Part shown: piece by piece, positions 1 through 64,000 of the stretch
How positions within the stretch are numbered: the first letter of the stretch is position 1
How the letters are laid out: the number at the start of each line of letters is the position of its first letter
DNA from: a phage
Sequence record: PZ445439.1
DNA: 64,000 bases
Strand: one strand, 5' to 3'
Made by a program: the position numbers and the translations under genes
The notes under the pieces: model-generated
Seen by the model: only the letters and a program-made list of their open reading frames with translations
What the model was told of the DNA's origin: nothing
Database searches by the model: none

Positions 1-304
1 ATTGAGAATCAATAATCATAGACCTTCCCCTTATGTTTCTGTTTGCGATTAGATTCTTTAAACGCTTTCTTCTTATCCTTATGAACAGAAGCTTTATTAA
101 AATTATGTTTTGCGACTAAATTGTTCATAGTGCTGAATTACCTCTCTTAAACATTTGCATGTGAATGAAAACTTTTTAGCTACACCACATTCAAATATAT
201 GTTCTCTTAAATCACGTGTATCAGTATATCCCATCTCGACGATAAAGTGCCGTATTAGATTTTTATCTTTATCATTTAGAGAATTAAAATAATCAGATTT
301 TGAA

Positions 305-601
305 TTAATTTCCCTGGCCAAGTTGAATCACCTTCAGTTGACGTTTTAGTTCTTTTATCATTTCTTCGTTCATCGCAATATAAAGATCGCGTAAAGCAGG
401 TTTTAGCATTCCATTTACTGGAGAACTAAATGGGCACACATAATCTTTTCCTACGAGCTTTTTAGTGAATTCCATGTTACAGAACTGAAATGCCGGTTCA
501 TTGGTATAAATTCCCCAATTAGTTGACATCATTTTATTAGCATATTCCAGAGCATTGATTTGATTCATAATTCCATCAATTTGAAACTTTTTAATATTCA
601 T
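305..601 (-). CDS. hypothetical small protein in the arn/asiA-side region upstream of motA
   Basis: 98-aa ORF, same strand as neighbours, tightly packed; no motif recognised. Confidence 0.3.
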   Translation of the reverse strand: MNIKKFQIDGIMNQINALEYANKMMSTNWGIYTNEPAFQFCNMEFTKKLVGKDYVCPFSSPVNGMLKPALRDLYIAMNEEMIKELKRQLKVIQLGQGN

Positions 602-1062
602 TAGTAAAGGTCCTCAGAGTAAAGTTCTTTTTCACTACCACCACGTTCAATACGTACTTGTCCAGCGTAAGTTGCAATAATCATTGCTTCTTCACGTGTC
701 CAATAATTACTATATTGGTCAATAAACCCTTGGTCATCATCGCAAACTTGTTGAGTAACTAATTGAGGTTTAACTACATCTAAAACTTCTGCCATATCTT
801 TAGAATAATGACGAGCACCTGGAATAATAAGAGTTCGTCCATCTTTTAATTTAAAACGATTAGCTGCACAGACAATTCGTCGTTGATACTTTTGGTTTTC
901 ATCCCAGTACGCAGTCTGCCAACAGATTTCAGGAACTTCTTTCAGAATATCTTCTTCTGTGCATTTATAACCATGCGCTTTAAATTTTTGAACAAGGCTT
1001 TCCGGAGTCTCACGAGATAAAGGAACATTTAGCATTTTTAAACGATTGATAAATGGGTTCAT
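601..1062 (-). CDS. hypothetical protein
   Basis: 153-aa ORF; shares short motifs (LIIPGARH / [14 protein letters not shown]) with the next ORF, suggesting paralogy. Confidence 0.3.
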
Positions 1063-1388
1063 TTAAACCATCCTTTAATACGTTGCCACAAAGTTTTCTG
1101 TTGAGCTTTGTTGACACCAATTGATCGAATAACTGGTTGAGATTCCTGGAATTCTTTATAATCAGCAAGGTAAATTTCATAAGCTGCATCTGTAAAGGTA
1201 CTAATCGCTGCCATAAAGTTCTTGCGAATTCCCATAGAGGCTTCAGAACCACCACGGATGATTAAATATTTACCAGTCTTAATCTTTACGATACTTCCAA
1301 GATAAGCTCCATGATACCAGATATCCCAACCTTCTTGAGTAGGTTCTGCACAACGACGAAGTTCATTGATAATTTCTAACTTGTTCAT
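1059..1388 (-). CDS. hypothetical protein (possible paralog of 601-1062)
   Basis: 109-aa ORF, 4-nt overlap with downstream ORF typical of phage coupling. Confidence 0.3.
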
Positions 1389-1398
1389 TATTTATTCC

Positions 1399-2034
1399 TC
1401 ACAGTTCAGATGCTACAGTGACTACTGCTTCAATGTTTTCTTCCGAGCGTTTAATGTCAAGATACACATTACCGTTTTTAGCGATTTTACATGACATTCC
1501 GATGTCAGTAAATTTCTGAATATGATGTTCCATCATTTTGTATCCAAAAATTCGCATATTTCCATTGTTGTTAATTTCAAAATTACGAATTCCGTGAGTG
1601 CGTTTTTCTAAAATAGCGAGATAGTTACTGCGATAAGTTTCAACCTTTTTAAGAACAAATCCATTTTCATCTAAAAGTTTTAACATGAAGTCTTTATCTT
1701 CTTCCATATCAGAAGTAATCTCACGAGCTTTACGAGTTGCTCGTTTTTTCAGCAGTTCCGGAGCATTTTCTTGTGCGTATAAAGTTGCTGCATTTGAAAT
1801 AATATCCTGAGCTTCACCAGTAATGATTAATCCATCACCAGATTTCTCCACTAGGCCTTTTTTAATCAATACCCCAATATTACTATTAACTACTGCATTA
1901 CCTAAATCTGGATGCACCTCACGAACTTCTGCAGCTGTAATAAAATCTTTCTTAGCAATAGTAATTAAAATTGCAGCAGTTTTTTCATTCAGAACATCGT
2001 TAGAAGCTTTGATGATGTAAGTTACTTTAGACAT
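1399..2034 (-). CDS. motA: MotA, activator of middle transcription
   Basis: 211 aa; sequence MSKVTYIIKASNDVLNEK...VASEL matches recalled T4 MotA almost residue for residue; early promoter cassette immediately upstream. Confidence 0.9.
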   Translation of the reverse strand: MSKVTYIIKASNDVLNEKTAAILITIAKKDFITAAEVREVHPDLGNAVVNSNIGVLIKKGLVEKSGDGLIITGEAQDIISNAATLYAQENAPELLKKRATRKAREITSDMEEDKDFMLKLLDENGFVLKKVETYRSNYLAILEKRTHGIRNFEINNNGNMRIFGYKMMEHHIQKFTDIGMSCKIAKNGNVYLDIKRSEENIEAVVTVASEL

Positions 2035-2049
2035 TTTCTAATCTCCGTA

Positions 2050-2100
2050 ATTCTGTATCAGTAGTTGATAGTTGTATAGTACCATAGTATGCTTTGGTTG
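2050..2100 (-). promoter_or_regulatory. early (sigma70) promoter cassette upstream of motA
   Basis: minus strand: A/T-rich UP region, GTTTAC at -35, about 18 nt, TGG-TACTAT at -10. Confidence 0.5.
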
Positions 2101-2136
2101 TAAACCGTTTTGTGAAAAAATTTTTGAAATAAAAAA

Positions 2137-2157
2137 GGGAGAGCCTCGGCTCTCCCT
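2137..2157 (-). terminator. GC-rich hairpin + U tract downstream of gene 52 operon
   Basis: GGGAGAGCC/GGCTCTCCC stem followed on minus strand by T-rich run. Confidence 0.5.
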
Positions 2158-2161
2158 AAAA

Positions 2162-2311
2162 TTACTGCATGACTGTGATAACTGTCATGATAACACGTTG
2201 AATTCCGAATGCAAGAAGACCTCCTGCTACGGCTGGAACAACACCTAAACCCGCCAGTAAAATGCTACCAGATACTAATGCAGCGCTTGTGATACCAATG
2301 AATGGACTCAT
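2162..2311 (-). CDS. small hydrophobic protein (about 49 aa), below ORF-track cutoff
   Basis: ATG overlaps the TGA of gene 52 (ATGA coupling), GAGGA Shine-Dalgarno, product MSPFIGITSAALVSGSILLAGLGVV... is membrane-like; GC hairpin terminator follows. Confidence 0.3.
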   Translation of the reverse strand: MSPFIGITSAALVSGSILLAGLGVVPAVAGGLLAFGIQRVIMTVITVMQ

Positions 2312-3636
2312 TTGATTTCCTCTAAATCTTTAGTGTATTCTGTAACTACATCAGTAGTTTTCCAATATTCGTTTTCTTCTTTTTTAGCTTTAGCTTCTTC
2401 AGCAAGTTTCTTTGCTTCGTCGGAAGTCATATGAAAAATGTTCATTCCAACTAGTTTATCAACATAAGAAGAATACATATCAATTTTAGAAAGTTCTTCG
2501 GTCAGTTCTTTACGAGTTTTACCTTGTACAACAATTTCACCTGAAATTACTTTCTTAATGAAATGTGCCTTGGCAAAGGCTAAACGAAATGCCGATTCAG
2601 TTTCTTTGATTTTGTTATCAATTCGTTTTTGGACATAAGTTTTACGAACTTCAACGAAGTCTTTGATTAAATCAACTACGTTATCGTAAACTTGTAGTTT
2701 TCCTTTCTCATTAATAACCGTAATATTCTGAGAACGACGCTCAATCAACCCGAAGTCTTTCATAATTTTTGCATGGCGTTCTTCTTCATTATCGCTCAAA
2801 GAATATTCTTTGCGGAATTTAACTTTGAATCCAAAACCGTGCTCACCGCAAGCATCATCCCATGTAATGAAGCCTTTATCTTCAAGTGGGTCTAAGATTT
2901 TACTCACATAAGTTTCACGATCATACTTATATGGAATCTCAGTGATATGCATTTGAGTTCGTGAAGTAAACTTATATGTTCCACGAATTTCATACTGCCC
3001 ATCAATTTCAACAACTTCACCACGAAATTCTGGGAATTCTACCTTCGGTTTAGTTACTCTCTTTCCTTGAAGAGCTTGCAGTACAGCTTTCTTAACAGAA
3101 GAAACGCTATGAGGAAGAATGTAAGTTGCATAACCAGTTGCAATACCGGAAACGCCATTAAGAAGAACAGTAGGAATAATAGGCAAATAGAAAGCAGGCG
3201 GAATGTGTTCTTTATCTTGATGTACCGGAGCATATTCAGTATCTTTATATACGTTATAGAAATTTTTACTTACACGAGCAAAAATATAACGACTTGCTGC
3301 TGCTTTTTGGACGGTACGAGAACCAAAGTTTCCTTGACCATCTAACAGAGGAAAGTTATTATTCCAAGTGTTAGCCATCAAAGCACCTGCGTCTTGCGCA
3401 GAGTTTTCACCATGATGATATCCAAGGTCCGCTACACCACCTGCAATAGAAGCGAGTTTGTGAAACTTATCTTTATTTCCTCGTGCCAAATCAAGAGCTC
3501 GAGCAATAACAAATCGTTGAACTGGCTTAAATCCGTCAATCATATTTGGGATAGCACGATTTTCAACCGTGTACATAGCATAAGCCAATGCTTCATTATC
3601 AATGATACTTTTTAAATCGCGATTATTCAGTTGCAT
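2308..3636 (-). CDS. 52: DNA topoisomerase II medium subunit gp52 (GyrA-like)
   Basis: 442 aa (same as T4 gp52); GFKPVQRFV...ARALD and active-site-region motifs of type II topoisomerase A subunit. Confidence 0.9.
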   Translation of the reverse strand: MQLNNRDLKSIIDNEALAYAMYTVENRAIPNMIDGFKPVQRFVIARALDLARGNKDKFHKLASIAGGVADLGYHHGENSAQDAGALMANTWNNNFPLLDGQGNFGSRTVQKAAASRYIFARVSKNFYNVYKDTEYAPVHQDKEHIPPAFYLPIIPTVLLNGVSGIATGYATYILPHSVSSVKKAVLQALQGKRVTKPKVEFPEFRGEVVEIDGQYEIRGTYKFTSRTQMHITEIPYKYDRETYVSKILDPLEDKGFITWDDACGEHGFGFKVKFRKEYSLSDNEEERHAKIMKDFGLIERRSQNITVINEKGKLQVYDNVVDLIKDFVEVRKTYVQKRIDNKIKETESAFRLAFAKAHFIKKVISGEIVVQGKTRKELTEELSKIDMYSSYVDKLVGMNIFHMTSDEAKKLAEEAKAKKEENEYWKTTDVVTEYTKDLEEIK

Positions 3637-3640
3637 AAAT

Positions 3641-3781
3641 TTACCATACTAGTGAATGTAGTGCCATAATAACATCAGAAATGAAAAGCACGACTTGAAT
3701 TAATCCGAACATTACTCCATAATATAGTGCTACCAATAAAGCAGCAAGGGCTAATGAATAGCCCAAGATTTTCTTAATCAT
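3641..3781 (-). CDS. small membrane peptide (about 46 aa)
   Basis: ATG embedded in the stop region of ac (AATGATTAA), ends 4 nt before gene 52; strongly hydrophobic. Confidence 0.3.
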   Translation of the reverse strand: MIKKILGYSLALAALLVALYYGVMFGLIQVVLFISDVIMALHSLVW

Positions 3782-3932
3782 TAGTAGATAACAACACAAA
3801 TGTTAAATATGCACACATACCCTGAGCTAAAGCTTGCGAAAACACACTGCTGGCATCAATACAGATAGTTAAAACACATGCTACTATCCAACAAATAAAT
3901 GAAATAACTCCTAATAATTTTGCGATATTCAT
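3774..3932 (-). CDS. ac: Ac-like small membrane protein (acridine sensitivity)
   Basis: about 52-aa hydrophobic ORF (MNIAKLLGVISFICWIVACVL...) between stp and 52, as in T4; GAGGAAAAT-ATG SD. Confidence 0.45.
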   Translation of the reverse strand: MNIAKLLGVISFICWIVACVLTICIDASSVFSQALAQGMCAYLTFVLLSTND

Positions 3933-3939
3933 ATTTTCC

Positions 3940-4020
3940 TCACTGGCGTCCGAAGACGCCTTTAGTTTTAAGATTATTACGATAGAACTGCATCACGTGT
4001 TCGTTGTGGAAATTACTCAT
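3940..4020 (-). CDS. stp: Stp peptide (26 aa), activator of the host PrrC anticodon nuclease pathway
   Basis: translation [26 protein letters not shown] equals recalled T4 Stp; start overlaps ndd stop (TAATG); missed by ORF track (too short). Confidence 0.8.
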
Positions 4021-4478
4021 TAATATGCCTGCAAAACAAATTTAAAGTTATCAGCCAACATACGGTTAATTTCTTCAAGTGTTTGATACTCAGAATGATG
4101 ATTACGAGTAAACGCTAAAGCTAACTGTCCTTTTCCAAATCCCGTCGTCAGAGGTTTCATCTTAGAAGCAGGCAGATAAAATACTGTGTATGGAACATTG
4201 TTATTTGCAATAGTACGTGCAAGCTGAGACCGACGTTGACGAATATGACTTAGAACTGCGCTGAATCCTTGCTTAGAACGTTGATTACCTACATAAAATC
4301 GTGCAGACACACATGGATTACTAAATGGACGACCATCTAATTTACTTACTAAAAAGTAAAATCCAGGTTTAGATAAAATATCTTTATGTGGAACTCCCAA
4401 AAACCATTCACCACCCTTGATTGTACCAATAACAGTTGCGCCTGCATTGTTCAGATCAGTAACAGTCATATATTTCAT
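4020..4478 (-). CDS. ndd: Ndd, nucleoid disruption protein
   Basis: ORF track 168 aa; internal start [18 protein letters not shown]... gives about 152 aa matching recalled T4 Ndd; GAGGAAAT SD before that ATG. Confidence 0.8.
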
Positions 4479-5987
4479 ATTAATTTCCTCTAAATTATTT
4501 TCTACTCCAAGGCCGCATGAATACACACGGCCATTAAATTAATCGTCGCAGTCGACGCTCAATTCCCAAAACTCTTCTACGGTATAAGTTTCAGTATCAT
4601 TTTCAATACAGAAACGTTCATTACTGTTATTTGCTAAAGTAGCGTTAACTGTCATTTTTTCGATAGTGCTCTTAAGAGGTGAAATACGAATTAACTGATC
4701 ACCGTTATCTAAACAAAAAATTTCACCAACTTTTACATCTTTAAAACTTTTCATAATTCACCTCAAGGAGTATAAAATCCGAATGCAGTTGTTGACCATC
4801 CCATCCAATGCGGAAAATTTGCGCCAATGTAAAACATAAGAATATAAAACCAACCGCTCAGCAAATTCATTATTTTACACCATTCCAAATTGTTTCAACC
4901 ACGGATTTTAAACCATTCTGGTGAATATCAATTCCGACTACTGTCATCAAATAGATTCCAACTACAACTGAACCTAATGCAAAAATCAGCATGAAAATGA
5001 ATAAAGCCGGAAAAATATTATCGAAAAACCATTCAATAAATGTAAAAGCACTGCGTTTACGCTTCATATTTTCCTCACATAAATCCAAAGTAAGCGTTTA
5101 ATACATCAATCATTAAAACGATTGGGAATATACTCAAAACTACTAGTATTATAACTACATTCCATATAGCTTTAACAATCTTTTTCATTTTCTGTTCCTC
5201 CGTAGTTGATAGGGTAATAGTACCACAGAGGAACAGTCTTGTAAACAACTTTTTTAAAAATATTCGTAATAAATGTGAATACCAATCACTACTGCCGAAA
5301 CTTGCGCAACCCACCATGCACAAGCAATAAGTACAGAATTCAAAATTTTCATAATAACCTCATCACAAAAGTAAATGTTAAACAAATTAATGGAATACTA
5401 ATTAACCAAACAAAACACCACCATAATGAACTCATAATTCAATCTCAGCGATTTTCATTTCATTACTATTAATAGCCTCTTTAAGACTATCTAAAAGAAT
5501 TACATTCCAGTGGTCATTCATATGACCATTAACTAAGCGTGTAATTTCTTCAGGAGTTGAAAAATAAGGCTGATCAGACTCCCAGTGCGATAATCCTAAG
5601 CGGGTATAAATCATACCTTCATCATCACTAGAATATTCAACTGACACAAACTCATCAGTTGTTTTATGTTTAGCGTAATAAAATTTAAATTTCATTTTAT
5701 TCAATAATCCGCTAAAAGATCGACGATTGCATCACGAAGACATTTATTCGCAATACGTTTAAGAGCAATTTCAGTTTCAGGCGCATTTCGAATAATCATT
5801 GAATTCAATTCAGCTTCGGCAAACTGAAGTTCTTTGACTAATTCAGCTTTATATTTTCCTTGACCTTTCTTAGCTTTTGCTCGTTTTAATTCAGCTGTAG
5901 TAAACATTTTGTTCTCCAAATCCGTATCAGTTGATAGGGTAATAGTACCACAGTCCTTGTGGTATGTAAACCATTTTGTGAAAATTT

Positions 5988-6545
5988 TTAAATGGAAAGA
6001 TACCATCCGTTGTAGTTACTTTTTCTTACAACCTTACGAAGGTCTTCTCTATCACCAATGAACTTCGGAGTGTACTGGATGACACCTGGATGAATTTCTT
6101 TAGTGTTGAATATAATTATACAGTCTGCGACCTGATGATTCAGAATGGGCCCTAGATTTATTCCAGAACCGTATGGATACTCTCCACTGCATCCTGTTGT
6201 TACCGAAATCCAACGAGAGTCAGTTTGATGTGTTTTGACTTCTACTCGAAGCCCGCAGTATTTTGGATGTGCCAAAACATCCCATGCATATGTATACGGG
6301 TCATCGACATCTTCTTGACCTTTGTTAACATATCCACTTAACCAATCTGCTACAACATACTCGGCATACACTGCGATACGGCATCTTTCGATAACTTCTG
6401 CCTTATCCTGATTTGGATTTTGCTTTAAAGAATATCTCGCAGTATCAGCAATTTTGACCTTCATTTCACTAGTCAAGTCACCGTTCGATAGGGTAAATGT
6501 CGGAATCTGAAATAGTCTCTGTAACCCCGGATTCGTTTTCTGCAT
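5988..6545 (-). CDS. denB: DenB-like endonuclease IV
   Basis: 185 aa, same length and map position (between ndd and rIIB) as T4 DenB. Confidence 0.55.
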   Translation of the reverse strand: MQKTNPGLQRLFQIPTFTLSNGDLTSEMKVKIADTARYSLKQNPNQDKAEVIERCRIAVYAEYVVADWLSGYVNKGQEDVDDPYTYAWDVLAHPKYCGLRVEVKTHQTDSRWISVTTGCSGEYPYGSGINLGPILNHQVADCIIIFNTKEIHPGVIQYTPKFIGDREDLRKVVRKSNYNGWYLSI

Positions 6546-6826
6546 TTAGACTTTCCTTTTTACCACTAAGATAAGCGTTATACACTTTAAGAGTACCATA
6601 GTAAATTCGATCATTTTCATCTAAAGAATTATGATCAAGTTCATCGAGTTCCTTTTTATCCATGACTATAACATCATTACAGTAAAGAAACCCAAGTTTT
6701 TCGTGACCAAACTCAAATTTATTGCAGTACACAATGTTAGCGTGATGATTTCCGTGTAGTTTAATCTCTTTTATGTCGGAATCACCGATATTCATACAAT
6801 AAATCATAATTCACCTTAAAACAAAA

Positions 6827-6838
6827 GGGCCGAAGCCC
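6827..6838 (-). terminator. UUCG-tetraloop hairpin at gene end
   Basis: minus-strand GGGC-UUCG-GCCC then U-rich tract. Confidence 0.5.
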
Positions 6839-7033
6839 TTATTTAAATTGTTCAATTCTTTTCTCTAGACATTCAGCATAAGATTTCATTGAGATAAACT
6901 GTGAAAGCAGTAATTCTTGTTCAACTTCATTAACCGTTAGAAACTTCGTGCTTTCTAAAAATTTGCCCAGTGCATTAATTTTGAGCATTAATTGTTCGTA
7001 TTCTTCTTTTACTCGTGCTTGATAACCTAGCAT
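6839..7033 (-). CDS. hypothetical 64-aa protein flanked by duplicated gene-end/hairpin repeat
   Basis: ORF ends ...EQFK-stop-UUCG hairpin, the same 3' end as rIIB. Confidence 0.35.
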   Translation of the reverse strand: MLGYQARVKEEYEQLMLKINALGKFLESTKFLTVNEVEQELLLSQFISMKSYAECLEKRIEQFK

Positions 7034-7065
7034 AATTTTCCTTAGTATGATAAGGGCCGAAGCCC

Positions 7066-8004
7066 TTATTTAAATTGTTCAGTAACGTCTTCAACTACTT
7101 CGTATTGGCAGGTACGCATTTTAGCATCGTTGTAATCAATCGGAATTGATACTACATCACGAGGATGTACTTTAACTTTTACAACTCGACTGGTTGAACT
7201 ACCGAAGTGACGAATATAAGATTTAGAACACACATGCAGACCGCGAGAACAAGTTTGTGTATCATCATCATTCACACGAGTACGTGGCATTTTAACTACT
7301 TTACCCGGACTGTTATCAAAGGTATTTGAGTGACAGTCAAAGTAATTGCTGCGAACTACTTTCCAAGCATAGAAGTAACCATCTTCTGTAATTTCAATAT
7401 CGTTTGCTACCAAGAAATCAAAGAGTCGAGATACCGCTTTTTGGCTCGGGTTTTCTAACAGATTTTCCAAGAACGGAAAATAGAATTCAAAGTTTTCGCC
7501 TTTTTCCATCGAATCAAGAATACGATCAACCAAACCAGACCGCAATTCAATATTTTGATAGAACAAGCTTCCACCTTCAATTCGAACATCACCGGAAATA
7601 TATTTTTCAACGGCGCGACGAACATTAATTTTTTGTGCTGCTTCTTCCAACTTATCAGCTACGAGCAGATTAAGAATTTCCTGGAAGTTTGAATGAGTGT
7701 TAGGAGTTGCGTTATAAGTTACACCATCAACAGTAATTGAAATGAATTTTTTAGAAGCATTCCAAATGATGTCAGATTTAGCAACTGGAGCAATAGCTAC
7801 ATCGCTATTAACTTTAACTGTAATGTCACCGCTAATAGTAACTTTAGAGCGTTCAGCTTCTTCAGCATTTTTTAAAACACGACGGATTGTGTCAACCGAT
7901 ACACCCTTCCAATCAGCCAGTTCCTGCTGAGTATAATTACCACTTGAATACAGTTTAACGATTTCAGCTTGTTCGTTTTTGGTCAGGCATTTAATATTGT
8001 ACAT
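7066..8004 (-). CDS. rIIB: rIIB rapid-lysis protein
   Basis: 312 aa as in T4; directly downstream of rIIA on the same strand. Confidence 0.9.
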   Translation of the reverse strand: MYNIKCLTKNEQAEIVKLYSSGNYTQQELADWKGVSVDTIRRVLKNAEEAERSKVTISGDITVKVNSDVAIAPVAKSDIIWNASKKFISITVDGVTYNATPNTHSNFQEILNLLVADKLEEAAQKINVRRAVEKYISGDVRIEGGSLFYQNIELRSGLVDRILDSMEKGENFEFYFPFLENLLENPSQKAVSRLFDFLVANDIEITEDGYFYAWKVVRSNYFDCHSNTFDNSPGKVVKMPRTRVNDDDTQTCSRGLHVCSKSYIRHFGSSTSRVVKVKVHPRDVVSIPIDYNDAKMRTCQYEVVEDVTEQFK

Positions 8005-8015
8005 AATTTTCCTTA

Positions 8016-10193
8016 TTAGGCCGCAAGGGCCTTCATAGTTTTAGCGATTTGGGAAACTTCATCATCACTTAAAGAGTTGCGATATCCGATGAAGTCGGAA
8101 ACAATACGGAATTTCTTGGTAAACTCAGCAACCATTTTATCACTGTTTTTTGAAGCATTATATGATAATTTATCAAAAAGATTAGTTACTGTCCAGATGT
8201 CATGACCGATGGTATCTTTTCCACCGTTGAAATATACACCCTGTAATGAACTAACCATATTAGCGAGTCGTGTATATTTTTCAGAAACTTCATCTGTACT
8301 GAAGTACTTCATCATAAAATCTAACTCAGGATACTTGATGATTTTATCAATATATCGTTTAGCTGAACTTGAATAACCTACGTACTCATCATAATCTACA
8401 TCATCAAAAGCATCTACATATAAATCACGCACAGTTTCAAAAATACATTGGCACTGACCAAGTTCTTTTACCTTTTTCTGTAAAAGCGGACGAATAACAT
8501 AAAATTCATTAATGCCAATAAGATTAGCCATACGAATCAAAATATTCATAGATGGATTACAAAGAGATGTAGTACCATCCATAGAGAAAATATCAGAACG
8601 ATGCATATACGCTACATAACCAGTAATTTCATCTGCTTCTGACGTAAGCGTAAATAGTTCTTCTTTTTCCCAACGCCCATCTTTAATTTCAAACTTAAAT
8701 GCTGTAGCAGCTTTAGGACGAGGAGCTTTACTTTTAACTGCCTTCGGAATATAGCTTTTAACTAAAGCTTCAATTTCTGACAAATAATGAATGTTAACTT
8801 CATCACTTTCAAACATCGCCATAATATCAGGAAGTAAATCAATTTGTGATTCTACTTCCGGGTTAATAAACAGAAGACGCTCATTATGATGAATATTTAA
8901 AGTGTTATTAAATTCACTATCATCTAACGCATGTGCTAATCCACGGACAATATTAACACGATTTTTAATATCATCAATAACGATATTAATTTTTGTTGTA
9001 TTAATACCGAACAGACGATAGCTTGATGCAACTGCTGAAGTTTCATGGCTTTGCTTAATGCGTTTCAGTCGAGGGTCAAGATTTACTTCATACACAACCC
9101 CTGCATTACATAACTTACTATCAGGTTCAAACATGCTCTGCATCTTCTTATATGACAGATTTTTAGTCGTGAATTTGACTGAATTACTAATCATATAATC
9201 TCGAGCAGAATACCCCATCTTCATCAATTCACGATATGTGTGACGAGGAGATGTAGATTCTTTAAATCGTTTTACATCTTCATTAAATGCTTGCTCACTG
9301 AGTTCTTTAACTCGTTCAATAATATTTTTACGGGTACGATCATCAAGTGAAAGAGCTTCGCGAGATGGAGCAATATCAAGTGAACCCATTGGAAACTTAA
9401 TGTAATTCACTTCATTACGAATGCTTAGCCAGTTACGCTCTCTAATAACACCATCAATAGGATAAACAATACCGCCATAGATGGCATACAATCCGCCACG
9501 ATCAGGCCAGTATCTTTCTGGATTTACGCCGTAATAATCATCAAAATCCGGAAAATAATCAATTTCACGGTCAAGACCATTGATGATAGCCAAATCTTTG
9601 AACGGCCGCATGATATAAGAAACTTCATAAGCAAAGTTTCTAAAGTCTTTTTCTTCAACTGGAACTACGATTTCAATACCAGTTTTATCATCTGGACCCA
9701 TTTCTTTTACGAATGTAGGTTTAATTTGTGGACCATCACCATCCATATAAGCTACATAACCACGAATTTCGCCTTTATGATACGAAGTAATACTAAACGT
9801 ATCAGTATAACTAAATGGAGATTTAGAACCTAAACCAAATCCGCCAATGAAATCGTTGGATTCGGCTTTAGATGAACTGAAGTATGAATTATACAGACCA
9901 GGAGAATTATCATCACCCTGAATATCAAAATCGCTCATGCCCGGACCAAAGTCTCGGCAAACAAATCGCGGATCTAATCGTCCAGGAACTTGTATGATAA
10001 ATTTTTCAGGATTTCCATTGAGTGCATGAGCATCAATCATGTTAGTAATTAATTCACGGACTACTGCGCGAATCTTGTTTGTATACAAATCAGACGACAG
10101 AATTTTAAATACTTTAGGAGATGCTGTGATGCTAAATGCTTTTGATTTAGAACCATTACCCAGAATTGTTTCTTTTTCAGTGGTGATAATCAT
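8016..10193 (-). CDS. rIIA: rIIA rapid-lysis protein
   Basis: 725 aa as in T4; N-terminus [20 protein letters not shown]... and ATPase-like region. Confidence 0.9.
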
Positions 10194-10203
10194 AATTTCC
10201 TCA

Positions 10204-10407
10204 TTAATTCATATTACGCTTAATAACTTCAGCAACTTCAAGTAATTCATCTTTAGTTGCAGTGTCGGATTGAATTTTATCTCTAATATCCTTAAAGCGG
10301 TTTTTAAATTCTTCGGCTTCTCCCATATCGAAAAAGCGTTGAATGATTCGATATTCTCGATGAACTGCTTTATCAAAAAGTTCTAAATTTACTCTGTATG
10401 ATTTCAT
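10204..10407 (-). CDS. hypothetical small protein (rIIA.1 position)
   Basis: 67-aa ORF with canonical early promoter (GTTTAC..TGGTATAAT) and SD upstream. Confidence 0.45.
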
Positions 10408-10424
10408 TCCAATATCCTCATTTG

Positions 10425-10462
10425 CCCAATTAATTATACCACATCCTTGTGGTAAAGTAAAC
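10425..10462 (-). promoter_or_regulatory. early promoter upstream of rIIA.1-like ORF/rIIA
   Basis: GTTTAC ... TGGTATAAT on minus strand. Confidence 0.55.
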
Positions 10463-12282
10463 TACTGGCTCATCCATTCTTTGCGAAGGTCAGCATTATC
10501 TCCCATGAGCATTTCAAAAAGCTCTTTCCAATTCTCAGGAAGTTTAACAACATCATATACTGGATTTTGAATCATCTCACGATATTCAGATTTTTCCAAA
10601 GAGCCAAGTCCCTTAATATAACGGATGCTATGTTTAGGTAGAGCATCTTTGGCACTCTCATATTCAGCGACTGTATAAAACCATTCTTGTTTTTTACCGA
10701 CCTGAGCGATGATTACAGGAGTTTTGACAAAGCGAATTCGCCCCTGTTCAAACAGTTCTGGCCAATTACTAAAAAATCCGAGCAGAGAAGGATAAATGCT
10801 TCCTAGACCATCATGGTCAGCATCAGTCATAATAGCAATATTACGATAATTCAAGTTTTCAGCTTTTTCACCAAGAACTAGACCAGTGATTGCGCAAATA
10901 TCAAACAGTTCTTTGTTTTTAAGCATATCGGCATATGACATACCCCAGCTATTAAGAACTTTACCACGCAACGGATAACCACCATGAAGTTCTTTATCGC
11001 GAACATCAATAAGATATCCAATAGCTGAATCGCCTTCGGTTAAGAACAACGTAGTGTCAGCATCTTTACCACAAAGATTCGCTTTAATATGTTTATGAAC
11101 CTTAGCTTTAGAAGCCTTTTTAGCTGCTTTAGTTTCTGCTGCTTTTTCTGCCGCCAATTTACGAGCTAATGCTGCTTCAATAATTGGCATTAAAATTGCT
11201 TCATTATTTAGAATAGCGCGTGAAATCTTTTTAGCATCAAGTTGAATATGACTACGGATTTCACCAAATGGAGAAGTCAAACGCTCTTTAGTTTGAGAAT
11301 CAAATCGCATGTTTTTCATATCACGAACAAACATAACGATAGTCAAACATTCTTTAACACGTGCTTTAGTCACATCAATTTTGAACTTACGTTTGATTTG
11401 TGGAATAAGGTCTTCACAAATATCATCCATAACACAATCAATGTGATGGCCACCATTCTTAGTGTGAATGTTATTCACGTAAGTTAATTGACGAAAACCA
11501 TCCGGTGAACGACCAACCGCAATAGAACAATTTTCTTGCTCTTGAACAATAGCATGCTCATCATATTGGCGTGCATATTTCTTAAAATTACCCTGAACCT
11601 TTTTACCATTAAAGGTAAATTGAATATCAGGATAAACTACAGCAAGTGTCTGGAGACGATCTAGTGTAATGTCAAGATAAACTTGGGACAGCTCATTAGT
11701 TTCAAATGACATAAAATCAGGAATGAAAGTAACACGAGTTCCTTTCCATTTTCCAGGAATATCTTCCCATGATTTATTTTCCATGCCATTTGAACAACGA
11801 ACTACAATATTATTTTGACCATCACCAGTTTCACCGACAAACATCACAGAAAAAATGTTTGTCAAACTAGAACCAACACCGTTCATACCACCAGTGACGC
11901 GTTCTTTATCATCACCAAAGTTACCGCCTGCTTTTGGAATAGTCCATGCAGCAACAGGACCAGGAATTTCTTCACCGGTAGGTGTTTTAACCATCGCTTG
12001 TGGAATACCACGACCATTATCTTCAACTGTTACTTGATTGTTTTTAATAGTAACATTAATTTTATTCGCGAATTTAAACTTAGTACGAATACCTTCATCG
12101 ACTGAGTTATCAATAATTTCATCAATAAGCTTAACAAGACCAGGTACATACTGAACACTTTCCCATTTACCAAACAGAAAGCGCTCATGCATTTCATTAG
12201 CTGAAGAGCCAATGTACATGCCACTACGCTTTTTGATATGTTCAATATCACTCAGAATTTTAATTTCATTCTTAATCATCAC
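10462..12282 (-). CDS. 39: DNA topoisomerase II large subunit, contiguous gene 39 (GyrB-like ATPase + Toprim; includes the part T4 encodes as gene 60)
   Basis: 606 aa; GHKL ATPase motifs (IDNSVDEG, VEDNGRGIP), Toprim and C-terminal region in one frame, no gap or split. Confidence 0.9.
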   Translation of the reverse strand: MMIKNEIKILSDIEHIKKRSGMYIGSSANEMHERFLFGKWESVQYVPGLVKLIDEIIDNSVDEGIRTKFKFANKINVTIKNNQVTVEDNGRGIPQAMVKTPTGEEIPGPVAAWTIPKAGGNFGDDKERVTGGMNGVGSSLTNIFSVMFVGETGDGQNNIVVRCSNGMENKSWEDIPGKWKGTRVTFIPDFMSFETNELSQVYLDITLDRLQTLAVVYPDIQFTFNGKKVQGNFKKYARQYDEHAIVQEQENCSIAVGRSPDGFRQLTYVNNIHTKNGGHHIDCVMDDICEDLIPQIKRKFKIDVTKARVKECLTIVMFVRDMKNMRFDSQTKERLTSPFGEIRSHIQLDAKKISRAILNNEAILMPIIEAALARKLAAEKAAETKAAKKASKAKVHKHIKANLCGKDADTTLFLTEGDSAIGYLIDVRDKELHGGYPLRGKVLNSWGMSYADMLKNKELFDICAITGLVLGEKAENLNYRNIAIMTDADHDGLGSIYPSLLGFFSNWPELFEQGRIRFVKTPVIIAQVGKKQEWFYTVAEYESAKDALPKHSIRYIKGLGSLEKSEYREMIQNPVYDVVKLPENWKELFEMLMGDNADLRKEWMSQ

Positions 12283-12304
12283 TTATCCTCGTTTGGTTTC
12301 GGGA

Positions 12305-12333
12305 ATATTATACTCCGGTAATCATAAAGCTAA
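12305..12333 (-). promoter_or_regulatory. MotA-dependent middle promoter candidate for gene 39
   Basis: minus strand AGCTTTA (MotA-box-like) 12 nt upstream of TATAAT. Confidence 0.4.
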
Positions 12334-12334
12334 A

Positions 12335-12346
12335 GGCCCGAAGGCC
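12335..12346 (-). terminator. UUCG-tetraloop hairpin after lipoprotein ORF
   Basis: minus-strand GGCC-UUCG-GGCC flanked by A/U runs. Confidence 0.45.
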
Positions 12347-12348
12347 TT

Positions 12349-12621
12349 TTATTTAAAACGGATAGTCGAATCCTTGAAGAATAGACCAGAACACACAGTT
12401 CCTTCTACTTTCTGCCCGGTAGGTCCAATAGCACGAAATCCAGTATGTTGGAAATCATTTTCAGAGCAACCGAACCAGTTATATCCAGTGATTTCAATAT
12501 TAGTAAAACCGCTTGAAGACAAAACTTTAGTTGCATTATCAGCATCAGTACATCCTACTAAAGATACTGCTAATACTAATGCTGCGATAGAACGATTAAT
12601 ATATTTCATAATTTCACTCAA
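12349..12621 (-). CDS. putative lipoprotein
   Basis: 90 aa, signal peptide with lipobox-like LVGC. Confidence 0.4.
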   Translation of the reverse strand: MSEIMKYINRSIAALVLAVSLVGCTDADNATKVLSSSGFTNIEITGYNWFGCSENDFQHTGFRAIGPTGQKVEGTVCSGLFFKDSTIRFK

Positions 12622-12991
12622 ATTTAATGGCTTGAAGAAGACTAATAATTCTTAAACGGCTTCTTTCATCTTTAACTGTAAAAGAAAGAGGGTCGCCAGA
12701 TTTCATAGTAATAGTGCATTCAAAATCAAAATCTTCAGGAACTTCTTCGAAGAAGTCAAATTCTTCATCATAAATTAGAACATTACTCTGAAAACTGTGA
12801 AGAATTTTTCCATCATTTCCAGATGCTGTACTAATCATTGTAACATTATTACCTTTCATATCTTCAACGATAAATTCGCTTGTAGATATTACATTACTAA
12901 TAGAACCATTCCTATAAATAGCAGAAAATAGATATTTCTTTTCTTCGCCTTCGCGAATACGATACTTCTTACCGATTTTAAACATAATTAC

Positions 12992-13165
12992 CCTTTAAGT
13001 AAGTCGTAAAAACCGCCATTCACATGCTTAGGAGCAGAAGGCCGACGAGTAGACAGACGATGACATTTAGGGCAAACATCATTTTCTCGTTCAGAAATCT
13101 TTTTAATTTTTTCATATTCATGCCCGCAATCTTCGGATTGGCATTTATAATCATACATTGGCATA
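12992..13165 (-). CDS. FmdB-family-like zinc-ribbon protein (about 57 aa)
   Basis: translation MPMYDYKCQSEDCGHEYE...CPKCH fits the MPxYxYxC..CxxC zinc-ribbon pattern; below ORF-track cutoff. Confidence 0.4.
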
Positions 13166-14181
13166 ATTATTCCTTAAAGTGTACTTTCAACATCTGATAC
13201 AAGGACCATGCCTGTTCATTATTTTCAATAGTAACTTTCATGACAGGAAATTCTGTGAAATCTTCTATTTGTTCTTGCTCTTCCTGCTTTTGCTCTTCGG
13301 ACGCTTGATATGGATTTCCAACTTCGTCAAAGAACTCTGCTTCATTCGTGGAGAGCCAGATAAAGTTTTCATCAAGGATATCACCGCCTGTTGCGTATCC
13401 AACCGTGCCAGTAGATGTCACAATTTTAGTAGGACGACTGAGATGGTCAACATCTAAAATTTTAAAAGGTTCCATACCTAAACGTCGTGCGTAGATTCCG
13501 TTATCAATATGGTCTTTAATAAAAGCTTCTTGAGCTTGTTTATTTTTAAATTGATACCATTTATTAACTTCAAATCTAATAGCCATTAATAAATTTCCTT
13601 CCAGTAAGTTGTACCGTCTTCAGTGATTTCACGGAATACACCATAAATCGGTTGTTTATCACCAACCTTTTCATACACATAAACCGAAGTCAAGTGAGTA
13701 AACTTGATGGTGTGTTCCTTTTGAACTACTACCAAATCTGGATCGAATAATACATCTTCAAATTCGTCATTAGTGCAATTCTGAACAATTTTACGTTTCA
13801 TTACAATTTCCTCATTAATTGAACAGTGGAGCGATGCGTTTCAGAAGAGTAGCAGCACCTTTAGCGAATTTTACATCATGAAAAACAGTTTCTTCTTCCG
13901 TTACAACACGAGCTTTAATGTTTTCACAATCCCAATTTTTGCGAACAATCTTCAAAAGCTGCAGTAAATCTTTACATTCAGCAATATCGATAACACATCC
14001 ACGAGAATCTTCCATTATCGCACGATAACCGTAAGCCATACCATAATCATTGAAAGATTGCTCGATGATAATTAAATTTTCCATTTTATTCTCCAAGTTG
14101 TTTTCTGTATCAGTAGTTGATATTGATATAGTACCATAATCAACTACTGATGTATATAGTTTTATGAAAAAATTTTAAACT

Positions 14182-14673
14182 TTATGCATAGCGAGCTTTG
14201 CTATAGTGTTTAATCCAACTTTCAGGAATGACTTTGTATGTTCCTAAAAATACCGCGTTGTATAACTTAACGCCATCTTCTACCCATTGATCAGTAATGT
14301 ATGCACACATAGCGCGAGTACGGTTAACAACACCTTCCTCACCTTCAGTAAATTCAAACTCATAAGGAGCAACGAACTTAATAGCCTGACCGAGTTTCCA
14401 CTTAAAGTCTACACCTACATGCGAAGTATCAATCGTTTCAATTCCTTTAGCAGGAACAGCTTTCAAAAACGCAGATTCAAGAAATTTCGCACGAACATAG
14501 CCAAACTGAGGTTTAGACTTTCCATCTTTAGGAATGATACGCACTTTTACTTCAGAATCTTCATCTTTAACACCGTGTTTAAGCTGAATGCTTACAACTT
14601 CGACCAATTTTCCTGCCGCTTTAGAGCGGGATTTATCAGATACACGAGCTAATTCACCAATATTAATAATCAT
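14182..14673 (-). CDS. hypothetical protein, MotB-position (possible motB homolog)
   Basis: 163 aa (T4 MotB about 162 aa) at expected map position; early promoter upstream. Confidence 0.4.
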   Translation of the reverse strand: MIINIGELARVSDKSRSKAAGKLVEVVSIQLKHGVKDEDSEVKVRIIPKDGKSKPQFGYVRAKFLESAFLKAVPAKGIETIDTSHVGVDFKWKLGQAIKFVAPYEFEFTEGEEGVVNRTRAMCAYITDQWVEDGVKLYNAVFLGTYKVIPESWIKHYSKARYA

Positions 14674-14746
14674 AGTTATCTCTCACTTGTTAAAAAGATT
14701 TTATACTCCACGGGACCATTATACTCTGGTCCCAAGAGTTTGTAAA

Positions 14747-15184
14747 CTAGCTTACACGAACATTAATCACTGCGCTGCGAGGAACTACAGAGTACTCTCC
14801 AGCATGAACTACGTTCAGAAGTTCAACACCATCTTCAATCCACTGATCAGTCACCCATCCACCCACAGGATTCGCGAATGGACGACGAATATAAACTGCC
14901 TTACACAGTAGATCAGTTGGATCTTCAGGTTTTTCAATTTCTGTCAATAGACTAAAATCTTTTTCATAAATAATAAGCGGTGATACCATTCCATAATAGT
15001 TTCTAATTTCAATATACATCATACCGATAAGAATTCCGCTATTAACACTAATAACAGTAAAAGGATATCCGCCAGTTAAACCAAGAAGTTCACAAAACTT
15101 ATTATGAGCTGTATTAGACAGTACCGAAAAATTCTTAATTTCATCAAATTTTTTCAATTGATAAACAGCATTATTTTTAATCAT
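14747..15184 (-). CDS. hypothetical protein sharing a C-terminal module with 14182-14673
   Basis: C-terminus ...TDQWIEDGVELLNVV..YSVVP aligns with ...TDQWVEDGVKLYNAV..YKVIP of neighbour. Confidence 0.4.
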   Translation of the reverse strand: MIKNNAVYQLKKFDEIKNFSVLSNTAHNKFCELLGLTGGYPFTVISVNSGILIGMMYIEIRNYYGMVSPLIIYEKDFSLLTEIEKPEDPTDLLCKAVYIRRPFANPVGGWVTDQWIEDGVELLNVVHAGEYSVVPRSAVINVRVS

Positions 15185-15761
15185 AATTTTCTCTTTAATC
15201 TAAGGTAATAAAGCCTTTTAATTCGGCATGTGACTTGCGGAACATTACTTGATGCCCACCAATGATAACTTTATCTTCAGGTACTTCGTATACAGCGAGA
15301 TAAAATCCTTTAGAAGCTAATTCTTCACGCTCTTCTCGTGTGAACCATCTCATCATATCATATTCACTAGCAAAAGCAAAATGATAAAGAGCTATAAACC
15401 ATCCTGGAATATAGTGATCTACGCCTACATATTCTTCTTTCTCAAAATTAGTATTAATTGCTATATTAGCATTTTTAACTAATAGTTTGTCTTCGTGCGG
15501 AAGAGGAATTCTTTTATTATCATTACTATGATGCATAAAATTAGGTCTGTCATAACCTACGTGTAATAACCACTCTTCGCTCCATGAATCCATTATACTC
15601 CTGTACGGCGTTATTTGAACACAAAGATCTCGACGTATTGTTATAGCATCTTCATAATTAAGAATACTAAATGATGATTCAACACGATAAATTTTCATTT
15701 TATTATCCTCAGTAGCTATGGTGTTATAATACCACAACTAACCGAGGAAGTAAACAACTTT

Positions 15762-16445
15762 TTATCGTTTTGTTGGAAGAGATAGAGGATCGCACTCTTC
15801 CTCTGACGGAGCATCTTCAAGACCCATAGCATATCGCAAAGCATACTTCATCATCAGGATGTCTTTCGCACAATCATGAATAGAATCATGCGCAACGAAT
15901 CCATCTAAAGTTCCCTTTGGAAGAGGACATGTAGTCATATCACGAACAAGCAGAAGTGCTTCAATTCTGGTACGAATATCACGCTGATTCCAGAATTTAC
16001 AAGGTTCTAACTTAAACGTATCAAGCTCATTCTCAGAAACGCCATTAAGACGTTGAATATCGCGAATGAGATCGACTAAAATTGGAAAATCAAACGACAT
16101 TCCACGGCACCAACCTTGAGATTTCCAAGGATCGATATTATGTGCATTGATGTAATCGTTGAATTTTGCAATACCATCAATGGTGCTTACATCTTCATCG
16201 GATGGTGCAATATTTTTTCGAGCTTCAGGAGACTGATTTTTCCACCATTCGATAGTGCTTTTAGTAAAAAGACGATGTCCTTTTTGGCTTTTTAAATCAA
16301 ATTTGATTTTAATGCCACGTGAAACTAATTCATCAAATGTTTCAACAACTTCTGGGTTAGGGTCAAAGGCAATAACAGCCAAATCAATAACCGCTGCTTT
16401 TTCACCGCTTCCCATTGTTTCAAAATCTATAATAAAATCAAACAT
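15762..16445 (-). CDS. dexA: DexA 3'-5' exonuclease A
   Basis: 227 aa as in T4; DEDD-type exonuclease features (FETMG... acidic motifs). Confidence 0.8.
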   Translation of the reverse strand: MFDFIIDFETMGSGEKAAVIDLAVIAFDPNPEVVETFDELVSRGIKIKFDLKSQKGHRLFTKSTIEWWKNQSPEARKNIAPSDEDVSTIDGIAKFNDYINAHNIDPWKSQGWCRGMSFDFPILVDLIRDIQRLNGVSENELDTFKLEPCKFWNQRDIRTRIEALLLVRDMTTCPLPKGTLDGFVAHDSIHDCAKDILMMKYALRYAMGLEDAPSEEECDPLSLPTKR

Positions 16446-16687
16446 TAAATTTTCCTCGCTAAATCGCGAATTTGACCTACAGTATAATCTTGGATATAAA
16501 CTTTATTAATGGGCTCATCAATAAATTTTGCCATAGATTCAATATCTTTTTGTATCTCTTCAAGACTGTATACTATCTTTAAAGCTTTTTCGCGAATAGT
16601 AACATTATCAGGTCCTGGATTTTCCTCAATGACAGCTTTGACATTTGTCATAAGAGATTTAAACTGATGCAAACTTAATTCAATCAT
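16445..16687 (-). CDS. hypothetical small protein (dexA.1-like)
   Basis: 80 aa; paralogous to the adjacent 86-aa ORF (shared LEEIxxD and YxxGxI motifs). Confidence 0.4.
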   Translation of the reverse strand: MIELSLHQFKSLMTNVKAVIEENPGPDNVTIREKALKIVYSLEEIQKDIESMAKFIDEPINKVYIQDYTVGQIRDLARKI

Positions 16688-16940
16688 TAATAATCGCCTT
16701 ATAAAGATAGCTAATTTCGCCTAAAACATAATCATTAATTGTAACAGTTTTCACTTCACCGCAAAAGAATTCTAACGCAATTAAATCTCGTTCAATTTCT
16801 TCTAATTGAAGCATCAACTTACTAGATTCAATTTTTACAGTTTCACGATTTTTACCATGAGCAATTTCATAAATTTCGCTAACTTTATCCTGAAGAAGAT
16901 AAAACTGATCTTTAGTTATTTCCACGAATAGCTTCCTCAA
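16680..16940 (-). CDS. hypothetical small protein (dexA.2-like)
   Basis: 86 aa; tandem paralog of 16445-16687. Confidence 0.4.
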   Translation of the reverse strand: MRKLFVEITKDQFYLLQDKVSEIYEIAHGKNRETVKIESSKLMLQLEEIERDLIALEFFCGEVKTVTINDYVLGEISYLYKAIIND

Positions 16941-16946
16941 ATTTAA

Positions 16947-18266
16947 TCATACGTAAAACACATCATAACGACCACGAGTGACACCAACATAAAGAAGCTG
17001 CTGAGCTAATTCAGCATCTGCATAATGAATACAAGGCGTATAGATGAAAGCACGGTCTACAGACATACCCTGCGCTTTATGGAATGTTGATGCAGGAAGT
17101 GCTTTCACTTTACTAAACTGTGATTTAGCATCCCAAAAATCACTCCATGGAGCTTTTCCGCCTTTATTCCAATTTTTATAAGTTTCTGCGGTTTTACCTA
17201 AAAATAGGTTAAACTTATATAGCTCTTCATCGGATGAAATTATTTTAATCTTTTCACGATAATATTCATCATCGCCATAAGTTTCTACTGTTAAATCCCA
17301 ATGACGAATTAGATATTCTCCAGGAACACCACGAGCTTTAACAAAGGTTGATGTATACTCTGCTTCTATAATACGAACTAATTGTCCGTTATTAAAAATA
17401 ATTTCTGACACAGGCTTTCCATCAATTTTATATGTTTTAATTAATGGTTCCTGCATTACAATAATTTCACCGACAATAAAATCTTTATCAGTTTCAAAAA
17501 TCTTTTTACGAATAATGCTATTTAACTTGTCAACAGATTTATTCGTAAATGCCATTACGCGATTTTCAAACAAATCATCTAGTGATTTGACGATTGAAAA
17601 ATAATTTACCATAAAATCGCGTAAAGCGGTATCACCGGTAAATCCACGTACTCCATGACCGTCAACAACTTTATCATAAATCCACTTACCGTTACGAACG
17701 TCAGTAGCTACATCAATAATAGGAGCATTACTGCGTTTAACTTCAGTGAGTTCACACTGATAAAAATCTTTGTGTGTAAAGAATGGACTGATATAAGCAG
17801 TATTTTCTCCTGGGTCAACAGGTCTAATTTGCTTATTATCACCTATTCCAATTATAGTACACCAAGGTGGAATGGTTGAAAGCAGAATTTTAAATAGCTT
17901 TCTATCATACATTGACACTTCGTCGCAGATTAATACCCTGCATTTAGCTAAATCTGGTACTTCTTTTTGTTCAAAAAGAACGTTTTCTTCATATGTTACT
18001 GGGTTAATTTTGAGAATACTGTGAATAGTACTTGCTTCTTTCCCAGATAGTTTTGAAAGAATCTTTTTAGCTGCATGAGTAGGAGCTGCTAAAATAATAC
18101 CAGTTTCACCTGTAGATATTAGGGCTTCAATAATGAACTTAGTAAGAGTAGTCTTACCAGTACCAGCAGGTCCATTAATAGTTACATGGTGTTTCTTTTC
18201 TTTGATAGCCCTCATAACGATGTTAAAGGCATTTTTCTGGCCTTCGGTCAAATCATCAAATGTCAT
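16947..18266 (-). CDS. dda: Dda DNA helicase (SF1B)
   Basis: 439 aa as in T4; Walker A GPAGTGKT and SF1 helicase motifs. Confidence 0.9.
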   Translation of the reverse strand: MTFDDLTEGQKNAFNIVMRAIKEKKHHVTINGPAGTGKTTLTKFIIEALISTGETGIILAAPTHAAKKILSKLSGKEASTIHSILKINPVTYEENVLFEQKEVPDLAKCRVLICDEVSMYDRKLFKILLSTIPPWCTIIGIGDNKQIRPVDPGENTAYISPFFTHKDFYQCELTEVKRSNAPIIDVATDVRNGKWIYDKVVDGHGVRGFTGDTALRDFMVNYFSIVKSLDDLFENRVMAFTNKSVDKLNSIIRKKIFETDKDFIVGEIIVMQEPLIKTYKIDGKPVSEIIFNNGQLVRIIEAEYTSTFVKARGVPGEYLIRHWDLTVETYGDDEYYREKIKIISSDEELYKFNLFLGKTAETYKNWNKGGKAPWSDFWDAKSQFSKVKALPASTFHKAQGMSVDRAFIYTPCIHYADAELAQQLLYVGVTRGRYDVFYV

Positions 18267-18574
18267 CGTAAATTCCCTGCAATTGGTATACTAACAATAC
18301 GCCCAGTATCTAAAATTCGCTGATATAATCTTTGCGTGTCTACGTCAGGCTTAACATGTTTAACTTCTATTTTATTAAACCAAAACTTACGTGGAGTCTC
18401 AACTAATCTTGGAATTCCCTTACCTAAAGCTAGTCGATACTGCTCTTTAAGAGTAGTAAATACTTTATCAGCAATATTCCATTCAAAAAATACAGCAGGA
18501 CGATGTTCATCAAGTGGAACTGGCGCTGTAAATCCGTCTTTGTCTCGGTAAACTATCGCATATACATAAACCAT
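18263..18574 (-). CDS. hypothetical protein (dda.1 position)
   Basis: 103 aa, 4-nt overlap with dda start. Confidence 0.4.
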   Translation of the reverse strand: MVYVYAIVYRDKDGFTAPVPLDEHRPAVFFEWNIADKVFTTLKEQYRLALGKGIPRLVETPRKFWFNKIEVKHVKPDVDTQRLYQRILDTGRIVSIPIAGNLR

Positions 18575-18575
18575 A

Positions 18576-19322
18576 TTATCCTCGGATAAGTTTAAAAATT
18601 GAACAATTTAGCGGGTATCCTCTTTTCAGTTTAAGTTTATCAATAAAAGACAAATTTTGATACCGCTCTACACCTTGAATAATTTTATCACACATATCAT
18701 ATTGCATTTCTGCTTCTGACAGCTTTTTCACAATTTTCCAATCCGAGCCTTTAAGAAGAACGTTCAGTTTAACAACTTCAGCGCCTTCTGCTATGCGAGA
18801 ACCATCAATACGAGCTTTAAGTGCTATAATCCTTAGCTTAATGTCAGAGGTCTGTTTTGATTTAGAAAGCTGAGAAATGTGTTCAATTCGATTTTCACGT
18901 TTTTTCTGTATAGCTTTAATTTGATTATAAGTCTTTTTGATTTTAGCCCATTTCTTTTCATCTAAATTTAGTTTATGAACTTTTTTCGCAGATGAACGAC
19001 CAATTCGCAAAGCAAATAAATCCCGTTTTTCAATCAACTCTTCTAAAGTATAATCAGAACGAAATGTATTATACTTTTTCTTTACTGCAATAACATTCCC
19101 TTTAATATATCCAATGTTATTATCAAAACGTTCTAATGATAATTTCTCTCCTTCAATACGATTATCAAAAGGTTCTCCCGAGTAAGCACAAACTTTTTGA
19201 TCTAAAATGTTCTTAATGTAATTGAAGTCTAAGTTAAAATCTTTAGAACGTCTTTTAGCAGATGCCTGAGTGTGCTCTAAACGACGTTTAATTTTACGAA
19301 TTTGATTATTAGACAGTTTCAT
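18576..19322 (-). CDS. srd: Srd-like basic protein
   Basis: 248 aa, lysine-rich, map position between dda and modA as in T4; early promoter upstream. Confidence 0.5.
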   Translation of the reverse strand: MKLSNNQIRKIKRRLEHTQASAKRRSKDFNLDFNYIKNILDQKVCAYSGEPFDNRIEGEKLSLERFDNNIGYIKGNVIAVKKKYNTFRSDYTLEELIEKRDLFALRIGRSSAKKVHKLNLDEKKWAKIKKTYNQIKAIQKKRENRIEHISQLSKSKQTSDIKLRIIALKARIDGSRIAEGAEVVKLNVLLKGSDWKIVKKLSEAEMQYDMCDKIIQGVERYQNLSFIDKLKLKRGYPLNCSIFKLIRG

Positions 19323-19339
19323 ATTTTTCTCACATCTTA

Positions 19340-19392
19340 CGGACGATTGACTACTATACTATAACATTTTTACTTCAGATTGTAAACAACTT
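19340..19392 (-). promoter_or_regulatory. early promoter upstream of srd
   Basis: minus strand GTTTAC, 18 nt, TATAGT. Confidence 0.5.
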
Positions 19393-19400
19393 TATGCAAA

Positions 19401-19427
19401 AATGCTTTAAAACTTTCGTGGTATAAT
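19401..19427 (+). promoter_or_regulatory. plus-strand middle-promoter-like element (MotA box + extended -10), antisense to modA
   Basis: plus strand AATGCTTTA, 12-nt spacer, TGG-TATAAT. Confidence 0.35.
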
Positions 19428-19444
19428 GAATCTAAGTCCTTCCA

Positions 19445-20047
19445 TTATAGATTAAATCCTTCAAAATCAAGAGTATAGATAGTATATGTTGAATACTTTT
19501 TATACTCATATCTATCTGCAATTCTAAATACACTTCCAGCTGGTATCATTACTTCTTGTTCATCTGAAACTAATTCCATATTACGATAACGATGGCTATC
19601 CGGAAACTTAAAGTTTGGATTGTATTCTTTACAGCGTAGAGCTTTTATGGCATACTCCTGGAAATTGAATACCATAGGAGCTTTGAATTCAAAAATAACC
19701 TGTGTGTTATACTCTAAACCGGAAGCAAAATGTAGAGCTATATTTTTATCATATGAAGCTGATACGACTTTATCAAATGTAATAATATCAATTCCTTGAT
19801 TTAACACCTGCTTAGTCTCAGCTGGAACACCTCTCCAAAGAGGTTTATCGTTTGGAACCAAACGAGATTTGATTATTTCATTTAACCAAGTATGGTCATC
19901 TGGTTTGTTGGTAATACAATGAATTAAAAGTTCAATTTCAGATAAATTAAACCCTTCAGAAAGTAATTCTTCACGAATAGAAGCACGCACCGATGCATCC
20001 ATTGATTTTATTTTAAAATCTTTTAGTTGCATTACTGAGTATTTCAT
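19445..20047 (-). CDS. modA: ModA ADP-ribosyltransferase
   Basis: 200 aa as in T4 ModA, adjacent and paralogous to modB. Confidence 0.8.
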   Translation of the reverse strand: MKYSVMQLKDFKIKSMDASVRASIREELLSEGFNLSEIELLIHCITNKPDDHTWLNEIIKSRLVPNDKPLWRGVPAETKQVLNQGIDIITFDKVVSASYDKNIALHFASGLEYNTQVIFEFKAPMVFNFQEYAIKALRCKEYNPNFKFPDSHRYRNMELVSDEQEVMIPAGSVFRIADRYEYKKYSTYTIYTLDFEGFNL

Positions 20048-20667
20048 TCAACTACCTCAATATCATAAACTTTAAATGTTCCAAATGAATCGTGTAATTT
20101 TTCTTTTGAAATAGAAGTTATTCTATACTTTCCAATTGGAATCATCCATTCCTGTTCACGCACAATCATCATTAAGTTATCAGTACGCTCTGAATCTAGC
20201 CCATCAGTATCTTCATACGTATACTTAAACTCAGTATTAGGAGAAGAAAGTATAATATCGCTGATATGGTCAGAATAATTAAAAGCTTTATCAGTTTTTA
20301 AGCGAAGTATTATTTTAGTAAAATATTCAGCATAAGAAAAAGAACATGCTGTGAGCAAACTAGTAGTAAATGAATCTACTCTATTCGTTGAAAACACTTC
20401 TCCAACTTGTAAATCTTTAATAAGTTCTTCTGTTGATTTTGATATACCACGATATAACTGATAAGGCGATTTAGTTAAATGCTTTTTAACGATTTTATTC
20501 AACTGCTGATGAAGAGCTTCATTCTTTTTAGCTTCCATACATTGCCAAAGAATTGACTGCTCAAAGTCAGTAAATTTTTCACAGACTTTTTTATACATAT
20601 CATATTGAAAATCAACGCTTTCAGCTTTTATAGATAACTGTTCAACATCTGCAAGATTAATAATCAT
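20044..20667 (-). CDS. modB: ModB ADP-ribosyltransferase
   Basis: 207 aa as in T4 ModB; 4-nt overlap with modA; early promoter upstream. Confidence 0.8.
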   Translation of the reverse strand: MIINLADVEQLSIKAESVDFQYDMYKKVCEKFTDFEQSILWQCMEAKKNEALHQQLNKIVKKHLTKSPYQLYRGISKSTEELIKDLQVGEVFSTNRVDSFTTSLLTACSFSYAEYFTKIILRLKTDKAFNYSDHISDIILSSPNTEFKYTYEDTDGLDSERTDNLMMIVREQEWMIPIGKYRITSISKEKLHDSFGTFKVYDIEVVE

Positions 20668-20694
20668 GATAGCCTCCGTATACTTCAGAAGCTA

Positions 20695-20735
20695 TCATAT
20701 CATTGTTAGGAAGGAAAGTAAACAACTTTTTGAAT
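20695..20735 (-). promoter_or_regulatory. early promoter upstream of modB
   Basis: minus strand GTTTAC ... TATGAT. Confidence 0.45.
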
Positions 20736-22846
20736 TATTTTGCCCAGGGAGCCCAGGGCGGAGGGTCAAGATGGTATGAAGCTAGTTCTTCTAGAAGAGC
20801 ATCTGGGGCTTCAATTCCATAATTCTGTAATACTATACGGTACTCTTTCTTATAATCACTAGAATCATTCTGGATATTCGTAGAATGATTATCTTCTAAC
20901 ATCTCAAATAAATCCATATTAATTCCTAGCGATAAAAACCAAAATGACGATTAGCTTCAGCAATCTTTCTTTCTTCTTCGGACATTCTCCATCGTAGTCC
21001 AACATCAAAATGAGCCCAGACCATCCTAACAAATGCATTTATATCTTTAATATCTTCAATAATGAATGTTTTACTTTTAGAAGGTTGACTCGCTAATTTA
21101 ACTTTATCGTCTTCAAACATGTCAAAAAGACCATATTCATGAGCTCTTTTATAGCCTTTAATAGTTAAAGCTTCAGAAGAAGAAAATGGTGAATCTGTAT
21201 TCTGCAAAATATCTTCAGTATGCTTTATAATTAGAATAATATTTTCTGGATATTTTCTTTCTTTTATATCTTTAATTAAAATATCCGGATTTTCTGCTAA
21301 AGGAATAATTAATGAGCATTTTTTATCAAGTGTATTTACTGATTTACCTTCTTTAGACATAAATTCTATTGAATAATGTTTTGCTACTTCAATCATGGGA
21401 TTTCCTTTTGCCTACTAATGGACCATCGGGAATTTTGTTTTCCTGGATATATTTCTCATTTTCTTCCATCATTTTACTGCCAATTTTAAGAAGCAAATCT
21501 AAGGCTTCATTTGCTTTAGCTTTAGCCTCTTCTAACGTCATGTTCTTGTTCATGATTTATCCCCATAGATGTCTCTCATCAATTTAAGTGCTGAGCGTTC
21601 TAATTTCTTTTCTTTCTCAGCACTAATCATTGATTTCATCCATTCTTCCGATTCGTTCTGCATTTCTTTATTTGCCTGTTCAACCCAACCATCGTCAATA
21701 TACATTGAGTTTGGTCTATTGAACCATTCAAGCATTTTCTTCAGAACTTTCATTTGTTTTACCTAAAACAATAGTAGGAGCATCGTCAAATTCATGAATT
21801 TTTAGCAATTTTGGATTTAAATTATTCCATACATAATAAATAAAGTATGATAAAGCATCTTCACTCGCAATTATAAATTTATTTCCTTCATTTATTTTCC
21901 AGTCATATACTGAATCGTACGAATAAAAAGATAAAGGATTACCATTATATTGTTCTGCGCTAACATTAATGTATTCGGATTTAGTAAATGCTTCAATTGC
22001 TCTAAACGGACTATTTGGCACAGTTTCAATAATTCCGATCTTTTTAAGTTTTATTTCAACATCTTCTGGAACTGGCATTGAAACGAAATTTTCTACGAGA
22101 TACATAGGGTTACAATAACCCTTATCAATCACTACGGCTACAGTAATTGGAACATCTTTAGCAAACGACATGCTATTACTGCTAATATACATTTCAAACA
22201 AAATTGCTTCCATAATTTTCCTCAATCACAAGATGTAGATGAACAGCTAGAATCACAAGAACTTCCGCATGAATCACCTGCCCATACATGAACAGGGACA
22301 TTTGTATCATATGAATCAGAACTAGACTGTGTATTCTGTGCATTAGATGATGTAGTAGGTACTGACCAGCGCCAAGGATTTTTATAATATTCTTGGGCTT
22401 CTTCATAAGTCATAGTAACTGCTTCTACTGTTCCATCTCCCATATAAACATACTCAACTACAGTTAAAGGAAGGTAGTCATTTGAAATAGGAACTACACC
22501 TTCTCCCGGAGTTGTAGAGAAAAAATCTGTAAAGAAATTTTTAAACCAATTAAAGATAAACATTACAAAAAGCCTCTTTGAAATTCGACTCTTTGAAATC
22601 CACCCCAGTCAGTATATCGCATTTCAGCATTGAACTCGACTGAACCATCTGCATGCATCATGAATGAATGCGTGACGACATCACAATCCCAGCTTTTCAT
22701 ACCCCATTTATCAGAGATAGCTTTATCAAGAACCTTCTGAAGGTCTTCATTTGGTTTAATCCAACGATTTAACATAGTGTTCTCCTCTATAAGATATTTT
22801 TATTATACCACACTCATTTTGACATGTAAACCATAAAATGAAAAAA

Positions 22847-22866
22847 GGAATCCCGAAGGATTCCTT
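22847..22866 (-). terminator. hairpin terminator downstream of soc
   Basis: AGGAATC-CGAA/UUCG-GATTCCT perfect palindrome with flanking T/A runs. Confidence 0.55.
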
Positions 22867-22873
22867 AAATTAT

Positions 22874-23131
22874 TTAACCACCTACACCTGGTGTAGGTGT
22901 AACAGTCCAAAGACCTTCATTAGCAGTGATCCATTCAGTACGTTGATTTTCTTCATATACTGTAGAATATGCTGCTTTTTCAGAAGGGAATGTCTGATAA
23001 TGAGCACCAGAAATTTTGTGAACATCAGAATAAAGAGGGAAAGCTACAGAAATTTCTTTACCCTGAATTGTACCACCATCAACTGCTTGGTCAAATGTTT
23101 TAATATTAACATAACCGCGAGTACTAGCCAT
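22874..23131 (-). CDS. soc: Soc small outer capsid protein
   Basis: MASTRGYVNIKTF...KEISVAFPLYSDVHKISGAHYQTFPSEKAAYSTVYEENQRTEW matches recalled T4 Soc; late promoter TATAAATA and AAGGAG SD upstream; UUCG hairpin terminator downstream. Confidence 0.85.
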   Translation of the reverse strand: MASTRGYVNIKTFDQAVDGGTIQGKEISVAFPLYSDVHKISGAHYQTFPSEKAAYSTVYEENQRTEWITANEGLWTVTPTPGVGG

Positions 23132-23159
23132 GTAATTCTCCTTTTATTTAAATTACATG

Positions 23160-23172
23160 ATTATTTATAATA
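23160..23172 (-). promoter_or_regulatory. late promoter (gp55-dependent) for soc
   Basis: minus strand TATAAATA about 25 nt upstream of AAGGAG-ATG of soc. Confidence 0.55.
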
Positions 23173-23547
23173 AATTCTCGCGGAACGTTAAAATACCCGA
23201 TTTTAGTTAATATAACAACATCGCCGTTAATAATTACCGGAGAATAATCTTCTGGAGCATTAAATTTCCAATGGGCTCTAATATTATATCCATCAGAACC
23301 AAATGCTCGAGTAGCCGGTCTCCCGGCTTTTTGCCACGCGTAGAAATCAAATTTCATTTTGAATGCTCTATAATTAATTTTAAAGCTTCTTCACTGACAA
23401 AAATTTCGTCAGGACCTTCTATAACTTCAACCATACGAAGTTGATTAGTTAAGAGCTCACATACGAGCTCCTTGTTATAATCTTTAAATAGCTGGTCAAT
23501 ACGTTTCTTATGGGCTTTCTTAAGCTGACGCTTATTTAAACGAGCCA

Positions 23548-24066
23548 TTAATAACCTCGGTCTTGACGAGCGAAGTTTTCAGCATTTTTCAGATAATAAA
23601 GTTTAAATATTTCTTCAGCTGACATTCCAAGAGCAATGAATTTATTCATGAAAAAGTGAAATTGATCAATCAGTTCAAATTTAATTTCAAGTTGATCTTC
23701 AGGAGATAAGTCTTGAATTTTCTTGGATTGCATTTCAGAATAACGTTTCTTCCAAGGTTTCCATACGGCAGAAGCTTCTTTTTCACCATTACTCATACCA
23801 CCAAGAGAAGTATATAGCTCGCGAGTTTCATCTGCGATATAATCGTCTTGGTTTCGCAACCAAGCAAGAACTTCTCCTGCAGTTTCAAGTGAATCGGGAT
23901 GACGATTTGTTTCTGGTTTATCATTAGCCAAACGAATCTGTAAATGCCGCTGCATATCAAGCATAACCTGCAATGGGTCAATACTGTGCATAATATACTC
24001 AGCATATGCACGATTTGCTTTATCAACACCTTCGATCAAATGAGCACATTCATTAAAGTGAGCCAT
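23548..24066 (-). CDS. 56: dCTPase/dUTPase gp56 (dCTP pyrophosphatase)
   Basis: start at internal MAHFNECAHLIEG gives about 172 aa (T4 gp56 171 aa); MotA-box middle promoter upstream; ORF-track N-terminal extension is unlikely. Confidence 0.8.
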   Translation of the reverse strand: MAHFNECAHLIEGVDKANRAYAEYIMHSIDPLQVMLDMQRHLQIRLANDKPETNRHPDSLETAGEVLAWLRNQDDYIADETRELYTSLGGMSNGEKEASAVWKPWKKRYSEMQSKKIQDLSPEDQLEIKFELIDQFHFFMNKFIALGMSAEEIFKLYYLKNAENFARQDRGY

Positions 24067-24099
24067 TATTTTTCCTTTCAATTCATGGGTTAGTAGATT

Positions 24100-24126
24100 A
24101 ATTATACAATAAATATATAAAGCAAT
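24100..24126 (-). promoter_or_regulatory. MotA-dependent middle promoter for gene 56
   Basis: minus strand TTGCTTTA, 11-12 nt, TATAAT. Confidence 0.5.
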
Positions 24127-24137
24127 AAGGAGGACAT

Positions 24138-24338
24138 ATGGTACAAAAATTAATGGCACTTGTTAATGCCATAAAAGGTAATAAGAAACGTATAGCTTTT
24201 ACTATTTCTGCTATGGTAGGAATTTTACTCTGGAACTTTATTTTATCACCTGTTGCAATTGCACATGGTATTAATATTCCAGTAGTTACTCTTGATACAT
24301 TCGTAGATTTAGCATTTGCTTTAGTTGGGTTAATTTAA
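24138..24338 (+). CDS. hypothetical small hydrophobic protein on the opposite strand (uncertain)
   Basis: only plus-strand ORF with a strong SD (AAGGAGG, 4-nt spacer); two predicted hydrophobic segments; lies in the 56-61 intergenic gap. Confidence 0.3.
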   Translation: MVQKLMALVNAIKGNKKRIAFTISAMVGILLWNFILSPVAIAHGINIPVVTLDTFVDLAFALVGLI

Positions 24339-25363
24339 ATCTTAGCATATTTAGATAGCCGCATTTTAGCCATCAACCCCTGGGCAATATTATTTTTCAT
24401 ATATTCCATAATTTGTTCAGGGGTTGCACCTTCCTTTCTAATCATATCATTAACATCTTTTGATTTCCAGGGAGATTTATCCCAAAACATAACCCTTTCT
24501 CCTGCATCAACTAATTTAGTCATTCGTTTGATAGTGTCAGGGTGACGAGGTTCATTATCTAAAACCCACACTCGTCTATCTTTAAATGGAACAACTTCTA
24601 GGTCTAATTGACCACCCGTAATAGCTATACCATTTTCAATAAAAAGTGAATCTATAGGTCCTTCTAGAACATATACATCACCATCTTTAACTCGTTCGAC
24701 TCCATATATTTTTGTTGCCTCAGGATAAGCTTTGATGGTGATATATTTTTGAGGAGCATCTTTCTTTAATGCACGTCCTTGAAAAGACTCAGCTTTTCCA
24801 TTAGCATTATAAATTGGAATAACAAGACGAGGCTCAGAAATTTCCTTTTTGTATGTTCCCGGTGCTATGCTATTAACTAATTTAGGCCATTCGGTTGTAA
24901 ACCAAAGATATTTCCATTTATCCTTTGGAATACAACGAGCTTTTACATATTTTATAATTGGATGGTCTTCCGCCAGTTTATCTAATCTAACGCATGACGG
25001 AAGAGATTTAATTATTTTCTTCTCAGGTTGTTTAGGAAGTTCTTTAGGTTTTTCTACTGGACGACTTTTACCTTTTTCTTTTCTTATTTCAAAGATATAC
25101 TCACGATATAAATCAGGTTCAAACTCCTTTAAATATATTCCGATTGGTGCATGATAGTTACAGTTATAACAATGAATATTTCCTTCATTATTATCACCAT
25201 AATACCATCCACGAGCTTTATTCTGGTCGGTTTTTGAATCTCCACAAACAGGGCATCTAAACCGTAATTTAAAAGTTGAACTATTATTTACTTGTGTGAA
25301 TTTAGGTAAATGAGCTAATGCACGGTATGCAAACTCATTATCAATCCAAGGTATTGATGACAT
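24335..25363 (-). CDS. 61: DNA primase gp61
   Basis: 342 aa as in T4; N-terminal zinc ribbon CPVCGDS...CYNC and Toprim-like core. Confidence 0.9.
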   Translation of the reverse strand: MSSIPWIDNEFAYRALAHLPKFTQVNNSSTFKLRFRCPVCGDSKTDQNKARGWYYGDNNEGNIHCYNCNYHAPIGIYLKEFEPDLYREYIFEIRKEKGKSRPVEKPKELPKQPEKKIIKSLPSCVRLDKLAEDHPIIKYVKARCIPKDKWKYLWFTTEWPKLVNSIAPGTYKKEISEPRLVIPIYNANGKAESFQGRALKKDAPQKYITIKAYPEATKIYGVERVKDGDVYVLEGPIDSLFIENGIAITGGQLDLEVVPFKDRRVWVLDNEPRHPDTIKRMTKLVDAGERVMFWDKSPWKSKDVNDMIRKEGATPEQIMEYMKNNIAQGLMAKMRLSKYAKI

Positions 25364-25531
25364 TTTTACTCTTCTTTTTCTTTAGATTCCTCTTTTTTCT
25401 TTTTAGGAATCTGTTCAGGACCTTTATTTACTACAGCGCCTGACGTTGTTCCAGTAGAGATATTTTCAGGATTACCACCTGAATCTCCAGCGACCATATC
25501 TTCTTTGATAAATTCTTTATATGTTTTCATA

Positions 25532-25888
25532 TTAACCTCTATTCATAAAAGCATTAAAAATTTGGTCATCAATAGATGGTGCAGTAATATTTTCTGCATC
25601 ATTTAGCAAATCATTAATTTCATCAGATAGCATAACACATGTACCTTTATTTCCTGTAATTGTTACTGCACAATTACGAACGTTTTCTTTATCAAATTTT
25701 AGGTTAATATTTTCGTAGTGAAAATCCTTTAATGCCGAATATATCTTTAAAATAAAATTGTCTTTTACTACAATAAACCCAACCTCACTATTAAAACGTG
25801 GTTCATGGAAACTGTAATAAACCTTTTCATCTATAAAATCGTATGAAATTTTTTCCATTTTTAAATATGAAAATTCAGAACTATACAT
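25532..25888 (-). CDS. hypothetical protein (61.1/61.2 region), shares C-terminal module with next ORF
   Basis: 118 aa ending IDDQIFNAFMNRG; about 40 nt of near-identical DNA at the 3' end shared with 25890-26537. Confidence 0.4.
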   Translation of the reverse strand: MYSSEFSYLKMEKISYDFIDEKVYYSFHEPRFNSEVGFIVVKDNFILKIYSALKDFHYENINLKFDKENVRNCAVTITGNKGTCVMLSDEINDLLNDAENITAPSIDDQIFNAFMNRG

Positions 25889-25889
25889 A

Positions 25890-26537
25890 TTAACCTTTAT
25901 TCATAAAAGCATTAAAAATTTGATCGTCAATAGAAACTTTTACTTTAGGCTGTTCTTCAAACGGTAATTCATATCCACATATTACAATTTTGTGATCGAT
26001 ACCAAAATACACAGAAGCAATATGATTAATATTATTTTCAGTGAAATCTAAATCAACATCAATATCTTTTTGACTAACGCTCAAAGGATAATTAATACGA
26101 ATAATTCGATTATCTTTAACAAAGATTCCACCGACATACTCTGTGTTGCGTTTAAAGTTTACACGTTTCCTAAATGAAAAATATTCAGGTTCTTTATGAG
26201 CCCGACTCATAGGACACAATGAGTAGCTAGAATAAGAGATGTCAAATCCTACACCTTCAATATGAATATGAGCCAACGTGTCATGATTAAACCAATTATA
26301 ATCATATGCCAAATCCATTATATTGTAATATGTGAAAGGCACCGGATTAACATCATATGTTGTACCTTTAAAATCTGCCCAGGCAACGATTTCGTTATCT
26401 TTAACAATTACAAAAATTGTGCCAATAAGATATCCACGGTTATTTTCATCAGGTGTTATATTATAACATTGTGCATCAGGAAATTTACCGTATTTAAACG
26501 GTGGATTTTTGTGCATATAATAAATCATATTATTCAC
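25890..26537 (-). CDS. hypothetical protein (61.1/61.2 region)
   Basis: 215 aa ending IDDQIFNAFMNKG. Confidence 0.4.
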   Translation of the reverse strand: MNNMIYYMHKNPPFKYGKFPDAQCYNITPDENNRGYLIGTIFVIVKDNEIVAWADFKGTTYDVNPVPFTYYNIMDLAYDYNWFNHDTLAHIHIEGVGFDISYSSYSLCPMSRAHKEPEYFSFRKRVNFKRNTEYVGGIFVKDNRIIRINYPLSVSQKDIDVDLDFTENNINHIASVYFGIDHKIVICGYELPFEEQPKVKVSIDDQIFNAFMNKG

Positions 26538-26823
26538 CTGTGATTTCGGTTACGATATTTTTGTTATTAAAGTTTTTATCGCAATACAGAACATAATTAT
26601 ACTGCATTACACCACCAGACTTAAGTTGTTTTTGCACTTCAGCTTTCATTTCAGGACGATCGCGCTCAACGATATTCATAATATCTGCTTCAATTTGGGT
26701 TTCAACTTCAGTCTGATCCGCAGTCATAGACCATTCGCACAAATCTTTATCATAGCCTGCCATAGCAGGCTGAGCAGCACAAGAAGCCAAAGTAAAAATT
26801 GTAGCAAAAATAAATTTTTTCAT
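26530..26823 (-). CDS. sp: Spackle-like periplasmic protein (superinfection exclusion), tentative
   Basis: 97 aa with N-terminal signal peptide, at the 61.3 position between 61 and dmd. Confidence 0.5.
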   Translation of the reverse strand: MKKFIFATIFTLASCAAQPAMAGYDKDLCEWSMTADQTEVETQIEADIMNIVERDRPEMKAEVQKQLKSGGVMQYNYVLYCDKNFNNKNIVTEITGE

Positions 26824-26883
26824 GATAATCTCCTCAGTAGTTTATGTTTATATAGTATCTCAATTTCCAACAAAAGTAAACAG

Positions 26884-27183
26884 CTATTTTAAAACTTCTG
26901 CATAATCACATGTTACAAACTGTTTCTCTAGCTTGACGATTTTACGAAAGTATCTTTTGCATTGGCGAATCTGTCGCTTCGTGGGGCGAACAGCAAACTT
27001 AATAAATTCCACTCGACCAAATGGAGGACTTTCTTCTGCTGGAATATCTAACACCAATTCCCACGTATCTGCAATAAGTGCTTTGAATTGAGTATTTTTC
27101 CTGACGTTATACGGAGTAGGTTTAAATAAAACAATATGCATATTATCCTCGGCAATCCACTTCGCACACTTTCTTGTCATCAA
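26884..27183 (-). CDS. hypothetical basic protein adjacent to dmd (61.4 position)
   Basis: 99-aa ORF overlapping the dmd 3' end; basic composition. Confidence 0.35.
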   Translation of the reverse strand: MMTRKCAKWIAEDNMHIVLFKPTPYNVRKNTQFKALIADTWELVLDIPAEESPPFGRVEFIKFAVRPTKRQIRQCKRYFRKIVKLEKQFVTCDYAEVLK

Positions 27184-27325
27184 TGAAAGCTTTAACTAAT
27201 GCTTTATTAACTTCAGCATATTGAGTAGTAGCCCATTGAACGTCATCTTTCATCATTGTGATTTCTTTAGTAAACATGCTTTCATTCTTAAACCACCCCA
27301 TAAAAACTACCTTTACCAATTCCAT
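27143..27325 (-). CDS. dmd: Dmd, antitoxin against host RnlA/LsoA RNase toxins
   Basis: 60 aa, MELVKVVFMGWFKNESMF... consistent with recalled T4 Dmd; early promoter upstream. Confidence 0.7.
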   Translation of the reverse strand: MELVKVVFMGWFKNESMFTKEITMMKDDVQWATTQYAEVNKALVKAFIDDKKVCEVDCRG

Positions 27326-27339
27326 AACAATCTCCTCAT

Positions 27340-27380
27340 TTAACCAACAAGACTACTATACCATAGTCTTGTCAGCTTGT
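27340..27380 (-). promoter_or_regulatory. early promoter upstream of dmd
   Basis: minus strand GTTTAC ... TGG-TATAGT. Confidence 0.5.
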
Positions 27381-27383
27381 AAA

Positions 27384-28811
27384 CTAAAATTTTAATTCAT
27401 TTGCCAAAGCATCTAACTGAGCTCGAGTGGATTCATTTCTTTGATAGCGATTCTGCTCAGCCTGAATCTGTTGTGAACCTGCTACTTCACTCACTTCAGT
27501 TGGAGTAGAATCTTGTTCAATTTCTACCCATTTTTGATTTCCTTTTTGAACACCCATCAAAAACTTATTCCACTTATTCTTATCACCATATCGTGATTTG
27601 ATTTGCTTAATGAGTTGTTGTTCAGCAGCTGCTAGCTCCTCGGTTTCAATGACCGCAAGCATAAAATCAGCTGTTGCTGGAAGACCAGCAGATTCTGCAA
27701 TATCGCTCATGTTAACATCGGAAGAGTCCCAAGCTTGTTTACCAACCTGTGCTGCAGTCCAAAGAACAGTTTCGGTTTCAACAGCCAGAGCACGCAATTC
27801 CTCTGCGATAGCTTTAACAGTTGTGTAACTATTTTCTGAATAAACTCTAATGCGGCAAGATTTACAAATACCTAGATAGTCGACAATAATGATTGTTGGA
27901 ACAAAATTCTTCTTGAGCTTTAATTCATTTAAAAGTGATCGAAATGTATTAGCGTCTGCTCCACCAGTAGGATATTGCTTAACGATTAAACGACCAAGGG
28001 TAGATTTCTCACGCCATTTTTCCATTTTTCCTTTATACTCAGCGTAAGAAATATGCCCATCATCAATGTCATCAAGAGAAACATCGAGCATGTTAGCATC
28101 AATACGTTTAGCACAGACTTCTTCTGCCATTTCCATGGAGATATAAAGAACGTTATGACCAAGCTGCAAATAATCTGCTGCCAATGAACACAGACCTAAT
28201 GACTTACCAACGTTAACGCCAGCCATTAAAACGTTCAGTGTTCCAGTCTCAGCTCCACCTTTCGTAATTTTGTTTAGAATTCTGAGTTTAAATGGAACCT
28301 TACGAGCTTTATTCATATAAGATAGCCAACGCGCTTCATAGTCATCCATCCAATCATGACCAACGTAGCTATCAAATGAAATTGATAATGCTTGGCGCAT
28401 GATGTCAGGAATAGCACCTACATCTGGCATTTTCTTATTTCGTTTTTCCGGAGGAAGCTCAGCATTAGTTTGAATTTCGATTATTTTAGACGTAGCATTA
28501 AACATCGCCCTTTGCTGAACATATTTTTCTGTTTCTTTTACTAACCAGCTGTGGTCTTCTGGAGAATCAGCCAGTTTTGAAATAAGTGTTTTTACACCAG
28601 AATATTCTGTTTCAGTAAATGAACTATTTTCTAATGCAACATTTAACGCATTAATAGATGGAACGCTATGATACTCATTAACATGAGATTTAATTAATTT
28701 GAATGTATTTTTAGCTGGACCACTTTCAAAATATTCTGAATCCATATATGGCCAAACTTTTGAAAAATAAGCTTGATCAAATATGAGATGAGAAAGAATA
28801 ATTTCTACCAC
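27384..28811 (-). CDS. 41: replicative DNA helicase gp41 (DnaB family)
   Basis: 475 aa as in T4; Walker A GAGVNVGKS, RecA-like fold motifs. Confidence 0.9.
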   Translation of the reverse strand: MVEIILSHLIFDQAYFSKVWPYMDSEYFESGPAKNTFKLIKSHVNEYHSVPSINALNVALENSSFTETEYSGVKTLISKLADSPEDHSWLVKETEKYVQQRAMFNATSKIIEIQTNAELPPEKRNKKMPDVGAIPDIMRQALSISFDSYVGHDWMDDYEARWLSYMNKARKVPFKLRILNKITKGGAETGTLNVLMAGVNVGKSLGLCSLAADYLQLGHNVLYISMEMAEEVCAKRIDANMLDVSLDDIDDGHISYAEYKGKMEKWREKSTLGRLIVKQYPTGGADANTFRSLLNELKLKKNFVPTIIIVDYLGICKSCRIRVYSENSYTTVKAIAEELRALAVETETVLWTAAQVGKQAWDSSDVNMSDIAESAGLPATADFMLAVIETEELAAAEQQLIKQIKSRYGDKNKWNKFLMGVQKGNQKWVEIEQDSTPTEVSEVAGSQQIQAEQNRYQRNESTRAQLDALANELKF

Positions 28812-28820
28812 ACTTACTCC

Positions 28821-29177
28821 TTAAAAGAATTTAAATTTTTTCTTTGACCTTTTATTAAATGCATCTTGCAGTTGCATTGTAATACATTTTTCTACATGAG
28901 GAGCTAACTCAGCTTTTCTTTCTTGGTCAAGAACAGCAAAGTCCATTACGACTTTTCCATCAACCCAATCTAATTTTGTCACATACACAATGTGTGTAGA
29001 ACCATCTTCTAGTTTAATGACAATCTCCTGGATAACATTTTCCATGGCAGATTTAATTATCTTAAGAGATTCATTAAAAAGACGTTCTTTTCTTTCTTCT
29101 TCCCCCTCCGAAGAGGGGGATTCATCGATAATTTCTAAATCTAAATCATCTTTACTCATTAAATTCTTCCATATCAC
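28821..29177 (-). CDS. 40: gp40-like protein (head vertex assembly chaperone position)
   Basis: 118 aa between uvsX and 41 as in T4. Confidence 0.45.
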   Translation of the reverse strand: MIWKNLMSKDDLDLEIIDESPSSEGEEERKERLFNESLKIIKSAMENVIQEIVIKLEDGSTHIVYVTKLDWVDGKVVMDFAVLDQERKAELAPHVEKCITMQLQDAFNKRSKKKFKFF

Positions 29178-30333
29178 TTAACTGCTCGAGGTCAGTTTCT
29201 AAATCAGCAGCTGATTTACTTTTACTTTCTGGAGATTTAAATTTTTCAACCTTTGAGTTAATCAATTCATCAACTTCAGCTTCAACAATTTCATTACTAT
29301 CAATAGCACCTAACTGATAAGCACGTTTAATAGCATCTCGGAATGGTTGATGCTTAAATAAAGGACCCCAGAATGTAGTGCAGTTGGTATCTTTTGCACG
29401 CCAAGATTTTTCTTCGCGAATCATCTCGCCGGTTTCTTCATCAAGAAATTCACGAGCATACCAGCCATTTTTAGGTTTTACCACGAATCCTAATTCTAAA
29501 GCCATATCTAACAATCCAGAATAAGGATCGATACCACCGTCAAATTTAACATCAATAAAGAATTTACTTTTTTCTTTAACGGTACGAGATTTTTCTACAT
29601 TTAGAACAAATTGATACCCCTGAAGATCAGAACCATCTTTAATCTGACGCTTACCGATAATGAATACAGTATCAGCCGAATACATTACGCCTGTACCACC
29701 TGTCATCACGGTTTTACTAAACATTTCAATTGTTTCAATTGTATGGTTAACCGCAACACATGGAATATTTTTAATGCTAAAGTAAGGAGTAACAATACGG
29801 AATAATGACTTCAGTGATTTAGCACGAGTCATATCTGCCACAGATTTTTCATTCAAGGCATCTTCAGTTTCTTTCTTAGAAGCCATATTACCGATTGAGT
29901 CGATGAATACAATAACTTTTTCACCACGCTCAATATCTTCAAGCTGATTCACCATATCAATTTTCAGCTGTTCAACTGACTGGATTGGCGTATGAATTAC
30001 TCGTTCCGGGTCAACTCCCATGGATCGCAAATAAGCTGGAGTAATACCAAATTCGCTATCATAGAATAGACAAACCGCGTCAGGATATTTGTTCAAATAC
30101 GCCGCAACCATAGTCAAAGACATATTTGATTTAAAGTGTTTAGAAGGCCCTGCGAAAATAGTTAAACCAGACTGCATACCACCATCAATCGCACCAGAAA
30201 TAGCAATATTAAGCATTGGGATTTTTGTACGGATTACATCCTTTTCATTAAAGAATTTAGATGTAGTCAGTTCAGCAGTCATTTTAGAAGTGGAAGCTTT
30301 AATCAAACGGGATTTTAAATCTGCAATAGACAT
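29152..30333 (-). CDS. uvsX: UvsX recombinase (RecA/Rad51 family)
   Basis: 393 aa; RecA-like core with Walker A-like GPSKHFKS and acidic C-terminal tail. Confidence 0.9.
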   Translation of the reverse strand: MSIADLKSRLIKASTSKMTAELTTSKFFNEKDVIRTKIPMLNIAISGAIDGGMQSGLTIFAGPSKHFKSNMSLTMVAAYLNKYPDAVCLFYDSEFGITPAYLRSMGVDPERVIHTPIQSVEQLKIDMVNQLEDIERGEKVIVFIDSIGNMASKKETEDALNEKSVADMTRAKSLKSLFRIVTPYFSIKNIPCVAVNHTIETIEMFSKTVMTGGTGVMYSADTVFIIGKRQIKDGSDLQGYQFVLNVEKSRTVKEKSKFFIDVKFDGGIDPYSGLLDMALELGFVVKPKNGWYAREFLDEETGEMIREEKSWRAKDTNCTTFWGPLFKHQPFRDAIKRAYQLGAIDSNEIVEAEVDELINSKVEKFKSPESKSKSAADLETDLEQLSDMEEFNE

Positions 30334-30410
30334 TCATTTTTTCCATAGGCATCATTATATTTTCCTCACTGGTTAAAGATAGAGTAATTATAACACAATA
30401 AATTTAGGCA

Positions 30411-31259
30411 TTAATCAACTGCTATTGGATGAATAGCATTAAACTTATGAAATGCTTCTGATTTTTCTTTGCGCGAAACACACATGCGAAGAACCTTTAA
30501 TGGCTCGTCTTCTTCACCCAACGATTTTCGTTTTTCAATATTAGAAGTTTTCCAACGAGCTTGCTCTGGAAACTCTCTATTGATTTGCTCAAGCGCTCTA
30601 TTATGTTTAGAATTACTACGAATTGAACTGCACCCGCCAGGAGCTTGTGCTTTTCCAGATACAACCAGATATTTGAACAAGGCCAAATGCGGATAACCTT
30701 GATTAATTAAATTGAGAAATGCATACATATCTTCACATAAATCAATTTTTCCATACCCAATTTGTTCTGTCGTAAGTTTTCCGAGGTCATACCATGTATT
30801 CGTGAATCCATATGAATTTTCACGATAATTACCCCAAGATGAAGTAATTTTAAAAATAGGTAGACGAGCATGGCCATGATAATACCCGCAATCCATAGCA
30901 TCTTCAACGTATTGAATCAATTCGTAGAATTGTTCACGGGTTAATTGATTGACTTTATCTACACAGCGACGATCATCTCTTTTTCGCATTGAGCTCATAC
31001 GAATCGTAGTATCATCGTCAATCATCCAGATTCGTTGACCTGCATACATATCAGTAATTGCTTTACGAGTACCGGCAATTCCGTTTACATCATCAGGAAT
31101 AGTTACAATTTTAGCTCTAGACCCATAGGCGTCATAATAAGCTTTTTCTTCATGTTCACGTACTACAATATGAGGTTCATAATCAGTCGGAAACATATCA
31201 AGGGCAGAAACTGCCCCTACGCGTTGATAGCTCGGAATTACGAATTGAATCATTTCCAC
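30411..31259 (-). CDS. GT-A-fold glycosyltransferase at the beta-gt position (possibly beta-glucosyl-HMC-alpha-glucosyltransferase type)
   Basis: 282 aa; N-terminal IPSYQR and DxD-like MIDDDTT motifs typical of GT-A enzymes; does not resemble recalled T4 beta-gt (351 aa, GT-B). Confidence 0.5.
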   Translation of the reverse strand: MEMIQFVIPSYQRVGAVSALDMFPTDYEPHIVVREHEEKAYYDAYGSRAKIVTIPDDVNGIAGTRKAITDMYAGQRIWMIDDDTTIRMSSMRKRDDRRCVDKVNQLTREQFYELIQYVEDAMDCGYYHGHARLPIFKITSSWGNYRENSYGFTNTWYDLGKLTTEQIGYGKIDLCEDMYAFLNLINQGYPHLALFKYLVVSGKAQAPGGCSSIRSNSKHNRALEQINREFPEQARWKTSNIEKRKSLGEEDEPLKVLRMCVSRKEKSEAFHKFNAIHPIAVD

Positions 31260-31990
31260 TCACCGTTATAATCTTTTTTCACAATATGAGTTTCGCCAGT
31301 ATTCCACCAATGATCAACCAAGTAAAAATGACGAGAATATACATGAAGACTTCCAACATTCCATATAATAGAACCTGCTTTATACTGACGAGTTGAATCG
31401 CCTGCATTCAAATCAGATACTAATTTATCTAATACGTATTTTTGCCATGCATAATCATTACGGAATCCGAAGACCACGTCATTTGAGCGCATGCTTACTA
31501 CTGCATTGACTTTCTTATCACGAATCAGGTATTGTACTGTATTCGTACACATGAAATCTGACATGCCATCTTTATTGTAGTCAAACTGCATGGATGGACG
31601 AGTATAAATCATGATACCACGCCGAGAATCAGGATTTTGACCGAGTTCAGCTAAACACATATCATACTGGGCATAGTTATCTTCTGACCAAATAGCCCAA
31701 CCATAATTCGAGTTAATTTCGCCTTTAGAAGATGCTACCTGCTGCCAAATCTTTGGTGTTTCACCTGGAATATCTTTAACAAACAAGCTCTTAGATTTAT
31801 ACCATTCAAGTTCACGCTGAATGTATTCATCATTAAGAGCGCCAAAAATAAACGGTTCATCTGCTACAAATGATGCGCCAATAATTTCAATAGTTTTAAC
31901 GCCAGTTTTATCAACTACGAAATCTTTTTCCTTTAATGCAGTTCCCAAATAAAAACGGATTTCTTCAACTGTCATAGAGTCATTAATCAT
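31250..31990 (-). CDS. 42: dCMP hydroxymethylase gp42
   Basis: 246 aa as in T4; thymidylate-synthase-like fold motifs. Confidence 0.9.
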   Translation of the reverse strand: MINDSMTVEEIRFYLGTALKEKDFVVDKTGVKTIEIIGASFVADEPFIFGALNDEYIQRELEWYKSKSLFVKDIPGETPKIWQQVASSKGEINSNYGWAIWSEDNYAQYDMCLAELGQNPDSRRGIMIYTRPSMQFDYNKDGMSDFMCTNTVQYLIRDKKVNAVVSMRSNDVVFGFRNDYAWQKYVLDKLVSDLNAGDSTRQYKAGSIIWNVGSLHVYSRHFYLVDHWWNTGETHIVKKDYNGEWK

Positions 31991-32143
31991 TTAAACCTCA
32001 ATTGATACATTCATATTTAACTTGTAACAGTAATAAACTCCAACCTAAAATAATAGTTGGAATCATAAGAGGAACCGTTACACTATAGTATATACTTATT
32101 ATAACCATCAAGATTAAAAGCAATGCTGCTATAATTTTGCTTT

Positions 32144-32395
32144 TCATTCCTTCTCTCTGATGATAATTACCTGATTTGGCTGTGCAGACTTTTTAGTTTC
32201 ACCAGCAATTGACCAAATAAATGTAATAAACCAACCAATAATTGACCAGTTAAACAGTAAAGATGTGAAAAAGATTCCTACTGTCGATTTTGACCCACGC
32301 ATCAAGGCGATAAACCATGGAAGCATGTATATAATAATAGCCAACACACCTGAAACTAAAACCATAAAAATTGAACCTGCTACTAAAGTTTCCAT
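32144..32395 (-). CDS. imm: Imm immunity (superinfection exclusion) membrane protein
   Basis: 83 aa, two hydrophobic helices, position between 43 and 42 as in T4. Confidence 0.7.
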   Translation of the reverse strand: METLVAGSIFMVLVSGVLAIIIYMLPWFIALMRGSKSTVGIFFTSLLFNWSIIGWFITFIWSIAGETKKSAQPNQVIIIREKE

Positions 32396-32402
32396 GTTTT
32401 CC

Positions 32403-32783
32403 TCACTTAGTCAAATTTTTTACACATGAATTATAAGAATTCACTACATACTCCATCGGAGCATTTTTACCAGTACGCCATTGGTAATTATTAGCCCAAT
32501 TAGCCCAAATTTCGGCGCAGTAGTTTTCAATTTTTTCTTCGCGTGTAATTACATCAGAATTACGATATGCTTGAGCAGATTCATCTGGACGAATAGCTTC
32601 GTCAAAATTCGCCTGCATTTGTTCGACTGTTTGCTTTGGAGCTTCTTTATAACACTTGACATTAGGATTATAAAATTTGCTTGAACAGTTTACAATTTTT
32701 CCTACATCAGACTGATTTACTACCGGTCCTTGAGCTACACAACCAGTAAGACCTAATGCAATAACCAAAATAGCGATTTTCAT
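32403..32783 (-). CDS. putative lipoprotein (imm.1 position)
   Basis: 126 aa, signal peptide with lipobox LTGC. Confidence 0.4.
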   Translation of the reverse strand: MKIAILVIALGLTGCVAQGPVVNQSDVGKIVNCSSKFYNPNVKCYKEAPKQTVEQMQANFDEAIRPDESAQAYRNSDVITREEKIENYCAEIWANWANNYQWRTGKNAPMEYVVNSYNSCVKNLTK

Positions 32784-32793
32784 AATAATTTCC

Positions 32794-33042
32794 TCAAATG
32801 CAAGTAGTAATTACTCCAGTAGTGCTTATGCAGGTATTACCCATTTGCACACCTAAAGATCCATTTGTATTCACATGAAGATTATCATCAATTTTAACTG
32901 ATATTTTACCATTAGTGTGAATAACGGTGCTAGATTCAATCACAGGTTGAGTATCATTTTCAACACTAACAAATGGAACTGCTGCTAATGCAACTAAACA
33001 AACTGCTAAGCATCCCATAACAATTTTCATTTTATTCTCCAA
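32794..33042 (-). CDS. small secreted/membrane protein
   Basis: 82 aa with N-terminal hydrophobic signal-like segment; early promoter upstream. Confidence 0.35.
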   Translation of the reverse strand: MENKMKIVMGCLAVCLVALAAVPFVSVENDTQPVIESSTVIHTNGKISVKIDDNLHVNTNGSLGVQMGNTCISTTGVITTCI

Positions 33043-33187
33043 ATCTGTATCAGTAGTTGATAGTTGTATAGTACCACAGAGGAACAGTCTTGTAAAACAG
33101 TTTTGTGAAAAATTTTTTAGGGAATTCTAAAGGTCCAGAATCATCTGTTTTTCATAAGTATAGATTTATATTACTTGTATGAAAAAG

Positions 33188-33203
33188 GGACCCGGAGGTC
33201 CCT
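33188..33203 (-). terminator. hairpin downstream of gene 43
   Basis: GGGACC-UCCG-GGUCCC stem-loop after the stop codon. Confidence 0.5.
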
Positions 33204-33215
33204 AGATTTATTCTA

Positions 33216-35912
33216 TCAGCCAAACAGGAAGTCTAACGAAGCTTTTTCTTCATAGTCCATACCAGCCGATTCACACATGCCTGCAAGCGGTTTAACAAAC
33301 GATTTTTGGAACAAAGTTGAGTAGTCAATCCAAGACAGTACGTCAGAACGAATTTCTTTTGGAAGTTCTGTACCCGACGGCCAAGCAATGCATTTGTCAC
33401 CAAATGGATTTCCTTCACGCAATGGAAGAACCATTACTTTATTTCCATCCAAAATTGGAGCTACACCTAAACCGCTAACAGCTCGACGATAAGTTAGCAC
33501 ACCACGAATATGGAACGGACATTTAAATCCTGGCCAACCTTTATCATCATATTTCGCTATATCGTTCGCAGTTTTTACTTCAGCAATAACTTTATAGTCA
33601 AGTTGACGATATTCTTTCTCGAAGTTCTTGTAATATTCTTGGACAGACTCTTCACCTTCCTGAAGAATACGACGAATACTTTCTTCGAGAGCTTCTTGGA
33701 CCGCTTTAGGCGTTGAACTCTGCTGAGTTTCCATACCCATGATTTTTAGATGCGGTTCAGCAAATCGCTTATCTTCCATATCATATACGTTCAGAGCATA
33801 ACGCTTTTTCGCTTTCCAAAATCCACCAACGCCCTTTGAACCAAGTGGAGGGCAAGAAATAGCTTCACGGTCCATATGCATCAGATGCTCGCGGTTATTC
33901 ATATAATCACATAACTCACGATATGCAACATCAATCATAGGTTCCATCTTTTTCTTACCGAACTGATTCATGAATTCAACTAAATCGTTCTGCTCTTTGA
34001 ATCGGTCAAGACCAACTTTTTCAATAACTTTATCTACACAAACATATACCGAATCAGTATCACCTGCTGCAATGAAATCTTCGCCATTAGTTCCGCATAC
34101 TTTATTCAGATATTCATTAATTTTACGAGCAATCCACTGAATACCAACTTGGCCGAAAATTGTGATAGCAGTAGCATTTCGCAAATCATAGTAACGGAAA
34201 TGAATATTACCAAGAGCACCGTAAAGGCTGTTAATAAGAATTTTACGGTTCAGCTGATTTGTATTAGCAAGTGTAGCCGCTTTTTCACATTCTTCAATCA
34301 AACTATTGAGAACAGATTCAGTATAATTCGATAGTTCATTTAAGAAATCATCACTGAACTTAACATATCGTTCAACTTCAGGTTTAGTTGAACAAGACCC
34401 TACGCCTTTCATAATAATCTTTTTAATAGCTTCGGCATTCATTTCTTCAGCGAACATTTTCTTTTTCCAATCTTTACGCTGGAAAAATACTTTAGCGATT
34501 TCCTTTGGAATGATACCTTCTTGATGCTTATCATACATCCATCCATTCGGAGAACAAGAATATTCATCACTCGGTTTAGGAGCTGTTCCTGCGATATATT
34601 CATGAATTGGATGAACTTTAAACTGACCACGAATAGTCTCAGGACTAATGTTAACCTGACGAATAATGCTCGGATACAGAGACGTCAAGTCAAAACTCAT
34701 AATATATCGACGAGCAATTGGTTTAGGTTCAAATACAAATGCACCCGGAAAACTTTGTTTAACGTGCGAACCTTGTTGAGGAATAACCTTGTGTTCACCT
34801 TTCAATGAGTTAAAAATAATAGCATCCCAAGTTTTAATAGGACTCATTACACCAGAAAAAGGCATTTTAGCGTAATAAGACATACTTAAAACTAGATCAA
34901 TAAACCCGCGAATTTTATCAATTGCTTGAACTGATTCTACGTCAATGATGTTATAACTAATGTATCGTTGATGATTAGTCTCACGAAGTTTATTAATAGG
35001 ACCGTCGTATGGTAATTTACCTTTTTTGGTTTCATGTTGAGCAACTGATTCCAAAGAGAATGACGGCAAATTAGTAAAAGCAAATTTCTTGTACAAATCT
35101 AAATAATCAAGAATAGATACACCATCAATAGAATAAATTTCTTTGCTGCCGTACATATTTTGAATTAGTTTAGATTTTACTCGACCGATTGGAGAGAAGC
35201 GTTTCATACTACGTTCACCGAGAACCATTTTAACGCGATTCATGATATACGGAACGTCAAATCCCTCAATATTCCAACCAGTAAAAATAGCAGGTCGTTT
35301 CTGTTCCCAGAGATTGATATATTCCATGAGCATATCACGCTCATTATCGAATGGCATATAAATTACTCGGTCAAGAATTTCTTGAGGAACTTCATCACCA
35401 CCTTCACAGTCAAGCTTAGCAGCTAACTTTGCATCCCATTTTGATACTGAACCATACATTGAATTCAAAAGGTCGAAAACATAAAAACGATCATCAATTG
35501 AATCGTAATGAGTGATAGCATCAATTTCATATTCAGCTTTCATTGGGTCAGGAAATTTATCACCAGTAACCTCAATGTCACAGTTAGCTACACGAACAAA
35601 TTTTCGGTCATAAACAATTTCTGAACCGTATGTATCACTGATATAAGCGAGTTTAAAATCGTTCATACCGAGAGCTTCGAGACCGATGTCTTCCATTCGT
35701 TTCATCCAATCTCGAGCATCTTTCATTGATGGAAATTTTTGAGGAGCGCAGTTTTTACCATAGATGTCTTTGTACTTTGACTCTTCCTTACAATGCCTAA
35801 ACATAGTTGGAAGATATTCTACTTCACGAGTACGTTCCTTTCCATTTTCATCAATATAACGTTCAACAATATTATTTCCGACTGTTTCAATAGAGATATA
35901 AAATTCTTTCAT
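33216..35912 (-). CDS. 43: DNA polymerase gp43 (family B) with 3'-5' exonuclease
   Basis: 898 aa as in T4; exo motifs, DTDS polymerase motif (AAGDTDSVY), KKRY motif. Confidence 0.95.
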   Translation of the reverse strand: MKEFYISIETVGNNIVERYIDENGKERTREVEYLPTMFRHCKEESKYKDIYGKNCAPQKFPSMKDARDWMKRMEDIGLEALGMNDFKLAYISDTYGSEIVYDRKFVRVANCDIEVTGDKFPDPMKAEYEIDAITHYDSIDDRFYVFDLLNSMYGSVSKWDAKLAAKLDCEGGDEVPQEILDRVIYMPFDNERDMLMEYINLWEQKRPAIFTGWNIEGFDVPYIMNRVKMVLGERSMKRFSPIGRVKSKLIQNMYGSKEIYSIDGVSILDYLDLYKKFAFTNLPSFSLESVAQHETKKGKLPYDGPINKLRETNHQRYISYNIIDVESVQAIDKIRGFIDLVLSMSYYAKMPFSGVMSPIKTWDAIIFNSLKGEHKVIPQQGSHVKQSFPGAFVFEPKPIARRYIMSFDLTSLYPSIIRQVNISPETIRGQFKVHPIHEYIAGTAPKPSDEYSCSPNGWMYDKHQEGIIPKEIAKVFFQRKDWKKKMFAEEMNAEAIKKIIMKGVGSCSTKPEVERYVKFSDDFLNELSNYTESVLNSLIEECEKAATLANTNQLNRKILINSLYGALGNIHFRYYDLRNATAITIFGQVGIQWIARKINEYLNKVCGTNGEDFIAAGDTDSVYVCVDKVIEKVGLDRFKEQNDLVEFMNQFGKKKMEPMIDVAYRELCDYMNNREHLMHMDREAISCPPLGSKGVGGFWKAKKRYALNVYDMEDKRFAEPHLKIMGMETQQSSTPKAVQEALEESIRRILQEGEESVQEYYKNFEKEYRQLDYKVIAEVKTANDIAKYDDKGWPGFKCPFHIRGVLTYRRAVSGLGVAPILDGNKVMVLPLREGNPFGDKCIAWPSGTELPKEIRSDVLSWIDYSTLFQKSFVKPLAGMCESAGMDYEEKASLDFLFG

Positions 35913-35919
35913 AGATATT

Positions 35920-35950
35920 CCTTAGTTTATAGCCCGAGTTATTAGGCTCT
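35920..35950 (-). promoter_or_regulatory. gene 43 translational operator hairpin (gp43 autoregulation site) plus SD
   Basis: minus-strand RNA GAGCC-UAAUAACUC-GGGCU hairpin followed by AAGGAA SD and AUG; loop AAUAACUC matches the classic T4 gene 43 operator. Confidence 0.6.
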
Positions 35951-35973
35951 TGATATATTATACTCCAAATAAG

Positions 35974-35987
35974 GGGCCGAAGCCCCT
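35974..35987 (-). terminator. UUCG-tetraloop hairpin between regA-side ORF and gene 43 operator
   Basis: GGGGC-UUCG-GCCCC followed by U-rich sequence. Confidence 0.5.
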
Positions 35988-35992
35988 TTGCT

Positions 35993-36280
35993 TTAAATTT
36001 CTATTGTACGACGCGATATAACGGACTTGCCATCTGTATTTGTGGTTTTGATAATCGCATGAAATGCGCGTTGGCGTGGGTAAACTAATCGTTGGAATTC
36101 TTTTTGGAATTCTATTTGTTTATCTTCCGGGAGGTCAAAAACCAGTTGGGTAGAAGACAGACCATATGTTTGTTTTAGATTTTCGAATATTAGAAAAGCT
36201 TCGGTAAACTGAATCTCTGATTGTGTCATATAATTTACCTTAATTACCAATCGTATATTTAGGAACGAGTTTCCATTCAT
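35993..36280 (-). CDS. hypothetical small protein between regA and 43 (uncertain)
   Basis: 95-aa ORF overlapping regA 3' end; UUCG hairpin follows its stop. Confidence 0.3.
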   Translation of the reverse strand: MNGNSFLNIRLVIKVNYMTQSEIQFTEAFLIFENLKQTYGLSSTQLVFDLPEDKQIEFQKEFQRLVYPRQRAFHAIIKTTNTDGKSVISRRTIEI

Positions 36281-36608
36281 GTTTTTGTTTAAAAGAAATA
36301 ACTCGGAAGTTATTAGTTAAATCTTTCATAAAAGTTCTTTGACCAGGAACGATTTCAATCAGTCCCCAATCTTCTAATAGCCATGCAATCGAATCACGAC
36401 GAACTTCATCTTCTTCTGTCATTTCAACTTGACGGCCATCCATACGAAGCATTTCTTTAAAATGAACGATATAGTATAGTCCTTTTTTCTGAAGAATATG
36501 ACAGGACTGATACAGAACTTTATCTTTATTATTAGCAATTCCCATACGAGTCAAAGTTTCTTTTACTTTCAGAAAATCTTCAGGTTTTTTAAGAGTAATT
36601 TCAATCAT
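36240..36608 (-). CDS. regA: RegA translational repressor
   Basis: 122 aa as in T4 RegA; position between 62 and 43. Confidence 0.85.
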   Translation of the reverse strand: MIEITLKKPEDFLKVKETLTRMGIANNKDKVLYQSCHILQKKGLYYIVHFKEMLRMDGRQVEMTEEDEVRRDSIAWLLEDWGLIEIVPGQRTFMKDLTNNFRVISFKQKHEWKLVPKYTIGN

Positions 36609-36609
36609 T

Positions 36610-37173
36610 TTACCATTCCAATGCTAGTTTTTTGAGTTGTTTCTGTTCTTTTACGTTCTTAGTCACTTCTTTCAAAAAATCATCCGTGACTAAACCTTTT
36701 AGTTCTTTTAATACTAAAGGAAGTTTTCCATTTTTAGTAAGAATTGATTTATAGTTAATTGCATCATTTGTATTAACTTGATACCGTTTAGCAAGTAACT
36801 TAATAATCAATACTTCGGTGGAATCTTCAACCAGTTTTGCCCATTTACCATATCTTTTACCACGAGGAACTGCAGCCATTAGATAATTAAAATGAGCTTC
36901 ATCACTTAAGCCTGATCCAATTAAATTCATAGCATATACAGCTGGCATGCACTCTGGAAATTGTGATAATGCATTTTCGACCATGAATTTTGAATAATCT
37001 TTTTGAGCAATAGAGCATTTAGTTTTATTATTGATAGCTCCAATTATTTCAAAAAATTCATTTTCAGCTTTTTCTTTAAAAGAATCAGCAGCGGATTGGA
37101 CAGCTGTCCAATCTTTTGAATACCAAGCAACTTGATGCTCGTTTAATTGAATATCATCTTCAAATAAGCTCAT
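36610..37173 (-). CDS. 62: clamp loader subunit gp62
   Basis: start at [10 protein letters not shown] gives 187 aa as in T4; coupled to gene 44 stop. Confidence 0.85.
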
Positions 37174-37174
37174 A

Positions 37175-38134
37175 TCACTTCCACTGCATTTCACATGCTA
37201 ATTGAATGAAAAGATAAGCTAAATGTAATTCAGTGTTAGCTGCAATACCATGATACTGATTATTTTCGCCGACAATTTCGTACATACGAATAATACTCTG
37301 TGGAGTTACACGTGAATAGATTTCTTCGGCAAGTTTACCCACGAACCACGAATAATCAGCTGCATATTTTGGTGCTAAAGCTCTGAGTTGTTTAACATCT
37401 TTATTTTTGAGAGACTCAAGAACATCATCAATAGCGCCACGATCGTTAGTAACCAGTGATAAAATACCAGCATCCAAAACACCTTTAGATGAATAACTAT
37501 CGAGCTCGCCAATAGTTTTACGAAAATCAGGAAAATTCTTTTTAACCAAAGCTGCTACAACTTTCATATCAGCTATAGCAATTCCTTCATGCTTACAGAT
37601 TTCAGTCAATCGACGAATCATCTGCTTCATCATTTCAATTTTATCTTCATCGGTCGGTTGACCGAACGTAATAACTCGGCAGCGTGACTGAAGTGGTTTA
37701 ATAATACCATCAATATTGTTAGCAGTAATAATAATACTACAGTTTGAACTATAAGCTTCCATAAAGGAACGAAGATGTCGCTGAGATTCTGCTAAACCTG
37801 AGCGGTCAAATTCATCAATAACGATTACTTTTTGACGACCATCAAATGAAGCTGCACTCGCAAAATTAGTTAAAGGACCACGAACGAAATCAATTTTACA
37901 GTCTGATCCATTTACAAACATCATATCAGCATTTACATCATGACACAATGCTTTTGCTACAGTTGTTTTACCTGTTCCTGGAGAAGGAGAATGAAGAATA
38001 ATATGTGGAATCTTACCTTTACTTGTAATAGATTTAAAGGTTTCTTTATCAAAGGCGGGAAGAATACATTCATCGATAGTAGATGGACGATATTTCTGTT
38101 CAAGAATGTGTTCTTTTTCATTTACGGTAATCAT
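37175..38134 (-). CDS. 44: clamp loader ATPase gp44 (AAA+, RFC-like)
   Basis: start at MITVNEKEH gives 319 aa as in T4; Walker [15 protein letters not shown] Walker B, SRC-like motif. Confidence 0.9.
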
Positions 38135-38169
38135 AATTTCCTCATTCAAGTTTTAGTGTAAATTATAAA

Positions 38170-38181
38170 GGGCCGAAGCCC
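38170..38181 (-). terminator. UUCG-tetraloop hairpin downstream of gene 45
   Basis: GGGC-UUCG-GCCC immediately after stop. Confidence 0.5.
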
Positions 38182-38185
38182 TCTA

Positions 38186-38872
38186 TTAAAAATCGTGGGT
38201 AGAATCAGCTTCAAGAGCTACTACATAATTCGCATGTTCACCTTCAAATTTAGCAGCACCTTGTTTACCTTTTGCCCAGAGCAGAAGTTTATAATTTCCT
38301 GGTTGCATTTTCATATTTGCCATATTGATAATGAAATTAAATGTATTTTCACCATCATAATCACCAAGAGTCAAAGAATATTTAACACGGGTCAGAGCAG
38401 AATCTTCTACTTTATTAAAACCGTTAATTACGATTTTACCTTCTTTTACCGTGATAGCAATTGTATCAATTTGCAGACCACGAGATACACGCAACAGTTG
38501 TTGAAGGTCTTCAGCTTTAATTTCAGTAACAACAGATGCTACCGGGAATGGAATTGGTTTATTAGGAGCAACTACTGTACTCGGATCGGCTGCTGGCCAA
38601 AAAATTGTTGAACGGGCATCAGCAATTTTAATATTTCCATCTTCTGACTGGGAAATTTCTGCATCATCATTAACTAGAGACAGAATACCGAGAAAACCGT
38701 TCAAATCGTAAATTGCTACATCAAAATCAATAACGTCAGAAATATTTGCTTCCGCATAAGTTGTACCATTAACTGCGCGAGTCATAATAAATTGACCGGA
38801 TTTAAGCATAATGCCAGAGTTAATAGTAGCGAAATTTTTCAAAATATTCAGTGTGTCTTTAGATAATTTCAT
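38186..38872 (-). CDS. 45: sliding clamp gp45
   Basis: 228 aa as in T4; UUCG hairpin right after stop. Confidence 0.9.
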   Translation of the reverse strand: MKLSKDTLNILKNFATINSGIMLKSGQFIMTRAVNGTTYAEANISDVIDFDVAIYDLNGFLGILSLVNDDAEISQSEDGNIKIADARSTIFWPAADPSTVVAPNKPIPFPVASVVTEIKAEDLQQLLRVSRGLQIDTIAITVKEGKIVINGFNKVEDSALTRVKYSLTLGDYDGENTFNFIINMANMKMQPGNYKLLLWAKGKQGAAKFEGEHANYVVALEADSTHDF

Positions 38873-39756
38873 TTCAATTTCCTATTTACATAATAGTTAG
38901 ACCAGGACCGTACAGCACCCTGATAAGATTCGTCGTTAAACCCATTAGCTACTGCAATTTTACGAAATTTATTATAACTTGGTTTTCCGTAAGCATGCCA
39001 TAAAGATTTTAATTCATCTTCATGTTCAATCCAAGTTCCTCTAGCTTTAGATTTTCTAAATTTTGATTTGAATTCCGGTAAATTATTTCTAACAGTTGCT
39101 TGAATTGAAGCTCTCTGTCTTCTTTCAGCATTATTCCATAATTCTTTTTGAGATTTAGAAATTTTTGATCTTACACTTTCTGAATTCATTATATCACTAA
39201 ACTTTTTAGCATAACTACAATTAAGATATTTCAATTTCATCTTATTTGAGAGTTTAAGCTTTTTCTCATCGGTCCAGTGATTCTTCATTGAATTAGATAT
39301 TTTGTATTTTACTTCAGAACTATGTTTGTAACCTTTACGAATACCGACATACTCAGGCGTAATTTCAGATTGCGAAAGCTTTACAATTTTTCCAGTTAAA
39401 ACATTTTTATATGTTCCATATCCTTTAGCACCAATTAAAGTATTTTCATCTGCGTATGCTTTATTAAAATATTTTATATTACTTTTTGCTTTAACTTTTA
39501 ATTGAAAAAATCTCTCCAATTTTCTTGGATCTAATATAGTTTCAGCTAAAATTTTGACGGTATATTTAGTGGTTTTAATAAGTTCAAAATATTCATCGCT
39601 ATAACTCGATGACACGCTTCCAGTATAAATCTTTCCAGCTGAATCAATTATATTTGTTCCATCGAAAATTGCGTTAATTTTTGAACCTATATAATAACAC
39701 GGAAAAATATTTTTAGCTTCCCGCTCTGGAAAGCTAATAAGATATACTAAATTCAT
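38869..39756 (-). CDS. free-standing GIY-YIG homing endonuclease (Seg-like)
   Basis: 295 aa; N-terminal [10 protein letters not shown]...CYYIGSK resembles GIY...YIG motif, basic C-terminal DNA-binding-like region; inserted between 45 and rpbA. Confidence 0.55.
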
Positions 39757-40142
39757 TTATTAAACTCGGCCACAATTGTTTCCGCAACAATTTGAGCAGC
39801 AACAATTAGACGTTCATCTGCATTACCACAATAATCATCTTCAAGGCGTTCACCACATGAAGTCATAATAAATTTAGCACCGGCGTTTAGGGATTCTGTA
39901 GTATGTTTGCGCATTAGTTCAATCCATTTATTACTTACTTCACGATCGATAGCTTCATAATACGCATGACGAGCAGGTGCAGATTTAATTTTGTTCTGAA
40001 TAACTTCCATTGCGTTATCAGAAAGAGACAAAACCCATGCTCGACGAATTTTATTTTGGTTTTGTGGATTTGATTCAGAACGCACGTGTTTTGGCTGAAT
40101 ATCTTTTACGTCAACAGTATAATTCACAGTAATTTTAGTCAT
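39753..40142 (-). CDS. rpbA: RpbA-like RNA polymerase binding protein
   Basis: 129 aa as in T4 RpbA, position upstream of 45. Confidence 0.5.
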
Positions 40143-40395
40143 AATACACCTTTAGTCATAATAATCAGTAACAGTCCAAGCTTCATTTCTATTGGACATT
40201 ATTTTTGTATATTCTGCTTTAAATGCATTCCTAAGCATAGATTCAGTAACTATATGCTCTTCATTAGAAAAATTATTTCTCAGAATATATCGTTTTATTT
40301 CAGGAAAAGTTAATAAATGCTGTCCAGTTGAATATTCCATGTTTTTCCTCCATAGAGATTATACTCTAATAAATTAAAGCATAATCTCTTATAAA

Positions 40396-42078
40396 TTAAA
40401 CCATTACAGTAAATCGACCAACTTTCTTCATTTGAAGATGCTGACCATATTCTTGTGGGTCATGGTCTTTATGCGAAATTATAAAAACATTAGTATTTTT
40501 CATTGAATTTATAATATTCGCTACACCTTTAATACCTTCGGCATCAAATGACCCATCAAACACTTCATCGAGTATTAATGTACTAATACTAACACCAGAT
40601 ACAATAGAAGCAATATCACGCCAAGTAAATAAAAGAGCAATATCAATTCTTGCCTTTTCACCTTCACTAAATGAAGCATAACTAAAATCTTCACGACCAC
40701 GGGATTTAATTGTCTCATTAAATTCTTCATCTAATGTAAACACATAATCCGCTTCCATTATTTTAAGATAATGGTTAATCTGCTTATTAAATAATGGAAT
40801 GTACTTTTTAATAATAGCACCTTTAATACCAGAATCTTTGAGCATATCAGTCAAAATTCCTCGGTGGTATTTTTCCATTACTAAATTAGTTTTTGTCTTA
40901 ACAATTTTATCAAGTTCTTCTTGAAGCAGTGCTATTTCATCAGCATGGTCAATAAACTCAGAAGATGCTTTTTCTATAGCCGCTTTAACCTTTTTAGCTT
41001 TATCTACTGTCGTGATTAGAGATTGCTTTTTATTGCGAATATCATTTGCCAACGACTGTTGGGTTTTAATATTATCTCGGTATTCATCAACAAGAACTTT
41101 TAAATTATCACGATGTGTTGAAAGCTGTTCAAACGAATGCGTACATTCAGAAACTTTATCTTTAATTTTAGAAACAACTTTATCACCGGAACTCAATTGC
41201 GACAAACAGGTTGGACATAATCCACCTTCGTGATACATATTAATGACTTTATTATATGAGTCAATTTTTGATTTAATTAAAACTGCTTCTTGACCGATTT
41301 TATTAAATGCATCAGTCGGGTCTTCATCCAAAACAATATTAACTAATCTTTCATTAGCTTCTTCTATTTCCGATTTTAGCGTTCTAGCTTCTTTTGCCAA
41401 ATCATCGTACATATTTTGCAGACGAGTAAGGTTGTCACCCGTTAATTTTTTCTGGCGTTCAACGTTATCATTATATATTTTAATTTGTTGGATAATACTA
41501 TCTTTTTTAACATCAAGCACTTGGTTTTGTGAATTTAATTCACGTATTAGTGCTTTATTAAGCTTATCCATTTCAGCTAATGTTCCTACCTCAAGCAGGT
41601 CTTCCACAAGCTTTCTTCGTGCAGGGGTCGACAAACCCATGAAAGGGGTATACCCTGCTGTACCAAGGACAACAATCTGCTTGAAACTGGCATATGACAT
41701 TCCGATAAGCTGTTCAAATTCTGCTTGGAAATCTTTACTGCTGGCAGATTCATTAAGACGTGTACCGTTAACGGTGATTTCGAAAACGTTTGGTTTTTGT
41801 CCTCTTTTGATATAGTACTTTTTCTCATCATATTCCATCCACAGTTCAACTAAAAGTTCTTTCTTATTTGTGCTGTTTATTAATTGACCTTTCTTTACAT
41901 CACGGAATGGCTTGCCAAAAAGCCCAAATGTGATGGCTTCTAACATAGTAGACTTACCACCGCCATTTCGTCCAGTAATAAGAGTTTTTTGAACCTTATC
42001 TAATTGAATGTCAATAGGATTTCCACCTACTGACATTATATTTTGATACCTAACTCGGTTTAGTTTAAAATTCTTCAC
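40396..42078 (-). CDS. 46: recombination endonuclease subunit gp46 (Rad50/SbcC-like ATPase)
   Basis: 560 aa as in T4; Walker A GRNGGGKST, long coiled coil with CPTC zinc hook, signature/Walker B at C-terminus. Confidence 0.9.
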   Translation of the reverse strand: MKNFKLNRVRYQNIMSVGGNPIDIQLDKVQKTLITGRNGGGKSTMLEAITFGLFGKPFRDVKKGQLINSTNKKELLVELWMEYDEKKYYIKRGQKPNVFEITVNGTRLNESASSKDFQAEFEQLIGMSYASFKQIVVLGTAGYTPFMGLSTPARRKLVEDLLEVGTLAEMDKLNKALIRELNSQNQVLDVKKDSIIQQIKIYNDNVERQKKLTGDNLTRLQNMYDDLAKEARTLKSEIEEANERLVNIVLDEDPTDAFNKIGQEAVLIKSKIDSYNKVINMYHEGGLCPTCLSQLSSGDKVVSKIKDKVSECTHSFEQLSTHRDNLKVLVDEYRDNIKTQQSLANDIRNKKQSLITTVDKAKKVKAAIEKASSEFIDHADEIALLQEELDKIVKTKTNLVMEKYHRGILTDMLKDSGIKGAIIKKYIPLFNKQINHYLKIMEADYVFTLDEEFNETIKSRGREDFSYASFSEGEKARIDIALLFTWRDIASIVSGVSISTLILDEVFDGSFDAEGIKGVANIINSMKNTNVFIISHKDHDPQEYGQHLQMKKVGRFTVMV

Positions 42079-42521
42079 AAAAGATTCCTTTTAATGTATC
42101 TTTTAGACCATTCTATCATATCATCATAATCTAAAAAGTATTCATCAAATTCAGCCATGCAAACAACACCTTGTGCTGCTTTTGATGTGATATAAATTAT
42201 TCCAACATATCTAGAATCTTCTTCGGTATAATCAATATTTGCTATGAATTCATCATTAATGTCAAATGTCGAAAACTTCACAGTATGCATCCTTAATACA
42301 AGATACGGCCATATCTCGCAATGATTTAGGTGTGTCATTATCTAAAATGTTGAAGTTAAAAGATACAGCCCAATCTGTACAGACCGTGACCTTTTTAATA
42401 CAATTATCTTCAACCTCTAGCGGTTCAAACCAATATTCAATAATTTCTTTATGACCAATATCATCTTTTACTTCGCATTCAAAATGCTGACTCATCATAA
42501 CATTTTTAAATTCATCAAAAG

Positions 42522-43541
42522 TCATTGTGTTGCCTCTACATATAGCTGATTTGCATATTGAATAAGTGCTTCACGGTCAGAATCAGTGATGTCTGGAATT
42601 GCATTAATGTATTCTTCCATCAACGTCTGAAGCGATTGAACTTCAACTTCTTCACTGTCATCTGACTCGACAGAGTTATCAATTTTTGACACAACTCGTA
42701 ATGAATGCACAACTTTTTCTAGTTCAGATTCGAACTTCGTCAGATTTTTGTCTACCTCAGTTACTATAACACGTACTGATAGATTTGTAAAATCTTTATA
42801 GTCAATTTTTCCTTTAAATGGATAATGAATTCTACGATGCCAGGTAGTATTGTTTGGAATAAATTCCATTCGTTCTGTTTCTGTATCAAACATCCAGAAC
42901 CCACGAGGGTCATTCTCGTCACCTGCAGTTAGTGTCCATGGTGTCCCAATATATCTGACGTTAGCAGCCTCAGAGATAGTATGGAAGTGACCAGACCACA
43001 CTTCTTTATAAGTCTTAAGGAAATCAGGTTCAAGACCGTGAGATTTCATTCCTTTATAAAAATAAAATCCATTCAGTTCCCAGTGACCAACACAAAAAGA
43101 AGCAGATGAAGTTTTGATGTGCTCAAGAATTTCACCAGTATTTTCTTCACACATCCAAGGAATCAAATCAATCAAACACCCGTCAAAATCTACCGTAGTA
43201 GGCTTATCATATACTTTAACATTAGGATATTTAGCCAAAAGCTCAGTAGAAGCATTTGGATGCATTACATTTTTGTAGTGGAGATCGTGATTTCCTACAA
43301 TAGTATGTAATGTGATTCCAGCATCATCAAGCATTTGAACTATTTCACGGGCAAACTCCATAGTTTTATGTGTGATTGCTTTTCGCACATCAAAAATATC
43401 ACCATATTGAATCCATACAGTAATTCCATTTTTCTTAGAATATTCTATCGCTTGCTTAATTCCATCAATTTGAATACCGCGAATCCACTCATCATCAGCT
43501 TTAACGCCTAAATGCCAATCACCCAAGTTTAGTATTTTCAT
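42522..43541 (-). CDS. 47: recombination endonuclease subunit gp47 (Mre11/SbcD-like)
   Basis: 339 aa as in T4; calcineurin-like phosphoesterase motifs (GDWH, GDIFD, GNHD, GHWE). Confidence 0.9.
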   Translation of the reverse strand: MKILNLGDWHLGVKADDEWIRGIQIDGIKQAIEYSKKNGITVWIQYGDIFDVRKAITHKTMEFAREIVQMLDDAGITLHTIVGNHDLHYKNVMHPNASTELLAKYPNVKVYDKPTTVDFDGCLIDLIPWMCEENTGEILEHIKTSSASFCVGHWELNGFYFYKGMKSHGLEPDFLKTYKEVWSGHFHTISEAANVRYIGTPWTLTAGDENDPRGFWMFDTETERMEFIPNNTTWHRRIHYPFKGKIDYKDFTNLSVRVIVTEVDKNLTKFESELEKVVHSLRVVSKIDNSVESDDSEEVEVQSLQTLMEEYINAIPDITDSDREALIQYANQLYVEATQ

Positions 43542-44142
43542 GGTGTCTTTTCCATCCTAATTTAGCTGCTTTTGAAACCAGTTCTTTAATTTTTCCTTTT
43601 GTCCATTCAGGACCAGGAGGTTCATGACATAACATTTGCTTAACTCCGTTATTATACCATTTTTTACCTTTATTATGTGATGAAGCTTTAAATTTATTTG
43701 ACCTTCCTTTTACATAACCTTCTGGAATATAAGGCAAAAAGGCAGATTTTCCTGTTAATGGATCATGTGAATGTATATTTCCTTTACAATTATGAGAACC
43801 ATATAATGGATGATTTTGTCCTTTATTATCTCTTCCAAATGAACCTTTTGGAGCAGCATATGACATATTAAAGAATAATGGATTTTTAACTGCATCATGC
43901 AATCGTTGATAATATAACTCGCATTTAATAGCTTCTTCACGCGTATCAAATTCAGCTAAAATGCATGAATCAAATAAGTGAGGATTATCTGAAAGCTCTT
44001 TATTATAAATTTTCTTATACTTTTTAGATAAAACTGAACCATGATATCCAGCTAAATGCCTATCTAAAGACGTAGATCCAATATAAAAAGGAGGAAGTTT
44101 ATCTCCACTATATATTGTTAAATAAGTTATATATTTTTTCAT
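43519..44142 (-). CDS. GIY-YIG-like homing endonuclease (putative)
   Basis: 207 aa; YITYLTIYSG...PPFYIGSTS, conserved R/H and E (REEAIKCELYYQ), C-terminal GKKWYNNG-type basic motifs common in phage homing endonucleases. Confidence 0.45.
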   Translation of the reverse strand: MKKYITYLTIYSGDKLPPFYIGSTSLDRHLAGYHGSVLSKKYKKIYNKELSDNPHLFDSCILAEFDTREEAIKCELYYQRLHDAVKNPLFFNMSYAAPKGSFGRDNKGQNHPLYGSHNCKGNIHSHDPLTGKSAFLPYIPEGYVKGRSNKFKASSHNKGKKWYNNGVKQMLCHEPPGPEWTKGKIKELVSKAAKLGWKRHHENTKLG

Positions 44143-44305
44143 ATATCAAGAACCGTCATTGAAATGCAAAATAAAATTATTGAAATAAACCCATCTGGTG
44201 TGCTAAAGAACCCAATCCAACATGCTTTAGTGAATAGATAAAATGCAAGAAAAAGTATCACATATTCAAGAAATATCATTATATCAAACTCCGTATAAAG
44301 CTAAA

Positions 44306-44317
44306 GGGCCGAAGCCC
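44306..44317 (-). terminator. UUCG-tetraloop hairpin downstream of a-gt
   Basis: GGGC-UUCG-GCCC immediately after stop, U-rich flank. Confidence 0.5.
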
Positions 44318-44318
44318 T

Positions 44319-45521
44319 TTATTTTGTAATAATGTCAAACTGTTCTTTAAAGCAGAAGCTTGAATCTTGATGCTGATACAAAAATTCATAAGCTTTTTCG
44401 CGTTCGCGGTCATAAAGAGTTCGGTCAGATGACAGTTCTTTAATACGTTCAAATGTTGATTCCATGTCATTTTCATCAAACCAAATGATACCGCTATCAT
44501 GCGAGGTCAAAGGAGTATTATCAACACGGAATTTTAAATTTTCGCCAGTAGATTTCCAAAATACCGGAATTGTTCCACATGCACCAAGCTCGAGATGAGT
44601 ATATTCTAAAGAACGTTGTAGATATTTTTTATCCAACTTACTCAACTGATAACCAAAACCGGATTTACTCATACGTTCAAGCATTTCGCTATTTACATAA
44701 CGGTCAAGAATTTGCGTTGGCAAATTAGGAGCAATTTTAATTTGGTCTACTTGATGAAGACGATAATACTCGTATGGAATTCCTTTTTCTTTAATAGGAA
44801 TGAACGCTGGAGAACGTTCCAGACCTTCCATAATAGTACTTAGTCCTGCAGGTTTAAGATGTTTTTCATGAAAATCAAACATCTGATAAAAACCTTTCCA
44901 TGTAGTCGTACGACCAATCCAACGGTTGATATTCATGTTAATTTCAGAAACATCTTTCCAGTAGGTTGACCGAACCTTCGCAATATCCATAGGAGGCTGA
45001 AAGTTATATACTGTCGGTGCTTCTTCAATATCATCAAACAGAGAAACTGTTTCAGGATACCATTCTTTCATCAGAACTTTATTAAAATCACCATTATCAG
45101 AATGGCTAAAAATAACATCAGCTCGACGAACAGTTTCTTCTAATCCCAAATTTCGGCGCAAAGAAAGAGAAGAATGGTCATGTTGATAAACTACAACACG
45201 AACAGAAGGTTTAATGTTATCAATAATTTTTTTATAGTTATTAATAGTGTCTTCTTCAACCGAAGTAGCAGGAACTGAATTGATAATTAGAATATCACAA
45301 TCATTTACCAGCTTAAGTGTTTTATCATATTCTTTTGCCAATAAAACCGGAATTGAAAATGATTTATAATCATGCGCGCAATTACGAGTAAATGATTTAT
45401 CTTTAGCATAAACCAAAGTTACTTCATGACCATTTTTAATAAACCAATCACGTTGCTCGAGTGAGAATTTTGTTACACCACAACCTTCAAGACCTCGAGC
45501 CATAAAAATACATACTTTCAT
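44319..45521 (-). CDS. a-gt: alpha-glucosyltransferase (hmC DNA alpha-glucosylation)
   Basis: 400 aa; MKVCIFMARGLEGCGVTKFSLEQRDWFIKNGHEV... closely matches recalled T4 a-gt; MotA-box promoter upstream, UUCG hairpin after stop. Confidence 0.9.
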   Translation of the reverse strand: MKVCIFMARGLEGCGVTKFSLEQRDWFIKNGHEVTLVYAKDKSFTRNCAHDYKSFSIPVLLAKEYDKTLKLVNDCDILIINSVPATSVEEDTINNYKKIIDNIKPSVRVVVYQHDHSSLSLRRNLGLEETVRRADVIFSHSDNGDFNKVLMKEWYPETVSLFDDIEEAPTVYNFQPPMDIAKVRSTYWKDVSEINMNINRWIGRTTTWKGFYQMFDFHEKHLKPAGLSTIMEGLERSPAFIPIKEKGIPYEYYRLHQVDQIKIAPNLPTQILDRYVNSEMLERMSKSGFGYQLSKLDKKYLQRSLEYTHLELGACGTIPVFWKSTGENLKFRVDNTPLTSHDSGIIWFDENDMESTFERIKELSSDRTLYDREREKAYEFLYQHQDSSFCFKEQFDIITK

Positions 45522-45522
45522 T

Positions 45523-45560
45523 TAATATCCTCTTTGTTTTGGTTTATTTTACCAAAAATT
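45523..45560 (-). promoter_or_regulatory. MotA-dependent middle promoter for a-gt
   Basis: minus strand GCTTTA, 11 nt, TAAAAT, then SD AAGAGGA. Confidence 0.45.
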
Positions 45561-46457
45561 TATAAAGCAATATAGGAGCCGAAGCTCCTATCCACATAAT
45601 ACGCCATACAGAGGCTCATTAGAACTTTTAAATTTTATGCGCTTATATTTTATAGTTCCTTCTGCTTTAGCTTTATCATGAGACTCTTTAAAGCGTCTCA
45701 TCATTTCCTCTTTAGAGGAACGAATTTTATTATAATCTATTTCAGAAGTCTGGGTGTTCATCTTTCATAACTGCCACCATTTTTTGACTTGATAAGAATC
45801 AACCCACACTTTCATATTAGGGTCTGCTCTTACAATAGGAGGATTAACTTCTTTAATTGAACTATCATGGTATTCTTTTTCAGAAATTTTCACACAAAGA
45901 TGACCATTCAAAGATTCAGTAAATCCTGCATTAATTTTAAGACGCTTGAATTTTACGTGTGTAAGCATCAATCATATCCTCAATTTGCGATCTAGTAGTC
46001 TTCCAAAGAATACTGATGAGTTCATCGTTATATGGCTGTTTTAGAATATCCCGACTTTTCTTGATAGCATATTCGTATTGAGCAAAATTATTATTTTCAG
46101 CTGCAATCTGAGCGTGCTTATAAAGACGATTCAGTTCGCGTTTGTTTTTAGACAATAACTTATTTGCTTTTCTTTCTGCTTCAAGACGGTTCTTTTCTTC
46201 AATAGAAGAAATAAGCTTTTCCACTTCATCATTAATTTCGGGTTTATCAGTCATATTATTTCTCTAATATAAAATAAAAATCATCATCTGTTAAATGATA
46301 CCGATAGTTTAATTCTACACCATTAGATTTAAAAGCGGTATCATACGGATTTTCTGGATCAATATCAATGTCAAGAGCTAAAACTTCCCTGAGATACATT
46401 TTAAGTAAATAGGGAATAGCTTCAACTTCAGGTATTTCTTCCAAGAATCCGGAGAGG

Positions 46458-47015
46458 TTAATCGTTAGCCTCATATAAAAAATCCAAACTAGGAGAATCG
46501 TCTACAACACTTTTCTTTTCAGCCCCCGGTGTTCTATAGGTTGATTCTTCGTAATGCGTCATTTTATCGTAGATGTCTTGAATAAAAGTTTCATCTACTA
46601 ACGCAACCATATCGTCGTCACGACTGTCATAGACATTGTGAACGAAGTAACTATATTTCTTTGCAACTTCCTTACGTTCTTTTTTAATACGTTGGACGAA
46701 TGCATTAAAACAAGCTTGAGTTATATACGCATGTGGGTTTTTATATTTCGTTTCATCAAAATTGTGAAGCCCCTTAATAGAAGCTTCTATACCATCTGCA
46801 ATCATTTCTTGTTTCCAAGACTGGGTGTATCCTGAAAAGTTGAAACGTTTAGATAAGCCTTCTGCAATAAGCATAATGGCTAATCCGATAGTATCATTCT
46901 GACGAACTACTTTATTTGGGTCTTTATTATTTGCTAATTCTGTTTTCCAATCAATAATAGCTTGTAAAAGCTCTTTATTGTTTACGTAATTATATTTAGG
47001 CTTAGTTTCTGACAT
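46458..47015 (-). CDS. 55: late sigma factor gp55
   Basis: start [17 protein letters not shown] gives 185 aa as in T4 gp55. Confidence 0.85.
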
Positions 47016-48923
47016 TTTCACCTCTTAGCTCAATTCATAGATCTATTATATCATAATATTTGAAGATCTATCTTAAAGCATAGAGAATATCAGTTATCTA
47101 AGTAAACAGTATGCTTGGAATACTTTCTCCATCATCTTTTTAAATTCATGAATATCTATATAATGACTAGTTAGATCAGCATGATATAAAAAGTCTAAAA
47201 ACTTTTCATGTGTACTAACATATTCACTTTCATTTAATTCAGAAACATGGCTTTCCCAATATCCAACACCAGTCTTATTTGGGAAAAATGAAATTTTCAT
47301 GTATTGGTCAACATAGAAAATGCCATAATTTTCAATAGTAATAGAAATATTAATAAATTTCATACATTCATCAACTTAGCCGCTTCAAGAGCTGCATCTA
47401 GTGAATCAAATTGGTCAACGTATTCAATCAATTCGCCATAATTGGCATATAACCACCATTGGCTAAATTCATACTCAAGGATGAATCCGTTTCCTTCAAT
47501 TTGAGTTAAACCAATGCCATTTGTATTTACTTCATATCCAGCAAGACGCAAATCGTTAATAAGAGCTTCGTTCATAATTATACCTTAGTAATTTTCAGGT
47601 CTGCAAATTTTTTCTTGCGTTGATTTTTCATGCGACGAATAGTTTTATCGGAAATTTCATGCTTTTGATAAGCTTTAGATTCTACACCAAAAGCTTTAAC
47701 ATCAAATTCTGACAAGATATATTGAACCAACAATTCACGGACAGTATTGCGTCCAATCTTCTGATCATTCTGTTTCATCGTCTGATGAAGCTCTTTTTCC
47801 CATTTATCCAAAATTTGAGGAGTTACAATATCGCCTTTTTCTAGCAAAGAAACTACTTTATCATATGCGTAAGAATTGATGGCGTTTTTAATTTGAATAG
47901 TCATACATTATCCTCAATTGCGTTAAAATTTTATTATCCAAAAAGGGCCGAAGCCCTTAGCTAAACTTTTTGGCACCCTTCCAGCCTTCATACATCATTG
48001 CGGCTGATATTAATATTGCTCCTGAGCAACTTGAATATTTGTGATTCCAAAACCAGTTTAGAAAAACTTCGTCATCAATACCTTGTGCTATCATATTTTC
48101 AAAGAACTGACGACGAGCTTCGGCAATTCGCTGCGATAATTTAGATTCAGGATTCATTTAAATTTTCCAATTACCGTTTTCATCAATGAATTTAATCCAG
48201 TCATTTACTGACCACTTAGTTGTATCGCCTTTTGGAGTAACATTTAAAGTATATAGCCCTTGCTTAAAAAGCATTCGTTTGATATTCATATTTTCCTCAG
48301 ATGTAACGATAACACTCGTTTGATTTACGTTTAGCAACTCGTTGAGAAGTATTATAATCAAAATCATCGTCAATGTAAACTGATTTTTTCAACTTTCTTA
48401 CTTCACCACGTAATTGGCGATTTAGCTCATCTTTAACTTCTGAATCAATACCTTTCATTCTACGCCATTTATCTGAGCGAAAAATGTTTTCAACCATATC
48501 TTTATGACTTACCCCATCAGGAGCTTTACGCTTTCCGAAATAGTCATAATCACGAACTTTCAAGTCTTTACGACGATACGTTTTACCCATGGAGTTTAAT
48601 TTCCTTAGCAACTGAACTAAATGCAGCACGATCGCAAATCATGCGTTTATGTAACTTGAGTATAATATAGCAAACTTCAAAACTATTTACATGAGTAACA
48701 CGAACAGCATTACCATTAATGAGATAATACTGTCCCTTTTTAATTTCTTTATCAACCATAACCATATCAATTCCTCAAAGGTAATTCATATGTTAATAAT
48801 ACCACGGTTTGAACTTGTTGTAAACAACTTTGTGAAAAATATTTCAGGGAATGATAAGAAAGGAACGATAGCTTAGAATGGTAATATACAGAATGTAAGA
48901 AAGAAAGGCCCAGAGGGCCCATC

Positions 48924-49247
48924 TTAGTCTTCTATGATATCTCTATCATATCCAAGTGAAATGAGAGTTTCTTTGAAGTGTTTAATGTTCTTTTGCCTAG
49001 AATCATTAATGAAAATGACCGGATACCGAATATTAAGAGATGTGAATCCGGCGCGTTTGGCAAGAGATACAATCAGTGGACGATCATACTCAATCTTACC
49101 ATTATTAGTAAGAACTTTATAGAAAGTAAAAGGAGCATTGAGCTCCTTTAGAAGTTTTGTAACTGATTGACATCCAGGACAACGACCTACTTCATCTGGA
49201 ATTCCATAGACTTCAATCTTATTCTTTAAGTTCGAGTTTTGTTCCAC
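48924..49247 (-). CDS. nrdH: glutaredoxin-like NrdH-type redoxin (start uncertain, possibly GTG)
   Basis: KIEVYGIPDEVGRCPGCQ redox motif; no in-frame ATG just before the domain, GTG with AAGGAA SD at about 49247; the ORF-track N-terminal extension overlaps the upstream gene. Confidence 0.5.
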   Translation of the reverse strand: MEQNSNLKNKIEVYGIPDEVGRCPGCQSVTKLLKELNAPFTFYKVLTNNGKIEYDRPLIVSLAKRAGFTSLNIRYPVIFINDSRQKNIKHFKETLISLGYDRDIIED

Positions 49248-49863
49248 GAGAAATAATTCCTTGGTAAGCCCAATAAGGAGGATTAACAGAATCCTCACCA
49301 GAGTTTTCTTCAGGAAAATAAACCTGGATAACGAAGCCGGATTCATCAAAGGTAAAATAAACCGTAGGCAGTTCACCTAACAAATCGGCACGAGCGTTGA
49401 TTTCTTCGAGGTCTTGTTCACGTCCAGCCCAGAAGCTTGGGTTCAGACTACATTCATAGAAATAATAGTCATTACCGAACATATCAAAACCATTCCAACT
49501 CTCTACTACATACCGCTCAAAACTAATCATAATTAATCCTTTTTATCAAGAACCGCATTCAGCTTGTTAGTAATTTTATCCAGACGCTCATTGAACTCAC
49601 TAGAAGATAAGCCCTTTTCCGGAGAAATTAAACTAATCACGAAAAATACAACAATAAAAGGAATAAGAAAAATAGCTCCAACTGCCATAAACAGAAAGAA
49701 CGTTACAGTTGTAAGAAAATCAGCTAAACCTTTACGAAATTTATACATATTTTACCCTTAATTGATTAACCAAGCATTGATAAGCACTAAACTATATTGC
49801 GAATAAAATTCTGGACCAAAATGAAAAATCATATCATTTATAGTATCCATAATGCAATTCAAT

Positions 49864-50334
49864 TTAATCATGTTTCCACACCCCATCGGTATTTGACCAA
49901 AGTCGCTGATTATCTGATCCTCGCCACAGCTTTTTAGTCGGAAGATTTTTCTCATACTTCCCATCAATAATAACATCAACATATTTAAGCATTTCTAGTT
50001 GTTTAATATCTTCAAACTTATATCCTGTCCACAACCAAATGCTTTTATTGGGATAAAGATTTTTTACTGTTTGAACAATGCAATGAATAACATCTCGGTT
50101 ATCAGGATAGAGAGGGTCTCCTCCAGTTATAGTCAATCCTTCTATATAATCATTATTCAAACATTCAATTAATTGTTCTAGCGTTTCACCGGTGAATGGA
50201 ATACCATTTCTAGCATTCCATGTTGATTTATTATAACACCCTTCACATTTATGCAAACATCCAGTAACAAAAAGAACGGTCCTGCACCCAGGACCATTAA
50301 CAAAATCACAAGGATAAATTCTATCGTAATTCAT
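49864..50334 (-). CDS. nrdG: anaerobic ribonucleotide reductase activating protein NrdG (radical SAM)
   Basis: 156 aa; CxxxCxxC-like cysteine cluster (GCLHKCEGC) of glycyl-radical activases. Confidence 0.85.
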   Translation of the reverse strand: MNYDRIYPCDFVNGPGCRTVLFVTGCLHKCEGCYNKSTWNARNGIPFTGETLEQLIECLNNDYIEGLTITGGDPLYPDNRDVIHCIVQTVKNLYPNKSIWLWTGYKFEDIKQLEMLKYVDVIIDGKYEKNLPTKKLWRGSDNQRLWSNTDGVWKHD

Positions 50335-52148
50335 TGATGCTTAACCCTATGCATGATTTCTTTATTTTTGCCGAGATTAAATCCGCGTTCATTCGGATTT
50401 CCCAAATAGCCGCATGTTCTTCTTATGGTATTCATCTTTTTAGGATCAGTTTCTCCACAAATAGAACAAACAAATCCGTTTTCAGTAGGAGTCATTTCAT
50501 GGGTACTTCCACACGTAAAACATTTATCTACTGGCATGTTAACGCCAAAATAATCTAAATGCTGTGCAGCATAATCCCATACGGCCTCAAGACCTTTTAG
50601 GTTGTTTTTCATATCAGGAAGTTCAACATAAGAAATGTGACCACCTGTCGCAATGAAATGATATGGTGCTTCACGAGAAATTTTTTCAAACGGAGTAATA
50701 TTTTCTTCTACTGAAACGTGGAAACTGTTAGTGTACCATCCTTTATCAGTAACATCCTTTACACTTCCATATTTTTCAGTATCAAGTTTACAGAAGCGAT
50801 AACAAAGGTTTTCAGCGGGGGTAGAATACAAGCTAAAAGCAAAACCGGTTCTTTCAGTCCACTGCTTAAGACGAGCATTCATTTTAGATAAAATTTCTTG
50901 TCCAATATCACGACCGACAAGAATATTCAATTCGTGAATACCAATGTATCCTAGGGACACTGAACTTCTACCGTTTTTAAATAACTCAATTATATCATCA
51001 TCCGGTTTAAGACGAACCCCGAATGCACCTTCTTGGTAAAGAATAGGAGCAACAGTCGCTTTAACTCCTTTTAAAGAACTAATTCTACACATCAAAGCTT
51101 CAAAACACAAATCCATTCGCTCATTGAATAATTCGGCAAATTTCTGTTCATTGAACTGTGTTCCAATATAAGAATCTAACGCAATGCGTGGAAGATTCAG
51201 CGTTACAACACCAAGATTATTACGTCCATCAAGAATTTCATTACCAGTCGAATCTTTCCATACGCTCAAGAAACTACGGCAACCCATCGGAGAAACAGGA
51301 ATAGATGAACCGGTGATAGCTTTATTGTTTTTAGCTGAAATAATATCAGGATACATCCTTTTGCTTGCGCACTCTAGAGCAAGCTGCTTAATATCATAGT
51401 TCGGATCGTCTTTATAAAGATTAACGCCTTCTTCAACAAACATAACAAGCTTAGGGAAAATAGGAGTTATCCCATCACGACCGAGACCTTTAATACGATT
51501 TTTCAGAATTGCTTTCTGAATCATTCGTTCAGTCCAGTCAGTTCCCGTACCAAATGTAATTGTTACAAAAGGCGTTTGTCCATTTGAACTAAAGAGAGTA
51601 TTTACTTCATATTCATAAGCTTGGAATGCATCGTATACGTCTTTTTCTGTTTTAGATTGGGCATAATTCAACGCATCAGCAATTTGCCATTTTTCTGCAT
51701 CCTCGATATGTTTTGCATAGGTGCGTTTAACATAAGGAGAAAGTACTTTATCTACATTCGCAAAAGTCGTTCCGCCATATTGATGAGAAGCAACTTGTGC
51801 AGTAATTTGCGCCATAATTGCAGTAGCAACACCGATTGATTTAGGTGTTTCAATCTGCGCATTACCGAGCTTAAATCCGTTCTCAAGCATTCCTTTTAAA
51901 TCTACTAAACAGCAATTAGTAAATGGAAGAGCAGGGGAATAATCAATATCATGGAAATGAATAATTCCGCTTTCATGCGCTTTCATAATAAAAGACGGGA
52001 CCATATTTTTGGCAATGTGTTTAGACACAATACCAGCCATAAGGTCCCGTTGAGTTGGAAAAACACGAGAATCTTTATTAGCATTCTCGTTTAAAAGGTC
52101 TTTATTAGTTTTATGAATCAATCCTTCAATTTCTTTTTCAATTGTCAT
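50331..52148 (-). CDS. nrdD: anaerobic ribonucleoside-triphosphate reductase NrdD, intron-less
   Basis: 605 aa; C-terminal glycyl-radical motif RTCGY and zinc-ribbon cysteines; single uninterrupted ORF. Confidence 0.9.
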   Translation of the reverse strand: MTIEKEIEGLIHKTNKDLLNENANKDSRVFPTQRDLMAGIVSKHIAKNMVPSFIMKAHESGIIHFHDIDYSPALPFTNCCLVDLKGMLENGFKLGNAQIETPKSIGVATAIMAQITAQVASHQYGGTTFANVDKVLSPYVKRTYAKHIEDAEKWQIADALNYAQSKTEKDVYDAFQAYEYEVNTLFSSNGQTPFVTITFGTGTDWTERMIQKAILKNRIKGLGRDGITPIFPKLVMFVEEGVNLYKDDPNYDIKQLALECASKRMYPDIISAKNNKAITGSSIPVSPMGCRSFLSVWKDSTGNEILDGRNNLGVVTLNLPRIALDSYIGTQFNEQKFAELFNERMDLCFEALMCRISSLKGVKATVAPILYQEGAFGVRLKPDDDIIELFKNGRSSVSLGYIGIHELNILVGRDIGQEILSKMNARLKQWTERTGFAFSLYSTPAENLCYRFCKLDTEKYGSVKDVTDKGWYTNSFHVSVEENITPFEKISREAPYHFIATGGHISYVELPDMKNNLKGLEAVWDYAAQHLDYFGVNMPVDKCFTCGSTHEMTPTENGFVCSICGETDPKKMNTIRRTCGYLGNPNERGFNLGKNKEIMHRVKHQ

Positions 52149-52618
52149 TTTAAACTCTTTCTAAGCTGCTTCTTAAATGAAGCTATTAACTGTGTTTTAG
52201 TGTCAGATTCATTATATTCAAATCCTCTTTGAAGCATCTCAGCCATCATTTCCTCTTTTCCTAAACGAGAAAATTCCTTTGATTTATCTCCAACAAAGTT
52301 AGGGTGAATATTGTTTTGGGTGTAATCGGATTTTAAATAAGTAAGTAAATTTTCTAACCATTCAAGATAATCAACGCCTTGTCCCTTTAAACCAGAACGA
52401 TTAAATTTGTGCTTCATTTGACCTTCTGCAGCATTACACAGATTACATAACAATCCACGTACCTTTCCTGCTTTCGGTCCATTTAATTCATGGTCATGAT
52501 CGAGGTGATTAGCTTGAACATCAGGATTTAATTCTCGTTGGCAAATTAAGCATTTACCATTTTGTGCATTATAAAATTTTTGTTTTTCTTCTTTATATAA
52601 TTTGCCAGTCAATAACAT
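52145..52618 (-). CDS. 49: endonuclease VII gp49 (Holliday junction resolvase)
   Basis: 157 aa as in T4; His-Cys box LDHDHELNGPKAGKVRGLLCNLCN. Confidence 0.85.
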   Translation of the reverse strand: MLLTGKLYKEEKQKFYNAQNGKCLICQRELNPDVQANHLDHDHELNGPKAGKVRGLLCNLCNAAEGQMKHKFNRSGLKGQGVDYLEWLENLLTYLKSDYTQNNIHPNFVGDKSKEFSRLGKEEMMAEMLQRGFEYNESDTKTQLIASFKKQLRKSLK

Positions 52619-52667
52619 AATAAAACCCTTACCTTAAATAGATAAGGGTATTTATTATTTTCAAGTA

Positions 52668-53132
52668 TTAAAACGCTCGGTCAGAAAAAGAAATTTGGGT
52701 TTCAAGCCATTCAATGTATTCTGCGGCAGCTTGCATCAAATTTCCTTCGTAGCCATCGTTATTTTCTTGTGAAGCTAATTTAGCTAATGCATATGAAATA
52801 CGTTCACCTTGAAAAGCGGCTTTAGGCTTCTGGGCAGCTTGATTAGTTCGTTCTACGACTTCTTCAATTTCACCATTTTCTACTGATTCAGTATTCCACA
52901 AACACCAATACGTAATTGGCTTATCATAGATGTTAATAATCTTTCCATCAGAAAGTTCAATTTCAATAATTCCAGTATCAGGTTCTATATCATCTTCACA
53001 TTCTTTTGCAAGTTCACGAACTTTAAAGACAGTACCTGCACTAAGTTCCGGCCAGTAATTACACAGCCCTTTATCAGCACGATTAATTCTAAACCACTTA
53101 TCTACTGTAATCATGTCCCATCTCCATATCAA
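52668..53132 (-). CDS. hypothetical protein at the pin position (possible protease inhibitor Pin)
   Basis: 154-aa ORF located between 49 and nrdC as T4 pin; no motif recognised. Confidence 0.3.
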   Translation of the reverse strand: MIWRWDMITVDKWFRINRADKGLCNYWPELSAGTVFKVRELAKECEDDIEPDTGIIEIELSDGKIINIYDKPITYWCLWNTESVENGEIEEVVERTNQAAQKPKAAFQGERISYALAKLASQENNDGYEGNLMQAAAEYIEWLETQISFSDRAF

Positions 53133-53953
53133 TTAAGTCATTTATCGTTGGTTCATTATATACTGTTTCTTCATCAGTGTAAACCGGTTCTTCCGGCTCT
53201 GGCTCTACAGTTTCCCATCTAGCCGCCCACCAAGGTTTTATAGCGTAATCCATTCTCGTACTGTCTGAGTTACTACACGTTCACGGGGCTCGACTAGTTC
53301 AACAGTCGGAACTGCATAATACCAGTCAGAATGATAAGAACCTGATCGAGATTCATTTACCGCTACATGTACATTATGTTTTGGACTAAAGTAAACGCAC
53401 TGACGATATTGGCATTTACCATCTTGCACCCAATCTTCTATTTCGACAGGTTTAAGATAATCCGAAAAATCGAAATCATAATTTTCTGAAAATGCATCGT
53501 GGTCTTCAATAATTTCACTCAGAACTGCATCAACATCTAATTTATTTTCAATAGTCATTTGTCACCACTTAATTTCGCAATTTATTAAGTTCTTCATAAT
53601 CAATCCAGGATTCTAATCCTGATGGCAAATCAGATTCAATTTCCCAAAGAAGTTCTTCAATTTTCTGAAGACGATCCAATTCTTCAGCTGGAATAGTAAC
53701 CATTGCCGGAGCTCTTGCTGCACTAATATCGTAAATCATATTTACCCCAGTTTGACCATGCAATCGCCATATTTCCACTTAGAAATAGACTTTTCGCCAT
53801 TAGAATAATAAACTTCGAGTTTAGCACGGTTATTTTTAATTTGAATAACCTTAGCTGTCATCAAAGTTCCATACCCATAGTAAACTGCAACTTCATCACC
53901 TACATATACCGCGCTTCCGCGGTAGTCATGGATATAATCAGTTCCTTCGAGCA

Positions 53954-54217
53954 TCATTTAAAGTATTCCCGCAATTGGTCAAATCCACCAATATGACTTC
54001 CATCAGGAGCAAATACCTGAGGCATCGTCAAGCCGATTTGAGTATCACGACCTAGTTTCGTCAGAAGCTCAGCAATTTTCTCATCATCAAAAACACCTTT
54101 TTCCGGCATAATGTTGATAAATTCAAACGGCTGCTTCTTCACGGTCAAAAGACGTTTTGCATTATCGCAATACACACATTTATGGATGTTGCTATCATAA
54201 CCATATACTTTAAACAT
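53954..54217 (-). CDS. nrdC: NrdC thioredoxin/glutaredoxin
   Basis: 87 aa as in T4; active site CVYC. Confidence 0.85.
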
Positions 54218-54447
54218 AATATTCCTTAATTCCTAGTACTTGTTTAAAAGTCTCGTCGTAATCAAGACTTTGGCCCGTTTGTTCTTTATGTTTGTATATA
54301 ATATCACTTACTTCTGATAGCATATTTTTATATGAACGAGTTAAAGCAGATTTAAGCACGCTGTATCTATCAGGAAATTTACCATGTTCATTATAATAAG
54401 CTATTGCTAATTCACGGACTGCCTTTTCAGCAGCCTCCATATATTCT

Positions 54448-54765
54448 TTACGCTTGGTCATTTTCTTCTCGGTCAAATCGGTGTTTACAATGGCGACATT
54501 TATAACGAAGATTACTATTCTGCCAATGAACTAATTGTACCTGTTCAGTGCCGCACTTTGGGCAATTAGGAATATTCTTAGAAGCTCTTTCACGTCGTTC
54601 AACCATGGCCATAATAGCATCCCATGCTGGAGGTTTAAAATCTAAATCGTCGCAACCATGAATCTTTCCACGCATTTCCATATCATCTTCCTCACCAGCC
54701 ATAATAATTTTAATTAAACTGGAATTACTTGAAGCTGCGATGTCTTCTAATAAACGCTTTTTCAT
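54448..54765 (-). CDS. small zinc-ribbon protein
   Basis: 105 aa with CPKCG...CRHCKH. Confidence 0.35.
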
Positions 54766-55691
54766 TTCAATACCTCGATGGCATTACGTAAACCATTTGC
54801 TTTGGCGGTTAAAGCCTTAAGAACTTTAGTATGCTCTTCAATTTGTTTTTCAACTTCAGCCAAACGTACATTGAGATATTCACGTTCTTCGCTCAGATTA
54901 TCAACCTTTTCTACTTTAGGTTCTTTTATAACTGACTTATATGTATTAGGGTTCTTCAGTTTAATTAGAATGCGTGAACTATATAACATTGAACCATTAT
55001 CTTCGGTTTCGTCATACATTTCTACTACGTCCATGATTTTTAACATCATGCGAAGTTTATAAGACAACGAACGAATAGTTTTGTTGTGCTTATTAATTTC
55101 TTTAGCTGTCATGATGCCGAGATTACGTGAGTAATAATAAGGAACCTGGATATTAATTAATACTGATGAACCACCTGGCTTGTGTGTTACTTCATCAGCA
55201 ATAACCCAGTCCTTAACATGAACTGTATTTGTACGATCATCGCCCGCGGTAAATAGTTTACGAGCATGCTTAAAAAGCATATTCACTTGGTCATTGAATT
55301 GACAAGCAAATTTATCAGCAAATTTAGTTTCAGGAATGGTAGATAACCAATCAGCCAAATGGGTCTTTTTAACATCATTAACAATAGTAAATTCAACCAA
55401 ATCGGTTATAGATGTCTCAGATTTAATGAAGCTCGGCTTCATAAAGTTTTTAATGTTCTCATGAGCTACAGTAGAAGATAACATACGAGAACGTTTAAAC
55501 CATTCAAGCAAATTTCCTAACGAATGAGAATAAGCATTCTGAGTATCTTTACAGATATGATTTTCCTGTCCAACATATTGAAGGAAATCACGAAGAATAT
55601 TATTAACTACTGCTCTGTGTCCTATCTGATAATTGCGATGTTTAGTAATAAGACTGTTAAAATAATCAATATAATGTTTACGAGTTTTCAT
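54762..55691 (-). CDS. hypothetical protein with C-terminal coiled coil (family member 1 of 4)
   Basis: 309 aa; heptad-like C-terminal about 40 aa ([33 protein letters not shown]). Confidence 0.45.
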   Translation of the reverse strand: MKTRKHYIDYFNSLITKHRNYQIGHRAVVNNILRDFLQYVGQENHICKDTQNAYSHSLGNLLEWFKRSRMLSSTVAHENIKNFMKPSFIKSETSITDLVEFTIVNDVKKTHLADWLSTIPETKFADKFACQFNDQVNMLFKHARKLFTAGDDRTNTVHVKDWVIADEVTHKPGGSSVLINIQVPYYYSRNLGIMTAKEINKHNKTIRSLSYKLRMMLKIMDVVEMYDETEDNGSMLYSSRILIKLKNPNTYKSVIKEPKVEKVDNLSEEREYLNVRLAEVEKQIEEHTKVLKALTAKANGLRNAIEVLK

Positions 55692-55745
55692 ATTCTTCTC
55701 ACTTAGTTAATGATTTATGCTCCAAGCCATCCTTGGCTTTAAATT

Positions 55746-56747
55746 TTACTTAATTAACTGTAAAGCTTGTTCAAGACGATCAAGACGATTAACAGATTCT
55801 TCCCAAATCCTTTTAGCCTGTTCATATTCTTTCTGCGCTTTATTAGAAATTTCTAGAACTTCTTTATAAGCTTTTTCTAGTGCAATAACTTCTGGACGAA
55901 TTTCTACCGGTTCGGGTGAATCATCAAGACATTCCATTAGTTCCTCAAGAGTAGTTTCTTCTTTAGGAGTATTCACAATTTCCTCGCATTTTTGTTGATA
56001 AATTTCTTTATCAGTCGGTGAGTACGCGCATTTCACTTCACGAAGGCTAATTATAATTTTATATCCTTCCCAACCACATATATTTTTGAAAGGATACGTA
56101 TGAATACTTTTTACAGTTTCCATACAGCCCAAAGCCGCCTCTAACTGATGGGTTATAGTACTAGCAATTGAGAAAAATTTATTAATATTCTTTTGGTTAA
56201 CTTCCGGTGTAAAAAATCCATAATTCACAAAAATAGCTACTTTATTTTTATCAAGCTCATATTCTTTTACGATAATCATATCAGAAGCTAAAGGATGAAT
56301 TTGACGATAATCACCATAACATAATTTAGAAGCTGATTTTAAAATTTGTCCTTTAAAAAGTCTGAAATTACTAATCCAACGACGAGTAAAAATATTCTCA
56401 GGGTCTTCTTTATTATTAAGATGATAAGAATTAACATCACCGAACCAATTATATCCTACTACATCTTTGGTTCGTTTAATTTCTTTCCCAAATTTACCAA
56501 AAATATCCCGATTAACCAAATATGAAAGAAGACGAGACCCTTTAAAGGTTTCCTTAATATCATCTTTATCTACACGGCTAGAAATTTTACAAACTTCATG
56601 AATAAATTTACTTGAAGAAACTATACTTGCATCAATACTATTGAGCCATTGATTGATAATAGAAAGAACACCGTGATGACTAGACATGGGTTTAACTTTA
56701 TCATCAATAACGCTATTGAATGATTTGATATATTCGTTACGAGTCAT
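55746..56747 (-). CDS. hypothetical protein with C-terminal coiled coil (family member 2 of 4)
   Basis: start at MTRNEYIKSF after early promoter; C-terminal coiled coil. Confidence 0.45.
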   Translation of the reverse strand: MTRNEYIKSFNSVIDDKVKPMSSHHGVLSIINQWLNSIDASIVSSSKFIHEVCKISSRVDKDDIKETFKGSRLLSYLVNRDIFGKFGKEIKRTKDVVGYNWFGDVNSYHLNNKEDPENIFTRRWISNFRLFKGQILKSASKLCYGDYRQIHPLASDMIIVKEYELDKNKVAIFVNYGFFTPEVNQKNINKFFSIASTITHQLEAALGCMETVKSIHTYPFKNICGWEGYKIIISLREVKCAYSPTDKEIYQQKCEEIVNTPKEETTLEELMECLDDSPEPVEIRPEVIALEKAYKEVLEISNKAQKEYEQAKRIWEESVNRLDRLEQALQLIK

Positions 56748-56804
56748 AATAATCTCCTCAGTAGAAAGTAAGAACATTATACCACATCCTTGTGGCAAAG
56801 TAAA

Positions 56805-57833
56805 CTAGTTCAGTGCATTTAGTGCATTGTTCAGTTTAGAACGTTGTTTTGTCAGATTTTGAACCCTTGACTGTGCTTGTTCTAACACCTTTTCAGCTTC
56901 TAGCATTTCATTAGTTGCTTTAACAAGTTCATCATCTACTGCTTTAAGAGACTTCTCAATCGCATCGGCGTGCCATTTTTCAACAGGTTTAAGACTCGGA
57001 TTTTCAACAGGAAGAAAATTCACTTTATTGAATTTCCATGCATCATTATTACCTGAACTATACATCCAAAATTTAGGATCGTTTGATAAGTAATTAGATA
57101 AATTTAAGTTATAGTTATCTTGCACTTCCTGTTTTTTCTCTTGCGGGACTTCGTCCTTTCTCAAATAATCATATTTAAATGAAACGACCATATCAAGTTC
57201 ATATGTTGTCGTATCTAATTTAAATCGTTCGAAATGCTGCGAAATCTTAGACTGAACAGCGGAAACAACATCCATATACTTAAATGCTTCTGTCAATTGT
57301 GATTTAAGGCATTCGCAAATTGAAAGAGAATTTTTTGTATTAGGTTTAAAGCTAATTCGTGCAGTTCTGTTATTTTCTTTTAATGGTCTTACTTCCATCT
57401 GAAGAGTATAACCATCAAATTTCAGATTCTTTAAGTTAATGTCAGAGCCTTTTAATCGACTAGCAGTAGACAAAATTTGCTTTAATTGTCTACGGAACAG
57501 AGCAATAAATCTCCATTCAATACGATAATGATTTGGATTGAAAAATCCAGATGATAAATCGACCTTACTTTGACCAACGCCTTGAACAAATAGAGGATTT
57601 TTATAATCAATAGTTTTACAGAAATCAACGAGTTGCTCGCGAGCAGTCATTTGTGTAATATACCCTGCTTTACTAAAATGACGTAACCATTCACTGCTAT
57701 TCAAATGTTTAAAGGCATGAATGGAACAATTAACTTTACCAAGGTCTAAATTATTTTCGCACAAAAATGTCATAGCATCACGAGTATAACTGGCATTACG
57801 AACAATATCTTCAATTTGAGAACGAGTTTTCAT
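56805..57833 (-). CDS. hypothetical protein with C-terminal coiled coil (family member 3 of 4)
   Basis: 342 aa; C-terminal coiled coil. Confidence 0.45.
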   Translation of the reverse strand: MKTRSQIEDIVRNASYTRDAMTFLCENNLDLGKVNCSIHAFKHLNSSEWLRHFSKAGYITQMTAREQLVDFCKTIDYKNPLFVQGVGQSKVDLSSGFFNPNHYRIEWRFIALFRRQLKQILSTASRLKGSDINLKNLKFDGYTLQMEVRPLKENNRTARISFKPNTKNSLSICECLKSQLTEAFKYMDVVSAVQSKISQHFERFKLDTTTYELDMVVSFKYDYLRKDEVPQEKKQEVQDNYNLNLSNYLSNDPKFWMYSSGNNDAWKFNKVNFLPVENPSLKPVEKWHADAIEKSLKAVDDELVKATNEMLEAEKVLEQAQSRVQNLTKQRSKLNNALNALN

Positions 57834-57841
57834 AGTATTCC

Positions 57842-58753
57842 TTAAGATTTAAGTAAATCAACAATTTTAATTAACTTTTCACGCTCAGATTTAGCTTTAC
57901 TACTCAGTCCAGATAGTCTAAAAATTTCATCATCATATTGTTGAATAGAAATATTCAGCTCTTCAATCTGCTTATTAAAATAATCAATTTGTTCAGAATG
58001 TTTTTCGTTACTACGAACTGGTACAGGTTTTGTAGGCAATTCAATTGAACTGGATTCATCCGGGCGATAAATTAAAATACAACTTGAACCAATTGGACAT
58101 TTTGCACCAGATGAATATTCTAATGTTCCAGATTCTTTTAAAACTTCAAAAGCTAAACAGAGATGATGGCCCATATTAACATAATCCGTAGAGCGAGCTC
58201 TGACGTAATAATCATCTCCACGAATACTAAATTTAAAACATTTAAGGTCTTCTGTATTATTAGTTTTAAAAATCATTTGTTTATCTAGACCTTTAGCCAA
58301 TCGAGCGCCTAACGCTAATAATCGTCGTTGATTTTCCCATAAATCCGCAATCATTTGGTCGAATGATAATTTCGGCATTAGTCGGCCATAAAGGTCGTAT
58401 CCTTTATTATAATTGCGAAGGATTTCACTCGCGTTAATACGAGACAATGCTCCAATTTTATTAAGGGCTTTCATAATGCGATTAGATAAACTCATTCCAG
58501 ATCCGTTTGTTCGCTGTAAATGTTTTTCTAATCCAAACCCAATATCAACTTTAAACTTATCTAAAATTTCAGCATGAACATCTCTGTCAATAACATTCAA
58601 ATCCAAAGTTGAGTTAAATCTATGAAAAAATTTATCTGGCTCTCCACGACGAAATACAGTCCATTCATTCATCATTTTTTTATTAACTAAAGATTTAATT
58701 ACTGCATTGACATTATTAATTACTACTGACATATTTTCCTCACTCAATTTCAA
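57842..58753 (-). CDS. hypothetical protein with C-terminal coiled coil (family member 4 of 4)
   Basis: 303 aa; C-terminal coiled coil. Confidence 0.45.
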   Translation of the reverse strand: MKLSEENMSVVINNVNAVIKSLVNKKMMNEWTVFRRGEPDKFFHRFNSTLDLNVIDRDVHAEILDKFKVDIGFGLEKHLQRTNGSGMSLSNRIMKALNKIGALSRINASEILRNYNKGYDLYGRLMPKLSFDQMIADLWENQRRLLALGARLAKGLDKQMIFKTNNTEDLKCFKFSIRGDDYYVRARSTDYVNMGHHLCLAFEVLKESGTLEYSSGAKCPIGSSCILIYRPDESSSIELPTKPVPVRSNEKHSEQIDYFNKQIEELNISIQQYDDEIFRLSGLSSKAKSEREKLIKIVDLLKS

Positions 58754-59147
58754 TTTTACTAAATATACAGAATAAGATGGAACAGACTATATAAGCACCA
58801 CACACAGATTGAACTAATACCATTCCAAAGAACCAAACAATATTATCAAACAATGTCTGTTTTACGTCGAAAGGACGTAAACTTACAGTAATATTATCAC
58901 CTTTTTCTATTGAAGAATACATCTCTGGGGAAATATATTCACTAAATCTATAACCGTCTTTTAGTTCATATACGGCAATAAACGATAAACTAGACCCTTT
59001 TCCTTGTGTTCCTGTAATGGTATTAACTATAGTAACATCATAATCTTTATAATGCATATAATCATTAATAGCATAATAACCGTATGCAACTACTACACAT
59101 AAACAACATATCAATAAATTCAATCTTTTAATTATCAACTGTTTCAT
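58740..59147 (-). CDS. membrane protein
   Basis: 135 aa, N- and C-terminal hydrophobic helices. Confidence 0.4.
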   Translation of the reverse strand: MKQLIIKRLNLLICCLCVVVAYGYYAINDYMHYKDYDVTIVNTITGTQGKGSSLSFIAVYELKDGYRFSEYISPEMYSSIEKGDNITVSLRPFDVKQTLFDNIVWFFGMVLVQSVCGAYIVCSILFCIFSKIEIE

Positions 59148-59202
59148 AATAATCTCAATTAAAAGGGCTTAGAACCATTATACCATCCTTGGTATAAAGC
59201 GG

Positions 59203-59730
59203 TTATGCGAGTACCGTCTTTAACCGTTCTTCAAACTTCCGAAGAGTATTTTGGCGTTCAGCTCTTTGCTTTTTGTAAGTTTCAATACGCTCTGAAATGA
59301 GAGTGTATCGTTCATTCACTGATTCTTTCATAAAATCAGGAATTTCACGAGAAGCTTTAATCTCGTCAAATTTATCAATAACAGCTTGCTCTTCAGCAAT
59401 TAAGTTATCATACATTAAAATATCTTTCTTGATGAACTCAATATCTTCTTGAGTTACACGAGATAATTTAGATGCTTTATCCTTTTTGTACTGTTCGTTA
59501 GTATCACGAGACCAATGTAATATACGATTTTTATTCGTATTCTTGTAAATTTCTACAATACCAATCTCATCAATAATAACGATCCAATTCCAACGGGATT
59601 TGTAAATTTGTCCTCCATCAACAGTGATTTCACCTCCGATTGAGATGTCATTAAAGAACTTGCTTTGTGCTTCAGATTTAAATTTACCATCGTTGTAATT
59701 TACCAAGTTGAAAATATCTTTAGCATTCAT
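59203..59730 (-). CDS. hypothetical protein
   Basis: start at MNAKDIF (GGAGGAACAGAAA-ATG SD); the upstream part of the ORF-track call is read-through of the early promoter. Confidence 0.4.
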   Translation of the reverse strand: MNAKDIFNLVNYNDGKFKSEAQSKFFNDISIGGEITVDGGQIYKSRWNWIVIIDEIGIVEIYKNTNKNRILHWSRDTNEQYKKDKASKLSRVTQEDIEFIKKDILMYDNLIAEEQAVIDKFDEIKASREIPDFMKESVNERYTLISERIETYKKQRAERQNTLRKFEERLKTVLA

Positions 59731-60194
59731 TTTCTGTTCCTCCGTAGTTGATAGTTGTATAGTACCACAGAGGAACAGTCTTGTAAACAACTAAAAGAAA
59801 CTTCTTTCACAATTTTTTCCACTGAACCAGGCGCTCACTGCTTTCTTAGTCTCGGGAGCAGTGTTATCCATAAACCATTCAAAGGCAGCCTTTTTATGAT
59901 TCTGGAGGGCTTCTCGGGCTTTAATCTGCTCACGGTCTATTAACACTAACATATGAGCCTTTCTTGTCACCAGGGGCTTCTTATGATTTTTTGAATACTC
60001 CCAATCATTTGTCCATCGCATTGTCGTTGCGAATTGAAGTACAGCTTCTTTAATTTTAGTTTCGTAAATTTCACGAGCCTTTGAGTATAACATTATTACC
60101 TCCATTTACCAGTTTAATTCTAGTCATCTTTTTGATGGCAGTCCATATAATCTATTTCTGAACTGCCTTTTTGTCTTAGAAGGTCTCTTATGAA

Positions 60195-61175
60195 TTATTT
60201 CAGAAGAGTAACCTCAGCAATTTCTTCCCAACCGTTTTTGTCGGTCATAATAAAGTCAGCAAGATAAAGAGCAGTACGCAGTGAAACATTGCGTAAACGA
60301 TTAACATTGACTTTCATCCATGATAATGCTTTATAAGTTTCTTCATCAGAAAGACCGCGCTTTTGCATCATGTCAGTTGAAAGAATAACATCTTCAACCC
60401 TGACCATAATTTCTTCATTAGTGTGAACACCTAAATCTAAATAAACTGAGCGGGACACTAATGCTTGTAAATGTGGAGCAAGTTTAGTACCACGGTCTAA
60501 TTCGCGGTCAATGTCAACGTTTGTGATAAAAACAATCGTTCCTTTAAATTCAAACTCACGCTCAATGCCTTTTTCTTCTAAGTAAGAAGATGCAGTGCTC
60601 CAGCAGACTTTACGGGTCTCTCCGGTGTCTAGAGCAGCTTTTAGAAGATTAAGAATGTCCATATCAGAGAAAACATCCACATCATCAATCAAAAGGACAG
60701 AATTCTCTTCACGATTATTCCAGAGCTGCTCATAAAGACCGATACCAGAGATTTTACCATTAATGCTTTTATACTCAATGTATCCAACATCATTTGCTTT
60801 ATTTAAAGCTTTATCTAAAGAATACGTTTTACCAATACCTGCCGCACCAGAGATAATTAATGAACGAATGTTTCCGTTAATAATACCATTCGTCATCATT
60901 CCCATAACATTAAATCTTTTATTAATGCGGGTTTTCATATCTTCATATGATTCTTTAACTTCTTCAACTTTTACACCATCATATGAAATATCTGATTTGT
61001 AAACCCAAACACCGCGACGCTTACCGTCAATTTCAACAAAAACTTTACCATCTCCTTGTGCATCCACCGGAGCATTATCTGGGAACCATTCGCCTAAGAG
61101 CTCAAAAGTTCCAGAGATTTCTTTACCGAAGTAGATACCCTTATTGATAGTTACAGTTTTCATTTTATTCTCCAA
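60195..61175 (-). CDS. P-loop NTPase (AAA-like ATPase) of unknown function
   Basis: 326 aa; Walker A GAAGIGKT, Walker B VLLIDDVD; early promoter upstream. Confidence 0.5.
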   Translation of the reverse strand: MENKMKTVTINKGIYFGKEISGTFELLGEWFPDNAPVDAQGDGKVFVEIDGKRRGVWVYKSDISYDGVKVEEVKESYEDMKTRINKRFNVMGMMTNGIINGNIRSLIISGAAGIGKTYSLDKALNKANDVGYIEYKSINGKISGIGLYEQLWNNREENSVLLIDDVDVFSDMDILNLLKAALDTGETRKVCWSTASSYLEEKGIEREFEFKGTIVFITNVDIDRELDRGTKLAPHLQALVSRSVYLDLGVHTNEEIMVRVEDVILSTDMMQKRGLSDEETYKALSWMKVNVNRLRNVSLRTALYLADFIMTDKNGWEEIAEVTLLK

Positions 61176-61179
61176 ATCC

Positions 61180-61240
61180 GTATTAGTTGATAGTTGTATA
61201 GTACCATAAAGCTTTATGCGTGTAAACAGTTTTGTGAAAA
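61180..61240 (-). promoter_or_regulatory. early promoter upstream of the P-loop ATPase gene
   Basis: same conserved cassette (UP-like A/T tract, GTTTAC, TGG-TACTAT). Confidence 0.45.
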
Positions 61241-61257
61241 ATTTTTAAAATAAAAAG

Positions 61258-61275
61258 GGAGCCCGAAGGCTCCCT
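61258..61275 (-). terminator. hairpin downstream of the nucleotidyltransferase-fold gene
   Basis: GGGAGCC-UUCG-GGCUCCC then U tract. Confidence 0.5.
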
Positions 61276-61276
61276 A

Positions 61277-62290
61277 TCATTTATAATAACTTCGATGGTT
61301 TTCGAGATACACCCTTTCAAGGAAGTCATCCCAGAAACTCATGTCTACTTTTTGCTGCATACCGTTCTTAGAAGCTTCAATGGATGCTGCTTCTACTCGA
61401 TCGACCACATCTTCCAAAAACTCTTGAACCGTTTTAAACGGATGCTTACCCAACTTCACGTCGAGAATAAATGGAGCATCTTTGAGTGGATAGACCAAGT
61501 CGCCAGTTTTGTAAATTTCCAACAGTTGAAGTCCACCACGACAAGCATGACTCAGGGCTTTCCAGTCAATGCCCTCATTCGCTTCAGCCTTACGAGCGCG
61601 TTCACCATATTCAGCATCTAATTTGTTCAGTGACTGCTTAAGCTCAATAAGAGAAAGCGTTGTCTGATATTTACGACCCAGCACAGTGTAGAACGTCTGT
61701 GGGCCTGTTTTCTCATGATTATGGAATACCCATTCACAGAATTCGTTTTCTGGAAGACGATGCTTAATATCTTCAACCTTGGTACGACGCTGCTTAATAG
61801 AACCATCTTCTTGATAGTCAACCCACTGATCAGGGATTTGATTAACTACTTTCAATACATCACGTAATGCAGCCAAACGAGAACCCTTAACGCCATATTT
61901 AGAAGCTTGCTTGCGGACATATCCTAAATAGGATTTCATGTTAGTCGTATAAAAACGAGAACGGTTGTCTTGAATAAACTTCCATACGTCAGGCAAATCA
62001 GATTTAACCACTAGTTCAGGTGGAGTGTGAAGCATATCTAATGCTACAGTTTCACCATCTGCTGCTAATTTAAAGAAATACTTAAGACTATACAATTCGT
62101 GGTCAATATCATCTTTAGTGTTTTTAGATGATGTGTTGTTAGTGTTTTTACTCATGTGCTCTTTAACGTTTCCAATAAGAATATCACGAGCAGGAGGAAC
62201 AAAAATTTCTTTAAAATCTACATCAGATTCTGGGGTAGAAGTTCCATAAAGATGACTACCAAAATAGCTTTTCATTACTGTTTTCATCAT
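61277..62290 (-). CDS. Pol-beta-superfamily nucleotidyltransferase-fold protein of unknown function
   Basis: 337 aa; N-terminal FGSHLYGTSTPESDVDF fits the GS-x10-DxD nucleotidyltransferase signature. Confidence 0.5.
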   Translation of the reverse strand: MMKTVMKSYFGSHLYGTSTPESDVDFKEIFVPPARDILIGNVKEHMSKNTNNTSSKNTKDDIDHELYSLKYFFKLAADGETVALDMLHTPPELVVKSDLPDVWKFIQDNRSRFYTTNMKSYLGYVRKQASKYGVKGSRLAALRDVLKVVNQIPDQWVDYQEDGSIKQRRTKVEDIKHRLPENEFCEWVFHNHEKTGPQTFYTVLGRKYQTTLSLIELKQSLNKLDAEYGERARKAEANEGIDWKALSHACRGGLQLLEIYKTGDLVYPLKDAPFILDVKLGKHPFKTVQEFLEDVVDRVEAASIEASKNGMQQKVDMSFWDDFLERVYLENHRSYYK

Positions 62291-62748
62291 TCAGCCTTAT
62301 ATTCAATAACAGGACACACTTTAGCTTTACGGGCTTTTAAAAATTCGATAATAAGAGATTTCTTAGGTTGAATAGGAGGTAAATCTTTATACGCTCTATT
62401 AATATTTTCTACGTGTAAAGCATAATCCTTTTTCCATTTATAATTTTTATATTTTTCACGCAAACGCGCAGGAATAACAAATGAACCGATAATAAGTAAA
62501 ACAACCAAAAGAGCAAGTATAAATGCCGATGGAAGAAGAGTCCATAAACTACCGAAAATAAGCCAACGTTGTAGACTTTCTGCACAAATAATTGTTAGCC
62601 CTACGAGTATAGCACACCCAAAAATAAAAACAAAAAATGTAGGGATAGCAATAGACCAAAAGTATGCACATAGTGTCTTAGGCCGTTGCCATTCGTCGTT
62701 AAACAATTTGAACAATTTATAGTGCCAAGAGTTTTCATTAATAATCAT
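62287..62748 (-). CDS. membrane protein
   Basis: 153 aa with 2-3 hydrophobic helices; 4-nt overlap with upstream gene. Confidence 0.4.
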   Translation of the reverse strand: MIINENSWHYKLFKLFNDEWQRPKTLCAYFWSIAIPTFFVFIFGCAILVGLTIICAESLQRWLIFGSLWTLLPSAFILALLVVLLIIGSFVIPARLREKYKNYKWKKDYALHVENINRAYKDLPPIQPKKSLIIEFLKARKAKVCPVIEYKAE

Positions 62749-62750
62749 AA

Positions 62751-63272
62751 TTATCCTTTCATTGAAGGTGTAATAGTTGTTAAATACTTAATCATAGCTT
62801 CAGCTTCTGATTTTGATAATGAAATTTCTCCATTGTTTTGACGAATAGAAATAAAATCCGGATGACGGTCACCACCAGCTTTTAAAACACACATATAAGT
62901 ATCAGCTTCGTCTTCAATATTTGAAATGATTGAAGCAGTTCCACATGAATGTGGTTTTTGATAAATCAATACGGCTTTTCTTCCACCATTTGACTGTTCA
63001 TAGGCTTTTAATACATCAAACAAATCAGTTCTTTTATCAATAGCTAAAATGTTATTTTCATCTTCAATGTTAAATCCTTCGGATACTTCATAAAGCGTTA
63101 CCCATAAATCACCAATGTCAATAACAGCATTTACGTTTCCACGGCTTTCAAGAGTATTACAAATTTTCTTGATTTCGTCATAACTCATTTTAATAATATC
63201 ATCTCCTTGACTAAGGAAGATGTCATTTTTAAATTCAACACGAATTAAACCACTTTCACTTGAAATATACAT
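62751..63272 (-). CDS. hypothetical protein (paralog pair member)
   Basis: 173 aa; C-terminus KSEAEAMIKYLTTITPSM resembles neighbour. Confidence 0.4.
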   Translation of the reverse strand: MYISSESGLIRVEFKNDIFLSQGDDIIKMSYDEIKKICNTLESRGNVNAVIDIGDLWVTLYEVSEGFNIEDENNILAIDKRTDLFDVLKAYEQSNGGRKAVLIYQKPHSCGTASIISNIEDEADTYMCVLKAGGDRHPDFISIRQNNGEISLSKSEAEAMIKYLTTITPSMKG

Positions 63273-63278
63273 ATTTCC

Positions 63279-63824
63279 TCACTTTGAAATCATAGTTGGA
63301 ATGACAGAATCAAGATAAGTCTTTAGCGCAATAGCTTCATCTTTGGTAAATGTGACAATATGCGATCGAAAATCATCAGTTTGACGAATAGTTAAGACAT
63401 CTCCATCTTCATAGCATTTTGATACATTTAAAACAGTTTCATCATTCTGATCGCAAGCATTAGTAATAATAGCATTGCGATTTTTAAACCATTTTAAAAT
63501 GTGTTTTCTTTCATTAGAATAATAAAAATATTTAATCTTAGTTATAAAATTATCCCAATTGTTAATTGATAAGCATATAGACTCGCTTTCAATATTAAAT
63601 CCTGGGCATAAAGAATAAAAATGAATTTTATGCTCATCATTAATGCTTACAATTTTATCAGTATAAGGATTTTCAATTTGGGTTAAATGAATGATTTCAC
63701 TAGGCGTAAAATATAGCATATCGTCTTCTTGTGTCAAACGATACATATTATTTACTTTTTCTATAGCCAATTCACCAAAAAGTGAACTAACTTCTAATAC
63801 TAATCGTTTTGCCTCTCCCATCAT
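63279..63824 (-). CDS. hypothetical protein (paralog pair member)
   Basis: 181 aa; C-terminus KDEAIALKTYLDSVIPTM; preceded by a coupled ~34-aa micro-ORF and early promoter. Confidence 0.4.
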   Translation of the reverse strand: MMGEAKRLVLEVSSLFGELAIEKVNNMYRLTQEDDMLYFTPSEIIHLTQIENPYTDKIVSINDEHKIHFYSLCPGFNIESESICLSINNWDNFITKIKYFYYSNERKHILKWFKNRNAIITNACDQNDETVLNVSKCYEDGDVLTIRQTDDFRSHIVTFTKDEAIALKTYLDSVIPTMISK

Positions 63825-64000
63825 TACATGCTCCTTTGAATAATATCAATAATGTTGTTCACCAGATTATAAGTAAACATTGGGTAATTATATTGAATCA
63901 TCACATACACAACAAACAAAACTTTCATTCTCTTCTCCTTGGCAGTTGACAAGATTACTATACCATAACCTTGCCAACTTGTAAACCGTTAAATGTTGTT

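Follow-up and report, generated by a model that had tools for sequence, protein, structure and literature searches.

Identical 3' ends of rIIB and denB.1 in a T4-like phage: a rare gene-end allele probably produced by short-patch copying

The first UUCG tetraloops to be recognized were those of T4 mRNA (Tuerk et al., 1988, as cited in PMC4371310). For the promoter-bearing elements termed PeSL, a model of excision and insertion has been described in T4-type phages together with modular shuffling (PMC2839356; Comeau et al., 2014, PMC4122927), and in the T4/PST pair the promoter of these elements is a sigma-70-like early promoter, TTTACW-N17-TAYWAT (PMC2839356, PMC4122927). Recombination of T4 in the laboratory at homologies of 6-10 bp is mentioned by Srikant et al. 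(2022, PMC9391042) and in work cited therein (Wu et al., 1991, 2021). UUCG hairpins, short-homology recombination and modular shuffling at regulatory repeats are already known, and the arrangement that we describe here, in which two neighboring genes close with similar stop-and-hairpin modules, is itself present in T4. What the locus adds is modest: a polymorphic series of gene ends that runs up to full identity, a patch resembling gene conversion that changes a C-terminal residue of the unrelated neighbor denB.1, and the presence of denB.1 in some genera but not in others at a junction with a single hairpin.

We analyzed a stretch of 64,000 nucleotides of phage DNA (sequence record PZ445439.1; hereafter the window), which belongs to a Tequatrovirus (T4-like phage). 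By nucleotide comparison, the region of interest shares 97% identity with Escherichia phage JoYop, and about 480 further records match it at 90-95%. The features described below lie on the minus strand, and the gene order is that of T4, namely rIIB - denB.1 - DUF7418 ORF - denB. The rIIB gene (7066..8004, stop codon at 7066-7068) encodes a protein of 312 aa ending in ...VTEQFK; it matches the RIIB lysis inhibitor family phrog_609 (E = 6.9e-111) and is 97-99% identical to the annotated rIIB of JoYop, T4 and other phages. The spacer that follows (7031..7051), as read from the letters, contains the Shine-Dalgarno sequence UAAGGA and runs to the ATG of denB.1 (7031-7033); its variant is ATCATACT in the window and AACT in most relatives. 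The 64-aa ORF at 6839..7033, ending in ...RIEQFK, is T4 denB.1 and is annotated as such in T4, T2, T6 and RB14. Its product passes the threshold of Pfam family PF21825 (crAss001_48-related protein; 68.8 bits against a cut-off of 24.8, residues 4-61) and matches phrog_774 (E = 1.2e-21). It is a small helical protein. A search for related solved structures gave nothing significant, and in a literature search the name denB.1 appeared in one genome-description paper only. In many records the gene is mislabeled as an 'endonuclease'. Beyond denB.1 and its hairpin, the terminator scan placed a U-rich tail, UUGUUUUAAG, at 6815..6824. It is followed by a DUF7418 ORF of 109 aa (6478..6807; phrog_2237, from the ORF list and profile matches), which overlaps the start of denB (endonuclease IV; 5988..6545, from the ORF list and the annotations of relatives), the end of the rIIB-denB interval.

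rIIB and denB.1 close with an exact direct repeat of 30 nt, AAGGGCCGAAGCCCTTATTTAAATTGTTCA, found at 6825-6854 and 7052-7081 by a repeat search and a DNA search of the window, with a spacing of 227 nt. In 100 dinucleotide-preserving shuffles there were 0 matches to it with 3 mismatches tolerated. Read along the coding (minus) strand, both copies have the sequence T GAA CAA TTT AAA TAA GGGC-TTCG-GCCC TT. Copy 1 (7052..7081, minus strand) forms the end of rIIB and consists of the codons GAA CAA TTT AAA, the stop TAA and a C(UUCG)G hairpin at 7052-7067; copy 2 (6825..6854, minus strand) forms the end of denB.1, with the same four codons, TAA and a hairpin at 6825-6840. An earlier note on this DNA had stated that rIIB and the 64-aa ORF both end with EQFK, a stop and the same hairpin, which is borne out by the ORF list and the predicted fold. 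The 29-mer that it quoted does occur twice, at 6826-6854 and 7053-7081, but the positions it gave were about 9 nt off for the first copy (~6817-6845) and about 1 nt off for the second (~7054-7082). Some 17 of the 30 nt (TAA, GGGCTTCGGCCC and TT) constitute a generic module: GGGCCGAAGCCC was found 6 times in the window, and position 47945 carries TAAGGGCTTCGGCCCTT, with the same TAA-hairpin-TT context as the repeat. The part particular to the rIIB/denB.1 pair is the 13 nt of coding sequence TGAACAATTTAAA. Because the rIIB and denB.1 proteins have no detectable similarity (BLASTP gave no alignment between them, and paralogy was rejected), the shared tail is not left over from a common ancestor of the two genes. 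A search of the region against Rfam matched no family and returned only sub-threshold snoRNA noise.

In the centroid structure both copies fold as AAGGGC-UUCG-GCCCUU, with the UAA stop running into the stem, and both belong to the class of C(UUCG)G tetraloop hairpins. Such hairpins, with a perfect stem of at least 4 bp, number 12 on the window's minus strand, the one transcribed early, vs. 1 on the plus strand. GGGCUUCGGCCC occurs six times in the window, and other genes there also have TAA set directly against an identical hairpin. Hairpin 2 (6825-6840, 3' of denB.1) runs into the U-rich tail and received a minus-strand terminator-scan call, AAGGGCTTCGGCCCTT TTGTTTTAAG; its ortholog in phage G2133 is annotated as 'terminator' (ARNOLD). 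The combination of a G+C-rich stem-loop and a U tract that defines an intrinsic terminator was found at hairpin 2, in copy 2, only. Hairpin 1, 3' of rIIB, has no U tract and drew no scan call; it is followed by UUAUCAUACUAAGG in the window and by UUAACUAAGG in most relatives, and the ribosome-binding site of denB.1 lies 10-14 nt beyond it. Judged by these sequence features, the most likely role is intrinsic termination or attenuation for hairpin 2 and, for hairpin 1, that of an intercistronic 3'-end/stability structure or a weak attenuator. A literature search found no RNA 3'-end mapping for the rIIB/denB.1 locus. In the T4 reference, both hairpins probably contain single-base errors. A gene-60-like translational bypass (an AAA take-off codon, UAA, the UUCG hairpin, an SD-like sequence and an AAA landing codon before the denB.1 AUG) was considered and set aside, as such features are found at T4 junctions generally.

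The exact 30-mer is the normal end of rIIB, found in 395 phage records at 402 places in all. Only 7 records, from six phages, carry it twice (JoYop, G2133, Sf23 with two records, Sa45lw, ESh29 and KMB42), and a reading of the sequences confirmed all 7. Independent divergence of the rIIB and denB.1 ends was seen in about 98.6% of relatives (two copies in only 7/395), and copy 2 of the window is a rare allele of the denB.1 end, identical to the rIIB end and shared by only 7 Tequatrovirus records out of about 497. For most relatives, 2-3 substitutions and an A/T spacer of 4-6 nt set the denB.1 end apart from the 30-mer. We read the tails of 25 sequences letter by letter and counted the other records, out of roughly 497, through BLAST summaries; scans of IMG/VR and of metagenomes covered 8 loci each, two of them incomplete. 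Among the 25 sequences we distinguished at least 10 denB.1-tail alleles, from the T4 type to the rIIB-identical type with intermediates between. T4 and the metagenome contig L033 have the tail ATT GCA CAA TTC AAG TAA AATAAA GGGC. The form ...AAA TAA AATAA GGGC was read in five loci (L004-L006, L026 and L027), and ...TAA ATAA GGGC in T6, in L007 and, with GAA, in a48. Tails without the spacer combine GCA with TTC in PhiZZ30, GAA with TTC in SHFML-26 and BCPEco_001, GCA with TTT in ECML-363, and GAA with TTT, which is the rIIB end, in the window phage and the six phages named above. All four combinations of GCA/GAA and TTC/TTT were thus seen within 13 nt of the denB.1 tail; each variable site of this tail has the rIIB state among its alleles, and the rIIB-identical allele occurs on 3 different denB.1 haplotype backgrounds. 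The denB.1 tail is hypervariable, whereas the rIIB tail is almost invariant. Common to both genes in every Tequatrovirus read is a QFK-stop followed by GGGCUUCGGCCC, with an optional A/T spacer between them.

A comparison of G2133, which has the rIIB-identical tail, with L033, which has the T4-type tail, revealed 3 differences in about 450 nt of flanking sequence vs. 3 substitutions and a 6-nt indel in 18 alignment columns of the tail. At the divergence of the flanks, about 0.13 events would be expected in the tail, vs. the four observed, and each of the four brings the G2133 tail into agreement with the rIIB end of that phage, 223 nt upstream. Sf23 compared with PhiZZ30 and ECML-363 gave the same pattern on a smaller scale. 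The G2133/L033 pair displays the clustered differences, near-identical flanks and intact donor of a gene-conversion tract, a pattern that allelic import could also leave. On these alignments, the difference between the two points to a short templated patch, resulting either from a fresh ectopic conversion or from allelic import from a co-infecting phage. The suggestion in the earlier note that the duplicated 3' ends serve as a site of exchange agrees well with the hypervariable denB.1 tail, its four codon combinations and the four-event patch in this pair.

The explanation that we favor, and hold to be probable, is that rIIB and denB.1 carry two standard gene-end modules, and that their perfect identity is a rare allele generated by short-patch templated copying of the rIIB end onto the similar denB.1 end and then spread by homologous exchange. 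The starting point would be two ordinary T4-type modules, each made of the final codons with their UAA stop and a C(UUCG)G hairpin of extra stability, that close adjacent and unrelated early/middle genes; the partly similar ends of rIIB and denB.1 already present in all Tequatroviruses would provide the seed. The copying itself would be ectopic gene conversion or minihomology recombination, with the rIIB end, about 225 nt upstream, as the donor. In denB.1, the patch would convert GCA to GAA (Ala to Glu), TTC to TTT and AAG to AAA, and would remove the 4-6-nt spacer; at a later step it would be passed between phages by ordinary homologous exchange. Several points speak against copying as the origin. 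Both tail alleles circulate, and the G2133/L033 pair could show the mobility of the patch, its origin aside. Two of the three substitutions are at synonymous two-fold sites (TTC/TTT and AAG/AAA), which toggle between two states only, and the spacer can be lost by slippage in TAA(A)ATAA. A single copying event is also insufficient for SHFML-26 (GAA and TTC, no spacer) and a48 (GAA with a spacer), which need more than one event.

The alleles differ by only three substitutions, two of them at two-state synonymous sites, and one slippage-prone indel, and this proximity favors a convergence without any template, in which point mutations and slippage acted on a 3' end under weak constraint, possibly with selection for the same optimal context of stop codon and hairpin. 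The existence of all intermediates, discontinuous ones included, fits such a process, as does the placement of TAA against an identical hairpin at other genes of the window. Untemplated convergence, however, leaves it to chance that the Ala-to-Glu transversion hits precisely the rIIB codon, that the rIIB state is among the alleles of every variable site, and that four events fell within 18 nt between near-identical genomes where about 0.13 were expected; we regard this route as unlikely.

We also read the rIIB-DUF7418 interval in 12 further lineages. Among the genera compared, 'FK-stop' in both genes was seen in Tequatrovirus only. Elsewhere, rIIB ends in ...VTEQF* (Gaprivervirus), ...VTEQFANEYKY* (Dhakavirus) or ...VTELFAE* (Mosigvirus), and denB.1 of other genera ends in ...RIARF*, ...RIQRF*, ...RISYFGE* or ...RINRF*. 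Because the double 'FK-stop' is unique to Tequatrovirus, these endings suggest that sequence was copied between the rIIB and denB.1 ends at least once before, in the stem of the genus. It could then be argued that one gene end was copied once in that stem and simply retained, the exact-repeat allele being original and all other tails derived. The QFK-stop and GGGCUUCGGCCC in both genes of every Tequatrovirus read are in line with such an ancestral duplication, and the terminal Lys of both genes, unique to the genus, makes at least one old copying event likely. Retention of the exact repeat since then is nevertheless improbable in our judgment, given that few records (7 of about 497) have the identical allele, that it sits on three backgrounds interleaved with non-identical alleles, and that the four clustered events of the G2133/L033 pair, within near-identical flanks, fit a recent patch better than long retention.

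The earlier note had proposed that denB.1 is a cassette inserted by recombination at a terminator hairpin. The interior of denB.1 (197 nt, at least 80% coverage) was found in 496 records and an adjacent 197 nt of rIIB (at least 90% identity) in 497; at the protein level the counts were 496 for denB.1 and 494 for rIIB. When a synthetic denB.1-deletion junction was used as a query, the 60 best matches were all in two pieces, spanning about 500 nt, and no deletion junction was among them. denB.1 is fixed in Tequatrovirus, and because of this (496 vs. 497 records, with diverged ends) a recent insertion is refuted within the genus. The footprint of an insertion, namely presence and absence in close relatives and a repeat in all carriers, was lacking (496 vs. 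497; 7/395 double), and the rIIB-denB interval of the relatives showed independent divergence of the two ends with no presence/absence polymorphism in Tequatrovirus, the outcome that the note itself had named as speaking against its proposal. Thus, although direct repeats bracket exactly one small ORF, a single hairpin stands at the junction in lineages without denB.1, and PeSL-type insertion of mini-circles has been described for T4-type phages (PMC2839356, PMC4122927), a recent insertion of denB.1 at the rIIB terminator hairpin with the 30-nt repeat as the duplicated target is highly improbable, since 496 of about 497 Tequatrovirus records contain denB.1, four other genera have it in the same place, about 98.6% of carriers have an imperfect flanking repeat, and the 60 best matches included no deletion junction.

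On the scale of the subfamily, what survives of the cassette idea is that denB.1 is an optional single-gene unit at a UUCG-hairpin junction. The gene is present in Dhakavirus (JS98, ABTNLS3), Gaprivervirus (RZ), Kanagawavirus (Q7622, PEi20) and Winklervirus (Virsaitis27), in the same position and with 44-57% protein identity; it is also present in the unclassified Yersinia phage P8, the junction of which matches RZ, in Klebsiella phage Clarke_MM3 and in three IMG/VR contigs (L008-L010). It is absent from Mosigvirus (RB69, moskry), from the unclassified LF82-1, in which the locus is near-identical to that of RB69, and from Karamvirus PG7 and Klebsiella phage Roth20. In all five of these phages one UUCG hairpin with a U tract lies between rIIB and the DUF7418 ORF, and the DUF7418 homologue comes directly after this rIIB hairpin. 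Where denB.1 is present, the hairpin follows rIIB only in Dhakavirus, Gaprivervirus, Kanagawavirus and Clarke_MM3, denB.1 only in L008-L010 (in which the rIIB stop overlaps the denB.1 start, TAATG), and both genes in Tequatrovirus and Winklervirus. denB.1 has been lost, or was never gained, in a few other Tevenvirinae lineages, with one hairpin kept there. Because denB.1-bearing genera surround Mosigvirus, loss would be the more parsimonious reading for that genus.

The modules were also compared with PeSL elements. Copy 1 has a promoter-like match, TTTAAA-16-TATCAT (9/12), with the hairpin between the boxes. This match is at chance level, with 10 such sites observed in the region vs. 7.2 ± 3.0 in shuffles, and it is restricted to the ATCATACT variant of the spacer. 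Copy 2 has no early-promoter match. The window does contain a family of early-promoter repeats, the counterpart of PeSL, at 2051, 5192, 5917 and elsewhere, with the copies nearest to the locus at 5180-5267 and 5905-5992, and neither copy of the 30-nt repeat falls into the early-promoter repeat families D1-D3. The modules share with PeSL the intergenic stem-loop beside variable ORFs, the variable gene here being denB.1, which has a hairpin on either side and occurs in some genera but not in others. Membership of the modules in PeSL was rejected, as the early-promoter component is missing.

Elsewhere in the window, the adjacent paralogues at 25532-26537 are 36% identical overall, and their last 14 codons, together with the stop and the start of the next gene, are 94% identical at the DNA level. 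This pair hints that homogenization of gene ends is not unique to the rIIB/denB.1 locus.

The locus provides a small natural example of how a T4-type gene junction is reshaped, in which a short exchange seeded by a hairpin spills into coding sequence and alters a C-terminus. The junction that exchanges patches is also the junction at which the small gene denB.1 comes and goes between genera. The results also serve as a warning against taking a perfect repeat around an ORF, on its own, as evidence that the ORF was recently inserted. Going further, we raise tentatively, as a doubtful but possible generalization, that promoter-less modules of a stop and a UUCG hairpin act as general handles for recombination and conversion in T-even phages, a minimal analogue of PeSL that would both overwrite the last codons of neighboring genes and supply the breakpoints for excision or insertion of a single gene, here denB.1. 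If so, protein C-termini would change as a side effect of the homogenization of a regulatory element, and the allele with the perfect 30-nt repeat would represent a pre-deletion state with a raised rate of excision. If such behavior were general, the 'modular shuffling' described for PeSL would extend to promoter-less modules, and deletion-prone phage alleles would become predictable.

With respect to the described systems, the two hairpins resemble the intercistronic C(UUCG)G hairpins of T4 in their C:G-closed UUCG loop, their short G+C stem and their position on the transcribed strand just past stop codons. The hairpin itself is no different from the typical T4 form; the locus departs from it in that the four upstream codons are also identical between two neighboring genes. 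The likeness to PeSL lies in direct-orientation intergenic stem-loop modules on either side of a small, non-essential ORF within a plastic region, and in the occurrence of the ORF in some lineages where others have a single module, as excision between modules would be expected to leave. In contrast to PeSL, the modules here are promoter-less, their shared letters reach into coding DNA, and denB.1 shows no presence/absence polymorphism among close relatives. As in minihomology recombination of T4, short direct repeats lie a few hundred bases apart in a non-essential early region; the outcomes described in PMC9391042 are deletions and tandem amplifications, whereas the outcome that we infer is a non-reciprocal patch with constant copy number. 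Finally, the near-invariant donor (the rIIB end), the variable acceptor, the variants that tend toward the donor and the clustered multi-site differences within otherwise identical flanks are all reminiscent of concerted evolution by gene conversion. Unlike the paralogues in which concerted evolution is described, rIIB and denB.1 are not paralogous, and the seed of the exchange would be a regulatory hairpin and a few codons.

Within Tequatrovirus, the gene content of the rIIB-denB interval varies at the gene adjoining denB rather than at denB.1. The 109-aa DUF7418 ORF (window 6478-6807), which lies between denB.1 and denB and overlaps the denB start, is found in many Tequatroviruses. In the T4 reference sequence (NC_000866, here L001, 3160-3215), it has shrunk to an in-frame internal-deletion remnant in which MNIGDSDIKE is joined to SLNAENES.... 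The DUF7418 ORF is therefore polymorphic for presence and absence within the genus, whereas denB.1 is not. The denB.1 product, a helical protein of 64 aa that belongs to PF21825, lacks a nuclease signature. Many GenBank records of relatives (e.g., ON528739, OR539221, MT515755) nevertheless label it "endonuclease", a designation that seems to derive from the name of the gene, "denB.1".

Comparison of the rIIB-denB.1 spacer (window 7031-7051) with that of relatives revealed two forms, of which CCCTTAACTAAGG occurs in most phages and CCCTTATCAYAYTAAGG in the window, its close relative JoYop, T6, and two other sequences (L003 and L007). T6, L003, and L007 combine the longer form with a mutated loop that reads CTCCGG or CTTTGG instead of CTTCGG. 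The junction was also compared in three IMG/VR contigs from outside Tequatrovirus (L008-L010), where rIIB is 51% identical. In these contigs (about 885-1130), the stop codon of rIIB and the start of denB.1 overlap as TAATG, the sole hairpin comes after denB.1, and its stem is flipped, being GCCC-UUCG-GGGC compared to GGGC-UUCG-GCCC in Tequatrovirus.

Both hairpins are one base short in the T4 reference (3228-3240 and 3455-3467), that of rIIB being without one G (GGCTTCGGCCC) and that of denB.1 without one C (GGGCTTCGGCC). The two bases are present in other T4 isolates (T4T, KJ477684, OZ209023) and in nearly all relatives. Their absence from the reference probably reflects G+C compression errors of old gel sequencing, or else strain variation.

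Beside the rIIB/denB.1 case, the window contains a second homogenized gene-end module, located in a pair of minus-strand paralogous genes of 118 and 215 aa (25532-25888 and 25890-26537). The paralogues adjoin each other and lie a short distance upstream of the primase gene, gene 61. Their overall identity is only 36%, and the two copies of a 49-nt repeat (25528-25576 and 25886-25934) are 94% identical. The repeat consists of the last 14 codons (SIDDQIFNAFMN[R/K]G), the stop codon, and the ATG of the following gene.

A further repeat family on the minus strand, with members of 74-88 nt (2051-2124, 5192-5265, 5917-5990, 14103-14176, 33043-33116, 48771-48844, 59734-59807, and 61173-61246), corresponds to T4 early promoters. 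These repeats cluster in the ndd-denB plastic region, adjoining the rIIB/denB.1 repeat. In several members, the promoter hexamers flank an inverted repeat, an arrangement also found in the PeSL-type (promoter plus stem-loop) cassettes described in the literature for T4-type phages.

Follow-up and report, generated by a model that had tools for sequence, protein, structure and literature searches.

A middle-promoter-like element directed antisense into modA is conserved among Tevenvirinae and may serve to shut off an early phage gene

Among phages, T4 serves as the reference for how transcription is controlled over time, and its middle promoters have a published definition: a MotA box, (a/t)(a/t)(a/t)TGCTTtA, stands 12 ± 1 bp from a −10 hexamer, TAtaaT, and a TGn extension is present in about half of them (PMC2988021). 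MotA-dependent promoters also serve in replication, as minimal oriF and oriG each comprise such a promoter and a downstream unwinding element (PMC3016281). Fifty-eight T4 middle promoters have been identified experimentally, and each is listed under the name of the gene or intron ORF that it precedes. To our knowledge, all 58 face their gene in the sense orientation (the table itself gives no strand). Promoters opposed to a gene are found in other settings: the OOP RNA of lambda (against cII), the sar RNA of P22 (against ant) and the antisense transcription of T4 gene 32 bring about a timed down-regulation by RNA pairing and/or convergent transcription, and transcriptional interference operates between the face-to-face promoters pR and pL of coliphage 186 and Pant and Psar of P22. 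Here, we describe an element at the 3' end of modA that, judged by its sequence, would be a new and unusual member of the known middle-promoter class, both antisense and linked to one gene.

The stretch of DNA analyzed (the window; 64,000 nucleotides of record PZ445439.1) is that of a T4-like phage (Tequatrovirus). The 1.2-kb stretch around the element shows 100% identity to Escherichia phage FelixPlatter and about 97.7% to T4, and matches some 500 Tequatrovirus records. When the FelixPlatter record (MZ501065.1) is mapped by motA and by modA, the two window origins come out 446 bp apart; the window as a whole is not perfectly colinear with that record, and the modA region is 100% identical. 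Both MotA and the anti-sigma70 protein (AsiA) are annotated in FelixPlatter, this being the closest record; motA is within the window and asiA lies just beyond its edge. The element sits in the 122-bp spacer between modA and srd, and the features that matter for what follows are these:

1399–2034, minus strand: motA, the trans-acting activator that reads MotA boxes (Pfam MotA_activ, E = 4.8e-61; MotCF, E = 1.4e-65)
16947–18266, minus strand: dda, an ORF named from the T4 and RB14 records
18263–18574, minus strand: dda.1
18576–19322, minus strand: srd
19358–19386, minus strand: srd early promoter, from the promoter scan, with −35 TTTACA (19386–19381), a 17-nt spacer, TG and −10 TATAGT (19363–19358)
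19401–19409, plus strand: MotA box with its A/T-rich 5' flank, AATGCTTTA; core TGCTTTA at 19403–19409, centred near −30 of the predicted promoter
19410–19421, plus strand: 12-nt spacer, AAACTTTCGTGG, its last three bases, TGG (19419–19421), forming a TGn extended −10
19422–19427, plus strand: sigma-70 −10 hexamer TATAAT (6/6 match)
19428–19441, plus strand: discriminator and initial transcribed region, GAATCTAAGTCCTT, with the predicted start at A19434
19445–20047, minus strand: modA (RNA polymerase alpha ADP-ribosyltransferase), from the ORF list and named by identity to the T4 and RB14 records
20044–20667, minus strand: modB, upstream of modA and co-transcribed with it
20722–20694, minus strand: promoter-like site upstream of modB, from the promoter scan

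All real genes near the element are carried by the minus strand, and the predicted plus-strand start, taken as the seventh base past the −10, lies 11 nt beyond the modA stop codon. The preliminary description of this DNA, which had placed a near-consensus middle-type promoter at 19394–19430, an interval enclosing the box, the spacer and the −10, and had it pointing antisense into modA and modB in a neighbourhood of minus-strand genes, is borne out on each of these points. As its possible role, that description had put forward a regulatory antisense RNA or a transcriptional roadblock. The sequence AAATGCTTTA at 19400–19409 has zero mismatches to the MotA-box consensus, and the 12-bp spacing falls within the 12 ± 1 bp of the middle-promoter definition (PMC2988021). 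A −35 hexamer is absent at 16–18 bp upstream of the −10, where the hexamers read AAATGC, AAAATG and AAAAAT, and a −35/−10 scan returned no plus-strand promoter ending at 19427. In these respects the element is like the MotA/AsiA promoters of T4, such as PuvsX and PrIIB2, which have the same box, the same 12 ± 1 bp, a perfect −10, a TGn and no −35, and its activator, like theirs, is phage-encoded. It also shares a discriminator and start motif with strong middle-promoter-like sites: the conserved start region reads GAATCTAAG / GGTTCTAAG, and GAATCT / GGTTCTAAG follows the −10 of strong gene-strand sites of this kind at 52235, 59200 and 24123 of the window. Because the motif recurs after the −10 of these other sites, it seems to characterize the promoter class and does not point to a second function. 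By its features, then, the element would belong to the T4 middle-promoter class; unlike the 58 listed members, it faces the 3' end of a gene and has no ORF to express. With both a TGn and a perfect −10, the T4-like copy may also have some activity that does not depend on MotA. The equivalents in T4 are the box at 11866–11872 and the −10 at 11885–11890, with a plus-strand start expected near 11897.

The element is a rare one within the window. Searched on both strands, TGCTTTA-N11-13-TATAAT occurs three times in the 64 kb, against an expectation of 0.04 and a maximum of one in 100 shuffles; one occurrence, the element, is on the plus strand and two are on the gene strand. With the core relaxed to GCTT-N13-15-TAnnAT, three sites are found on the plus strand vs 28 on the minus strand, and therefore the strand bias is strong and the plus-strand background low. 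A position-weight matrix built solely from the 28 minus-strand sites gives the element 24.4 bits, the highest score of any position on either strand (the runner-up has 23.1). The second-best middle-promoter-like site of the plus strand, GCTTCAATAATTGGCATTAAAAT at 11174–11196, has a matrix score of 17.5.

We compared the srd neighbourhoods of ten annotated relatives and of 51 IMG/VR loci. Among the annotated relatives the antisense-oriented element was found in Mosigvirus (RB69, ESCO47), Dhakavirus (MX01), Karamvirus (ZX13), Winklervirus (Gravdalen), Gelderlandvirus (STML-198), Jiaodavirus (ValerieMcCarty04) and Tegunavirus (fHe-Yen9-01), in each case as a box, 12–13 nt and a perfect TATAAT; it is absent from Krischvirus. 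The preliminary description had pointed to conservation in related phages as a check, and here the IMG/VR loci are unequivocal: the element is kept at the modA stop in all 41 that have a ModA-type gene upstream of srd, a set which spans 14 diverged lineages and at least eight genera of Tevenvirinae, and in which spacer and flanks have diverged. Because the 14 lineages are related by descent, independent observations are fewer than the figure of 41 loci suggests. All 41 have a perfect TATAAT, and the MotA box has at most one mismatch in 38, the other three reading CGCTTTT. Conversely, the element is missing from nine of the ten loci that have srd and no ModA-type gene, and the tenth (L061) has a weak match only (TGCTGTA, 13 nt, TATTAT). 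In L061, a 147-aa ORF (2223–2666) takes the position of modA upstream of srd; judged by eye from its sequence, it resembles a macro (ADP-ribose-binding) domain.

When the 14 diverged lineages are aligned on the −10, information content is concentrated in the MotA box (1.5 bits per column), the three bases before the −10 (1.3 bits) and the −10 hexamer (1.5 bits), followed by the positions from −6 to +8 (0.97 bits); the rest of the spacer (its first 10 positions) has 0.28 bits per column and the flanks 0.2–0.4. Spacer length is 12–13 in every lineage, and the surrounding intergenic sequence is otherwise unalignable among them. Bipartite conservation of this kind, in which the box and the −10 are kept while spacer and flanks are free, is the signature of a promoter. 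At closer range, the variable positions among 10 Tequatrovirus sequences fall outside the box, the −10 and the start region, in what is a small sample of close sequences; a megablast search with a 50-nt query returned 54 of the roughly 500 Tequatrovirus records, a number limited by word size and spacer polymorphism that is not to be read against that total. In the other genera, a pattern scan shows that gene-strand candidate sites resembling middle promoters share the box variants TGCTTTT and TGCTTTC.

In all 14 lineages the predicted start is between −3 and +40 nt from the ModA-type stop codon, and it is the arrangement with the srd early promoter that varies. In the divergent layout (T4-like, RB69-like and MX01-like phages and three further lineages), the element comes directly after the modA stop and the srd early promoter 0–18 bp beyond the box. 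The window has this layout; the two promoters stand back-to-back, as had been noted before, with 16 bp between the srd early promoter and the MotA box, which overlaps the upstream UP-element zone of that promoter. In the convergent layout (ZX13, Gravdalen, STML-198 and L034), the early promoter precedes the element, and 13–17 bp separate the two −10 hexamers; occupancy of the two would therefore be mutually exclusive. A predicted early promoter is annotated at the srd-equivalent place in Lutter and fPS-65. A gene-strand TATAAT is also present over the modA stop of the window (19444–19449, minus strand), 16 bp from the antisense −10 and convergent with it, and without a good −35; it may mirror the early promoter of the short-spacer genera as a vestige of the convergent layout. 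The srd leader holds an 11-nt motif, CGTCCGTAAGA (19335–19345, minus strand), about 10 nt upstream of the Shine–Dalgarno sequence and able to form a 4-bp mini-hairpin, which is kept in T4-like, RB69-like, L019 and MX01 phages (L004, L006, L010, L019) and which in Jiaodavirus ValerieMcCarty04 is found within the spacer of the antisense promoter.

These arrangements bear on the alternative that survives best, namely that the element chiefly controls the neighbouring srd early promoter, or insulates srd–dda, and does not serve mainly to silence modA. Bound MotA and RNA polymerase would displace the alpha C-terminal domain and polymerase from the overlapping early promoter, and would block read-through into srd at middle times. 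The position of the box in the UP-element zone of T4-like phages favours such a role, as does the closeness of the convergent −10 hexamers in the four phages named above. However, in L032, L033 and L048 an extra small ORF (~2751–2950) splits the element from srd and its early promoter, which is some 200 nt off, and the element is still at the modA stop; the insertion amounts to a natural experiment in which the element stays with modA. Moreover, fHe-Yen9-01 keeps the element without a recognizable early promoter there, and ValerieMcCarty04 keeps it with a sole sense promoter-like site that is weaker and 44 bp away. The ten loci with srd and no ModA-type gene, among which only the weak match in L061 was found, also speak against a function centred on srd. 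Only two things are invariant in the comparison: the element adjoins the 3' end of a ModA-type gene, and it is oriented into that gene. We consider it unlikely that control of srd is the main job.

A second alternative is that the element is the priming promoter of an origin of the oriF/oriG type, with a persistent R-loop RNA that would prime clockwise leading-strand synthesis and possibly contribute to oriA. From the gene order of T4, soc is presumably about 3 kb from the element, and we take the promoter classically tied to oriA, P56/69, to be at 16.8 kb. The origin oriA maps to the same part of the genome, close to soc, and a MotA-dependent promoter in its vicinity has been tied to it (PMC3016281). 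With oriF (uvsY) and oriG (34), then, the element would share a MotA-dependent promoter, a noncoding transcript (predicted here) and an origin-bearing map region, and a noncoding transcript that has neither ORF nor terminator would suit a primer. It differs from them in being linked to one gene and not to a genome position, and probably also in lacking a marked A+T-rich unwinding element. The A+T content of the first 60 nt downstream (+1 to +60) is 0.73 in the window vs 0.68 for the locus, and 0.60–0.70 vs 0.59–0.67 in the relatives, a slight enrichment only (0.60–0.73 vs 0.59–0.68 overall). Furthermore, oriA lies outside the regions of transcriptional divergence, according to the review (PMC3016281), and an origin role, which we regard as quite improbable, would not lead one to expect so strict a linkage to modA.

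Still less probable is a reading in which the conserved bases serve the gene strand, as an RNA signal within the 3' UTR of modA or the leader of srd (a processing site or a translational operator) or as the site of some other protein, the resemblance to a promoter being coincidental. In the short-spacer genera the element does lie within the srd 5' leader, with the complement of the box ending 15–17 nt before the next ATG, and there is extra conservation for about 14 nt past the −10. However, that downstream conservation recurs at other middle-promoter-like sites, and the conserved blocks coincide exactly with a MotA box, a TGn and a −10 at a spacing of 12–13 nt. No consensus secondary structure was found on either strand (RNAalifold energy 0), and the element region has no match in Rfam. 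In the T4-like, RB69 and MX01 phages, moreover, the element is upstream of the srd early promoter and is therefore absent from that transcript. The preliminary description had itself cautioned that a chance match in AT-rich DNA was possible. The window is about 65% A+T, TATAAT-like hexamers are common in it, and generic sigma-70 promoter-like matches in the region are no more numerous than in shuffles (17 vs 18.5); that the element is a functionless match is nevertheless hard to credit, given a strict pattern expected only 0.04 times per window, a site of first rank, and its retention in 14 diverged lineages whose intergenic surroundings are otherwise unalignable and whose divergent spacers argue against recent horizontal copies. 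The caveat can be set aside on the strength of the conservation beside the modA stop in 41 of 41 loci. Least credible of all is an ordinary mRNA promoter for a small plus-strand gene hidden in modA: short plus-strand ORFs exist, for example at 19620–19799 (59 aa, TTG start), but in the window there is no ORF of at least 25 aa within 186 nt of the predicted start and no Shine–Dalgarno context, and ORF positions and frames vary between lineages, the weak similarities being shadows of homologous modA frames.

Two narrower forms of product were considered for the element and rejected. A coding role fails in that no plus-strand ORF is conserved in position or frame among the lineages, and a discrete small antisense RNA in that there is no conserved antisense terminator or fold; the antisense strand has weak terminator-like hairpins only, which are not conserved among relatives. 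The nearest sequence downstream on the plus strand is modA antisense. An early promoter is annotated upstream of modB in the relatives Lutter and fPS-65, at the other end of the unit that the predicted transcript would enter, and modB itself would be reached only by a transcript of more than 600 nt. In the modB leader (20665–20699, minus strand), a 14-bp hairpin pairs the modB Shine–Dalgarno sequence and start codon (GGAGGCTATCATG) with upstream sequence; although flagged by the terminator scan, it looks more like a means of sequestering the ribosome-binding site.

The best explanation overall, and one that we hold to be moderately probable, is that the element is a functional MotA/AsiA-dependent middle promoter whose antisense transcription silences modA. 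We are confident of the first part, that it is a selected and active promoter; on whether the silencing of modA is its main role, the case is evenly balanced. What is observed is the sequence of the element, how rare it is statistically, its bipartite conservation and its link with modA; from these we infer that it fires, when it does so and what its transcript brings about. The element would be read by sigma-70 RNA polymerase that AsiA has remodelled and MotA recruits, and from about 2–4 min after infection an untranslated plus-strand RNA would start at ~19434 and run antisense through modA and possibly modB. The element would thereby oppose the early modB–modA unit and any middle-mode read-through into it, by head-on collision between its polymerases and any that set out from the modB/modA early promoter or read through from further upstream, and the antisense RNA could also pair with modA mRNA. 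In this way ModA, a toxic early enzyme, would be shut off once the middle programme starts. A second, local effect, competition with the adjacent srd early promoter, is likely because the element overlaps either the UP-element zone of that promoter (T4-like layout) or its start site (short-spacer genera).

The review literature reports that ModA synthesis is highly toxic and that polymerase modified by ModA is less active, and it holds the way in which early expression is stopped to be unknown (PMC2988021). Silencing by an opposed transcript would resemble the action of OOP, of sar and of the antisense transcription of gene 32, where, likewise, a promoter that lies in or at the 3' portion or the leader of a regulatory or toxic gene is directed against that gene. 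OOP and sar are short RNAs with defined terminators, whereas the antisense element described here comes with no conserved terminator or fold; and whereas systems of the OOP/sar type are expressed constitutively, the timing here would be set by the phage activator MotA. The likeness to the face-to-face promoters of 186 (pR/pL) and P22 (Pant/Psar) is closest in Karam-, Winkler- and Gelderlandvirus, where the early promoter is convergent with the element and the −10 hexamers are 13–17 bp apart, and in all layouts the element opposes the modB–modA early unit. In T4-like, RB69-like and MX01-like phages, unlike in those systems, the adjacent promoters are back-to-back and only the distant modB promoter is convergent.

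The published table of 58 experimentally identified T4 middle promoters does not include the element. The element may have been tested and found silent; more likely, only candidates upstream of genes were tested. Some middle promoters that look like the consensus are inactive on modified T4 DNA, and these have GATT boxes and not GCTT (PMC2988021). The annotations of T4 (NC_000866, AF158101, M30001), Lutter and fPS-65 list gene-strand early promoters only, the element being absent; in every record checked, it has escaped promoter prediction that considered the gene strand alone. Full-text literature searches yielded nothing relevant on MotA-dependent promoters in antisense orientation or on a modA antisense RNA, and no mention of the coordinates of the T4 site, and an RNA-seq paper from the Hinton lab does not discuss antisense reads. 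A T4 dRNA-seq study reports 22 antisense start sites (bioRxiv 10.1101/2024.04.04.588121), and the element may already be among them. The dRNA-seq data for T4 are public (GEO GSE255091, on NC_000866.4; 0, 4, 10 and 20 min) and, owing to its intergenic position, the element can be mutated without touching any protein.

A bolder view, which is speculative and rather unlikely, is that the element closes an autoregulatory loop, in which the product of the reaction of ModA would switch on the promoter that turns modA off. ADP-ribosylation of the alpha C-terminal domains by ModA would release them from the UP-element DNA of srd, which is also the DNA of the MotA box; MotA and the AsiA-remodelled polymerase would then occupy the antisense promoter, and modA would be silenced. 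In a still bolder variant, the antisense transcript would also prime replication at oriA. If antisense shut-off of modA is true, it would be the first case in which sigma appropriation serves antisense transcription, and it would provide a concrete candidate for the scheduled switch-off of one early function. If the autoregulatory loop is true as well, the element would be part of a hard-wired and conserved timer of the early-to-middle transition in Tevenvirinae.

Follow-up and report, generated by a model that had tools for sequence, protein, structure and literature searches.

Comparative analysis indicates that a 66-aa open reading frame (ORF), located between genes 56 and 61 on the strand opposite to both, is a genuine phage gene and not a chance ORF, and that it encodes a protein of ~7 kDa under purifying selection. 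The ORF was analysed within a 64,000-nucleotide stretch of DNA from a Tequatrovirus, hereafter referred to as the window, and the 701 bases around it are 100% identical to Escherichia phage FelixPlatter (BASEL Bas40, MZ501065), in whose annotation it appears as bas40_0142, 'hypothetical protein'. Expression probably occurs late in infection, as predicted from a promoter word upstream of the start codon, and the product is a predicted membrane protein. Taken together, and setting aside any guess at function, the claims of a gene, of its late expression and of a membrane-bound product are very probably correct.

The features of the locus are collected in Table 1. The ORF is the only opposite-strand gene amid a long run of early and middle genes. 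Its start codon lies 71 nt from that of gene 56, and it overlaps gene 61 stop to stop by 4 nt, within a TTAA. An earlier note on this DNA had described, and quoted the sequence of, a lone plus-strand ORF of 66 aa preceded by AAGGAGG, and had singled it out as the only convincing coding candidate on that strand. Both the ORF and its Shine-Dalgarno sequence were found in place, and a scan of the plus strand of the window for ORFs of ≥40 aa without a longer minus-strand ORF over them returned ten, of which this one alone carries a Shine-Dalgarno sequence. The middle promoter of gene 56, which the same note had placed on the minus strand, was read directly in the sequence and, set against the published consensus of the MotA box, is a textbook example. 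Across lineages, GGAGG is found 9–11 nt 5' of the ATG in 13 of the 14 upstream regions, including that of PKO111, which was read off a printed sequence; the corresponding motif in Mosigvirus is GGAG.

Table 1. Features at and near the interval between genes 56 and 61, in window coordinates.
Feature	Position	Strand	Remarks
soc promoter	23169->23162	-	Perfect TATAAATA
Gene 56 (dCTPase/dUTPase)	23548..24066	-	Divergent from the ORF; start according to the Bas40 annotation
Middle promoter of gene 56	24101..24125	-	TTGCTTTA, MotA box, 24125->24118; 11-nt spacer; extended -10 TGTATAAT; -10 hexamer 24106->24101
Late-promoter-type -10 element (predicted)	24108..24115	+	AATAAATA, A(-13) variant of the consensus TATAAATA; ends 22 nt before the ATG
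Shine-Dalgarno sequence	24127..24133	+	AAGGAGG, 4 nt 5' of the ATG; read from the sequence
66-aa ORF with stop codon	24138..24338	+	ATG at 24138, TAA at 24336-24338; from the sequence and the Bas40 annotation
Terminator-like hairpin and T-run	24143..24172	-	8-bp stem followed by TAATTTTTGT; within ORF codons 6-12
Gene 61 (DNA primase)	24335..25363	-	Convergent with the ORF

A tblastn search with the ORF matched 692 phage records, and the frame was intact at ≥80% coverage in 686 of them. Conservation of the frame in close relatives, which the earlier note had proposed as a check, is thus observed, and it extends to other genera, with the frame open there at 49–57% amino-acid identity. Amino-acid identity to the window copy amounts to 91–100% among Tequatroviruses and to about 44–57% in Mosigvirus and Gaprivervirus, and the frame is open at 20–57% identity across nine genera, with protein lengths of 61–74 aa in the lineages read. 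Differences between the window and Mosigvirus copies fall on codon positions 1, 2 and 3 in the numbers 28, 12 and 43. Since, apart from the stop-to-stop contact with gene 61, no gene on the other strand overlaps the ORF, this pattern can only reflect selection on the encoded protein. Consistently, Nei–Gojobori dN/dS values range from 0.07 to 0.44 within and between genera, with synonymous sites saturated in the between-genera comparisons. The ORF further matched the profile of phrog_2024 with E=1.4e-31, residues 2–66 aligning to positions 1–65 of 65, and the same profile was matched by all 13 lineage representatives. The suggestion in the earlier note that the ORF could be a real antisense-encoded small membrane protein is supported by the codon bias, by dN/dS below 1 and by retention in nine genera, as well as by the conserved strong Shine-Dalgarno sequence and the hydrophobic, positive-inside character of the product. 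Full-text searches of the literature returned nothing on the ORF and no strand-specific or Ribo-seq data from T4 that cover it.

The homologues belong to the Tequatro-, Mosig-, Gapriver-, Dhaka-, Marfa-, Kanagawa-, Gelderland-, Jiaoda- and Moonviruses, and in these nine genera they lie tail-to-tail with, or close beside, the primase gene. The position is that of an opposite-strand gene at the primase 3' end, with a stop-to-stop overlap as a rule, and otherwise at most about 20 nt in between, in all lineages. The ORF shares its size and this primase-side position, the latter being an observation of the present analysis and not a formal criterion of the family, with phrog_2024, from which it differs in nothing and of which it is a member; phrog_2024 itself has no assigned function and no Pfam or NCBIfam model, and a literature search on it found nothing. 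Gaprivervirus UPEC01 carries two tandem copies (1495..1692 and 1701..1901 of locus L007), the second of which is the prototype of a second subfamily. When used as a tblastn query, this second copy matched Dhakavirus (JS98, JS10, IME08), Marfavirus, Kanagawavirus and Gelderlandvirus, along with weaker matches in Jiaodavirus and Moonvirus that were confirmed with a Moonvirus query; each of these members is a plus-strand gene adjoining a minus-strand primase gene.

A profile search of 5.8 billion proteins yielded 88 matches, all of 33–74 aa. Wherever the source of a match could be established, it was a T4-type phage or a contig of phage size. None of the 88 bears a functional name besides obvious mislabels, and two divergent metagenomic members have the same primase-side context. 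Searching 1.8 billion representative proteins with phmmer returned only family members and three spurious repeat proteins. No remote homologue in an informative context exists in the protein collections searched. The ORF is absent from the locus in RB49 (Krischvirus), where genes 56 and 61 are 14 bp apart, so not every T4-type phage requires the gene. Judged by this distribution, it is a feature of the Tevenvirinae and their nearest relatives and not of all T4-type phages.

The dam methyltransferase gene of T4 is located between genes 56 and 61, and the earlier note had pointed out that it is missing from the gap in the window. This was verified by a tblastn search with T4 Dam against the whole window, in which the best match had E=0.78 and lay elsewhere. 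Insertions recur between gene 56 and the ORF, and this hot spot was seen in four arrangements: nothing inserted (the window and loci L008–L010), dam (T4 and locus L011), a homing endonuclease gene (fPS-90), and dam together with a further ORF of 186 aa (locus L012). The ORF, its ribosome-binding site and the late-promoter-type word are intact in each of these arrangements. The layout without dam is the more common, as at least 293 of 514 related records span the query end to end, and it is also found in records of Mosig-, Gapriver-, Dhaka- and Gelderlandviruses, which have only about 90 bp in the interval; Marfa-, Kanagawa- and Moonviruses carry a different small gene there. Because the dam-less state is both commoner and present in other genera, this distribution indicates that it is ancestral at the 56/61 site and that dam was inserted in T4. 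The earlier note had also considered the ORF a possible remnant scar of dam loss or gain. That reading was rejected: the ORF has no similarity to Dam, and it is intact both where dam is present (T4, L011 and L012) and where it is not (the window, L008–L010 and Mosig-, Gapriver- and Dhakaviruses).

Among the minus-strand elements of the gap, the middle promoter of gene 56 has a counterpart in the annotation of fPS-90, which predicts a middle promoter at the equivalent place. The hairpin located in the 5' part of the ORF has a folding energy of -8.9 kcal/mol (z=-2.35), and it is likewise annotated in fPS-90, as a terminator; the gene 61 transcript probably ends there. This hairpin was not found in Mosigvirus or JS98, both of which keep the ORF, and the notion that a gene 61 terminator explains the conservation was rejected on these grounds. 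An Rfam scan of the region gave nothing meaningful.

The late promoter of T4 is an 8-bp word, TATAAATA, at positions -13 to -6. Of 50 listed T4 late promoters, 32 are perfect and nine have A at -13, which is the commonest natural variant (PMC2988020), and T4 relatives often have A or T at this position (PMC1524935). In all 14 upstream regions, a word of this type (TATAAATA, N-ATAAATA or ATTAAATA) ends 12–22 nt before the ATG, and in every lineage it starts 20–30 nt before the ATG. It is the perfect TATAAATA in Marfavirus and Kanagawavirus Q7622, AATAAATA in the window, Mosigvirus, JS98 and PKO111, GATAAATA in T4 and L012, CATAAATA in Gaprivervirus, PEi26 and JD18, and ATTAAATA in CGG4-1 and CF1; the word of the window is therefore not the exact consensus, and T4 and Gaprivervirus have G or C at -13, which are rarer variants. 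The sequence around the word is otherwise unalignable between genera. Such words are scarce in the window, with two copies of TATAAATA versus 10.8 expected, four of AATAAATA versus 15 expected, and only ten of the whole class in 128 kb, both strands being counted. For each lineage, a given 12-nt zone would contain one by chance with a probability of about 0.001. Of the two TATAAATA copies, one lies 30 nt upstream of soc, a known late gene ~1 kb away. In the window, the word falls inside the spacer of the opposite-strand middle promoter, and in Mosigvirus and JS98 it falls outside; because its position relative to the MotA box differs between genera, its conservation is not due to the middle promoter. 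No sigma-70-like promoter was found on the plus strand, nor any plus-strand terminator within 23800–24800.

These signals suggest that RNA polymerase bearing gp55 would transcribe the ORF late in infection from AATAAATA. By the -13 to -6 rule, the transcript would start near 24121, with a leader of roughly 17 nt that holds the Shine-Dalgarno sequence. Since the two genes overlap stop to stop, which leaves no space for a terminator, and none was found on the plus strand, transcription would continue antisense into gene 61.

T4 itself contains a copy of the ORF, at 17738..17938 on the plus strand, which is 97% identical to that of the window. Nothing is annotated in NC_000866, AF158101 or KJ477684 between dam (start 17625) and gene 61 (end 17935), and the ORF falls into the resulting gap, which measures 309 bp in the T4 reference (NC_000866, AF158101). 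This unannotated T4 copy and the late-promoter-type word upstream of the ORF go beyond the content of the earlier note. Most close relatives of the window phage do annotate the gene. At the corresponding locus, JS98 and PEi26 have no annotation, and JS10 and IME08 have only the primase gene annotated under the match. Several records mislabel the gene as 'dCTP pyrophosphatase', 'DNA packaging ATPase' or 'holin', and other names are 'hypothetical protein', 'uncharacterized protein' and, once, 'putative membrane protein'. Databases thus already list this uncharacterised gene as a hypothetical protein, and the T4 reference annotation lacks it.

The protein has a GRAVY of 1.25, with a best 19-residue hydropathy window of 2.0. 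Its five basic residues (K/R) are all within positions 1–18, and the only acidic ones are D53 and D57. An AlphaFold2 monomer model, computed with a shallow alignment of 16 sequences, has a mean pLDDT of 80 and consists of a long helix (16–42) and two short ones (2–12 and 52–63), with a loop at 43–51, instead of the two-helix membrane-type peptide that had been proposed from the sequence. According to the positive-inside rule, the basic N-terminus would be cytoplasmic, and the protein would insert into the inner membrane through a single transmembrane helix at about residues 19–42, so as to leave a C-terminal tail of about 24 residues with D53 and D57 in the periplasm. We infer this single-span N-in/C-out topology from the charge distribution and the AlphaFold monomer. 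One span is favoured over a hairpin because the C-terminal tail is clearly less hydrophobic in the second subfamily; a two-helix hairpin may still apply to subfamily A, in which the stretch 19–66 is hydrophobic throughout. Among the 13 aligned lineages, W32, N33, P38, G44 and P48 are invariant, and A40 and G64 are nearly so. Further members show single exceptions at G44 and at P48, but W32 and N33 hold throughout all members read. The conserved positions gather where the helix ends on the outer side and in the loop next to the membrane, a predicted placement that suits a binding interface. This cluster would contact a membrane partner, as the protein appears too small for catalysis.

Several other explanations of the locus were weighed against a gene for a late membrane protein. 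According to the most radical one, there would be no gene at all, and the frame would be open by chance, through conservation of the DNA for some other reason, such as the gene 61 terminator or the middle promoter or origin region of gene 56, or as a scar of dam. The ORF is indeed short and AT-rich, the minus-strand hairpin overlaps its 5' end, the middle promoter of gene 56 overlaps the region upstream of it, and the annotators of T4 left it out. Against this stand the third-position-biased substitutions with dN/dS well below 1, a frame that stays open despite the low amino-acid identity between genera, the persistence of the ORF in Mosigvirus and JS98 without the terminator and in phages with or without dam, the lack of similarity to Dam, and the tandem paralogue of Gaprivervirus. 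These comparative data leave the explanation extremely improbable and close to refuted. The main product could instead be the RNA, that is, a late antisense transcript that traverses gene 61 and reaches the upstream early genes. It would contribute, late in infection, to the shut-off or processing of residual early and middle mRNA, and the ORF would be secondary. The arrangement of the two genes, stop to stop or within about 20 nt in all lineages, forces any late transcript into gene 61 in the antisense direction. A terminator was likewise not found on the plus strand, and transcription of both strands of T4 at different times has been described for several sites (PMC2988020). Such a role for the RNA leaves unexplained the codon-position bias and the dN/dS below 1, as well as the conserved Shine-Dalgarno sequence, the preserved length and a motif retained at 20–30% overall identity, and as the main function it is unlikely; RNA and protein roles are not mutually exclusive.

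Two further alternatives accept the gene and read its product differently. The N-terminal 42 residues might be cleaved off as a Sec signal peptide, in the way reported for T4 RI, and the product would then be a periplasmic peptide of 22–30 residues (HGINIPVVTLDTFVDLAFALVGLI). All 13 lineages have P-x-A-x-(A/S/T/G), followed by a polar residue and Gly, after the hydrophobic core; with a helix breaker at about -5 and small residues at -3 and -1, this resembles a signal-peptidase I site, and a basic region precedes the core. However, the core spans 19–24 residues, compared with about 7–15 in signal peptides, and the region ahead of it 18, lengths that are typical of a signal anchor; the invariant W32 and N33 would moreover lie inside the putative signal, which would be unusual for a disposable segment. 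Cleavage is accordingly improbable. The product might also be a holin or pinholin, acting as a second hole-forming lysis protein. In favour of this, the OE5505 homologue is named 'Holin' in UniProt and one GenBank record reads 'holin family protein'; size, hydrophobicity and predicted late expression resemble those of class II holins, the helix is Ala/Gly-rich in Mosigvirus, and the transmembrane domain, at least one of which is expected of a holin, is present by sequence (hydropathy 2.0; AlphaFold2 helix 16–42). Nevertheless, none of the 13 members fits a Pfam holin model, and PHROG files the family under 'unknown'. The protein also lacks a charged C-terminal tail, with no K or R after residue 18 and an end that reads ...DLAFALVGLI. 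The neighbours encode dCTPase and primase and there is no linkage to endolysin or spanin genes, a point of little weight given that T4 lysis genes are scattered, and T4-type phages already have holin T. A hole-forming role is thus very unlikely. For want of a model match, a charged tail or lysis-gene linkage, the 'holin' labels on the two homologues are unsupported.

Returning to a late membrane protein with a single span, homology, gene neighbours and structure gave no pointer to its function. None of the 13 members matched Pfam at E≤10 except for two chance matches (YwcE and COX7B), NCBIfam and PADLOC returned nothing relevant, a profile search of PDB sequences gave only chance matches (E≥0.14), and Foldseek against viral models returned only family members. 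It is possible, as a tentative proposal, that the protein is a late accessory protein acting on a complex of the envelope or inner membrane. As its target, the lysis-timing network of holin T and the antiholin would be the most plausible, given the scattered lysis genes of T4 and the predicted orientation that T shares with the ORF product. The stronger and doubtful version of this idea is that the ORF encodes an unrecognised late envelope component of T-even phages, for example a transmembrane partner that tunes holin T, the antiholin RI or the spanins and, with them, the timing or inhibition of lysis. Such a component would have been missed by classical T4 genetics and annotation because it is small and hydrophobic and lies on the 'wrong' strand of an early region.

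The genome of T4 is among the most thoroughly studied, yet the gap between dam and gene 61 was left empty in its reference. The gene in this gap has been retained in nine genera, by many hundreds of sequenced T4-type phages, and every copy read comes with a late-type promoter word of its own as well as a strong ribosome-binding site. The T4 gene list thereby gains a candidate late membrane protein, which is a precise and easy target for knockout, topology and interaction experiments. For annotation, the records of T4, JS98, JS10, IME08 and PEi26 are without the gene, and several records name it wrongly. If true, involvement in lysis timing, lysis inhibition or a late envelope event would supply a missing piece of a textbook system; should the knockout be silent, the gene would be one more small accessory ORF. 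As it is catalogued but uncharacterised, the importance of the finding is modest.

Among known systems, T, RI and RIII are inner-membrane phage proteins that act late in infection and whose genes are scattered and not grouped in a cassette. Holin T is an N-in, single-pass, C-out protein, the same orientation as predicted for the ORF product, and RI has an N-terminal hydrophobic signal. The ORF product differs in having no sequence or structural similarity to any of them, and its predicted periplasmic part comprises only about 24 residues, in contrast to the globular domains of T and RI. Class II holins and pinholins such as S68 of phage 21 are similar in length (60–70 aa), in their strong hydrophobicity and in their late expression, which is predicted for the ORF. 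However, pinholins have two transmembrane domains, a basic C-terminal tail and a gene beside that of the endolysin, whereas the ORF product ends in a 12-residue helix with two Asp, without a basic tail, and its gene has no lysis-gene neighbours. Imm and Sp, which mediate superinfection exclusion, are likewise small phage envelope proteins in T-even relatives, and sp lies ~2 kb away in the same block, but they are encoded by early genes on the early strand and have no sequence similarity to the ORF product. A parallel in genomic setting is soc, a classic late gene that maps in an early region and whose late expression is established. Like the ORF, which is ~1 kb away, soc is a small gene amid early and middle genes with a TATAAATA-type element close upstream. 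It differs in being on the same strand as its early neighbours and in encoding a soluble capsid-decoration protein, whereas the ORF runs on the opposite strand towards gene 61, with which it is convergent, is preceded by a variant word and would encode a membrane protein, with late expression as a prediction.

The conserved 66-aa plus-strand ORF between genes 56 and 61 (PHROG 2024, predicted membrane protein; hereafter the small ORF) lacks annotation in the T4 reference record and in those of JS98 and PEi26 (table below), and the only annotation beneath the match in JS10 and IME08 was the primase gene. The T4 copy, which shares 97% identity with that of the window, is accompanied by the late-promoter word GATAAATA. 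In this early-gene region, late-promoter words were far scarcer than expected on either strand, with two observed against 10.8 expected occurrences of TATAAATA and four against 15 of AATAAATA (whole window, both strands), a shortfall that could reflect selection against stray late promoters. On the plus strand, a perfect TATAAATA occurs just once, within the minus-strand ORF 12614..12985 and with no plausible ORF downstream on its own strand; this copy may act as a late promoter in the antisense direction. The 5' coding part of the small ORF also contains, on the opposite strand, a terminator-like hairpin that probably ends the gene 61 transcript, so that one DNA stretch serves both strands; this hairpin was not found in Mosigvirus or JS98.

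Coordinates of the small ORF copies and associated features
Feature	Position	Strand
T4 copy, unannotated	NC_000866 17738..17938 (T4 locus L003 2739..2939)	+
GATAAATA in T4	T4 17709..17716	
JS98 copy, unannotated	EF469154 15343..15543 (JS98 locus L020 701..901)	
PEi26 copy, unannotated	PEi26 locus L024 686..871	
UPEC01 tandem copies	UPEC01 locus L007 1495..1692 and 1701..1901	
DK-13 second copy, broken	DK-13 locus L005 1701..1900	
Perfect TATAAATA	window 12913..12920	+
Gene 61 terminator-like hairpin	window 24143..24172	-
Gene 56–small ORF interval	window 24067..24137	
Gene 56	window 23548..24066	-
Two small ORFs in place of segF	window 23148..23357 and 23354..23548	both -

Several homologues were misnamed in GenBank and UniProt records, namely as "dCTP pyrophosphatase" (CGG4-1, SEA1 and IME341), "DNA packaging ATPase" (the UPEC01 paralogue, SAKp28 and P8), and "Holin" or "holin family protein" (OE5505 and EAWsc9). 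In Gaprivervirus, as exemplified by UPEC01, the gene is present as a tandem pair of paralogues in which each subfamily is represented once. The second copy is broken in DK-13, where a homing-endonuclease gene lies between it and gene 61, and is likewise degraded in TH40 (locus L006). The gap between genes 56 and 61 of the Krischvirus RB49 spans only 14 bp (locus L028 1009..1024), with neither the small ORF nor any promoter region in it.

On the gene 56 side, the interval up to the small ORF, together with its equivalents in the T4 locus and in loci L012 and L019, is an insertion hot spot, for which at least four arrangements were found: nothing, dam, a homing endonuclease gene, or dam plus a 186-aa ORF. 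The segF gene, which neighbours gene 56 in T4, is absent from the window, where two small minus-strand ORFs take its place. Compared with T4, gp56 of the window shows only ~70% amino-acid identity, and the adjacent gp61 is 99.7% identical; along with the value for the small ORF, these identities indicate that gene 56 marks a sharp mosaic boundary in the window.

Follow-up and report, generated by a model that had tools for sequence, protein, structure and literature searches.

A conserved C-terminal tail in tandem AdfA paralogs of T4-like phages as a probable selected peptide, gene junction and cassette crossover site

Introduction

Two neighbouring genes of a phage genome (sequence record PZ445439.1) end in almost the same stretch of DNA and in the same short peptide, and the question raised by this locus is whether the coincidence reflects recombination between the genes, selection on the peptide that they have in common, or both. 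The genes lie in a stretch of 64,000 nucleotides, which was analysed as a whole and is hereafter called the window. In the initial annotation, they were described as open reading frames (ORFs) of 118 and 215 aa with unrelated bodies, and recent recombination or a conserved functional tail was offered as the explanation of their common 3' ends.

The region between gp41 and gp61 has been termed an anti-TA island, and in T4 short homologies readily support recombination, through which segments of this same island are amplified or deleted (PMC9391042). AdfA, as summarised in PMC11825919 and PMC11257639, was described by LeRoux et al. (2022). In these two summaries, DarT1 is a DNA ADP-ribosyltransferase toxin, the AdfA of phage RB69 gains the ability to bind and neutralise DarT1 through the substitution R164H, and a His occupies the equivalent of position 164 in most T-even AdfAs (PMC11825919, PMC11257639). 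Deletion of adfA from T4 gave no DarTG1 phenotype (PMC11257639). Binding and neutralisation of DarT1 have been shown for RB69 AdfA(R164H) only.

Gene order and the 49-nt direct repeat

The genes from 24335 to 28811 are all encoded on the minus strand, in the transcription order 41-dmd-61.4-sp-adfA-B-61.1-61, in which adfA (also denoted A) is the gene of the 215-aa ORF and B that of the 118-aa ORF. The pair had been placed downstream of the primase gene; in transcription order, it lies upstream of it. The features of the locus, in window coordinates, are listed below.

24335-25363, minus strand: gene 61, DNA primase, at the downstream end of the island
25366-25530, minus strand: gene 61.1 (54 aa), the downstream neighbour, with its start codon within repeat copy 1
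25528-25576, minus strand: repeat copy 1, comprising the final 14 codons (SIDDQIFNAFMNRG) and the stop codon of B, a single nucleotide and the start codon (ATG) of 61.1
25532-25888, minus strand: B, encoding a 118-aa single-domain AdfA paralog (RB32ORF033c-type, phrog_4122), assigned by BLASTP, Pfam and an AF2 model
25886-25934, minus strand: repeat copy 2, comprising the final 14 codons (SIDDQIFNAFMNKG) and the stop codon of adfA, a single nucleotide and the start codon (ATG) of B
25890-26528 (ORF extending to a GTG at 26537), minus strand: adfA, or gene 61.2 (A; Pfam PF23813, phrog_3781)
26530-26823, minus strand: sp (spackle), the upstream neighbour of adfA
26884-27141/27183, minus strand: 61.4, TifA family (DUF7279, E 1.7e-20), a known anti-toxin gene of the anti-TA island
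27143-27325, minus strand: dmd (Pfam Dmd, E 1.6e-46), a known anti-toxin gene of the anti-TA island
27384-28811, minus strand: gp41 helicase

A repeat search of the window returned a direct repeat of 49 nt at 25528-25576 and 25886-25934, with a spacing of 358 nt and identity at 46 of the 49 positions (94%). Each copy encodes SIDDQIFNAFMN(R/K)G, followed by the stop codon and the ATG of the next gene, with TAATATG at this transition in both copies, and the ORFs end in ...PSIDDQIFNAFMNRG (118 aa) and ...VSIDDQIFNAFMNKG (215 aa); the near-identity of the 3' ends and the common 13-residue tail are thereby borne out. Among the three differences between the window copies, two are synonymous and one is a replacement (AGA/AAA). 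The 24-mer ATTCATAAAAGCATTAAAAATTTG, for which shuffled sequences give an expectation of 0, occurs exactly twice, as had been noticed, at positions 25541 and 25899, about 8 nt away from those originally quoted (~25533 and ~25891). No third copy of the tail was found in the window, either at the DNA level with three mismatches allowed or in a six-frame protein search, and repeat copy 1 is nucleotide-identical to the tail of T4 gp61.2.

Such a repeat could be a duplication artefact of sequencing or assembly, and the related record phiD1 indeed shows Ns and an odd partial extra copy at the locus (this extra copy of B was left out as evidence because of the Ns in that stretch). However, more than 150 independent genomes, those of RB51, RB68, wV7 and RB18 among them, show the identical arrangement; in addition, three mismatches separate the copies, and each copy is read in frame as part of a different, well-conserved ORF. 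The artefact reading is refuted by the recurrence of the arrangement in independent assemblies, and its probability is vanishingly small. Likewise, the concern that the tail might be absent from related genomes is answered by 152 records that cover at least 80% of the 1.6-kb region around the repeat and by 157 that carry the junction between A and B. Over this 1.6 kb, the window matches Escherichia phage FelixPlatter at 100% identity, and its identity with RB51, RB68, wV7 and many further Tequatroviruses is 97-99%.

AdfA and a single-domain paralog

Judged by its sequence, the 215-aa ORF is the ortholog of AdfA/gp61.2. It matches Pfam PF23813 (Anti-DarT factor A) over the full length of the profile (positions 1-211, E 1.4e-136, 453 bits), belongs to phrog_3781, is 74% identical to T4 gp61.2 and has the two-domain architecture of about 208-216 aa; its true start is likely the ATG at 26528 (212 aa) and not the GTG at 26537. 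It also agrees with AdfA in its position after sp and in carrying the His of the DarT1-binding RB69 allele: the window protein has H169, within NINHIAS as against the RB69-type NINRIAS, at the equivalent of RB69 residue 164 (R164 being numbered from MHKN). The same position after sp was found in the window, in T4, T2, RB18 and phiE142 and at Dhaka-type and metagenomic loci, and a tail-bearing gene directly follows sp in every lineage examined.

The 118-aa ORF is, by the same kind of comparison, a one-domain paralog of the C-terminal half of AdfA, and the two bodies, which had been called unrelated, are homologous: BLASTP aligns the ORF with AdfA residues 116-215 at 36% identity over ~100 aa (E 5e-10). 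The Pfam AdfA profile likewise scores 31.9 bits (cut-off 27), over profile positions 113-211 only, that is, the C-terminal half. The two proteins have the C-terminal domain and the tail in common, and the paralog has a single domain where AdfA has two; being single-domain, it is filed as a paralog or variant and not as AdfA proper. An Asn is aligned with His/Arg-164 of AdfA. Annotators of RB51 and RB18 in GenBank had already noted the protein as 'similar to gp61.2', and B is present at 80% identity or above in ~294 phage records. Phage T2, described as being without an adfA homolog (PMC11825919), carries B at the same site, directly after sp.

The AF2 models, which are of monomers and rest on alignments of 26-42 sequences, predict that A consists of two beta5-alpha domains in tandem, joined through a linker to a helix that forms the C-terminal tail (mean pLDDT 74.9), with values of ~51 for the linker (residues 183-199) and ~69 for the tail helix (200-209). 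For B, one beta5-alpha-beta-alpha domain is predicted, followed by a short linker and the same tail, with pLDDT above 90 in the body, below 50 in the linker (100-105) and ~50 in the tail helix (106-115). Low values in the tail may reflect these shallow alignments instead of flexibility. Moreover, a profile of B and the third family described below can be aligned in register with the N-terminal half of AdfA (hhalign E 3e-4), whose domain has the same predicted topology and no tail; by this faint profile match, AdfA looks like the product of an internal duplication. A search of the PDB returned no solved structure of AdfA.

Breadth of the family and selection on the tail peptide

The tail is not peculiar to the two genes of the window. 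A tblastn search with the last 22 residues returned 873 places in 706 phage records, one or two per genome and always at this locus, and the same tail ends three body families, namely A (~210 aa), B (~118 aa) and C (~146 aa; phrog_8539), the last of which occurs in Dhaka- and VR5-type phages; in some genomes, C precedes a divergent form of B, denoted B'. The bodies are 18-34% identical between families and have in common the strand motif G-[FY]-[IF]-x-V-x-D-x-x-I. In an 11-sequence alignment, nine of the 14 invariant columns fall in the tail block DDQIFNAFM, and across 42 sequences no variation is seen at Q, I, F, F and M. The family consensus of the tail reads [S/A][I/V]DDQIFNAFM[N/K][R/K][G/D]; even the most divergent members keep it with single substitutions (e.g., DQQIFNAFM, IFNSFM, IFKAFM), and linker length varies by up to nine residues between members.

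The Pfam AdfA profile takes in only part of this family, as the C and B' proteins fall below its threshold and match it through the tail alone. A profile search of 1.84 billion representative proteins gave only nine clusters, and by these searches the family is phage-only and confined to T4-like coliphages. Two non-phage matches proved to be BspA-type LRR proteins with an hhalign probability of 4.5% and were rejected as false positives. Similarly, fold matches in BFVD were restricted to A, B' and C family members, the fold searches yielded no informative distant relative, and a PDB sequence search with the tail region and the family profile gave Sfi1p as its sole match (E 1.2), which is attributed to chance.

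Conservation of the tail across A, B and C, seen on alignment with homologs from other T-even phages, can be examined at the level of codons. Among 15 distinct tail DNAs, synonymous variants occur at six of the nine core codons of DDQIFNAFM (GAT/GAC twice, CAA/CAG, ATT/ATA, GCT/GCA/GCC and TTT/TTC), and replacements occur at none. In both L009 and L032, the tails within a single genome have 7-8 mismatches in 42 nt, and yet the motif is largely kept; the frameshifted B' copy of L032 has an M-to-L change and reads IFNAFLKRGE. In the tail DNAs that have diverged at 4-8 of 42 positions, no intact gene has a replacement in the nine-residue core. Because codons vary across genera and the core residues do not change, comparison of these DNAs shows purifying selection acting on the amino-acid sequence of the tail itself.

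It might be argued that the tail is no more than a trace left by recent gene conversion or partial duplication and that its peptide is functionless, for the tails are 93% identical in DNA against 44% for the bodies, synonymous sites are identical in excess, and tail-to-tail crossovers are evident, as set out in the next section. However, the motif persists in tails whose DNA differs at 4-8 of 42 positions, without core replacement in intact genes, and it stands at the end of three body families in ~700 phage records. The synonymous-only pattern rules out a mere conversion footprint, which is accordingly regarded as very improbable.

Tail-to-tail recombination and cassette gain and loss

Selection on the peptide is not the whole of the matter, since the near-identity of the two window tails in DNA exceeds, by comparison of their codons, what peptide constraint leads one to expect. 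In a codon alignment, the window bodies are 44% identical in nucleotides and 28% in amino acids, as against 93% nucleotide identity in the tail. The same codon is used at six of 23 identical degenerate residues in the body and at ten of 12 in the tail, where codon usage predicts 6.6 (P = 0.035). Between paralogous tails of one genome, 1-3 nt differ in Tequatroviruses, whose A/B pairs are non-independent observations, and 2 nt in L010, whereas orthologous tails differ between genera by 4-7 nt. Near-identical paired tails are not universal, those of L009 and L032 having diverged.

The crossovers themselves can be traced through diagnostic codons. In the window, the internal tail reads GAC GAT...AAA GGT|ATG-B and the terminal tail GAT GAC...AGA GGT|ATG-61.1; in RB18, which carries A and B, the corresponding endings are ...AGA GAT|B and ...AGA GGT|61.1. 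Phage UKE3-1, which has only a window-type A, combines an A-type 5' half (GAC GAT) with a B-type 3' half (AGA GGT TAA; TATGAAAACA), followed by 61.1. Likewise, T4, also an A-only phage, has an RB18-type A body with the terminal-type ending when compared with RB18. These hybrid tails of UKE3-1 and T4 are as predicted by a crossover in the 24-nt identical core that removes exactly 358 nt. The stretch between sp and B in T2, which carries B only, contains TTAGAGGTTAGTATG, a sequence that looks like a tail end and hints that A was once deleted there.

Arrangements with A only, B only and both are all common. The junction between A and B was found in 157 records and that between sp and B in 141, and A was found in 486, so that ~330 A-bearing records without the A|B junction are A-only, all of these counts including redundant records. 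Unequal homologous recombination between the tails would delete, or reciprocally duplicate, exactly one 358-nt cassette, and tail-to-tail crossover would yield the A+B, A-only and B-only arrangements found in nature. Genome comparison shows the Tequatrovirus tails to be crossover points, their two copies being kept near-identical in DNA, and the exchange may have run as deletion from A+B or as assembly from single-cassette phages.

The two readings first offered for the locus are hence both partly supported and mutually compatible: recombination by tail synonymous sites that are more alike than the bodies and by the chimeric tails of A-only genomes, and a functional tail by a peptide that is kept across genera as its codons change and that ends three body families. 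The explanation preferred as a whole, in which the genes are phage-only AdfA paralogs and the tail is at once under peptide selection, a gene junction and a cassette crossover site, is considered probable.

The gene junction and possible regulatory signals

The tail DNA also carries the signals of a gene boundary. In its last two codons, copy 1 contains the Shine-Dalgarno (SD) sequence GAGG and copy 2 the SD-like AAAGG, which places GAGG or AAGG 5 nt before the next ATG, and the two window junctions, AGAGGTTAATATG and AAAGGTTAATATG, have both the SD spacing of ~5-9 nt from the ATG and the adjacent stop codon of coupled genes. The layout of stop codon, one nucleotide and ATG recurs at all loci examined except L031 (TAA-AGAGGCTAATG), and the sp/adfA junction GGTGAATAATATG has it too. 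The last two codons, the stop codon, the single base and the ATG likely form a putative ribosome-binding and translational-coupling junction for the next gene.

These signals invite another explanation, namely that the tail DNA is conserved as a MotA-type middle promoter together with the SD of the downstream gene, the peptide not being selected. A T4 middle promoter consists of a MotA box, TGCTT(T/C)A, a spacer of 11-13 bp and a TAnnnT -10 element. Both window tails contain TGCTTTT-N12-TAATAT, a near match to this layout, although the last position of the box is T where the consensus has A, and a relaxed MotA pattern is enriched in the window, with 28 matches against 8.0 expected. The synonymous differences between the window tails lie upstream of the box-like sequence, the AGA/AAA replacement falls in the spacer, and GAGG stands 5 nt before the next ATG, with stop+1nt+ATG kept at nearly all loci; the SD, however, accounts for the last two codons only. 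Other genera encode the Ala as GCA or GCC, which destroys the TGCTT core and leaves the peptide unchanged, and the T4 records examined have no promoter annotated here. Since the core of the MotA box is lost in other genera, family-wide conservation is not explained by a MotA promoter, and conservation on this ground instead of peptide selection is improbable; a MotA middle promoter at the tails is a possibility for Tequatroviruses only. No terminator-like hairpin was found in 24300-27500, and neither repeat overlaps with a sigma-70-like site on the minus strand.

Possible roles of the tail

If the peptide is selected, it presumably acts in some way on behalf of bodies that otherwise diverge. 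One proposal is that the tail forms a short amphipathic helix on a flexible tether of variable length, which would dock onto a partner common to all family members and leave target specificity to the fast-evolving body; candidates for the partner would include a surface conserved among DarT-type toxins and proteins of the phage or the host. An invariant motif, a linker variable in sequence and length and low model confidence together point towards such a tethered docking helix. Docking to a common partner is ranked as the most likely role, though tentatively, at somewhat short of an even chance.

Alternatively, the tail could be an integral structural helix packed at the C-terminus on the beta-sheet of the domain, with no separate partner, a reading that is ranked second and deemed possible but on balance unlikely. 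In fast-evolving phage proteins, it is often the structural core that is best conserved, and a helix packed on the domain would be conserved too; the tail is helical in both AF2 models (A and B), presents a broad hydrophobic face (I, F, A, F and M) and reaches a pLDDT of ~69 in the model of A. In the well-predicted model of B, however, the helix stands at ~50 against more than 90 for the body, and a low-confidence linker of variable length (indels of up to 9 aa) parts the tail from the body. Moreover, the remaining fold tolerates replacement of 70-80% of its sequence and the tail is nearly invariant, and the N-terminal domain of AdfA is predicted to adopt the same topology without a tail.

As a third reading, the tail could be a signal for degradation or localisation, such as a degron or a protease or chaperone tag, and not a handle for target binding. 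A conserved, exposed C-terminal peptide on otherwise divergent proteins would suit such a signal, and the timed removal of early anti-defence proteins is conceivable on general grounds. To our knowledge, however, the tail is unlike the C-terminal degrons of E. coli, e.g., those of the ssrA type (...LAA), and the PDB sequence search returned nothing related, so that this role is held to have only a slight chance. Mimicry of clamp-binding motifs or SSB tails (QxxxxF-like and acidic DDxIF patterns) was likewise considered and set aside as unsupported: the motif is not at the extreme C-terminus, and a six-frame search found no motif common to the tail and other proteins of the window.

The docking proposal can be carried further. 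The invariant tail may be a universal docking handle of hypervariable toxin inhibitors (A, B and C), which would engage one constant partner, either the conserved catalytic core of DarT-like ADP-ribosyltransferases or, at the ssDNA on which DarT acts, a factor of the replisome or the host; diversification would fit the bodies to different toxin variants, and the DNA that encodes the handle would double as a recombination site at which cassettes are stacked, swapped or dropped. This extended version is speculative and rather doubtful; if true, B and C, including the B of T2, would be new anti-defence factors, possibly directed against the DarTG2-type systems that T-even phages resist.

Significance and comparison with known systems

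The finding is largely explained by known biology, in that tandem AdfA paralogs lie in a recombination-prone anti-defence island. A C-terminal motif that unites three body families, including proteins unclassified by Pfam and the gene of T2, appears to be undescribed, as do the evidence that the tail peptide itself is selected and the role of its coding sequence as a crossover point for cassette gain and loss; neither the tail motif nor the name RB32ORF033c was found in the literature searched, with the original AdfA paper outside the search. Few phage proteins are known to counter a toxin that ADP-ribosylates DNA, AdfA being one of them, and mutagenesis and pull-down experiments would naturally begin with an invariant tail on fast-evolving bodies. 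With the single-domain B and C forms and the gene of T2, the family has about twice the breadth given by Pfam, and B and C become candidate inhibitors of defences for which phage counter-measures are still missing. Finally, a selected coding motif that doubles as a built-in recombination site would give rise to presence/absence variation of anti-defence genes in natural phages.

Other short boundary sequences of T4-type phages offer a comparison. Arbiol, Comeau and Krisch reportedly described, in 2010, mobile regulatory cassettes known as PeSLs, which resemble the AdfA tail repeats as short repeated sequences at gene boundaries with modular shuffling in hyperplastic regions. PeSLs are, however, intergenic and consist of an early sigma-70-like promoter and a stem-loop, whereas the AdfA repeats are coding and coincide on the coding strand with neither such a promoter nor a hairpin; they are therefore not PeSLs. 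Similarly, Tetart et al. are said to have described, in 1998, recombination between conserved motifs, the 'His boxes', that flank variable segments of T-even tail-fibre adhesins. Both the His boxes and the AdfA tails are short conserved coding motifs that serve as crossover points for shuffling variable modules between phages; the AdfA tails differ in locus and protein class and in lying at the extreme C-terminus, where they include the junction with the next gene.

The amplification and deletion of dmd-tifA in T4 (Srikant et al. 2022, PMC9391042) involve the same island and likewise proceed between short direct repeats with one hybrid repeat left behind. The repeats used there are chance microhomologies of 6-10 bp in laboratory events, whereas the AdfA tails are ~49 nt long, coding and kept by selection, and are found in fixed natural haplotypes.

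C-Terminal Modules of the Island

Within the 156-aa family phrog_2086, the match to the product of gene 61.1 (54 aa; window 25366-25530) is confined to the 46 C-terminal residues, and the same module, EDMVAGDSGG...GAVVNKGPEQIPxKK, ends a 164-aa ORF located before primase in RB69-like phages (2552-3046 of the related locus L017). The gp61.1 module is the island's second instance of a short C-terminal module common to proteins differing in length.

In two metagenomic relatives, the tail with the core DDQIFNAFM is altered. Its end, AGAGGCTAA, is duplicated in tandem ahead of the next ATG in one of them (L031, 2870-2890); in another (L032, 2937-3294), a frameshift splits the B'-type gene, a divergent form of the 118-aa gene, and the tail is relaxed to IFNAFLKRGE, both of which are consistent with a pseudogene. 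In Yersinia phage phiD1 (L003; HE956711), positions 2900-3130 hold Ns, and between two full copies of the 118-aa gene lies an additional incomplete one, tail included. Either the assembly is faulty here or amplification at the tail repeats produced a mixed population; the stretch was left out of the evidence.

Start and Small Insertion of adfA

Two start positions are available for adfA (window 26528-26537):
26537, minus strand, GTG, from the mechanical ORF call
26528, minus strand, ATG, as annotated in relatives

The latter ATG and the sp stop codon together form GGTGAATAATATG, and this arrangement of a stop codon, one nucleotide and ATG is the one found at both window tails. Relative to RB51 (L001) and T4, AdfA (25890-26528) additionally carries a two-residue insertion (HIHIEG, where they have HIEG) that resembles a small duplication of codons in tandem.

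Neighboring Genes and Promoter Patterns

In Dhaka/VR5-type phages, the tail-bearing C gene (the ~146-aa form) is directly followed by a gene whose 73-aa product contains the motif RPTKRQIRxxKK:
L014 2065-2286, gene for the 73-aa protein, also in L018, L019, L021, L009 and L010

The same motif is present in 61.4/TifA (DUF7279); therefore, these islands may contain a TifA-like paralog twice.

Between gp56 and primase (window 23548-24338), the dam methyltransferase gene is absent, whereas T4 and T2 have dam there; as in RB51, the sole ORF of this interval is small:
24138-24338, plus strand, dam.1/RB32ORF030w-like ORF

Across the whole window, the relaxed MotA-type middle-promoter pattern TGCTTY-N12-14-TANNNT has 28 matches versus 8.0 expected, for example:
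32098-32122, relaxed MotA-type match
40358-40381, relaxed MotA-type match
24101-24124, relaxed MotA-type match

Canonical TGCTT(T/C)A is present in most of the 28 matches, and these canonical ones are probably real middle promoters.

Follow-up and report, generated by a model that had tools for sequence, protein, structure and literature searches.

The dmd-tifA-sp region of a T4-like coliphage, nearly identical to a published anti-toxin island and the adjacent superinfection-exclusion gene sp

[quoted passage not shown] Phage T4 that evolved to escape ToxIN did so by tandem amplification of the early operon dmd-61.4, and 61.4 was renamed tifA, for ToxN inhibitory factor A (Srikant et al., eLife 2022, PMC9391042). 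In the same study, the 85-aa TifA alone restored T4 plaquing on +toxIN cells and rescued cells from ToxN, the protein co-immunoprecipitated with ToxN, and the loss of tifA made T4 sensitive to chromosomal toxIN. An early promoter located before dmd drives the dmd-tifA operon, and a promoter downstream of tifA is also mentioned (PMC9391042).

TifA is described as binding both ToxN and RNA, with RNA binding needed for inhibition (Guegler et al., NAR 2024, PMC10853763). A K55A R56A R59A mutant of RB69 TifA is named under the RNA-seq methods of that work, and its authors propose a model in which TifA keeps ToxN trapped on RNA, 16S rRNA in particular, as part of a ribonucleoprotein complex. Neutralization of ToxN is reported for the TifA proteins of T4, T2, T6, and RB69 (PMC9391042; PMC10853763). 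TifA homologues vary in the ToxN proteins that they neutralize, so ToxN specificity is in principle dependent on the allele. Position 41 tunes the potency of the protein; F41, found in T4, is weak, and S or H is stronger.

The T4 protein Dmd mimics an antitoxin and directly inhibits two endoribonuclease toxins, RnlA and LsoA (PMC5308261; PMC9391042). Together with tifA and adfA (61.2), dmd may form an "anti-TA island" (PMC9391042). In AdfA, a His at the position equivalent to RB69 R164 is the DarT1-neutralizing allele (PMC11257639). Spackle, the product of sp (61.3), is described as a protein of the periplasm that stoichiometrically inhibits the lysozyme domain of the tail protein gp5 (Shi et al., PMC7677548). 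The mature T4 protein has 75 aa and a C29-C81 disulfide pair, and it contacts gp5 through S32-A35, Q37, and N76 (PMC7677548).

The DNA examined here is a 64,000-nt stretch of a T4-like coliphage (PZ445439.1), called the window below, with ORFs called by the longest-ORF rule. The comparison with the described systems covered sequence identity or near-identity, the order and start sites of the genes, promoter motifs, and published functional residues. The locus is read as the standard T-even early block, in the order 41, dmd, tifA, sp, and adfA, with two independent protections made within minutes of infection (probability about 95%). The T4 reference region used for alignment has the order 41, dmd, 61.4, sp, 61.2, 61.1, and 61.

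A megablast search with 26530-27325 against a phage collection matched 653 records; the best match, with 100% identity from end to end of the region, is Escherichia phage FelixPlatter (Bas40, MZ501065.1), a Tequatrovirus. The three genes are labeled in MZ501065.1 as "periplasmic protein spackle", "hypothetical protein" (258 nt), and "anti-immunity antitoxin Dmd". In the window, dmd, tifA, and sp lie downstream of the gp41 helicase gene, and every ORF of interest between 25500 and 28500 is on the minus strand, including three further ORFs of 215, 118, and 54 aa. The coordinates of the features are given in Table 1.

Table 1. Coordinates of genes and promoter motifs around dmd, tifA, and sp, as positions in the window.
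Feature	Coordinates	Strand	Basis or location
gp41-type helicase, 475 aa	27384-28811	-	474/475 identical to T4 gp41
Early promoter motif, GTTTAC-N18-TATAGT, TGG before the -10	27355-27384	-	upstream of dmd
dmd (61.5), 60 aa	27143-27325	-	T4 alignment, Pfam, PDB
Longest-ORF extension, 14 codons, non-coding for TifA	27142-27183	-	within dmd, other frame
tifA (61.4), 85 aa, pI 9.8	26884-27141	-	T4 alignment, Pfam, PHROGs
Early promoter motif, GTTTAC-N18-TACTAT	26852-26881	-	60-bp tifA-sp gap
sp (61.3), 97-aa precursor (signal peptide 1-22, mature 75 aa)	26530-26823	-	
adfA (61.2), 212 aa	25890-26528	-	Pfam AdfA 1.3e-136
Half-size AdfA paralogue, 118 aa	25532-25888	-	phrog_4122 2.1e-72

The original prediction placed an sp-like gene, a 99-aa ORF (26884-27183), and dmd within 26530-27325, and three minus-strand ORFs are present there, at 26530-26823, 26884-27183 (by the longest-ORF rule), and 27143-27325. 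All are real genes, with Pfam matches to T4_Spackle (PF25676, 5.8e-45), DUF7279 (2.3e-20, 72.7 bits against a cut-off of 24.5), and Dmd (PF17587, 1.6e-46), respectively. Dmd, TifA, and Sp are each encoded once in the window and once per matched record, with no amplification of the type seen in ToxIN escape.

Dmd is identical to T4 Dmd at all 60 residues of the translated-protein alignment, and the name given to this gene at the outset was correct. PHROGs also returns Dmd, and the protein matches the solved structure 5hy3_B, "Antitoxin Dmd" (1.8e-37). The T4 Dmd used for this comparison is the protein whose complex with LsoA has been solved. Genomic position is also the same as that of T4 gp61.5, and there is no difference at the protein level. 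Since the proteins are identical, results obtained with T4 Dmd should apply directly to the Dmd of the window.

Sp had likewise been named correctly, as a 97-aa protein with an N-terminal signal peptide. It is identical to T4 Spackle (gp61.3) at 91 of 97 residues (94%), is assigned to spackle by PHROGs, and matches the Spackle structures 6x6o, 6xc0, 6xc1, and 7cn6. The signal peptide reads MKKFIFATIFTLASCAAQPAMA|GYD and has the AMA|G cleavage context of T4 Spackle. In the alignment with 7cn6_A, the crystal chain of the mature protein, the match begins at residue 23, in agreement with a cut after AQPAMA. Like the T4 protein, Sp keeps C29 and C81 and the contact residues S32-A35, Q37, and N76, as read against PMC7677548. 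Unlike it, Sp carries six substitutions: A11T in the signal peptide, K53E, and I91V, A92T, V94I, and V95T in the C-terminal tail. None of the six falls at the contact residues named in PMC7677548. With 94% identity to the T4 protein, Sp is predicted to inhibit gp5 lysozyme and to exclude superinfecting phages.

The middle protein is identical to T4 gp61.4 (TifA) at 84 of 85 residues in the alignment of the 85-aa version and is 57% identical to RB69 TifA. The original prediction had offered this basic ORF beside dmd as a toxin-neutralizing candidate, possibly the T4 ToxIN inhibitor, and had proposed comparing it with T4 proteins adjacent to dmd; that comparison returns gp61.4, and the candidate is borne out at the level of homology. 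The protein is indeed basic, with 17 Lys and Arg residues against 9 Asp and Glu. PHROGs assigns it to phrog_2375 (unknown function, 2.4e-38), and a search of solved structures gave no match to TifA, even at E <= 1. A tblastn search found homologues in 675 phage records, and several of these match the window protein at 100% identity. Among the matches listed, tifA is labeled "hypothetical protein" or has an equally uninformative name, with one exception. This exception, ON782582.1, labels tifA "DNA primase/helicase", which is likely an annotation error.

The features described for T4 TifA are present in the window protein. The gene is found one base after dmd, as in T4, and its place directly downstream of dmd in an early operon is shared with T4, T2, and RB69. 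The protein has the basic motif RPTKRQIRQCKRYFRK and the F41 allele of T4, and its central basic cluster VRPTKRQIRQCKRYFRK contains the RNA-binding residues K55, R56, and R59. These three residues are invariant in five homologues (window, T4, RB69, JS98, and W143), as is PTKRQIRQ-KR-FRK. The sole difference from T4 TifA is the conservative substitution I83V. It lies in a C-terminal extension that the window and T4 proteins share, whereas RB69 TifA is without it, and I83V is unlikely to affect ToxN specificity. Judged by 99% identity to T4 TifA, the protein would neutralize ToxN and bind both ToxN and RNA. A literature search for ToxIN tests of Bas40 found no published one.

The extent of tifA and the nature of its product each allow another reading. 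By the longest-ORF rule, the middle ORF does run over 26884-27183, giving the 99 aa originally predicted; the gene itself has 85 aa and ends its upstream extent at 27141. It had also been described as overlapping the end of dmd. There is no such overlap in the 85-aa gene, where the ATG (27141) follows the dmd stop codon by one base (TAAtATG; context GAGGATAAtATG). An N-terminally extended TifA of 98 or 99 aa, started from a TTG or ATG inside dmd (27183 or 27180) and so overlapping it, would draw on the 18 open codons that precede the ATG in this frame, and on the upstream TTG and ATG found in the window, T4, and W143 (the ATG also in mar005P1). This extension lies wholly inside the dmd coding sequence and is open for that reason. 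When the start contexts of five phages were compared, JS98, where tifA is 140 nt from dmd, was found to have a stop codon directly before the homologous ATG; the 14-codon upstream frame is thus open only because it runs through dmd. A GAGGA Shine-Dalgarno sequence is located 5 nt before the ATG in every homologue examined, and the curated records all annotate the ATG start (T4, T2, RB69, and FelixPlatter, with 85 aa in T4 and FelixPlatter). In addition, a clone of the 85-aa ORF of T4 functions by itself and depends on the ATG to do so (PMC9391042). The 99-aa reading was rejected on the JS98 stop, the GAGGA site, and the curated starts, and an extended protein is considered very improbable. That tifA might instead work as an RNA, as a toxI-like decoy or a competitive ToxN substrate, is suggested by the fact that the natural antitoxin of ToxN is an RNA and by a putative ToxN cleavage site within the T4 tifA mRNA (PMC9391042). 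Against this, T4 tifA loses its activity when the start codon is deleted, remains active when recoded at 55 of 258 nt, and is unaffected by removal of the ToxN site (PMC9391042). Action as an RNA is refuted for T4 tifA, and, with the window protein 84/85 identical to that of T4, it has next to no chance of applying here.

A further question about this block, with tifA taken as an 85-aa protein-coding gene, is whether sp, tifA, and dmd make up one superinfection-exclusion and anti-toxin module, co-regulated from a single promoter. The three lie side by side on one strand and are all early genes. No intrinsic terminators were predicted in 25300-27500, and with none between tifA and sp, read-through into sp is possible. 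The scan of the whole window for the T4 early-promoter motif GTTTAC-N18-TANNNT nevertheless places a second motif (26852-26881) between tifA and sp, in addition to that upstream of dmd, and the single early promoter originally claimed for all three genes was rejected as stated. The linkage of sp to tifA is also loose. The order dmd, tifA, sp, adfA is conserved in the Tequatroviruses T4, T2, and W143, in the Mosigviruses RB69 and mar005P1, and in the Dhakavirus JS98, with the tifA-sp gap as a variable slot into which nothing is inserted in T4, T2, or the window phage. Insertions are found there in Mosigvirus and in W143. This variable slot points to dmd-tifA as a tight unit with sp as a neighbor outside it. 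Moreover, Sp targets phage lysozyme from within the periplasm, with no TA link known from the account in PMC7677548. One co-regulated module of all three genes is therefore improbable, and the preferred reading is that dmd-tifA and sp each have their own early promoter, as assigned by motif match.

The genes that occupy the tifA-sp slot differ among these phages. In RB69 and mar005P1, the slot holds the superinfection-immunity genes imm.1 and imm (1774-2452 in locus L004 and 3512-4190 in locus L007), which are located elsewhere in T4-type phages. In W143, it is filled by another ORF of 84 aa (1819-2073 in locus L006).

The early-promoter motif has 18 matches in the window, against 0.95 expected by chance, and all are on the minus strand, so the whole window looks like a minus-strand early region. 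Among the sigma-70-like sites of the region, the motif upstream of dmd ranks first (10/12, with an extended TG). The motif in the tifA-sp gap falls below the threshold of a generic sigma-70 scan, which alone would miss it, and it fits the mention of a promoter downstream of tifA in PMC9391042. Other examples are found at 2076-2105, 5217-5246, 22802-22831, and 63957-63986, and most of the 18 matches have TGG before the -10.

The TAAtATG stop/start junction of dmd/tifA (27139-27145) is also observed at sp/adfA (26526-26532), at adfA/118-aa ORF (25886-25892), and at 118-aa ORF/61.1 (25528-25534), all on the minus strand. These four junctions suggest translational coupling along the block.

With adfA, the window has the same set and order of genes, dmd, tifA, and adfA, as the "anti-TA island" of T4-like phages. 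Full-length AdfA has a His (H169) at the position equivalent to RB69 R164. Bas35 to Bas47, the window phage included, are resistant to DarTG1 (PMC11257639). Unlike T4, which is without the short form, the window phage and many Tequatroviruses carry an AdfA paralogue of 118 aa between adfA and 61.1, here in tandem with full-length adfA. The 118-aa protein (25532-25888) is 36% identical to AdfA residues 113-212, matches Pfam AdfA at 1.1e-7, and shares with AdfA an identical C-terminal SIDDQIFNAFMN[KR]G motif; an Asn is found at the position equivalent to AdfA H/R164. The short form is present in 337 phage records. In T2, it is the only AdfA-like gene and is annotated "61.2", though T2 is described as without adfA. 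The paralogue may be a candidate for a further anti-toxin factor, e.g., for a different DarT or another toxin, an idea put forward from sequence as rather unlikely.

The proposed course of events follows the T4 and RB69 experiments, from which the activities of Dmd, TifA, and Sp are transferred by homology. Host RNA polymerase would transcribe the dmd-tifA operon from its early promoter. Dmd would bind RnlA and LsoA, substituting for the labile antitoxins RnlB and LsoB that are lost once the phage has shut off the host. TifA, a basic protein of 85 aa that binds RNA, would bind ToxN once the toxI RNA antitoxin decays. Under the published model, it would then keep ToxN on RNA, especially 16S rRNA, within a large ribonucleoprotein complex, leaving phage mRNAs uncut. 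After export to the periplasm, Spackle would bind the gp5 lysozyme domain carried by the tails of incoming T-even phages, and superinfection would be blocked.

The locus is a near-identical, ordinary copy of the published "anti-toxin island"; it is already known and holds no new biology. The original prediction correctly recognized a published counter-defense locus from raw sequence. The useful outcomes are a corrected tifA gene model, a layout with two promoters, and a name that reflects function for a gene mostly labeled "hypothetical"; the middle gene is better annotated as tifA (ToxN inhibitor, 85 aa). With F41, the weaker T4-type allele, the phage should overcome ToxIN at chromosomal levels, not when borne on a high-copy plasmid. 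The predicted T4-like sensitivity to strongly expressed ToxIN would matter for the choice of phage on hosts that carry toxIN.

Follow-up and report, generated by a model that had tools for sequence, protein, structure and literature searches.

The open reading frame between uvsX and gene 42 in the phage record PZ445439.1 almost certainly encodes a beta-alpha-glucosyltransferase (ba-gt, also ggt) of the T2/T6 type, which adds a second glucose to glucosylated 5-hydroxymethylcytosine (hmC). The analysis covered a stretch of 64,000 nucleotides of this record, referred to as the window. The feature is already known: the enzyme is an old acquaintance, and the gene is annotated in a public record that is 100% identical. 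It adds no new biology, since the activity has been known from classic T-even work, and fold and distribution have been published recently.

Location and start codon of ba-gt

The list of open reading frames of the window contains a minus-strand ORF at 30411..31259, which codes for 282 amino acids if read from the first GTG. It is flanked by uvsX on the downstream side (29152..30333, minus strand, recognized by the Pfam families T4_UVSX_C and RecA) and by gene 42 on the other side. A preliminary description had placed a protein of 282 residues in this slot. The slot was correct, but the protein is likely to be two residues shorter. The end of gene 42 reads GGT GAG TGG AAA TGA, and the ATG within AAATGA opens the frame ATG ATT CAA TTC GTA ATT CCG AGC TAT CAA CGC (MIQFVIPSYQR). 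The ATG and the TGA stop codon of gene 42 overlap within the four-base sequence ATGA, an arrangement typical of translational coupling, and a Shine-Dalgarno-like GGTGAG is present immediately upstream of the ATG. The annotations of FelixPlatter, of both T2 records, and of the phages CP and EL use this start as well. Given the overlap and the agreement among these relatives, we dropped the GTG at 31259 in favor of the ATG at 31253 as the likely start, which yields a ba-gt gene at 30411..31253 (minus strand) and a protein of 280 amino acids. The two extra codons of the mechanical ORF call, GTG GAA (31254..31259, minus strand), belong to the last part of gene 42 and are unlikely to be translated within ba-gt.

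Scans of the region 30250-32200 for regulatory signals identified 15 promoter-like sites (9.2±3.4 expected) and one terminator-like hairpin (0.7 expected), neither number being beyond chance. The hairpin, which was flagged as terminator-like in spite of this chance frequency, has a GC-rich stem of 9 bp (TAGGGGCAG-TTT-CTGCCCTTG, 31199-31219, minus strand) and is located within the 5' coding sequence of ba-gt, about 35 bases past the start. The sigma-70 scan, which includes the ba-gt/uvsX region, gave nothing above chance. The intergenic sequence between the two genes (30334-30410, minus strand) reads TGCCTAAATTTATTGTGTTATAATTAC. It contains a TATAAT with a TGC-containing box about 12 bases upstream, a combination that resembles the MotA-dependent middle promoters of T4 and might serve uvsX. 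In T4, the slot also harbors the homing endonuclease gene segA, whereas no segA is present between uvsX and ba-gt in the window.

Family assignment and sequence relatives

The ba-gt protein matched the Pfam family TAGT (TET-associated glycosyltransferase, PF20691) with 38.1 bits (gathering cut-off 27.5) over profile positions 2-205 of 205, and its homologues in a large protein database carry the same domain. It also matched PHROG 842, labeled "beta-glucosyl-HMC-alpha-glucosyltransferase", with E=1e-89 over residues 2-277. No family was matched in NCBIfam. With this PHROG match and tblastn matches in 688 phage records, the ORF is far beyond chance.

The comparison with the T2 and T6 enzymes, proposed as a check in the preliminary description, supported the assignment. 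The protein and the T2 enzyme, as given by two independent records, agree in 277 of 280 residues; for the T6 enzyme, the figure is 275 of 280. Identity to the enzyme of the Durham phage CP (vB_Eco_CP, OZ034683) is 278/280 (99.3%), and to that of phage EL 274/280. The annotated ba-gt protein of FelixPlatter (Bas40, MZ501065) is 100% identical, as is the 2.1-kb region around the gene; the CDS in that record bears the label "hmC beta-alpha-glucosyltransferase ba-gt". Like the T2 and T6 enzymes, the window protein has 280 amino acids, is encoded in the uvsX/gene 42 slot, and is predicted to adopt a GT-A fold. The partner genes alpha-gt, gene 42 and gene 56 are shared as well, alpha-gt being encoded elsewhere in the window, and no T4-type beta-gt was found in the 64 kb. 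A tblastn query of the window, which represents 64 kb of a genome of roughly 165 kb, with T4 beta-gt gave no match (best E 0.91).

These identities also bear on the idea that ba-gt may transfer another sugar or form another linkage than the T2/T6 enzyme (for example with arabinose, as in Mosigvirus) and so create a new hmC decoration. This alternative was raised in the preliminary description, and some TAGT members elsewhere probably serve other modification pathways. However, the enzyme is 98-99% identical to those of T2, T6 and CP with unchanged invariant columns, and arabinosylating phages use a 5-hydroxy-dC precursor and other genes, whereas the window contains gene 42 and alpha-gt. We give this explanation practically no credence, and given the T2/T6 identity, a different linkage need not be invoked.

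Fold

The preliminary description had pointed to IPSYQR and DDD motifs and suggested a GT-A/GT2-like glycosyltransferase. In the 280-residue numbering, the motifs are found at residues 6-11 and 79-81, respectively, and the class is borne out by the Pfam score above the cut-off, by PHROG 842, and by structural matches that were all of the GT-A type. A sequence search of the PDB with ba-gt alone detected nothing related, and a solved structure of a close relative was not found among the PDB chains by sequence. When the family profile was used instead, a single non-significant match was obtained, the GT2 glucosyltransferase 9jma (E 0.23). In this non-significant alignment, IPSYQR is placed opposite IPTYNR and DDD opposite DDD.

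We also modeled the protein with AlphaFold2. A single-sequence model was unusable (pLDDT 39). A model built on an alignment of ten members of the family, the most distant of them about 30% identical, reached a pLDDT of 69 and a pTM of 0.71, with values of 84-95 for residues 1-80 and values below 50 for residues 126-151 and C-terminal parts. It features a single Rossmann-like alpha/beta/alpha nucleotide-binding domain, as in GT-A enzymes. The residues D79-D80-D81, which are invariant across the ten aligned members, follow the strand 74-77, as expected for a DXD motif, which binds metal and diphosphate. A Foldseek search with the model returned GT-A enzymes only, with weak E-values (about 1e-3), and no GT-B chain. 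With moderate confidence in the model, we therefore predict a GT-A fold. This fold has been published for the T6 enzyme (PMC13216743).

Cellular GT2-family GT-A enzymes such as BcsA, TarP/TarS, K4CP and the PglI-like AvpGT (9jma) share only 6-17% sequence identity with ba-gt. They also differ in the acceptor, which is a lipid, a polysaccharide or teichoic acid for the cellular enzymes, and a sugar on duplex DNA for ba-gt. GT2 enzymes invert the anomeric configuration, which would fit an enzyme that makes a beta linkage with UDP-alpha-glucose as the donor.

Comparison with T4 and distribution

T4 carries a beta-glucosyltransferase of 351 amino acids in the corresponding slot; both the length and the synteny, as given in the preliminary description, were confirmed. 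T4 beta-gt, a member of CAZy family GT63, and ba-gt have the genomic slot, the UDP-glucose donor, the decoration of hmC DNA and the beta linkage in common. They differ in fold (GT-B in T4 beta-gt, for which a structure is available as PDB 1JG7, versus GT-A), in length (351 versus 280 amino acids) and in the acceptor, which is bare hmC for T4 beta-gt and alpha-glucosyl-hmC for ba-gt.

In view of the shared slot, ba-gt might be a functional substitute of T4 beta-gt that places a single beta-glucose on bare hmC, so that the DNA would contain alpha- and beta-monoglucosyl-hmC as in T4. A beta linkage would follow from the presumed inverting mechanism of GT2-like GT-A enzymes, and TAGT homologues adjoin alpha-GT or beta-GT genes, or sometimes occur alone, so that acceptor specificity may vary across the family. 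Nevertheless, we regard this explanation as very improbable. The two proteins have no sequence similarity (blastp best E 2.2). HPLC/MS of Durham Tequatrovirus phages with alpha-GT and TAGT but without beta-GT, the alpha-gt and ba-gt of which are near-identical to those of the window, detected 5-hmdC, alpha-glucosyl-mdC and alpha-gentiobiosyl-mdC, but no beta-glucosyl-mdC. T2 and T6 DNA also lacks beta-glucosylated hmC, and a T6 mutant without ba-gt is described as containing alpha-glucosyl-hmC only.

The T2/T6-type enzyme is widespread. Using tblastn, we found the ba-gt/TAGT protein in 688 of 50,697 phage records, with at least 95% identity in 471 of them, while T4-type beta-gt was detected in 126 phage records, only 29 of which were at least 90% identical. 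T4-like coliphages thus usually combine alpha-gt with TAGT, and the T4 pair of alpha- and beta-enzymes is the exception. The earlier statement that the enzyme replaces T4 beta-gt is T4-centric and reflects no more than the use of T4 as the reference, because the alpha-gt and TAGT combination is common and the T4 pair rare (688 records with ba-gt against 29 with a close T4-type beta-gt).

Predicted pathway and sugar pattern

The other genes expected for the pathway are present in the window, as stated previously for two of them. Gene 42 (31250..31990, minus strand) encodes a thymidylate-synthase-like dCMP hydroxymethylase that makes hm-dCMP (Pfam Thymidylat_synt, 58 bits). The alpha-gt gene was confirmed at 44319..45521 (minus strand) and codes for a GT-B DNA alpha-glucosyltransferase of 400 amino acids (Pfam AGT, 786 bits), which is identical in 399 of 400 residues to the T2 enzyme, in 398 of 400 to the CP enzyme, and 91% identical to the T4 enzyme. 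Gene 56, identified as an ORF at 23548..24066 (minus strand) that is collinear with an annotated dCTPase of FelixPlatter, encodes the dCTPase/dCDPase that bars unmodified dCTP from phage DNA.

In the proposed pathway, gp42 and gp56 would bring about 5-hydroxymethylcytosine in the phage DNA. The GT-B enzyme alpha-gt would then attach an alpha-linked glucose to hmC, creating the acceptor for ba-gt. The TAGT-family enzyme ba-gt, a GT-A glycosyltransferase that depends on metal, would use UDP-glucose to add a second glucose, beta-1,6-linked to the alpha-glucose, to form gentiobiosyl-hmC. Such an enzyme is classified as glucosyl-DNA beta-glucosyltransferase, EC 2.4.1.28.

The activity of ba-gt on UDP-glucose and alpha-glucosyl-hmC DNA is supported by analogy with T6, T2 and near-identical phages. 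In line with the preliminary description, which had predicted a second sugar on alpha-glucosyl-hmC as in T2/T6, the 98-99% identity to the T2/T6 enzymes, the product found in CP and the T6 knockout all argue for gentiobiosyl-hmC. In the CP group, about one third of the measured DNA modification was 5-hmdC and about two thirds alpha-gentiobiosyl-mdC, with alpha-glucosyl-mdC at trace or background level. The CP and window proteins differ by two residues in ba-gt and by two in alpha-gt. Deletion of ba-gt from T6 reportedly leaves alpha-glucosyl-hmC only, a fraction that was presumed rather than measured, and raises the sensitivity of the phage to the glycosylase Brig1. In vitro, Brig1 degrades the DNA of the T6 deletion mutant, but not wild-type T6 DNA.

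The stretch between gene 56 and gene 61 (primase) of the window (23548-25363) has no dam methyltransferase gene; its sole ORF between the two genes codes for 66 amino acids on the plus strand. In this respect, the window agrees with the CP group and differs from T2 and the EL/BGP/Geo group, which have dam at this position. Since CP has a near-identical pair of ba-gt and alpha-gt, and since dam is lacking as in the CP group, we predict a pattern like that of T6 and CP: the DNA of the phage would contain mostly alpha-gentiobiosyl-hmC, together with unglucosylated hmC and a little alpha-glucosyl-hmC, and no beta-glucosyl-hmC. The quantitative side of this prediction is soft, because gentiobiosylation varies widely among phages with near-identical enzymes (5% in T2, 72% in T6, about 40% in the EL group).

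The pattern matters because the sugars on hmC determine to which modification-dependent defences a T-even phage is exposed. Glucosylated hmC is the target of the Type IV systems GmrSD/BrxU and TgvAB, alpha-glucosyl-hmC of Brig1, and bare hmC of McrBC. A second sugar shifts this access, for example by shielding the DNA in vitro against Brig1, the alpha-glucosyl-hmC glycosylase. A pair of alpha-gt and ba-gt, which predicts T6-like DNA, is therefore useful for the prediction of host range and defence sensitivity.

Residue 11 and the T2 and T6 enzymes

The T2 and T6 enzymes differ from the window protein by a few conservative exchanges only. Compared to the window protein, the T2 enzyme carries the exchanges R11H, V50I and P251S and is otherwise identical, while the T6 enzyme carries Y40N, V50I, D55G and R106H. 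R11H and P251S are present in both T2 records, AP018813 (L003:7283-8125, minus strand) and MH751506 (L008:22285-23127, minus strand). R11 is invariant in all ten aligned TAGT members, even at only about 30% identity, and lies opposite the arginine of the "PTYNR" motif of GT2 enzymes. The window protein keeps R11 and P251, as do the enzymes of T6, CP and EL.

The case of T2 suggests that ba-gt might be present in the window, but contribute little, with about 5% of hmC gentiobiosylated and the DNA mainly alpha-monoglucosylated. T2 carries ba-gt and yet makes little gentiobiose, and its alpha-gt differs from that of the window in a single residue (399/400). On the other hand, T2 has lost the family-invariant arginine (R11H) and carries P251S, whereas the window protein retains R11 and P251, and CP, with an almost identical gene pair, is about two-thirds gentiobiosylated. 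We consider such low activity unlikely, but among the alternatives to a fully contributing T2/T6-type enzyme, it alone carries some weight.

Tentatively, the gap in gentiobiosylation, with about 5% in T2 against about 70% in T6-like phages, may be set by ba-gt itself, through the R11H exchange of T2 in the nucleotide-binding "PSYQR" motif, although we think this somewhat doubtful. If it were true, the phage of the window, with a T2-type alpha-gt (399/400) and an R11 ba-gt, would be a natural test case in which high gentiobiosylation is expected. The proposal bears more on T2 than on the window.

Public T6 records contain ba-gt lesions that are not found in the window. In MH550421 (L002:7138-7980, minus strand), codon 10 is a TAG amber codon and the annotation restarts at Met20. 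In AP018814 (L005:2135-2974, minus strand), one of the invariant Asp residues is lost in frame (DDD to DD). Such lesions are odd for a phage with 72% gentiobiosyl-hmC, and they could be laboratory-stock mutations or sequencing errors.

Relation to FelixPlatter and probable mobile elements

The surroundings of ba-gt in FelixPlatter (MZ501065) and CP (OZ034683) are collinear with the window. Even so, the window is not FelixPlatter itself: identity is 99.8% over 14000-38883, but lower and with indels beyond, and in 20-kb comparisons the window is matched best by other Tequatrovirus phages, with about 98% identity. Judged by these alignments, the window comes from a mosaic Tequatrovirus relative.

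A minus-strand ORF of 207 amino acids between gene 47 and alpha-gt (43519-44142), with a GIY-YIG nuclease domain that scores 21.4 bits in Pfam (slightly below the cut-off of 22.6), probably encodes a homing endonuclease of the Seg type. FelixPlatter, T4, CP and EL lack it at this position. A stretch of about 0.9 kb (38883-39759) cannot be aligned with FelixPlatter, while its flanks are 96-99.8% identical. About level with it, CP has an extra gene for a hypothetical protein of 295 amino acids between gene 45 and rpbA. The divergent stretch of the window is probably another mobile insertion.
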